DNA of 23,605 nucleotides from assembly GCA_040905425.1 (NCBI GenBank), contig JBBDRO010000076.1, forward strand, positions 1 to 23,605, written 5' to 3'. The notes below the pieces were generated by a model. That model worked only from the letters and a program-made list of their open reading frames with translations. It searched no databases and was not told the origin of the DNA. A program made the position numbers and the translations under genes. Shown here in pieces: positions 1 through 23,605 of the stretch. This DNA comes from Gemmatimonadota bacterium. GTDB taxonomy: Bacteria; Gemmatimonadota; Gemmatimonadetes; Longimicrobiales; RSA9. Each line of letters opens with the position of its first letter. The stretch's first letter is position 1.

Positions 1-16
1 GCGCCCCAGCGCCTGG

Positions 17-337
17 CGTTCCAGCTGGAACGTTGAAATAGCTGGATGGGACACGGCGCCGCCGCACCGGCACCCGCGCCGCTCTGGCACCCTCGCCGCA
101 CCGCGTTCCACCTGGAACGTCGAAATGGCTCGATGGGTCACGGAGCGCGGCGCCCTCGGCGCCCGCCTTGAGACGCCAAGCCGTGGCGCAGCCTCCCCCG
201 CGCCTGGCGTTCCAGCTGGAACGTCGAAATAGCTCGATGGGACACGGACACCGGTGCGGGCGAAACCCTCCCGAAACCACCAGGCCGGGCCGAAGCACGT
301 TCCAGCTGGAACGTCAAAATAGCTGGATGGGCCACCG
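17..337. repeat. Array of four 40-bp direct repeats with a 16-bp palindromic core CGTTCCAGCTGGAACG
   Basis: Units at 17-56, 104-143, 208-247 and 298-337; consensus CGTTCCAGCTGGAACGTYRAAATRGCTSGATGGGHCACSG; spacers of 47, 64 and 50 bp; may extend left of the window. Confidence 0.9.
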
Positions 338-379
338 GCACCGGTGCTCTCGCGACTCTCCTTGCCCGCAATTGCTCAA

Positions 380-790
380 AGGGGTAGGAGATCGAACCCA
401 CGACGTTTTGGGGCGGGCGTGCGCAGTAGCGGAGCAGGCGCTCGCGGCCCGTGCGGTCGGTGCCATGGATGCGGACGGAGGCGTCCGGGCTGAAGCCGCC
501 GCCGCCCTGCCAGGTGAGCATGGTTTCGACGGTGCTGGGGTCGAGCAACTCGCGTTGCTGGAAGAGGCGGAGGATGCGGCGCTGGAGGAGCGGTTGGAGG
601 TGCCCGGCGTCGTCGCTTGTGAGCGGTTGGAGGTGCCGGGCGTCGTCGCTTGTGAGTTGGGTGGCCTCGACCAAGCGCACGGAGTCATCCGGCTGCTCGC
701 TGAAGAGGCCGTCAACGACTACAACGTGGAAGTGGAAGTGGCGGTTCAGGCCGGAGCCGAAGCGGTGCAGGAAGGAGATGGCCCCGATGG
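380..790 (-). mobile_element. IS91/ISCR-family (Y2 HUH) transposase remnant fused to an oriIS-like end
   Basis: Minus frame reads IGAISFLHRFGSGLNRHFHFHVVVVDGLF (HUH motif)...RRILRLF...GGFSPDASVRIHGTDRTGRERLLRYCARPP, then breaks at ~410 into TTCGATCTCCTACCCCT (ends at 380); no N-terminus. Confidence 0.85.
588..653. repeat. 33-bp tandem duplication inside the transposase remnant
   Basis: 588-620 and 621-653 differ at 1 base; in-frame LTSDDA(R/G)HLQP repeat on the minus strand. Confidence 0.95.
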
Positions 791-804
791 GGGCAACACT
801 TTCC

Positions 805-872
805 TTGTCCGGAAAGCTCCCTCCGACCTACCTTGGCTGAGCCACAGAACGTCCCTTGGATTTCCTAACCCT
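805..872 (+). mobile_element. oriIS-like end of an IS91/ISCR-like element with a putative outward promoter
   Basis: CCTACCTTGGCTG...TTGGATTTCCTAACCCT closely parallels 20752-20820; TTGTCC-18bp-TACCTT. Confidence 0.6.
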
Positions 873-929
873 GACAACCTGCTCCTGCGGACCTTCGGGC
901 GCAGCTTCTGGATCATGGACGACATCTCG
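873..929 (+). pseudogene. 19-codon fragment of a BNR/VPS10 hydrolase gene
   Basis: DNLLLRTFGRSFWIMDDIS vs [19 protein letters not shown] (15217-15273): 9/19 identical, ungapped. Confidence 0.65.
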
Positions 930-1229
930 TTGGCCACGGAGCCCAGTCCCGAGGAGGTCCGCGCCCGGCACGCTGAGTACTGGCGGAAGAACAAGCGCTA
1001 CGTGGGCGCGCTCCTGCTGGTCTGGTTCGTGGTCTCCTACGGCTTCGGCATCCTGCTGGCCGAGCCCCTCAACCGCATCACCATTCCCGGCACCGGTTTT
1101 CCCCTGGGCTTCTGGTTCGCGCAGCAGGGGTCGATCTACGTGTTCGTGGTCCTCATCTTCATCTACGTCTGGCTGATGAACCGGCTGGACCGGGCGTACG
1201 AGGTGGACGAGGAGCGGGGCGGCACGTGA
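915..1229 (+). CDS. DUF4212 small membrane subunit of a sodium:solute symporter (start uncertain: ATG915 or TTG930)
   Basis: YWRKN...LLLVWFVVSYG...GFPLGFWFAQQGSIYVFVVLIFIY...MNRLD signature; overlaps the symporter start (GTGA). Confidence 0.9.
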   Translation: MDDISLATEPSPEEVRARHAEYWRKNKRYVGALLLVWFVVSYGFGILLAEPLNRITIPGTGFPLGFWFAQQGSIYVFVVLIFIYVWLMNRLDRAYEVDEERGGT

Positions 1230-2647
1230 ACGTCCAGGCCTGGACCTTCCTCCTCGTGGCGGTGTCCTTTGCCCTCTACCTGGGCATTGCCATCTGGTCC
1301 CGGGCCACCACCACGAAGGACTTCTACGTGGCGGGTACCGGGGTCTCCCCGCTGGCCAACGGCATGGCCACCGCCGCGGACTGGATGAGCGCCGCGTCCT
1401 TCATCTCCATGGCGGGGCTCATCTCCTTCATGGGCTACGACGGCTCGGTCTACCTCATGGGGTGGACGGGCGGGTACGTCCTCCTGGCACTCCTCCTTGC
1501 GCCCTACCTGCGGAAGTTCGGCGCCTACACCGTGCCCGACTTTGTGGGGGACCGCTACTACTCGCAGACGGCGCGCATCGTGGCGGTCCTGTGCGCCATT
1601 TTCGTGTCCTTCACCTACGTGGCCGGCCAGATGCGGGGCGTGGGGATTGTCTTCAGCCGGTTCCTGGAAGTGGACGTGAACCACGGCGTCTACGTGGGGA
1701 TGGCCATTGTCTTCTTCTACGCCGTGCTGGGCGGGATGAAGGGGATCACCTACACGCAGGTGGCCCAGTACTGCGTCCTCATTTTTGCCTACATGGTGCC
1801 GGCGATCTTCCTCTCCATGATGATCACCGGCACACCCATTCCCCAGCTCGGGCTGGGCGGCGTGGACCAGGCCACGGGCACCCCGCTCCTGGAGCGGCTG
1901 AACGGGCTGCACGAGGAACTGGGCTTTGCCGCCTATACGGCCGGGACCAGGTCCACCCTGGACGTCTTCCTCATCACCGCCGCGCTGATGGTGGGGACGG
2001 CCGGGCTGCCGCACGTGATCATCCGGTTCTACACGGTGCCCCGGGTACGGGACGCCCGCCTGTCGGTGGGATGGGCGCTGGTCTTCATTGCGCTCCTCTA
2101 CACGACGGCGCCCGCGGTGGCGGTATTCGCCCGTACCAATCTCATTGCCAGCGTCTCCGGGACGCCGTACGCCGAGATGCCCCCGGGCATCACGGAGCGG
2201 GGGGAGCTCATCGCGGCGCGTGTGTCCGCCGGGGCCGCCGTGCTGGTGGCCGGGTACCTGGGGGTGAACCCACCCGGCTTCGTGGCGCAGGTGGTGGCCT
2301 TTGCCTTCGGGCTCGCGGCCTCATCGTTCTTCCCGGTCATCATACTGGGCATCTTCTGGCACCGGGCCACCAGGGAGGGGGCCATTGCAGGGATGCTCAC
2401 CGGGATCACGTTTACCGCGGCCTACATTGTCTACTTCAAGTTCATGCACCCGGAGCTGAATACGGCGGACCACTGGTGGCTGGGCATCAGCCCGGAAGGG
2501 ATCGGGGCGGTGGGGATGGTCCTGAACGCCACGGTCACCATCCTTGTGTCCCGCCTCACGCCGCCGCCGCCACCGGAGGTCCAGGAGCTCGTGGACCGGG
2601 TCCGGGTACCGCGGGGGGCCGGGCTGGCGCACGAGATCAACGCCTAG
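1226..2647 (+). CDS. Sodium:solute symporter (ActP-related, VC_2705-like) with an apparent in-frame internal deletion at ~2180; possibly non-functional
   Basis: NGMATAADWMSAASFISMAG, GTAGLPHVIIRFYTVP and AFAFGLAASSFFP motifs present; the AAGGLAAALST segment expected between them is absent. Confidence 0.9.
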   Translation: MNVQAWTFLLVAVSFALYLGIAIWSRATTTKDFYVAGTGVSPLANGMATAADWMSAASFISMAGLISFMGYDGSVYLMGWTGGYVLLALLLAPYLRKFGAYTVPDFVGDRYYSQTARIVAVLCAIFVSFTYVAGQMRGVGIVFSRFLEVDVNHGVYVGMAIVFFYAVLGGMKGITYTQVAQYCVLIFAYMVPAIFLSMMITGTPIPQLGLGGVDQATGTPLLERLNGLHEELGFAAYTAGTRSTLDVFLITAALMVGTAGLPHVIIRFYTVPRVRDARLSVGWALVFIALLYTTAPAVAVFARTNLIASVSGTPYAEMPPGITERGELIAARVSAGAAVLVAGYLGVNPPGFVAQVVAFAFGLAASSFFPVIILGIFWHRATREGAIAGMLTGITFTAAYIVYFKFMHPELNTADHWWLGISPEGIGAVGMVLNATVTILVSRLTPPPPPEVQELVDRVRVPRGAGLAHEINA

Positions 2648-2650
2648 TGA

Positions 2651-2760
2651 GCGCCTCAGGTCGGGGAGGCGCAGGAGCCGCCCGCCGCCGATCACCGCCT
2701 ACCGCGTGAGGCGCCGCAGATCGGGGAGGCGGAGCAGGCGCCCGGCGGTGATCACAGCCT
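2651..2760 (-). repeat. Diverged duplicate of the amidohydrolase 3' end (60-bp period)
   Basis: 2651-2700 vs 2711-2760: 41/50 identical; AVIGGGRLLRLPDLRR vs AVITAGRLLRLPDLRR. Confidence 0.9.
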
Positions 2761-4144
2761 CCACGGTGCGTGTGTTGCCGATGTCCGCCAGCGGGTCGGC
2801 GGTCAGGAGCACCAGATCCGCGAGCCTGCCCTCCTCCACGGTCCCCAGCTCCCCCTCCATCCCGAAGAACGCCGCCGGGCGCAGGGTGGCGGCGCCCAGC
2901 GCCTCCAGGGGCGAGAGCCCGGCGCGGACGAGGAATTCCAACTCGTTGTGGAGGCTGTAGCCGGGAATGGCCTGGCTGATCGGCGTGTCGGTTCCGGCAG
3001 CCACGGGAATGCCGCGGCGATGCATTTCCCCCACCAGGAAGAGGCTCCAGGCGGCGAAGGTGGTGTCGGCGCTCCGGGAGCCACTGCGCCACCGCTCCAC
3101 CGTGGCGCCCCACGCCTCCGCCACCGCGGCCGGCGTACGCGCCAGGGCGCTGTCCCAGTCGGCCCGGGCGTACGGGGGGCGTAGCGCCAGGGCGTTCAGG
3201 CGCAGCGTCGGCACCTGGATGGTGGCGGCCATGGCGTCCAGGACGGCACCGCACCGTGCCGGATCGTACGCCGCGATGGCGGGCATGCGCTGCGCCCGGT
3301 GGAGACGGCCACGGAGGCCAGAGCCGCTCCCCTCCTCGTGGCCGGCCAGAATGGCCCGCCGCTCGTCCAGCAGCTCATCGCCGCCGGCGGCGCAGTCCAG
3401 CTCGATGTTCCGCAGGTGCTCCAGCGAATTCACGTGCGGCGCCACCTCCCGGGCCAGCATGGAGAGGGGAACGTGGGCGTCGATGGGGAGCTCCCGTTCC
3501 CGCGCCGCCTCCACCAGCGCGTGGAAGACCTCGGGCGTGACCAGCTCGTATACCTTGATGAAGTCCACCCCCGCCTCGGCCAGGCGGGCCACATTGCGGC
3601 GCGCCGTCTCCACGTCCGGATTGGCGATCCCCAGCGCCGGGCGCCCCTGGCCGTCGTAGACCACGAACTCCCCATCGAGGAGCGGCCCTGCGAAGAAGAC
3701 CCGCGGCGCCAGCGCCCCTTCAGCGCGCATGGCCGCCACCACGGGGAGCACCGCCTCCAGCTCCCCACCGGTGTCCCGGATGCTGGTGATTCCCCAGCGG
3801 AGGAAGAGCCCGGGCATGGCGGCCGTGAAGCGCTCGTCGTAGGTGAGATGGACGTGGAAATCCCACAGGCCGGGGATGAGGTAGCGTCCCGTTCCATCCA
3901 GCACCTCCGCGGCTCCGGACGGGGCACCACCCTCCCGCACCGCGGCGATGCGTCCATCGTCCACGAGGACGGTCTGGCCGTGGCGGACCCCGTGGAGGGC
4001 GTCGATAACCGTGACGTTCTCGATGGCCAGGTCGGCGAGCGGACCACCCGCGCAGGCGGCGAACGGGGCGCCGCAAACGGCAGCGAGCACGGCCATGCGG
4101 CCACCACGCCGCGCGCCGGAGGACAGGGCCCTTGCAGGGTTCAT
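2699..4144 (-). CDS. Metal-dependent amidohydrolase family protein, probable lipoprotein
   Basis: IPGLWDFHVH (HxH), DFIKVY, DAH, LEH, GTD, GTVEEGRLADLVLL; lipobox-like FAAC. Confidence 0.9.
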   Translation of the reverse strand: MNPARALSSGARRGGRMAVLAAVCGAPFAACAGGPLADLAIENVTVIDALHGVRHGQTVLVDDGRIAAVREGGAPSGAAEVLDGTGRYLIPGLWDFHVHLTYDERFTAAMPGLFLRWGITSIRDTGGELEAVLPVVAAMRAEGALAPRVFFAGPLLDGEFVVYDGQGRPALGIANPDVETARRNVARLAEAGVDFIKVYELVTPEVFHALVEAARERELPIDAHVPLSMLAREVAPHVNSLEHLRNIELDCAAGGDELLDERRAILAGHEEGSGSGLRGRLHRAQRMPAIAAYDPARCGAVLDAMAATIQVPTLRLNALALRPPYARADWDSALARTPAAVAEAWGATVERWRSGSRSADTTFAAWSLFLVGEMHRRGIPVAAGTDTPISQAIPGYSLHNELEFLVRAGLSPLEALGAATLRPAAFFGMEGELGTVEEGRLADLVLLTADPLADIGNTRTVEAVITAGRLLRLPDLRRLTR

Positions 4145-4361
4145 GGCGTCATTCGTCCGGATGAAGGTGGGGCCGGCGGGGGTGGCCGGCGCACGGCTCC
4201 ACGCTACATCCGCTGGACGGCGGGCGCCACACCGCTGTGGCTAGCGACCCGCGCCTCGAGCGCGGATCCATGCAACTCGCTTCGGGTTATTCCTACCTGG
4301 AGCTGTACCTGGGACAGTGCTTCGGCCTGGAACGCGTCCAACTTCCTACCAAGGAGACAGC

Positions 4362-4700
4362 ATGCTGATTCCGCCCGCCATGCAGAGAGCCGTCCTGGCC
4401 ACCGCGCTCCTGGCGCTCACACCGGCGAGCGCACTTGCCCAGCACCGCGCGGACATGGCCGCGGCCACGCCAGTGGCGCCCCGAACCTCCGGCTGCATCG
4501 TCGCCGCGTCCGTGCTGGGAGGCATAGGCGGGGCCATGGTGGGCGGCATCGTGGGAACGCTGCTGGAGCGGGCGACCTGCGCCGGCAATCCGGAGGCGGG
4601 CTTTACGGGATTCGCGGTGGGCATCCTGGTGGGCGGCGCGCTCGGCCCGCGGGCCGCCCGGAGCTTATGCGACGACGAAGTTGAGCTGGAGCTGGGGCGG
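4362..4700 (+). CDS. Secreted/membrane glycine-zipper protein, probably 3'-truncated (frame stays open to 5024, antisense to the esterase)
   Basis: AAGGAG at 4351; signal peptide ...ASALA|Q; GGIGGAMVGGIVG and GFAVGILVGGALG. Confidence 0.6.
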
Positions 4701-4709
4701 CCCCGCCGA

Positions 4710-6035
4710 TCATCGATTGCGGTCCCCCTCGCCGAGCAGGTGGACGAGCCCGGCGGCCAGCCAGTCCTGCCAGTTGAGTTCGCTGTGGACACCGTTGAAT
4801 TCCACGTACGCCAGGTCATAGTCGCGCGCCACGAGGACGTCACGCATGTGCCGGTTCGTGGCGAGCAGATAATGGCCCCGATTCCCCGGCGACACGAACG
4901 TCTCGAGCCGGCCGGCCGCCACGTAGAAGCGGACCGGGCGTGGCTCCGCCAAGGCGTACCGCATTGGCACCCATTCGAATGCCGCCACGTCTGCTGGACG
5001 CCAGTAGTAGGAGCCGGACAGTGACAGGACGTTGCCGAACGTCTCCGGATGCTCGAGCGCCAGCAGGGAGGCAACCATGCCCCGTCGGCTGGTTCCCGAC
5101 GCTACGATCCGGCGCGGATCCGTCGTGGCGCCGTACTCCTCCCGCAGGTGGGGCAGCAGCTCTTCGAGGATGAACTCGGCGGTCCCGGCATAGTTCGTGG
5201 TCTCGTCCTCCGGGGTGAGATCGACCAGCGCCACGATCATGGGTGGCAGCCGGCCCGCGCCGATGAGCTCGTCGATCATCCGGTCCACCCGCATGCCGAT
5301 GCCATGCCCGAAGGCCCCGAGACCCACGAGCAGAGGATACGGCTCCGTGCGCTCGGCGTCCCACTGCACGGGTTTGTAGACGTATACCGAACGGCCACTC
5401 CCATCGTCGGCGCTCAGCTCGTCCCAGTCTCCGGCTCCTTCCTGGCCCGACGGATTGCGCCACGGCTGGGGCGGCGCATCCGCGAGTTCCAGAATCGACG
5501 CTCTCAGCCCGTCGACGCCGGGTTCCCAGACACGAGGGTTCAACGGATCGATGTCCACCGATGGTGCGTCAGTGCCGCGATAGGTCACGAGGCGGTAGGG
5601 AACGCGCATGTCGTTTCGGAATCGGAAGGAGCGATACCAGACATCGGTGCCGCCCATGCGCTTCATCCAGCCGAGGCTGTCGGGAGGAGGAAAGGACCCT
5701 GCCACGAGCAACGCCGTGAGATTGGAATGAATCCGCATTCGATCGACGTCCGAAGCCCCCCGCGCAAGGAAGGTGACGATCGAGTAACCTGGGTGCGCGG
5801 AGTCCTGCTCTACCAGCGGAATGGAGGCGTCCTCCGCCATGCGCCAGAACTCCGCTTCCGCCGCGGCATCCCCCGCGGCGAGTCGGTCAGCCCAGACTGA
5901 TAAGGTGGGCGATGCCTCGAGGCCCTCGACGGGTCCCTGTTGCGCCCGGACGGCACCGGGAGTGACCAGGGCGAGCATTGTTGCAAGCAGGCCCGCGAGC
6001 GCAGGACAGCGGGATTCAGCGAGCGGAGAAAGCAT
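4710..6035 (-). CDS. Secreted Fes/enterochelin-esterase-like alpha/beta hydrolase (DUF3327-type N-domain plus esterase domain)
   Basis: GAGGAG before ATG6035; signal peptide; IVTFL, TDVWY, DPLNP, VYVYKP, YPLLV, FGNVLSLSGSYYW, EFNGVH. Confidence 0.8.
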   Translation of the reverse strand: MLSPLAESRCPALAGLLATMLALVTPGAVRAQQGPVEGLEASPTLSVWADRLAAGDAAAEAEFWRMAEDASIPLVEQDSAHPGYSIVTFLARGASDVDRMRIHSNLTALLVAGSFPPPDSLGWMKRMGGTDVWYRSFRFRNDMRVPYRLVTYRGTDAPSVDIDPLNPRVWEPGVDGLRASILELADAPPQPWRNPSGQEGAGDWDELSADDGSGRSVYVYKPVQWDAERTEPYPLLVGLGAFGHGIGMRVDRMIDELIGAGRLPPMIVALVDLTPEDETTNYAGTAEFILEELLPHLREEYGATTDPRRIVASGTSRRGMVASLLALEHPETFGNVLSLSGSYYWRPADVAAFEWVPMRYALAEPRPVRFYVAAGRLETFVSPGNRGHYLLATNRHMRDVLVARDYDLAYVEFNGVHSELNWQDWLAAGLVHLLGEGDRNR

Positions 6036-6101
6036 CGGACTCCTCACCTTGATGTCGTGGTCTCGATGGTGAGACACGACGATCGAGGACAGGGTTACGG
6101 G

Positions 6102-6142
6102 GTGGTCCCACTGTCGACTTGAAAGTGGTCCAAACGTCGACT
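6102..6142. repeat. Two 18-bp direct repeats (23-bp period), resembling an IS21-family end remnant
   Basis: GTGGTCCCACTGTCGACT / GTGGTCCAAACGTCGACT separated by TGAAA. Confidence 0.5.
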
Positions 6143-6170
6143 GGAGAGTCGTCCTGCTAATGGCTCAGCG

Positions 6171-6662
6171 CTACCGCACCAGCCGGTGCAGGGCGTTGGC
6201 GCCCGCCCCGAGCGTCACCTTCAGCGTGGCCGCCATGACCCCGAGCGCCACCATGGCCGCCAGCGCGGAGCCGATGATCGGCAGGACGCTGCCCACGTAG
6301 AGGCCGATCACCGCCATGCCCATCCACCCGGCCAGCACCGCGCCCATGAAGCAGGCGGGGATGGCGTAGAGGGTGCCTTTGGCGGCGTCCCGTGCCGCCT
6401 GCCGCCACGTCAGCGTGGCCTCGCGGCCCAGGATGCCGAACGCCGCGCTCAGTGCCAGACCAAGCAGCGAGCCCACGAAGAAGAGGCCTACGCTGGTGGT
6501 CAGCAGCCCGCCGCCGCTCATCCGGCCGGCCAGGGCCATCGAGGCTACCGTGAAGCCGCCGAGCAGCAGGCCGGTGCTCACGGCGCCGCCGACCACGAGC
6601 TTGCCGGTGATCCCCATCTCGCGGGTCATGGTGTGCTGAGTGCTCTTGATGTATGCCTGCAT
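6171..6662 (-). CDS. Hypothetical multi-pass membrane protein (163 aa), divergent from the oxidase operon
   Basis: GGGAG RBS before ATG6662; about 4 Gly/Ala-rich hydrophobic segments; GC-rich third codon positions. Confidence 0.8.
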   Translation of the reverse strand: MQAYIKSTQHTMTREMGITGKLVVGGAVSTGLLLGGFTVASMALAGRMSGGGLLTTSVGLFFVGSLLGLALSAAFGILGREATLTWRQAARDAAKGTLYAIPACFMGAVLAGWMGMAVIGLYVGSVLPIIGSALAAMVALGVMAATLKVTLGAGANALHRLVR

Positions 6663-6880
6663 GGTCGTTTCTCCCGTGGTTCCCGTAGCGTCATCCGTCC
6701 CGTCGTTGCGCCCTCTTATAAGGCACGGCCCGGACCGGACGGCGCTGACCGCCGGATTTTGGCGCGGTGACGCTGAAAATGAGGCATTGGACGGGAATCG
6801 GTGGAGCCCTGCCGAGGCGGAAACCGCGCGATATCGCGCACCTCGACGCGCGACAATGCGCATACGGGAGAACAGGATTC

Positions 6881-6910
6881 TTGCCCCGCTAGCTTGCTGC
6901 GAACTACCTT
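6881..6910 (+). promoter_or_regulatory. Putative sigma70 promoter of the cba operon
   Basis: TTGCCC-18bp-TACCTT, 41 bp before ATG6952. Confidence 0.35.
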
Positions 6911-6951
6911 GGCACGCCCGAACCGAATTTTCCCCCGCACCCGATGCCTCG

Positions 6952-7185
6952 ATGAAGCCGACGACGGGACCGGGCCTCTCCCGGCTCATCCTGGCCATGC
7001 TGGGCCTGGCCCTGGTGGGAGGCGCGCTGGTGGCCTACCTGTGGGAGACGCTGAACCAGTTGATGGCGGGGCACGTGGACTGGGTGCGCCTGCTTGTCTC
7101 CCTCCCCGTCCTGGCGGTCTTCCTGCTGCTGCTGCGCTTCCTGGCGGGACGTGTGGAAAGCTGGCACGACGAGCCCGCCCACTGA
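6952..7185 (+). CDS. Hypothetical 2-TM membrane protein (77 aa), first gene of the oxidase operon
   Basis: Two hydrophobic helices flanking YLWETLNQLMAGH; 19 bp from the next gene. Confidence 0.75.
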   Translation: MKPTTGPGLSRLILAMLGLALVGGALVAYLWETLNQLMAGHVDWVRLLVSLPVLAVFLLLLRFLAGRVESWHDEPAH

Positions 7186-7204
7186 AGCCCGCCTCCCCGA
7201 GAAC

Positions 7205-7390
7205 ATGAGCGACGCCATGGAAGAGCGGACCGACTGGACTCCGGCCACGGGCTCGGAACATCCGGATGAGACGGAGCTGAGCCCCGAGGAGGAACCGCGC
7301 GCCACCGGCACGCTGTTCTTCGTCATGATCATCCTGATGATCATCGTGGCGGTCTGGGTGATCATGTACCTGCGACTGCTGGACCGGTGA
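7205..7390 (+). CDS. cbaD: Cytochrome ba3 oxidase subunit IIa
   Basis: EEEPRATGTLFFVMIILMIIVAVWVIMYLRLLDR single TM, like Thermus subunit IIa; directly upstream of subunit II. Confidence 0.8.
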   Translation: MSDAMEERTDWTPATGSEHPDETELSPEEEPRATGTLFFVMIILMIIVAVWVIMYLRLLDR

Positions 7391-7406
7391 GGGGAGAGAC
7401 AAGGTC

Positions 7407-7901
7407 GTGAAGATCCATACACTGGAGAAGGCGTTCCTGACGGCCGGCCTCGTGGTGCTGGTGGCCTGCGCCGCGGCGCTGGTGTACGCCACGTTCGGCA
7501 TGGGCATTCACCTCCCGGGGGATCACGGGCGGATCGACCCCGGCGCGGTGAGGAGCACAGCGCCATTCGACGCACCGGGGGTCCGGCTCCTGGCGGACGG
7601 GCGCTACGAGGCGGTGATCATCGGCAGCGCGTGGAGTTTCCAGCCGGAATCCGTGCGGGTTCCCGCCGGCGTTGAGATCGTCTTCACGGCCACCACCACC
7701 GATGTGATCCACGGCTTCAATATCGAGGGCACGCGCCTGAACATGATGCTGATCCCCGGCCAGATCTCGCAGAACACCTACACCTTCAAGGAACCGGGCG
7801 AGTACCTCCTCATCTGCCATGAGTACTGCGGCCTCGGCCACCACCTGATGGCGGGTCGCGTGATCGTGGTGGACCCCGCGCAGTTCGAGGAGGTGCAGTG
7901 A
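7407..7901 (+). CDS. cbaB: Cytochrome ba3-type oxidase subunit II (CuA)
   Basis: Single N-terminal TM; DVIHGF...CHEYCGLGHHLM CuA motif; GGAG RBS. Confidence 0.95.
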   Translation: MKIHTLEKAFLTAGLVVLVACAAALVYATFGMGIHLPGDHGRIDPGAVRSTAPFDAPGVRLLADGRYEAVIIGSAWSFQPESVRVPAGVEIVFTATTTDVIHGFNIEGTRLNMMLIPGQISQNTYTFKEPGEYLLICHEYCGLGHHLMAGRVIVVDPAQFEEVQ

Positions 7902-9571
7902 TGGCTACCCGCACGCCCGTGGTCCTGAACCCCGCCGGGTACGACCTTCCGGACACACAGCGCCGGGCCCTGCGCTGGACCATGTACATCGGCTACGCGG
8001 CGCTGATCGCCGGTGTGTTCCACGGCCTGGCCAACGCCCTGTCCTACGCCGGGATCAGCATCCTGGGCTGGTTCCCCGGGCTGAGCACCTACTACCAGGG
8101 GCTGACGGCCCACGGCGTGGCCAACGTCCTGATCTTCACCTTCTCCTTCTCCAACGCGTTCCTGCCGCTCCTGACGGCGCGGGCGCTCAGCCGGCCGCTC
8201 CATTCAGGGCTGCTGTGGGCCAGCCTGGGCGCGCTGGTGCTGGGGAACCTGATGGTCATCTACGCGGTGGTGGGGAACCGGGCCACCGTGCTCTACACGT
8301 CCTATGCGCCGCTGCAGGCCCACTGGACCTACTATCTCGGCCTCGCGCTGGTGGTGGTCAGCACGTGGATAGCCATGCTCAACATGTGGGTGGCCATGCG
8401 CGGCTGGCGGAGGGAGCACCCGGGCGAGCGCACGCCGCTGCTGGCCTACGTCTCGGTGGCGTCCTACCTCATGTGGTTCCTGGCCTCTCTGCCCATTGCC
8501 GTCTCGTTCCTCGGCTTCATGCTGCCCTGGTCCCTGGGGATCACCGAGACGATCGACCCGCTATTCACACGCACGCTCTTCTGGTTCTCGGGGCACGCCA
8601 TCGTGTATGCCTGGCTGCTGCCGGCGTATGTCTCCTGGTACCTTCTCATCCCGCGCCAGGTGGACGGGTCGCTCATCAGTGACAGCTACACCCGCATTGT
8701 CTGGATCCTCTTCCTCCTCCTGTCCATCCCGACCGGATTCCACCACCAGTACACGGACCCGGGCATCAGCCAGGGGATGAAGGCGCTCCACGGCGTGCTC
8801 ACCTTCGGCGTGTTCTTCCCCAGCCTGGCCACGGCCTTCGCGGTCATGGCGGCGCTGGAAATCGGCGGCCGCCGCCGGGGCGGGAAGGGGCTCGTGGGAT
8901 GGGTGAAGAAGCTGCCCTGGGGTGACCCATCCGTGGCGGCCCAGATCCTGGCCATGCTCACCTTCGTGCTGGGCGGCGCCACGGGGCTCGTGAATGCCAG
9001 CTTCACCATGAACCAGGTCATTCACAACACCACCTGGGTGCCCGGTCACTTCCACATGACCGTGGGCACGGCCGTGGCCCTCACGCTCATGGGCGTAGGC
9101 TTCTGGATGGTCCCGCACCTGACCCGGCGGGCGCTCTACAGCCGGCGGCTCGCGCTGGCCTCATCGTGGGTCTACACCATCGGCGTGCTCATCTTTGCCC
9201 GCGGGATGATCTCCGGCGGGCTGGAGGGCATGCCGCGCCGGACGTTCCTGGCGGAGGCCTCCTACGCCAGTGAGGCGTGGCGGCTGCCGGGCATCCTGAC
9301 GGGGGTGGGCGGAACGATCATGTTCGTGGGCGTGATGCTCTTCTTCGTGGTCATCGGCCTCACCGTGGTGGCGGGTCGGAAGGGAGCCGAGCCCACGGAT
9401 ATCCCCGTGTCGGACACGCTCACGGCCCCCGCGAAGGATGGCTGGGAGCCGGTGCTGGACCGCCTGGGGTGGTGGGCCGTGGCCGCGATCGTGCTCATCC
9501 TCATCGCGTACGGCCCCTTCTTCCTGGGTTACGACTACACGCCGGTCTCGCCGGGCTTCCGGCTGTTCTGA
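7898..9571 (+). CDS. cbaA: Cytochrome ba3-type (B-family) heme-copper oxidase subunit I
   Basis: YYQGLTAHG, LFWFSGHAIVYAWLLPAY, GFHHQY, HNTTWVPGHFH, PRR. Confidence 0.95.
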   Translation: MMATRTPVVLNPAGYDLPDTQRRALRWTMYIGYAALIAGVFHGLANALSYAGISILGWFPGLSTYYQGLTAHGVANVLIFTFSFSNAFLPLLTARALSRPLHSGLLWASLGALVLGNLMVIYAVVGNRATVLYTSYAPLQAHWTYYLGLALVVVSTWIAMLNMWVAMRGWRREHPGERTPLLAYVSVASYLMWFLASLPIAVSFLGFMLPWSLGITETIDPLFTRTLFWFSGHAIVYAWLLPAYVSWYLLIPRQVDGSLISDSYTRIVWILFLLLSIPTGFHHQYTDPGISQGMKALHGVLTFGVFFPSLATAFAVMAALEIGGRRRGGKGLVGWVKKLPWGDPSVAAQILAMLTFVLGGATGLVNASFTMNQVIHNTTWVPGHFHMTVGTAVALTLMGVGFWMVPHLTRRALYSRRLALASSWVYTIGVLIFARGMISGGLEGMPRRTFLAEASYASEAWRLPGILTGVGGTIMFVGVMLFFVVIGLTVVAGRKGAEPTDIPVSDTLTAPAKDGWEPVLDRLGWWAVAAIVLILIAYGPFFLGYDYTPVSPGFRLF

Positions 9572-9685
9572 CCTCGGCCGGGCGGCCTGGGAAATTGTCC
9601 TGATCGCTGACAGGGAGCGGCGTAGATACACGTAGCCCGCTCACATGAGCTCGAACGCCGCCCTGGCGGAACAGATGGATCCCCT

Positions 9686-11080
9686 TCATCGGTCCACTCG
9701 GCCGGCGTCCGGCACGATGTTCTGGTTCAGACGAAAGACGTTGTCCGGGTCCCACGCGCCCTTGATCTCCACCAGCCGGTCGTAGCCCGGGCCGTAGTTC
9801 TCCCGGACCCGCACCTGGTCGTCGGCGGCCATGAAGTTGGTGTAGCCCCCCTCGTATCCCGAATAGGGGTGGACGGCGGCGTAATAGTCCCTGACCCACG
9901 CAGTGTGAGCCTCCTCCTGCTCCGGGTGGGGCCACATGCCGACGATGGTGAAGGCAAAGTCCGCATTGCGGTACCCGAAGGCGGTGGCGTCGTCGTCCAC
10001 TTCCTGAGGTGCGCCGTCCAGAGGGTAGATGTGCATGGTGGAGTTCACCGACGGGACCCGTGCGCCGTGCTCGATGTGCACGCGGAGGGACTCATCGGTC
10101 AGCTTGTCCACGAAGTCCGACTTCCAGTAGTGGTGCAGGCCGGCCGGGATCAGCCCGTCGAACGCGCTTTGAAGCACCGGGTAGGGCATCGAGTCCACGT
10201 GCTCGGCGACGACCGGGCCCGCCGCCCGGATCGGGTCGAGCACGTCTGCGGCGTCCGCCGGGTCCCCGCTCCAGCACGTGACCACGAGGAATAGAGTGTC
10301 ACCGTGGCGATCCTCCGGGATGAAGGGCAGCGGCGGCGCGATCTGGAACCCCATGAAGCCGCCCAGCTCTCGGGGGGCCGTCTTCAGGTAGTCGCGGTAG
10401 AAGCGCATGACGTCCTCGGCGGCCTCGAGCTCGAAGAAGATTGGGCCGCCGACGATGTCCTTTACCGGATGAAGCCGAAACTCCATCGAGGTGACCACGC
10501 CGAAGTTCCCTCCGCCGCCGCGGAGGGCCCAGAAGAGGTCCTGATTCTCGTCCTCGCTGGCGGTGACCTGCCGCCCGTCGGCCGTGACCATGTCGGCCGA
10601 CAGCAGGTTGTCACACGCGAGGCCGTGCTTGCGGCCCAGATAGGCCGCGATCCCGCCGCCCAGCGTCAGCCCCGCCACGCCGGTGGTGGAGGCAAAGCCC
10701 AGCGGCGTGGCCAGGCCGAACGGGTAGCCGGCGTGGTCCAGATCGCCCAACAGGGCGCCGCCGCCCACCCGGGCGACCCGCGCGTCGGGGTCGATCCGGA
10801 CGTTCCTCATCCCGCTCAGGTCGATCACGATGCCGTCGTCGCAGGTGCCGTACCCCGGCACGCTGTGCGACCCGCCCCGGACCGCCACCGCGAGGTCGCG
10901 TTCCCTGGCGTGGTCGAGCGCGGCCATGACATCGGCCGCGTCCATGGGTCGGACGATCGCGGCGGGTCGGCGGTCGTGCATCGCGTTGTAGACGGCCCGG
11001 GCGGCGTCGTACTCGTCGTCGCCGGGTGTGATCACCGGTCCTCGGATCCGTTCGCTGAGACTTCCGCTTGCAGCGTTCAT
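9686..11080 (-). CDS. FAD-linked oxidoreductase (VAO/PCMH, BBE-like C-terminus)
   Basis: RGGSHS flavinylation His, GLTLGGG, DLFWALRGGGGNFGVVT, YTNF...WDPDNVFRLNQNI; AAGGAG RBS. Confidence 0.93.
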   Translation of the reverse strand: MNAASGSLSERIRGPVITPGDDEYDAARAVYNAMHDRRPAAIVRPMDAADVMAALDHARERDLAVAVRGGSHSVPGYGTCDDGIVIDLSGMRNVRIDPDARVARVGGGALLGDLDHAGYPFGLATPLGFASTTGVAGLTLGGGIAAYLGRKHGLACDNLLSADMVTADGRQVTASEDENQDLFWALRGGGGNFGVVTSMEFRLHPVKDIVGGPIFFELEAAEDVMRFYRDYLKTAPRELGGFMGFQIAPPLPFIPEDRHGDTLFLVVTCWSGDPADAADVLDPIRAAGPVVAEHVDSMPYPVLQSAFDGLIPAGLHHYWKSDFVDKLTDESLRVHIEHGARVPSVNSTMHIYPLDGAPQEVDDDATAFGYRNADFAFTIVGMWPHPEQEEAHTAWVRDYYAAVHPYSGYEGGYTNFMAADDQVRVRENYGPGYDRLVEIKGAWDPDNVFRLNQNIVPDAGRVDR

Positions 11081-11145
11081 GGGGCTCCTTCAGTGTGGGG
11101 GATGAGCCGCTCAGGATACGATCGCGCTGGCGCATGGTGCATTCA

Positions 11146-11162
11146 AGTACAGAAACTGTACT
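11146..11162. promoter_or_regulatory. Inverted-repeat operator between divergent genes
   Basis: Perfect AGTACAG-AAA-CTGTACT in an AT-richer patch. Confidence 0.7.
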
Positions 11163-11197
11163 GGCCCTCCCGATGATCCGCGCCCATCATAGGACCC

Positions 11198-11884
11198 ATG
11201 GACACCTACGGTCAGTTCTGCCCCGTGGCCCTTGCGGCCGAAGTGCTCACACGGCGGTGGACGCCGCTGGTCATCCGGGAGCTGCTGTGCGGAAGCACGC
11301 GGTTCAACGACCTTCGTCGGGGCGTCCCGCGGATGTCGCCCTCGCTCCTTTCGACCCGGCTCGACGAGCTGGAGGTGGCGGGCATCGTGACCCGGCGCGT
11401 GCCCGAGGGGAGCGACCACCCGGAATACCGCCTCACCCGGGCGGGGGAGGAACTGCGACCGATCGTCGAGGCCATGGGCGTGTGGGGGCGCCGCTGGACG
11501 AGCGGCGACCTGACCGACGAGGAGCTGGATCCCGACCTCCTGATGTGGGATGTCCGCCGTCGGCTGGACGCGTCGAAGGCGCCCCGCGGCCGTACCGTGG
11601 TCCGGTTCCACTTTCCCGACCAGCCCGAGGCCCGTCAGAGCTACTGGCTGGTGGTGGAGGGTGACGGCGAGGTGGACCTGTGCTGGCACGACCCGGGGCA
11701 CCCCGTCGACCTGGTGGTCGAGGCGGAGCTGGCCACCATGACGGGGATCTGGGTGGGCGACTACCGCTTTGACGAGGTGCTGGAGCGACGCGAGGTGAGG
11801 CTCAGGGGCCCAACCGAGCTCCAGCGCTCGTTTCCGAGATGGCTCGGGCTCAGCCTGTTCGCGGCGGTGGCCCGACCGGCGTGA
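11198..11884 (+). CDS. HxlR-family winged-HTH regulator with a C-terminal SCP2-like domain
   Basis: YGQFCPVALAAEVL..RWTPLVIREL..GSTRFNDLRRGVPRMSPSLLS.RL..LE..G...EYRLT.AG. Confidence 0.92.
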   Translation: MDTYGQFCPVALAAEVLTRRWTPLVIRELLCGSTRFNDLRRGVPRMSPSLLSTRLDELEVAGIVTRRVPEGSDHPEYRLTRAGEELRPIVEAMGVWGRRWTSGDLTDEELDPDLLMWDVRRRLDASKAPRGRTVVRFHFPDQPEARQSYWLVVEGDGEVDLCWHDPGHPVDLVVEAELATMTGIWVGDYRFDEVLERREVRLRGPTELQRSFPRWLGLSLFAAVARPA

Positions 11885-11904
11885 TCGCTAGAATGGAAGG
11901 TCTG

Positions 11905-11946
11905 GACGGCCTCTTCAGCGAGGCGCCGAACGGCACCGTGCGCTTG
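11905..11946 (+). mobile_element. Short IS91-like transposase fragment
   Basis: 36/42 nt identical to the reverse complement of 672-713 (DGLFSEAPNGTVRL vs DGLFSEQPDDSVRL). Confidence 0.8.
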
Positions 11947-12070
11947 CCGCCCCGCTCCGTCCCGATACGCCATGGCGCAGGGCTCCTGACCGCATCCCAG
12001 CAGGACCGGCCGGAAACCAGGGGACCTGGGCTGAGGACGCCCGCGGTTCACCGTCCCCGCCAGTCTTGCA

Positions 12071-12409
12071 TCAGCCGACCGCAACTCGGAGATGCCCGCG
12101 CTCCTCTCCTTTGCGCGTGGGGCGGATGCGGATCTCGACATCCTGGCCGAGGGCGTTCAACAGGCGCGTGAGCCGTTCGATCGAGTAACCGGAGAGCCGT
12201 CCACGCATCAGGTTGGAGACATCCGGCTGCGCCACACCGAGCAGGTCCGCCGCTTCCGACTGAGTCAAGCCGCGCGACTCGACCTCCCGCGAGATGGCGA
12301 TGGCCAAATCGGCCTTGGCCAGACGCTCCTCGGGATCACTCAGCCCGAGGTCGGCGAACACATTGCCGCTACTCTCCTCCACCGGGATCTTACTGCGCTT
12401 CTTGGCCAT
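12071..12409 (-). CDS. XRE-family HTH antitoxin (HTH_37-like)
   Basis: SSGNVFADLG, GLTQSEAADLLGVAQPDVSNLMRG, downstream of a RelE-like toxin. Confidence 0.9.
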   Translation of the reverse strand: MAKKRSKIPVEESSGNVFADLGLSDPEERLAKADLAIAISREVESRGLTQSEAADLLGVAQPDVSNLMRGRLSGYSIERLTRLLNALGQDVEIRIRPTRKGEERGHLRVAVG

Positions 12410-12785
12410 GTTGCGCCCTCCACCTCATGTAGTGCTCCTCCGCTGCCTTCAGCCGCGCGCGAATCAGCTCCATATCCGGCTGCGGCTGCGGCGTGGCGAT
12501 TCCATGCTTCGACTTCTTCTGGAACGCGTGCGTCACATAGACCACTCCCCCGAACTGTACGGTGTAGACCGCCCGGTACGTGCTCCAGTCGAAATCTCCG
12601 ACCACCTCCAGGACACCTGCTCCTCCAAACCCCTTCAGCACCTTCGCGTTGATCCGCGTGCCGCCGAACTGCGCATCGCGCAGGGCATACCCCATCTCGT
12701 CCTGCACCTGTGCCGGGAAGCTCTTCAAGTTCTTCCGGCTGGAGCCCATCCAGAACAGGGGCTTCAGGGGCGGTCAACATTTCAT
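12390..12785 (-). pseudogene. Gp49/RelE-ParE family toxin with an in-frame TGA at codon 4 (or an N-truncated CDS from 12749)
   Basis: GAGGG-8nt-ATG AAA TGT TGA CCG CCC CTG AAG CCC CTG TTC TGG ATG; body has YRAVYTV...VYVTHAFQKKSK.GIATP. Confidence 0.7.
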
Positions 12786-12803
12786 TGTTGCAGCCCTCTG
12801 ATT

Positions 12804-12821
12804 TATAATAGATGTACTATA
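12804..12821. promoter_or_regulatory. AT-rich imperfect palindrome, probable TA autoregulatory operator
   Basis: TATAATAGATGTACTATA matches its reverse complement at 14/18; 18 bp upstream of the toxin ATG. Confidence 0.6.
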
Positions 12822-13032
12822 GGAACGGAAGGGGCTCAAGGGTGAGTTGCGTCGAGATCATTGAGATGGCCCTTATGGCGCGGGGGGGCACCCCCCCTCG
12901 GCCCTCCCGGAGGACGTCGGGCGATGCTCGAAGGGCTCACGGGCTTCGCGACCCCCATCACCCCCCGTGCGCCGGGGCACCACTACGCGTTATTGTGTCC
13001 CGTAACCTCCAACCTCTTCCGAGAGTATCGCG

Positions 13033-16000
13033 ATGCCCCCGACCGGCACACCTCGGTGGCTCACCGCGGCCGCCGCCGCGCTGCTTGCGGCGCCGCTGGC
13101 CGCGCCCGCCACGCTCCGCGCCCAGGCGGCGCCCCCCGTGACCCTGGACCCGGCCCTGCTGGCGCACTACGAGTGGCGTAACCTGGGCCCCGACAAGGGC
13201 GGCCGCTCCATTGCCGCCGCCGGCGTGCCGGGCCAGCCGGACGTGGCCTATTTCGGTGCCGTGGGCGGCGGGCTCTGGAAGACCGCGGACGGCGGCGAGT
13301 CCTGGCAGCCCATCACCGACGGCCAGATCACCAGCGCCTCCGTGGGCGCCGTGGCGGTGAGCCCGTTCGACCCCGACATCCTCTTCATTGGCACGGGCGA
13401 GACCTGCATCCGCGGCAACATCATGCCGGGGGACGGCGTCTACCGGAGCCGCGATGGCGGGGAGACCTGGCGGAAGGTGGGCTTCGACGGCGTGGACGCC
13501 ATCTCCAAGATCCGCTTCCACCCCACGAACCCGGACGTGGTGTTCGCCGCCGTCTTCGGGCAGTACAGCGTGCCCAGCCAGGAGCGGGGCCTCTACCGTA
13601 GCACGGACGGCGGGAACACCTGGGACCGCGTCCTTTTCAGGGACGAGAATTCCGGCGCCATCGACCTGTCCATCGACCCCAACGACCCGCAGGTCATGTA
13701 CGCTGCGCTGTGGGAAGCCTTTCGGAAGGAATACACCATGTCCAGCGGGGGGCCGGGGAGCGGCCTCTACAAGAGCACCGACGGCGGCACCACGTGGACG
13801 GAGATCACCCGGGCGCCGGGGCTGCCCGCCGAGGGCGTGGTGGGCCGCATCGGCGTGGCCGTCTCCCCCGTGGACGGGCAGCGCGTCTACGCCCTGGTGG
13901 AGCACGAGAACGGCGGCCTGTTCGTAAGCGACGATGCCGGCGCAACCTTCCGGCTGGCGAACGACGATCGCTCCATCCGCCAGCGCTCGTTCTACTACAC
14001 CCACGTCTTCGCCGACCCAGCGGACCGGGACGTGGTCTACGTGGAGAATACCTCCCTCTTCCGCTCGGAGGACGCGGGCCAATCACTGCGCAGCATCCGC
14101 GGCACCCACGGCGATTTCCACGACCTGTGGATCGACCCGCAGGATCCCACGCACCTGGTGGTGGCCAACGACGGCGGCGGCGCCGTCTCCACCGACACGG
14201 GCGGCGACTGGACGGACCAGGACTTCCCCACCGCCCAGTTCTACCACGTGGTAACCACGGCCCACGAGCCGCCCCACGTATGCGGGGCGCAGCAGGACAA
14301 CAGCACTTTCTGCATGCCCATCGGCTGGAACGCCAACCGCCGGGGGGAGGACGTCACGGCGGGCAGCACGGGAGCGGGCTACGGCGCCGGCGGCGGCGAA
14401 CCCGGCTACATCGCCCCCGACCCCAATGACGTGGACCAGTTCTACAGCGGCACCAACAACGGCGGCTACGTGGACAAGTACAACCGCCGCATCGGCTTCC
14501 GCCGCGAGGTGAACCCCTACCCGTGGTTCTATTCGGGCGAGCCGTCCAGCGCCATCCGGGAACGGTGGCAGTGGACCTTCCCCATTCTCTTCAGCCCGGC
14601 GGACGACAGCCTGCTCTACGTCTCCTCGCAGCGCCTCTGGGCCAGCCGGGACGGCGGCAACACGTGGACGGCGCTCTCCGGCGACCTGACCCGCCACGAC
14701 CCCGCCACCATGGGCCACTCCGGCGGCCCCATCACGGGGGACATGAACGGGCCCGAGGTCTACGCCACCATCTTCGCCGTGGGCCCCGGCAAACGGACCA
14801 CGGACGTCATCTGGACGGGCTCCGATGACGGCCTGGTGCACGTCACCCGGGACGGCGGCGCCAACTGGACGAACGTCACGCCACCGGGGATGCCGGACTT
14901 CGGGCGCGTCAGCCAGATCGACGCCTCCGCCTTCGATGACGCCACCGCCTACGTGGCGGTGAAGCGCCCCCTGCTCGATGACCGGGCTCCCTACGTCTTC
15001 CGCACCCGCGACTACGGCCGCACGTGGACAAAGATCGTGGACGGCCTGCGGGATGACGACTACGTGCACGTGGTGCGGGAGGATCCCACGCGCCAGGGCC
15101 TCCTCTACGCCGGGACACAGCACGGCGTCTACGTCTCCTACGACGACGGAACCCGCTGGCAGGAGCTGTCCCTGAACCTCCCCGACGTACCGGTGGTGGA
15201 CCTGGTGGTGGAGGCCAACGAGCTGGTCATTGCCACGCACGGGCGGAGCTTCTGGGTGCTGGACAACATCACGCCACTGCGCCAGGCAGCCTCCGGGATG
15301 CTGGCCACGGACGTGCACCTCTTCGAGCCGCCAGTGGCGCTCCGCTCCGGTCTACCCGCAAGCTTCACCTGGTGGCTGGGGAGGCGGCCGGAGCGGACTA
15401 CGCTGGAGGTAATGGACGCCTCCGGCCGGGTCCTCCACACCATGGTGTCCGACACCACGCCGGAGGTGCCCGAGGACCAGGGCGGCGGCTTCGGTGGCCG
15501 GGGCCGGTTCGGCGGCGGCGGGTTCATTCCCACAGAGGAGGGCCTGAACACCTTCCAATGGAATCTGCTCACGGAGGGATACAGCACCTTCGATGGCATG
15601 ATCCTGTGGGGCGCGCGGAGCCGCGGGCCCGCCATCCCGCCCGGACGCTACACCCTGCGCCTGACGGCGGACGACCGCACCGTGACGGCGCCCTTCACCG
15701 TGGCGCGTAATCCCCTTATCCCGGGCATCACGGACGTGGACCTCGTCGAGCAGTTCCGCTTCTCCAGTATGGTCCGGGACCGGACGAGCGACGCCAACCG
15801 CGCCGTCATAGCCATCCGCCGGGTGAAGACCCAGCTCGAGAACCGCCTGGAGCGCTCCGACGATGCCCGCTTGCGGGAGGCGGGTGCGGGCCTGGTGGAG
15901 GCGGCCTCCGCCGTGGAGGCGGACATCTACCAGGTGAAGAACCGCAGCGGCCAGGACCCGCTGAACTTCCCCATCAAGGTGAACAACCGCCTGGCCAACC

Positions 16001-16215
16001 TCCTCTCCATGGCGGAGCGTGGGGACGGGCGGCCCAACGAGAACATGCTGGAGATCTACGGCATCCTGGACAGGGAGCTGGCCGGCTACGAGGCACGGCT
16101 GGACGGGGTCTGGGCCATGGAACTGACTGCGGTGAACGGCCACCTGCGACGCCTCGGGTTGCCGGTGCTCGACCCGGCCTGCACGGAGGCGGAGGGTTGC
16201 GGAGTGACGCCGTGA
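13033..16215 (+). CDS. Secreted BNR/Asp-box (VPS10/sortilin-like) glycosyl hydrolase-like beta-propeller protein
   Basis: Signal peptide; WRNLGP..GGR; many S/T-x-D-G-G-x-T-W repeats; [17 protein letters not shown]; helical C-terminus. Confidence 0.9.
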
Positions 16216-16274
16216 GGCGCACGGCCATGGCCGGACCCGGCGCGGGACCGTCGGTGGTCCTTCCACCCTCCCAC

Positions 16275-16498
16275 ATGATCACCGGCCAGGAGCAATCCGA
16301 CGAGGCAACTTGATCCTGCTGGACGAGCTGTCGAACGACCTGGACGTGGACACGCTCCGCGCCCTGGGGGACGCGCTGCTGGAGTTCGCCGGCTGCGCCG
16401 TGGTCATCTCCCACGACCGCTGGTTCCGGGACCGTATTGCCACCCACATCCTGGCCTTCGAGGGAGACAGCCAGGTGCGCTGGTTCGAAGGAAATTAT
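16275..16498 (+). pseudogene. ettA: Fragment of the ABC-F translational throttle EttA (second ABC domain), internally deleted and decayed
   Basis: MITGQEQSD joined out of frame to [21 protein letters not shown]...[32 protein letters not shown]. Confidence 0.88.
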
Positions 16499-16573
16499 CT
16501 GCCGGCCCGCAATGCGCGTGATTCTCCCTCATCCGGATATCCCGCCGGGCCGCGCTGGGCGGCGCCGCTTTCA

Positions 16574-16602
16574 TTGACACGGCGGGAGCCAGCCTCTACC
16601 GT
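16574..16602 (+). promoter_or_regulatory. sigma70 promoter, predicted start site at the GTG of the leader ORF
   Basis: TTGACA(16574)-17bp-TACCGT(16597); GTG16609 is 7 nt past the -10 end and has no SD. Confidence 0.7.
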
Positions 16603-16608
16603 TCGATT

Positions 16609-16944
16609 GTGACCCCTCATTCCAAGTACGTGGTTCTGCGGATATTCGCCGCAGTCATGGTCCTGCAGTTTGCGGCCGTGGGCACGGCCGTTGCCGTGCT
16701 GGACGCCGGCGCGCAGCGCGAGGGCACGACGGTCGAGGATCTGCACGACGGCTGCGGCTGTGTGCGGGCCCATGACCACACCATCTGCACCCAGGTAGCC
16801 GCAAATCGGATCCTCCACCCCCAGCCGCCACGCCAGGTGGCCGGGATCACGACGAGGGTTCCACCGACCTCTCGCTTTCGCGGCAACCCCGTCCTCCGCC
16901 GCGTTCCCGCGGCCCCCCGCTCCAGGGCACCACCCCGGGCCTGA
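16609..16944 (+). CDS. DUF2946/CruR-like leader peptide with a His/Cys cluster and a C-terminal RAPP arrest motif
   Basis: N-terminal hydrophobic segment; [15 protein letters not shown]; Pro/Arg-rich linker; ends ...PRSRAPPRA*; precedes metal import genes. Confidence 0.75.
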
Positions 16945-17038
16945 GCGCGCTCCGCGCAATCGCTTCATCCGTTGCAGTAGCGCGGGGTCACGAAGACGCC
17001 GCGCGCTCGGCTCTGTCACACCCCCCCCGTGAGGAGTT
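16939..17038 (+). promoter_or_regulatory. Structured intergenic RNA with alternative stems, one occluding the SD of the next gene
   Basis: 16943-16950 pairs with 17001-17008; competing hairpin 16980-16989/16995-17004; 17009-17019 pairs with 17029-17038 covering GAGGAG. Confidence 0.55.
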
Positions 17039-17042
17039 GGAA

Positions 17043-18380
17043 TTGTCCCTACATGGCTCCGTCCGGGCCGCGCCGCTGGCGCTGCTCGCGACCGTATTCC
17101 TGTATGCGCCGCCCCTGGCGGCCCAGGAAACCCCGGACTCAGTCCGGGTCGAGATGGCGCGTCTTCGTGCGCGTCTGGACAGTCTGGAGATCCTGGTCCG
17201 CCGGCTCCAAGCCGAGGGTCGTGAGCCGGAGGCACAGGACGCGCTGGCCCGGCTCAGGGAGGCGGCGGCCGCCGCCGCTGGTAGCGCGCGCGCGGACAGC
17301 GCTGCCGGCGCTGACGCCGCCGCGCCCGTCTCCGCGAGCCGGCAGCGCTCGCTCCAGGCGCTGAACCCGGAGATCAGCATCAACGCCGACATACTCGGCC
17401 ATCTGGATCCGGACAATGCCAACGGCAACAATTTCATCCCGCGAGAGTTCGAGTTCAGCTTCCAGTCGGCGCTCGACCCCTATTCGCGGGCCAAGATCTT
17501 CCTGGCCCATCACACGCACGGGCCGGAACTCGTTGCCTTCCCGGAGGAGGAGGGGGGGGAGGAGGAGGAAGGCGGGCTCGAGATCGAGGAAGGATATGTG
17601 GAGTGGGTCGGGCTTCCGGCCGGCGTCGGTCTGAAGCTGGGCAAGTTCTTCCAGCGCTTCGGAGCGCTCAACCGGTGGCATGAACACGCCCTGCCGTTTC
17701 AGAACCGATCGCTGCCGCACCAGGCATTCATCGGAGAGGAGGGCCTGTCCCAGGCCGGCGCCTCCTTGAACTGGATCCTTCCGGTGCACGGGCTCGGCGC
17801 CTATGACGCCACGGTGGAGGTGACGCGCAGCTCGAACGAACCGCTTTTCGGTACGAACAACGAACTGAGCTACCTGGGCCATTTGAACGGCTTCTGGGAG
17901 CTGGGCGCGGCCAGCGACGTGGATCTGGGGGTGAGCTGGTTGCATGGCCGCTATGAGGATGACGTGGTGGCCATGGACCGCGACCTTGTCGGAGTGGAGG
18001 CGGCGTACACCTGGCGGCCGCCGGCCCGGTCCCGGTACCGGGAACTGGTCGTGCGGGGCGGGGCCACCGTGCTGGACGGGCTGGTTCCGGACGAGGCCGC
18101 GGCCGCCGACGACCGCGCGGTGGGACTGTGGTCCCTGGCGGAGTTGCGTCTCAACCAGCGTTGGCTGGTCGGGGGTCGCGTGGACCGGGTCGAGAATCCC
18201 CTGGACACGAGCGAGTCGGCATGGCTGGCGTCCACCACCCTGACGTGGTGGCAGAGCGAATACGTGCGGCTCCGCCTGGAGTACGATCTCCTGGGCCGGA
18301 GCTTCATGGAGGACGACGACGGCCGGCTGTGGTTCCAGGTGACGTTCGCCATGGGGCCCCACAAGCACGAGACTTACTGA
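17043..18380 (+). CDS. Outer-membrane beta-barrel (porin/receptor-like) of a metal-uptake operon
   Basis: GAGGAG-6nt-TTG17043; signal peptide, coiled coil, LNPEIS, EIEEGY, GKFFQRFGALNRWHEH, SEYVRLRLEY, His-containing tail GPHKHETY. Confidence 0.8.
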   Translation: MSLHGSVRAAPLALLATVFLYAPPLAAQETPDSVRVEMARLRARLDSLEILVRRLQAEGREPEAQDALARLREAAAAAAGSARADSAAGADAAAPVSASRQRSLQALNPEISINADILGHLDPDNANGNNFIPREFEFSFQSALDPYSRAKIFLAHHTHGPELVAFPEEEGGEEEEGGLEIEEGYVEWVGLPAGVGLKLGKFFQRFGALNRWHEHALPFQNRSLPHQAFIGEEGLSQAGASLNWILPVHGLGAYDATVEVTRSSNEPLFGTNNELSYLGHLNGFWELGAASDVDLGVSWLHGRYEDDVVAMDRDLVGVEAAYTWRPPARSRYRELVVRGGATVLDGLVPDEAAAADDRAVGLWSLAELRLNQRWLVGGRVDRVENPLDTSESAWLASTTLTWWQSEYVRLRLEYDLLGRSFMEDDDGRLWFQVTFAMGPHKHETY

Positions 18381-18408
18381 TCCCTCCCGAAGCAGGAGAA
18401 GCGGTTCC

Positions 18409-19446
18409 ATGTTGACCTATCTGGCACTGGCGGCGGCAGTCCTGGGCTCCGGACCGGCTCCGCGCCCCACTCCGATCGCCGCGCCCCTCCGCGTGGTGGC
18501 CACCCTGCCCGTCTACGCTGATCTGGCGCGCAAGATCGGCGGGGCGGAGGTGGACGCGATGACCATCGCCAATCCCAACGAGGACGCCCATTTCGTCCGG
18601 CCCAAGCCGAGTTTTGCCCTGGAACTCAGGCGCGCGGACCTGTTCATCACCACCGGCCTGGACCTGGAGTTGTGGGCACCCACGCTCCTCGATCGCGCGG
18701 GCAACAACGCCGTCATGGAGGGCGGCCGCGGCTACGTCACCGCTTACACGGGCGTCCACCTTCTGGACATCCCCGCCTCGGCGGACCGCGGCCAGGGCGA
18801 TGTCCACATCTACGGCAACCCCCACCTCACTACGGACCCGCTGCGGACCCTCCAGATCGCACGCAACATCGCCGCGGGTCTGAAGCGCGTGGCGCCGGAC
18901 CGCGCCGCCGTCTTCGACGCCGGCCTGGACCGTCTCACCCAGCAGATGCACGAGCGGCTCTTCGGCGCGCGCCTGGTGCAGATGCTCGGCGGCTCCACCC
19001 TCGAGCAGATGGCACTCAAGGGTACGCTCGTGGGCTTCCTGGAGAACCAGGAATTTGAGGGGCGGAAACTCTCCACCTACCTGGGCGGCTGGCTTGGGAC
19101 AGGGCGGGCGTTTTGGGGCAGGGAGATCATCTGCTATCACAAGAACTGGGCTTACTTCGAGGAGCGCTTCGGCGTGACCTGCGCGGAGTACGTCGAGGCC
19201 AAGCCCGGCATCCCTCCCACCCCCGGACACGTCTCGCACCTCATCGACCGTATGAAGAACGAGGGGCTGAACGTGCTGCTGGCCGCCAGTTACTTCGATC
19301 GGAACAAGGTCGAAACGGTGGCCCGGCGTGGCGGCGCCACGGCCGTCATCGTGCCGCTTGCGCCCGGAGCGGGGAGTGCGGAGGACTACTTTGCGCTCGT
19401 CGATGCGTGGGTGGGCGGCCTGGCGCGGGCCTTCGCGAACAATTGA
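18409..19446 (+). CDS. ZnuA/TroA-family metal ABC substrate-binding protein
   Basis: VVATLP, EDAHF, GLDLE.W, GNPH...DP, YHKNW.YF, EAKPGIPPTPGH; AGGAG RBS. Confidence 0.92.
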   Translation: MLTYLALAAAVLGSGPAPRPTPIAAPLRVVATLPVYADLARKIGGAEVDAMTIANPNEDAHFVRPKPSFALELRRADLFITTGLDLELWAPTLLDRAGNNAVMEGGRGYVTAYTGVHLLDIPASADRGQGDVHIYGNPHLTTDPLRTLQIARNIAAGLKRVAPDRAAVFDAGLDRLTQQMHERLFGARLVQMLGGSTLEQMALKGTLVGFLENQEFEGRKLSTYLGGWLGTGRAFWGREIICYHKNWAYFEERFGVTCAEYVEAKPGIPPTPGHVSHLIDRMKNEGLNVLLAASYFDRNKVETVARRGGATAVIVPLAPGAGSAEDYFALVDAWVGGLARAFANN

Positions 19447-19470
19447 TCACGACGTCACGGGAGAGCCGAC

Positions 19471-20340
19471 ATGCTGGACCTGATGATCCCACCCATCGTT
19501 GCGGCGCTCGTGATCCTGTCGGTGCACGCTTATCTGGGACTGCACGTCATAGCCCGTGAAGTGATCTTCGTGGACCTGGCGTTCGCGCAGATCGCCGCCA
19601 TGGGAACCACGGTGGGGCTGCTCTTCGGGATCGAGGTGGGAAGTCCGCTTTCGCTCCTGGGGGCGTTCGCGTTCACGCTGGTGGGGGCGCTGCTCTTCAG
19701 TTTCACGCGGCTGGAGGACTCCCCGGTGCCCCAGGAGGCCATGATTGGCATCACGTACGTGGTGGCCTCCGCGGCCGTGATCCTGATCGCGGGCTACACC
19801 GCGGAGGGCGCGGAGCACATCAAGGAGACCCTCACGGGCACGCTCATCTGGGTGAGCTGGCCCACGATCGGCAAGATGGCGGGGGCGTACTTCGCGGTGG
19901 CGGTTTTCCACTGGGTCTTCCGGCGCCAGCTCCTGGCCGTCACCTTCGCCCCGGAGCGGGTCCGGCGGCTCCGCCTTTGGGATTTCCTCTTTTACGTGTC
20001 CTTCGGTGTGGCCATCAGCTTCTCCGTGGAGGTGGCCGGCGTGCTCATGGTGTTCAGCACCCTGGTCATCCCCGCCGTGGTGGCGTTCCTGTACACCGAC
20101 CGCCTTGGCACGGCGCTCCTGCTGGCCTGGGTCGCGGGTGCCGTGGCCATTGTGGGGGGGATCGCCGCCTCCTTCGCCTGGGACGTGGCCACTGGCCCCC
20201 TCCTGGTATGCGCCTTCGGGGTGCTCCTGGTGGCGGCCTTCGGCGTACGGCCGCTGCTCGGCGTGCGCACAGGACGGAAGGTGCGGGTGGCGCTCCTGGA
20301 GGAAGACCCGGCCCCCGCGGAGGAGCCGACGCCGGCATAG
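19471..20340 (+). CDS. ZnuB/MntB-family (ABC-3) metal permease
   Basis: YLGLHVIAREVIFVDLAFAQIAAMG, EAMIGITY, GVLMVFSTLVIPA, TGPLLV. Confidence 0.92.
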   Translation: MLDLMIPPIVAALVILSVHAYLGLHVIAREVIFVDLAFAQIAAMGTTVGLLFGIEVGSPLSLLGAFAFTLVGALLFSFTRLEDSPVPQEAMIGITYVVASAAVILIAGYTAEGAEHIKETLTGTLIWVSWPTIGKMAGAYFAVAVFHWVFRRQLLAVTFAPERVRRLRLWDFLFYVSFGVAISFSVEVAGVLMVFSTLVIPAVVAFLYTDRLGTALLLAWVAGAVAIVGGIAASFAWDVATGPLLVCAFGVLLVAAFGVRPLLGVRTGRKVRVALLEEDPAPAEEPTPA

Positions 20341-20387
20341 GGGCGGGCGCCGGCGAAATGGAAGCGACCGAAAGGAGGAGGGGCGGC

Positions 20388-20546
20388 ATGCGCAAGCTGT
20401 TTAGCCTGATAGGAGCGATGGTGGGCGGGTGGTTGGGGTGGTATCTCGGAGCGCCGGTTTCGGTCTTCGCCGCCTTTGTCGTGAGTATGCTCGGGACGGG
20501 GGTGGGGCTGTACCTGGGCAATCGGTTGGCGACGCGCTATTCGTAG
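20388..20546 (+). CDS. Small 2-TM glycine-rich membrane protein (52 aa)
   Basis: Strong RBS AAAGGAGGAGG at 20371; MRKLFSLIGAMVGGWLGWYLG...GTGVGLYLG. Confidence 0.75.
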   Translation: MRKLFSLIGAMVGGWLGWYLGAPVSVFAAFVVSMLGTGVGLYLGNRLATRYS

Positions 20547-20632
20547 CGGAGACTTCGGGCACCAGGTTCTCGTGGCCACCCTCGGATCACGCCCTGGAGG
20601 CGATCTTCGCGGTTCCCCACCACCTCGGCCGG

Positions 20633-20820
20633 ACGCCCGCCTTTGATCCTGCCGACCCGAACCCCATCCCGGACTTCGACTTCGATCCGACCCCACATGC
20701 CGGTGGCGCATGGCCCACCGGCGCAGCCTCGCGCCACGACCGACGGTCCTGTTGCGGCTGTCGCGAGGGCCTCCCTACCTTGGCTGGGAGTCGAAAAGGT
20801 GCGTTGACCTTCCTATTCCT
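20633..20820 (+). mobile_element. IS91/ISCR-like remnant: transposase C-terminal tail plus oriIS-like end
   Basis: TPAFDPADPNPIPDFDFDPT acidic tail; CCTACCTTGGCTG...GCGTTGACCTTCCTATTCCT; the next gene is truncated right at this end. Confidence 0.7.
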
Positions 20821-20822
20821 AG

Positions 20823-21053
20823 CTTGAGGCGGTCCCGACCGGGGAGACGTTCCGCTCGCACACGCTGCGGCTTACCGCGGACCAGAACCCCGCCAACATG
20901 GGCCTGCTCCTGGCCCTGGGCCACGCCACCGATGTGGATTCGTCGGCCTGGGAGGAGAGCTTCATCCCGATGCAGCTGGCGGAGCGCGTGCGGCACTTGA
21001 CGGCGCTGGGCTGGTTCGCCACGGAGCCGGAGAGCCCCGGCGCCCGTGCCTGA
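20823..21053 (+). pseudogene. 5'-truncated gene of unknown function upstream of the ABC exporter
   Basis: Frame LEAVPTGETFRSHTLRL...WEESFIPMQLAERVRHLTALGWF...* begins just after the ori-like end; its stop lies within the first codons of the ATPase. Confidence 0.6.
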
Positions 21054-21933
21054 GCCAGCGGAGCGGAGCCGTCAGCCCCTGATCGAGGTCCGCGACCTCC
21101 GCTTCACCTACCACCGCGCGGCGGAACCGGCGGTCCGGGGCCTGGATTTCGACGTCGAGCGGGGCGAGATCTTCGGCTTTCTCGGGCCGAACGGCGCCGG
21201 CAAGTCCACCACGCAGAAGATCCTCATCGGTCTGCTGCGCGAATTCGCAGGCCGGGTCACGGTGCTCGGGTCCCCACTCCCCGAGTGGGGCGCCGACTTC
21301 TACGAGCACATCGGCGTGGCGTTCGAGTTCCCGAACCACTATCTGAAGCTGACCGGGCTCGAGAACCTGGCTTATTTCCGGGCGCTCTACAGCCAGGGCA
21401 CGCTCGAGCCGGCGGACCTCCTGCAGCAGGTCGATCTGGCCGGTGACGGGGCCACGCTCGTGTCGCAGTACTCGAAGGGGATGAAGACCAGGCTCAGCGT
21501 CGCGCGCGCCCTGCTCAACGATCCGGAGCTGCTGTTCCTCGATGAACCCACCACGGGGCTCGACCCGGTGAGTGCACGCCGGATCAAGCAGCTGATCCGG
21601 GAGCAGCGGGACGGCGGGAAGACCGTGTTCCTGACCACGCACGACATGGCAGTGGCCGATGAGCTCTGCGATCGCGTCGCGTTCATTGTCGACGGCGGGA
21701 TCACCCTCATCGACACGCCCCGCAACCTCAAGCTCGAGTACGGCGATCCCCGGGTCCGCGTCGAGGTTGTCGAAGGCGGGCACACCGAGCGCCGGGAGTT
21801 CCCGCTTGTCGGTCTGGGGGAGAACGCCGATTTCCTCGAGGCGGTCCGGCACCCCGGCCTCCAGACCATCCACACGCTCGAGGCCTCGCTCGAGGACATT
21901 TTCGTACAGGTCACGGGACGGGCCCTGGCATGA
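21046..21933 (+). CDS. ABC exporter ATP-binding protein (Rv2688c-like)
   Basis: GPNGAGKST, YSKGM, LFLDEPTTGLDP, LTTH, SLEDIF. Confidence 0.93.
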   Translation: MPEPAERSRQPLIEVRDLRFTYHRAAEPAVRGLDFDVERGEIFGFLGPNGAGKSTTQKILIGLLREFAGRVTVLGSPLPEWGADFYEHIGVAFEFPNHYLKLTGLENLAYFRALYSQGTLEPADLLQQVDLAGDGATLVSQYSKGMKTRLSVARALLNDPELLFLDEPTTGLDPVSARRIKQLIREQRDGGKTVFLTTHDMAVADELCDRVAFIVDGGITLIDTPRNLKLEYGDPRVRVEVVEGGHTERREFPLVGLGENADFLEAVRHPGLQTIHTLEASLEDIFVQVTGRALA

Positions 21934-22634
21934 GCCGCCTCGTGGCGACGATCCAGTGCGACGTCCGGCTCCAACTCCGGAACGGGTTCTACTCGGCCGT
22001 GGCATTCCTGCTCGCCGTCATGCTGGTGGTATTTTCGCAGCTCCCGCCCTTCGACTGGGCGCCCGTGCTGCCGCCGCTCGTGCTCAGCAACCTGGTCACG
22101 GCCACGTTCTTCTTCATGGCCGGGCTGGTGCTGCTGGAGAAGAGGGAAGGAACGCTCGCGGCCCAGGTGGTCACGCCGCTCCGGGTCGGTGACTACCTGG
22201 CCTCGAAGATCGTGACACTCACGGCGCTCTCGCTGGCCGAGCACCTGGTCATCGCGCTCATCACGACAGGTACGTCGTTCCGCCCGCTGCCGCTGGTCAT
22301 GGGCGTCGTGCTCGCATCCGCCCTGTACTGCCTGACCGGCTTTGCGGCTGTGGTGCGCTACGACTCGATCAACGAGATGATGTTCCCGACCATCGTCTGG
22401 GTGACGCTCTTCGCGCTGCCGATCCTCCACTACGCCGGTCTCTGGCACTCACCGTTCATGTACCTCCACCCGTTCCAGGCGCCACTCGTGATCCTGAAAG
22501 GCGCCGTGGCTCCGCTCCGGGCGTGGGAGTGGCTCTACGGCTTCGGGTACTCCGCCCTCTGGATCGGAGCCGCCTGGGCGTGGTGCCAGTATGCGTTCCA
22601 GCGGTTCGTGGTGGCGGCGGCCGGAGCGCGGTGA
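21930..22634 (+). CDS. ABC exporter permease (Rv2687c-like, fluoroquinolone-export family)
   Basis: DVRLQLRNGFY, LLEKREGTL, VTPLR..DYLASK; ATGA coupling. Confidence 0.85.
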   Translation: MSRLVATIQCDVRLQLRNGFYSAVAFLLAVMLVVFSQLPPFDWAPVLPPLVLSNLVTATFFFMAGLVLLEKREGTLAAQVVTPLRVGDYLASKIVTLTALSLAEHLVIALITTGTSFRPLPLVMGVVLASALYCLTGFAAVVRYDSINEMMFPTIVWVTLFALPILHYAGLWHSPFMYLHPFQAPLVILKGAVAPLRAWEWLYGFGYSALWIGAAWAWCQYAFQRFVVAAAGAR

Positions 22635-22635
22635 G

Positions 22636-23370
22636 ATGAACGCCACCCGCGTGCTCCGGGCCCTGGGCCCCATCGACGCCGCGAACATCCGGCGGGATCC
22701 GCTCCTGCGTTGGATGTTCGCGATGCCGCTCCTGTTCGCGTTGCTGTTCCGCTGGGTCGCGGCGGTTGCACGGGACTGGCTGGCCGGCTTCGGCGTGGAC
22801 CTGGCCGCGTATGCGCCGCTGATCTCGAGCGGCATCGTCCTGATCGCGCCCATGCTGTACGGCGTCGTGATCGGCTTCCTGCTGCTGGACGAGAAGGACG
22901 ACCAGACGCTCACGGCCTTGCGGGTCACACCGCTAACGGGGCGTGGCTACATCACCTACCGGATCGCGATCCCCATGGCGTTGAGCGTTCTGATGACGCC
23001 CGTGGCGCTGGCGTTGGGCGGGTTCTCGGACCTGGGCGTGGGCGCGCAGCTTCTCGCGGGCGTCGCGGCGGCGCCGCTGGCTCCGGCCTTTGCGCTGATG
23101 ATGGCCGCGTTCGCGCGGAACAAGGTGCAGGGATTCGCACTGATGAAGGCGTCCGGCATCATCAACTGGCCGCCGCTCATTGCCTGGTTCGTGGATTCGA
23201 ACTGGCAGCTCGCGCTGGGCATCTGCCCGACGTACTGGCCGGTCAGGTTCTACTGGGCGCTCGAAGCGGGCGCTGCCGGGGCCTGGATCTGGTTCGTGGT
23301 CGGAACCCTGTACCTGGCCGTCGTGATCCTGCTGCTGCTCAGGCGTTTCGAACGGGTGGTGGACCGGTAG
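22636..23370 (+). CDS. ABC exporter permease (Rv2686c-like)
   Basis: LGPIDAANIRRDPLL, GFLLLDEKDDQTLTALRVTP, ARNKVQGFALMK, PTYWP. Confidence 0.87.
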   Translation: MNATRVLRALGPIDAANIRRDPLLRWMFAMPLLFALLFRWVAAVARDWLAGFGVDLAAYAPLISSGIVLIAPMLYGVVIGFLLLDEKDDQTLTALRVTPLTGRGYITYRIAIPMALSVLMTPVALALGGFSDLGVGAQLLAGVAAAPLAPAFALMMAAFARNKVQGFALMKASGIINWPPLIAWFVDSNWQLALGICPTYWPVRFYWALEAGAAGAWIWFVVGTLYLAVVILLLLRRFERVVDR

Positions 23371-23424
23371 CTCAGTAGCTCACATCCCGGGTGACGGTCC
23401 CTCCGGCAGTTCGACGCGGTACTC

Positions 23425-23605
23425 CTGGACGTGGACACGCTCCGCGCCCTGGAGGACGCGCTGCTGGAATTTGCCGGCTGTACCGTGGTCATCTCATACG
23501 ACCGCTGGTTCCTGGACCGCATTGCCACCCACATCCTGGCCCTCGAGGGGGACAGCCAGGTGCGCTGGTTCGAGGGCAACTACCAGGAGTACGAGGAGGA
23601 CCGGC
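23425..23605 (+). pseudogene. ettA: Second ettA 3' fragment (runs off the window)
   Basis: [60 protein letters not shown]; 144/159 nt identical to 16340-16498; in-frame TGA upstream at 23392; H-loop His changed to Tyr. Confidence 0.88.

Follow-up and report, generated by a model that had tools for sequence, protein, structure and literature searches.

A His-rich, RAPP-ending leader peptide related to CruR as a candidate co-translational metal sensor upstream of a porin-ZnuA-ZnuB operon in Gemmatimonadota

The stretch of DNA analysed here (hereafter the window; all 23,605 nt of contig JBBDRO010000076.1 from a Gemmatimonadota bacterium) contains a short ORF that heads a three-gene operon for an outer-membrane barrel, a metal-binding protein and an ABC permease. 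We consider it likely that this ORF is a regulatory uORF of the CruR/DUF2946 kind, encoding a co-translational sensor of a metal, probably zinc, that would control the operon through ribosome arrest at a C-terminal RAPP motif. The main elements of this view had been proposed in a first-pass annotation; its coordinates for the promoter, the ORF, a His/Cys cluster H46-x2-C49-x-C51-x3-H55-x-H57-x2-C60 at 16744-16788, RAPP and the 98-nt gap to the next gene all agree with the sequence, and every element of it that can be tested at the sequence level was supported by the analysis described below.

The leader ORF and its family

The features of the leader are as follows:

16609-16944, + strand: leader ORF of 111 aa starting at GTG 16609, a CruR/DUF2946-like arrest-peptide candidate
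16624-16713, + strand: putative hydrophobic export or anchor segment by hydropathy (residues ~6-35), preceded by K6 and R11
16735-16788, + strand: candidate metal site E43-x2-H46-x4-C51-x3-H55-D56-H57-x2-C60, defined from family counts; C49 within it is not conserved
16789-16923, + strand: spacer of 45 residues, of kept length and variable sequence (a molecular ruler), defined from locus and family counts
16924-16935, + strand: candidate RAPP arrest motif, R106-A-P-P109, with R, P and P invariant
16942-16944, + strand: TGA stop, separated from RAPP by two codons (Arg-Ala)

At the N-terminus, Kyte-Doolittle means over 19-mers reach 2.26 at residues ~6-35, and a hydrophobic segment with a terminal P-x-L-D/E motif is kept across the leader alignment. 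Codon-position GC is coding-like over the first ~60 leader codons and flat in the Pro/Arg-rich tail, and all 21 leaders end with TGA, as against 79 of 107 long ORFs in the neighbourhood. The sequence conservation of the leaders, together with synonymous codon changes at their invariant positions, rules out a chance ORF. An ORF on the opposite strand (16495-17235) was likewise set aside, having no family match and a codon-position GC that favours the + frame. The leader of the window matched no family in Pfam and NCBIfam scans, a paralogue search found no second copy in the window's own genome, and a word-indexed protein search returned solely the window's own gene call of 95 aa; the family surfaced via synteny and profile search alone.

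What emerged is a family of unannotated proteins of ~110 aa, comprising 537 representative clusters at E<=1e-3 (240 at <=1e-10), present in 53 of 301 sampled Gemmatimonadota genomes and annotated, among the cluster members checked, only as 'hypothetical protein'. The synteny expected by the first-pass annotation, i.e. RAPP-ending ORFs before homologous barrel operons, was recovered: 12 of 16 loci of related genomes, and 12 of the 18 genome-contig loci with enough upstream DNA, have the leader architecture before a barrel homologue, and the order of leader first and three-gene operon next is conserved across loci. Seven of the nine closer homologous loci lacking a leader carry the barrel operon without any such ORF (L007, L031-L035, L037). 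CxxC-type leaders head the same operon type in other Gemmatimonadota (L074, L078, L079, L080), and leaders with HDHxxC are also found at L066, before a TonB-dependent receptor, and at L067, before an outer-membrane efflux protein; the sign of regulation can therefore not be the same family-wide.

Among the 21 distinct leaders found upstream of barrel homologues, H55, C60, R106, P108 and P109 are invariant. Since the motif Arg is spelled variously by AGG, AGA, CGC, CGA and CGG, selection acts at the protein level. The proximity of RAPP to the stop, singled out in the earlier annotation, recurs across the family: RAPP lies two codons before the stop in 20 of the 21 leaders (RAPP or RSPP in all 21), and among the best 150 of the 537 representatives, 141 carry RAPP, three RGPP and two RSPP (R[AGS]PP in 146 of 150), with exactly two residues after the motif in 124 of these 146. 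The conserved ligand core consists of E43, H46, C51, H55, D56, H57 and C60. HDH or HNH-x2-C, with no second Cys three residues on, is found in 143 of the best 150 of 537 representatives; over the 139 representatives of a set defined by HDH/HNH-x2-C itself, position-specific counts of the upstream ligands are E 112, H 117 and C 109. The earlier description of a cluster of three His and three Cys without CxxC thus survives as far as its conservation is concerned, except for C49, which proved to be lineage-specific. In the window, as in 19 of 21 loci, 45 residues separate the ligand motif from RAPP, and among the 139 representatives the distance is 45 in 124, 44 in nine and 46 in six. Residues 61-105 are unconserved in sequence and fixed in length.

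Promoter and predicted leaderless start

Two hexamers precede the leader:

16574-16579, + strand: -35 hexamer TTGACA; 11 of 21 orthologous loci have TTGACN in this position
16597-16602, + strand: -10 hexamer TACCGT, after a 17-nt spacer and ending 6 nt before GTG 16609

The leaderless promoter called in the first-pass annotation gained comparative backing. The pattern TTGACN-17/18-TAnnnT, ending 5-9 nt before the start codon, recurs in 11 of 21 orthologous loci, and these 11 sites are its only occurrences in the 241,690 positions scanned. A simple consensus scan called no promoter here, because TACCGT agrees with the consensus at only three of six positions and so falls below threshold; the support for a promoter at 16574-16602 is comparative. 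The geometry supports a predicted leaderless mRNA starting at or next to GTG 16609. The only terminator-like site of the same scan (16552-16565) lies upstream of the -35 hexamer.

The downstream operon: porin, binding protein and permease

The genes that follow the leader are:

17031-17045, + strand: Shine-Dalgarno sequence GAGGAG (17031-17036) and likely porin start TTG 17043, from the sequence
17043-18380, + strand: outer-membrane barrel of porin fold (AlphaFold and Foldseek), preceded by a coiled coil at the N-terminus
18409-19446, + strand: cluster A-I metal-binding protein of the ZnuA family (PF01297, 6.6e-40)
19471-20340, + strand: ABC-3 metal permease, ZnuB/AztB-like (PF00950, 5.4e-25)

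From the leader stop to TTG 17043 there are 98 nt, the gap ranging from 60 to 130 nt across loci. The annotated barrel-ZnuA-ZnuB operon was confirmed as a porin-fold barrel followed by a ZnuA/ABC-3 pair. The barrel belongs to no Pfam or NCBIfam family and has no Plug domain; its AlphaFold model (pLDDT 79.6, ~16 strands) finds OmpM1, MOMP, OprB and OprO/P in Foldseek with E values of ~1e-10 to 1e-11, which gives it, as modelled, the general plug-free porin fold. The best named model for the binding protein is the zinc protein AztC (E 2.8e-22, 79.5 bits vs a cut-off of 350); H61, H139 and H244, which count in favour of zinc, are invariant in 12 orthologues, as are H133 and H274, and its His residues align with His of the closest solved proteins at ligand positions 1 and 3. 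Judged by these alignments, it is of the His3, ZnuA/AztC-like type. The permease matches AztB (E 2.1e-17, 63.7 bits vs a cut-off of 280) and is the only ABC-3 permease of the genome, a single match having been found in the whole assembly. All Azt matches fall below the NCBIfam cut-offs, so that none of the genes has an equivalog-level match to the zinc systems AztC, AztB, ZnuA or ZnuB. The operon, which ends at the permease here and in eight other leader-bearing loci, contains no ATPase gene; the closest of the 39 ABC ATPases of the genome scores as a heme/siderophore type, and no partner was assigned. At the distant locus L088, an AztA-like ATPase gene sits between the binding protein and the permease. 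The downstream genes thus encode a porin and a zinc-type ABC importer and are neither copper genes nor sec or yidC genes.

Kinship with DUF2946 and CruR

Profile-profile comparison by hhalign of the leader family with six Gemmatimonadota CxxC leaders, three of which (L048, L049, L050) score above the Pfam DUF2946 cut-off, gave a probability of 96.1% and an E value of 3.5e-9 over 62 columns. Weak DUF2946 hits were obtained in six of 12 orthologues (top E 0.012). The gathering score of PF11162, 23.7 bits, was reached by none of 99 representatives (top 17.4 bits), the leader of the window has no PF11162 match at E<=0.1, and a whole-genome scan of the window's genome returned no DUF2946 match. Hence the HMM comparison with DUF2946 suggested in the first-pass annotation came out in favour of homology at the profile-profile level and stayed short of the Pfam cut-off, for the 99 representatives and the window alike. 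In the leader of the window, the CXXC of DUF2946 is replaced by H57-T-I-C60. DUF2946 proteins have a conserved CXXC-RAPP spacing of 45 residues, and RAPP mutations abolish downstream expression (PMC9426467). The DUF2946 link drawn earlier is borne out by the hhalign score, the weak Pfam hits and this identical ruler, and the leader has the appearance of a remote relation of CruR, the arrest peptide that senses copper. When CruR arrests translation in vitro, one Pro codon occupies the P site and the next the A site; RAPP is able to support arrest in several unrelated contexts and is strongly avoided in proteomes, arrest peptides excepted (PMC12992588).

Proposed mechanism

How might such a leader work? 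A constitutive promoter would produce an mRNA starting at or next to GTG 16609 that is translated without a leader, and the hydrophobic N-terminus would direct the nascent chain to the Sec translocon, its C-terminal part facing the periplasm. Arrest would occur at R106-A-P-P109, the P site holding Pro108 (CCA 16930-16932) and the A site Pro109 (CCC 16933-16935), the expected position being taken over from the toeprints of CruR and ApdA/ApdP (PMC12992588). At that moment, the 45-residue spacer would span the exit tunnel and the translocon, and H46/C51/H55/H57/C60 would just have emerged on the periplasmic side, where metal occupancy of the cluster, most likely by Zn(II), would set the duration of arrest. 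Because CruR, which also controls uptake, serves as the analogy, arrest is expected in the absence of metal: without metal it would persist, and metal binding and folding would pull on the chain and release it. The stalled ribosome would keep the porin-ZnuA-ZnuB operon on by holding RNA structure open and/or by hiding a C-rich tract from Rho, and after release, termination three codons later at TGA would shut the operon down.

Two elements of the RNA bear on this coupling:

16858-16935, + strand: C-rich, G-poor tract, a possible Rho-loading region (C/G 2.69 over 78 nt)
16937-17013, + strand: strong predicted hairpin, its 5' base 2 nt past the Pro-Pro codons and taking in the stop codon

The hairpin is not followed by a U tract, and the promoter/terminator scan detected no terminator downstream of the leader; stalling of a ribosome at RAPP would keep the base of this hairpin open. 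The second half of the leader is C-rich across loci (mean C/G 1.42, and 1.9 in the window), and in 16 of 20 loci the segment of peak C>G falls between 2 and 96 nt before the leader stop. In cruR, a rut region with a 'C>G bubble' has been mapped (PMC9426467), and by analogy the tract may be a Rho-loading region. The Rho route is read from base composition alone, a composition that Pro, Ala and Arg codons would give anyway.

The RNA-structure route could involve the ribosome-binding site of the porin gene. The duplex predicted between the RAPP-coding segment and this site is more stable for cognate pairs (mean -21.6 kcal/mol) than for non-cognate pairs (-18.0 kcal/mol), the cognate mean being reached by 0 of 20,000 permutations, a figure that overstates independence as the loci are related. 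A ribosome footprint at the stall site makes the ribosome-binding site cheaper to open, by 2 kcal/mol or more, in nine of 20 loci, and in none of 20 when the footprint is moved 45 nt upstream. For the window itself, unmasking of the Shine-Dalgarno sequence is unsupported, because the opening cost is the same with or without the stalled ribosome (11.6 vs 11.3 kcal/mol) and the RAPP/SD duplex is among the weakest (rank 19 of 20); in the fold of the stalled state, the SD instead ends up paired with the hairpin arm that has been set free.

A bolder version is conceivable, and we put it forward tentatively: the leader would have branched off from CruR/DUF2946 as a His-rich form and be the first nascent-chain sensor for zinc. 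Its ruler would put the H/C/H/H/C site where the translocon opens into the periplasm at RAPP arrest, and its Pro-Pro codons (CCN-CCN, often CCUCC) would double as an anti-Shine-Dalgarno arm silencing the next gene, all on a leaderless mRNA and with no transcriptional regulator. Were this true, one short mRNA stretch would encode both brake and switch, and Zn would gain a post-transcriptional control that riboswitches, as discussed in PMC9426467, have not been found to give. Literature searches found no zinc-responsive RAPP uORF, and the word zinc is absent from the four CruR and CutF papers that they listed.

Alternative explanations

Is zinc indeed the metal? That the same kind of CruR-like arrest uORF instead serves copper or another metal (Ni, Co, Mn, Fe) imported by the porin-SBP-permease system appears unlikely to us, even though CxxC leaders head the same operon in sister lineages, all Azt matches lie below the equivalog cut-offs and, for copper, His/Cys sites bind this metal well. 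In 143 of the best 150 of 537 representatives, the first Cys of CxxC has become His, the zinc Azt proteins are the best named models for all ABC parts, and the binding protein has three invariant His at canonical ligand positions, the third being His and not Glu. At this third position of cluster A-I proteins, His marks the zinc type and Glu the Mn/Fe types; and we know of no copper-specific cluster A-I binding protein. A further argument for this alternative comes from the characterised relatives, CruR and CutF, all of which sense copper (PMC9426467; 10.1101/2025.02.05.636593). CxxC is the copper hallmark in CruR. Since CxxC leaders head the same operon type elsewhere, the change of Cys to His alone need not mark a change of cargo or metal. 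Zinc is probably the metal sensed.

Could the leader rather act as a small protein in its own right, one that binds metal in the periplasm or anchored to the membrane and serves, for instance, as a chaperone of the porin or the binding protein, with RAPP merely slowing its synthesis and playing no part in regulation? A conserved metal-type cluster next to an export-like signal, and co-location of the gene with transport genes, would fit such a role, and CutF was itself initially proposed as a copper chaperone (PMC9426467). This nevertheless seems quite improbable, as residues 61-105, variable in sequence and fixed in length, resemble a ruler and not a fold, as the RAPP motif that proteomes avoid (PMC12992588) is invariant here exactly two codons before the stop, and as the RNA encoding RAPP and the ribosome-binding site downstream of it co-vary. 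A secretion monitor such as SecM, ApdA or ApdP would be released by Sec pulling alone and report translocon capacity instead of metal. The leader shares with ApdA and ApdP a C-terminal RAPP in a small exported protein (PMC7897499, PMC10987492), but such a monitor would give no role to an invariant His/Cys cluster at a fixed distance from RAPP, and the operon downstream codes for a porin and a metal ABC importer and contains neither sec nor yidC genes; we regard this explanation as highly improbable.

Relation to known arrest peptides

The closest parallel is CruR (Bp2923) of Bordetella pertussis (PMC9426467). Both are short ORFs that open an operon and carry an export signal at the N-terminus (putative in our case); in both, 45 residues separate the metal-ligand motif from RAPP, the stop follows RAPP within a few codons, the uORF contains a C-rich tract, and the intergenic region behind it is long and structured. 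Both also stand at the head of a metal-uptake system of which an outer-membrane protein is part. By contrast to the CXXC of CruR, the leader has H-x-H-x2-C plus extra His and Cys upstream; it is shorter (~110 vs 145 aa), with two instead of three residues after RAPP, it has a predicted leaderless promoter and it scores below the Pfam DUF2946 threshold. A porin plus zinc-type ABC importer is absent from the DUF2946 partners listed in PMC9426467, and Gemmatimonadota are not among the phyla named there for DUF2946.

CutF of Rhodobacter capsulatus (10.1101/2025.02.05.636593) is also a DUF2946-type exported nascent chain that senses a periplasmic metal. A CutF-like arrangement is predicted for nine of 20 orthologues of the window's locus; shielding of the SD is not predicted in the window. 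In CutF, however, metal induces stalling and thereby switches on a detoxifying oxidase (10.1101/2025.02.05.636593), and the arrest sequence is a PPP run instead of RAPP. With an importer downstream in place of an oxidase, the opposite regulatory sign is to be expected here. ApdA, ApdP and SecM resemble the leader in their RAPP (or RAGP) core, in Pro-Pro arrest and in being small exported proteins upstream of a regulated gene; unlike it, they monitor Sec/YidC, precede sec genes and have neither a metal-ligand cluster nor a fixed ruler.

What would be the significance of such a leader? Regulation by metal-sensing nascent chains has been experimentally shown for copper only (CruR, CutF), and the present family would carry it over to another set of ligands, probably to zinc, to ABC importers that have a porin of their own, and to a phylum that has received little study. 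Homologous operons headed by CxxC-type and by HxHxxC-type leaders amount to a natural experiment, in which motif swaps could show how ligand chemistry sets metal specificity. The exact 45-residue spacing, common to families that otherwise share almost no sequence, is a quantitative constraint on the force or folding signal passing from the translocon to the peptidyl-transferase centre.

The leader finally resembles the small RAPP/RGPP ORFs catalogued by Fujiwara et al. 2025 (PMC12992588), being a small secretory or membrane protein with a C-terminal RAPP upstream of metal genes. The main text of PMC12992588 contains no zinc, no family of HDHxxC leaders with its His-rich motif and 45-residue ruler, and no ABC-importer partner; its source data include at least one partial member of the HDHTIC family, located before a TonB-dependent receptor.

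Leader peptides with a His-rich cluster and a C-terminal RAPP motif

The leader family described here is a variant of an already known class, that of CruR (Roy 2022, PMC9426467) and CutF (Ozturk 2023 and 2025), and small ORFs ending in RAPP or RGPP upstream of metal genes have been surveyed (Fujiwara 2025, PMC12992588). The coordinates that the first-pass annotation assigned to the promoter, ORF, cluster, RAPP, gap and porin start all match the sequence:

16574–16579, +: −35 element TTGACA, followed by 17 nt to the −10 element
16597–16602, +: −10 element TACCGT, 6 nt before GTG 16609
16609–16944, +: leader ORF of 111 aa starting at GTG 16609, read from the sequence
16744–16788, +: cluster H46-x2-C49-x-C51-x3-H55-x-H57-x2-C60
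16924–16935, +: RAPP, two codons upstream of TGA 16942–16944
17043, +: porin start TTG, 98 nt after the leader stop, with the Shine-Dalgarno sequence GAGGAG at 17031–17036

At the 68% G+C of the window long chance ORFs are common. The codon-position GC of the leader is of the coding type over codons ~1–60 (third position ~0.8–0.9, second ~0.4–0.5) and flat across the Pro/Arg-rich tail; by hydropathy, residues 6–35 are strongly hydrophobic, with Lys6 and Arg11 preceding.

The leader is single-copy in its own genome; with it as query, a word-indexed protein search matched nothing beyond the shorter gene call of the window itself, and Pfam and NCBIfam scans gave no match. The family was uncovered by synteny, querying with the 445-aa downstream protein, a porin-fold barrel. 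Of 41 related genomes 16 have a barrel match, and directly upstream of it, at 12 of these 16 primary loci, lies an ORF of 109–118 aa with the build of the leader; none was seen at L007, L012, L014 and L016, the absence at L014 being the sole result that rests on the unpublished genome G016. A scan of the genome_contigs collection gave 22 barrel loci, all in Gemmatimonadota MAGs (Longimicrobiales, Gemmatimonadales), 12 with a leader, four with less than 270 nt of upstream DNA and six (L031–L035 and L037) with upstream DNA present and no leader found. The synteny search proposed as a check thus finds ORF, cluster and RAPP conserved upstream of barrel homologues.

Among 21 distinct leaders, mean column identity is only 35%; five positions never vary (H55, C60, R106, P108 and P109), and three more, P29, H57 and A107, almost never do. 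The RAPP arginine is conserved at the protein level, since five codons, drawn from both Arg codon families, encode it. A profile built from these leaders and searched against 1.84 billion representative proteins retrieved 537 representatives at E<=1e-3, of which 240 reach E<=1e-10, and almost all have ~110 aa; the best 150 carry RAPP (141), RGPP (3), RSPP (2) or none of these (4), and HDHxxC (133) or HNHxxC (10). The family consensus of the cluster reads E-x2-H-x4-C-x3-H-D-H-x2-C-T-Q-x-G-A-N, and the window leader carries the whole of its cluster part (E43, H46, C51, H55, D56, H57, C60). Of the His/Cys cluster without CxxC that had been proposed, the core is therefore conserved and one of the three cysteines, C49, is not. 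Every named member of the ten family clusters looked up is a 'hypothetical protein', and 53 of 301 genomes sampled from the phylum have a match at E<=1e-5, weaker CxxC-type relatives included. As a side observation, all 21 leaders (the window and 20 loci) stop at TGA, compared with 79 of 107 neighbouring long ORFs, which, the loci not being independent, may reflect RNA-structure constraints or RF2-specific termination.

Kinship with DUF2946 and the 45-residue spacing

The window leader has no match to Pfam DUF2946 (PF11162); six of 12 orthologues show sub-threshold matches (best E 0.012), and none of 99 family representatives reaches the 23.7-bit cut-off, the best scoring 17.4 bits and aligning end to end. 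By this profile formal DUF2946 membership fails. A PF11162 scan of 151 genomes of the phylum did find leaders of the CxxC type, of which four pass the cut-off, and when the alignment of six such leaders was compared with the His-rich family by hhalign, the probability was 96.1% (E 3.5e-9), so that homology to DUF2946-type leaders is likely.

The strongest link to DUF2946/CruR is a shared metric. The interval from C60 to R106 spans 45 residues in the window and at 19 of 21 loci, and 46 at the other two; among 139 representatives it is 45 in 124, 44 in nine and 46 in six, and the spacer sequence is almost unconserved despite its fixed length. For DUF2946, Roy et al. describe the same distance of 45 residues from CXXC to RAPP as conserved, and report that copper control suffers when five residues are added (PMC9426467). 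By this ruler, H57-x-x-C60 would stand where DUF2946 has C-x-x-C; hhalign instead places C60 opposite the first cysteine of CxxC, and the motif register is therefore uncertain by three residues. RAPP has exactly two residues after it at nearly every locus (20 of 21) and in most representatives (124 of 146).

The literature searched, which took in the supplementary tables of the Fujiwara survey in part, holds no description of the His-rich family, its 45-residue ruler or its putative leaderless promoter, and no report linking such leaders to a porin–ZnuAB operon. The partners named in the survey's main text are TonB-dependent receptors, YcnI, PCuAC and PepSY, and zinc is absent from that text (PMC12992588); the part of its source list covered holds one partial member of the family, before a TonB-dependent receptor.

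A probable leaderless start

With leader and porin start codons chosen from sequence context, we scanned for TTGACN, 17–18 nt and TAnnnT, ending 5–9 nt before the chosen start. The pattern is present at 11 of 21 loci, and these sites account for all 11 occurrences among 241,690 positions on both strands of the 21 loci. The proposed leaderless geometry is thus shared by about half of the loci and absent elsewhere in them, which gives the start at GTG 16609 good comparative support. Among the other ten, L008 and L036 have a good −10 element alone and L003 a Shine-Dalgarno sequence. The spacers are dissimilar across loci, with no shared operator visible in them. A consensus promoter scan of the window reports no site here, since TACCGT shares only three of six positions with TATAAT.

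The operon and the metal

The porin gene (17043–18380) has no family assignment in Pfam or NCBIfam. A structure model built on 19 orthologues (pLDDT 79.6) has ~16 strands behind a coiled-coil N-terminus and no plug domain, and Foldseek matches it to the porins OmpM1, MOMP, OprB and OprO/OprP (E ~1e-10 to 1e-11); the modelled protein thus matches a porin-fold barrel akin to general and specific porins. The gene at 18409–19446 encodes a ZnuA-family binding protein (PF01297, 6.6e-40), whose best named model is the zinc protein AztC, at a score far below cut-off. The ABC-3 permease (19471–20340) is the only one in the genome. The operon ends after it, without an ATPase gene, in the window and at eight other leader-carrying loci; a genome search for a partner ATPase gave none assignable, the nearest scoring best as a heme/siderophore type (G000:C111:28650-29336, on another contig of the same genome). 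In L088, a distant orthologous operon, an AztA-like ATPase gene lies between binding protein and permease. Directly after znuB, a 52-aa ORF (20388–20546) encodes a glycine-rich, hydrophobic product of small-membrane-protein type with no family match. On the same strand, 21046–23370 encodes an ATPase of the ABC-2 type together with two permeases of the FLQE3_permease family, a neighbourhood not conserved at other loci; an ABC-2 system, znuGHI, is entered as Zur-regulated in a table of the Caulobacter Zur-regulon paper (PMC4176598).

Which metal might such a leader sense? In cluster A-I binding proteins, histidine at the third ligand position marks the zinc type, not the Mn/Fe type. Here His61, His133, His139, His244 and His274 are invariant across 12 orthologues, and His61 and His244 align with histidines of the closest solved chain, 5kzj. 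Because of this invariance, and because the best matches of all ABC parts are Azt-type, zinc is the favoured candidate. The first-pass annotation implied a step from different ligands to a different metal; the change of ligands stands, and the argument for the metal is weakened, since elsewhere in the phylum, in other families, it is CxxC-type leaders that head homologous porin–ZnuA–ZnuB operons (L074, L078, L079, L080), since CxxC/RAPP uORFs also precede proteins of the same database name in the published source data (PMC12992588), and since HDHxxC leaders occasionally stand before other genes, at L066 one for a TonB-dependent receptor and at L067 one for an outer-membrane efflux protein. Where ~1.5 kb of downstream DNA is available, a barrel follows the HDHxxC leader at 14 of 16 loci. 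For an importer the sign would be expected to be that of CruR, with arrest and expression without metal, and release and shut-off with it; with an efflux partner, the sign would be reversed in some family members. HDHxxC and CxxC leaders on homologous operons offer a natural motif-swap comparison; the loci in this set are L066, L067, L074, L078–L080 and L086–L089.

Possible coupling of arrest to the operon

The footprint of a stalled ribosome reaches ~+15 nt, and at RAPP it would cover the leader stop codon. A ribosome stalled on RAPP has the first Pro codon in its P site and the second in its A site (PMC12992588); in the window these codons would be 16930–16932 and 16933–16935. The stalled ribosome might act by unmasking the porin ribosome-binding site, for which CutF is the precedent (Ozturk, 10.1101/2025.02.05.636593). 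In many orthologues RNA folding predictions pair the RAPP-coding segment, often with CCUCC, with the porin Shine-Dalgarno sequence. The mean duplex energy of the 5' and 3' arms is −21.6 kcal/mol for cognate and −18.0 kcal/mol for non-cognate pairs, and 0 of 20,000 permutations reach the cognate mean; imposing a ribosome footprint where the stall is expected makes the ribosome-binding site cheaper to open, by at least 2 kcal/mol, at nine of 20 loci, against 0 of 20 for a control footprint 45 nt upstream (Wilcoxon p 0.0009), all of these counts and tests overstating independence because of the kinship between the loci. The window does not belong to the nine (11.6 versus 11.3 kcal/mol with and without the stall footprint), and its RAPP/Shine-Dalgarno duplex ranks 19th of 20. 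It has a strong predicted hairpin at 16937–17013, beginning 2 nt after the Pro codons, whose 3' arm, once freed, pairs with the Shine-Dalgarno sequence in the stalled-state fold; no clear switch thus emerges from the folding predictions at this locus.

By a second route, the stalled ribosome could act against Rho termination, as in CruR (PMC9426467). Over its second half the leader is rich in C and poor in G: C/G averages 1.42 across 20 loci and is 1.9 in the window, where it peaks at 2.69 in a 78-nt stretch whose centre lies 47 nt upstream of the stop codon's end. The skew, which Pro/Ala/Arg coding would give by itself, is compatible with a Rho route.

Repeats in the contig

Four copies of a ~40-nt conserved unit, spaced 87, 104 and 90 nt, lie at the contig start (17–361), within 64-nt aligned copies 70–83% identical to the reference copy; their irregularity and divergence speak against a typical CRISPR array. 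Direct repeats of 159 nt, 91% identical and 7085 nt apart (16339–16497 and 23424–23582), flank the segment with the leader, porin, znuA, znuB and ABC-2 transporter. Both correspond to the 3' part of ettA (residues ~463–535 of a 556-position model), and another contig carries, at its end, a full-length ettA (C111:2-1606) that stops at the very residue where the present contig ends. The arrangement could be what is left of an insertion or recombination event in the 3' end region of ettA, or could come from an assembly break at a repeat.
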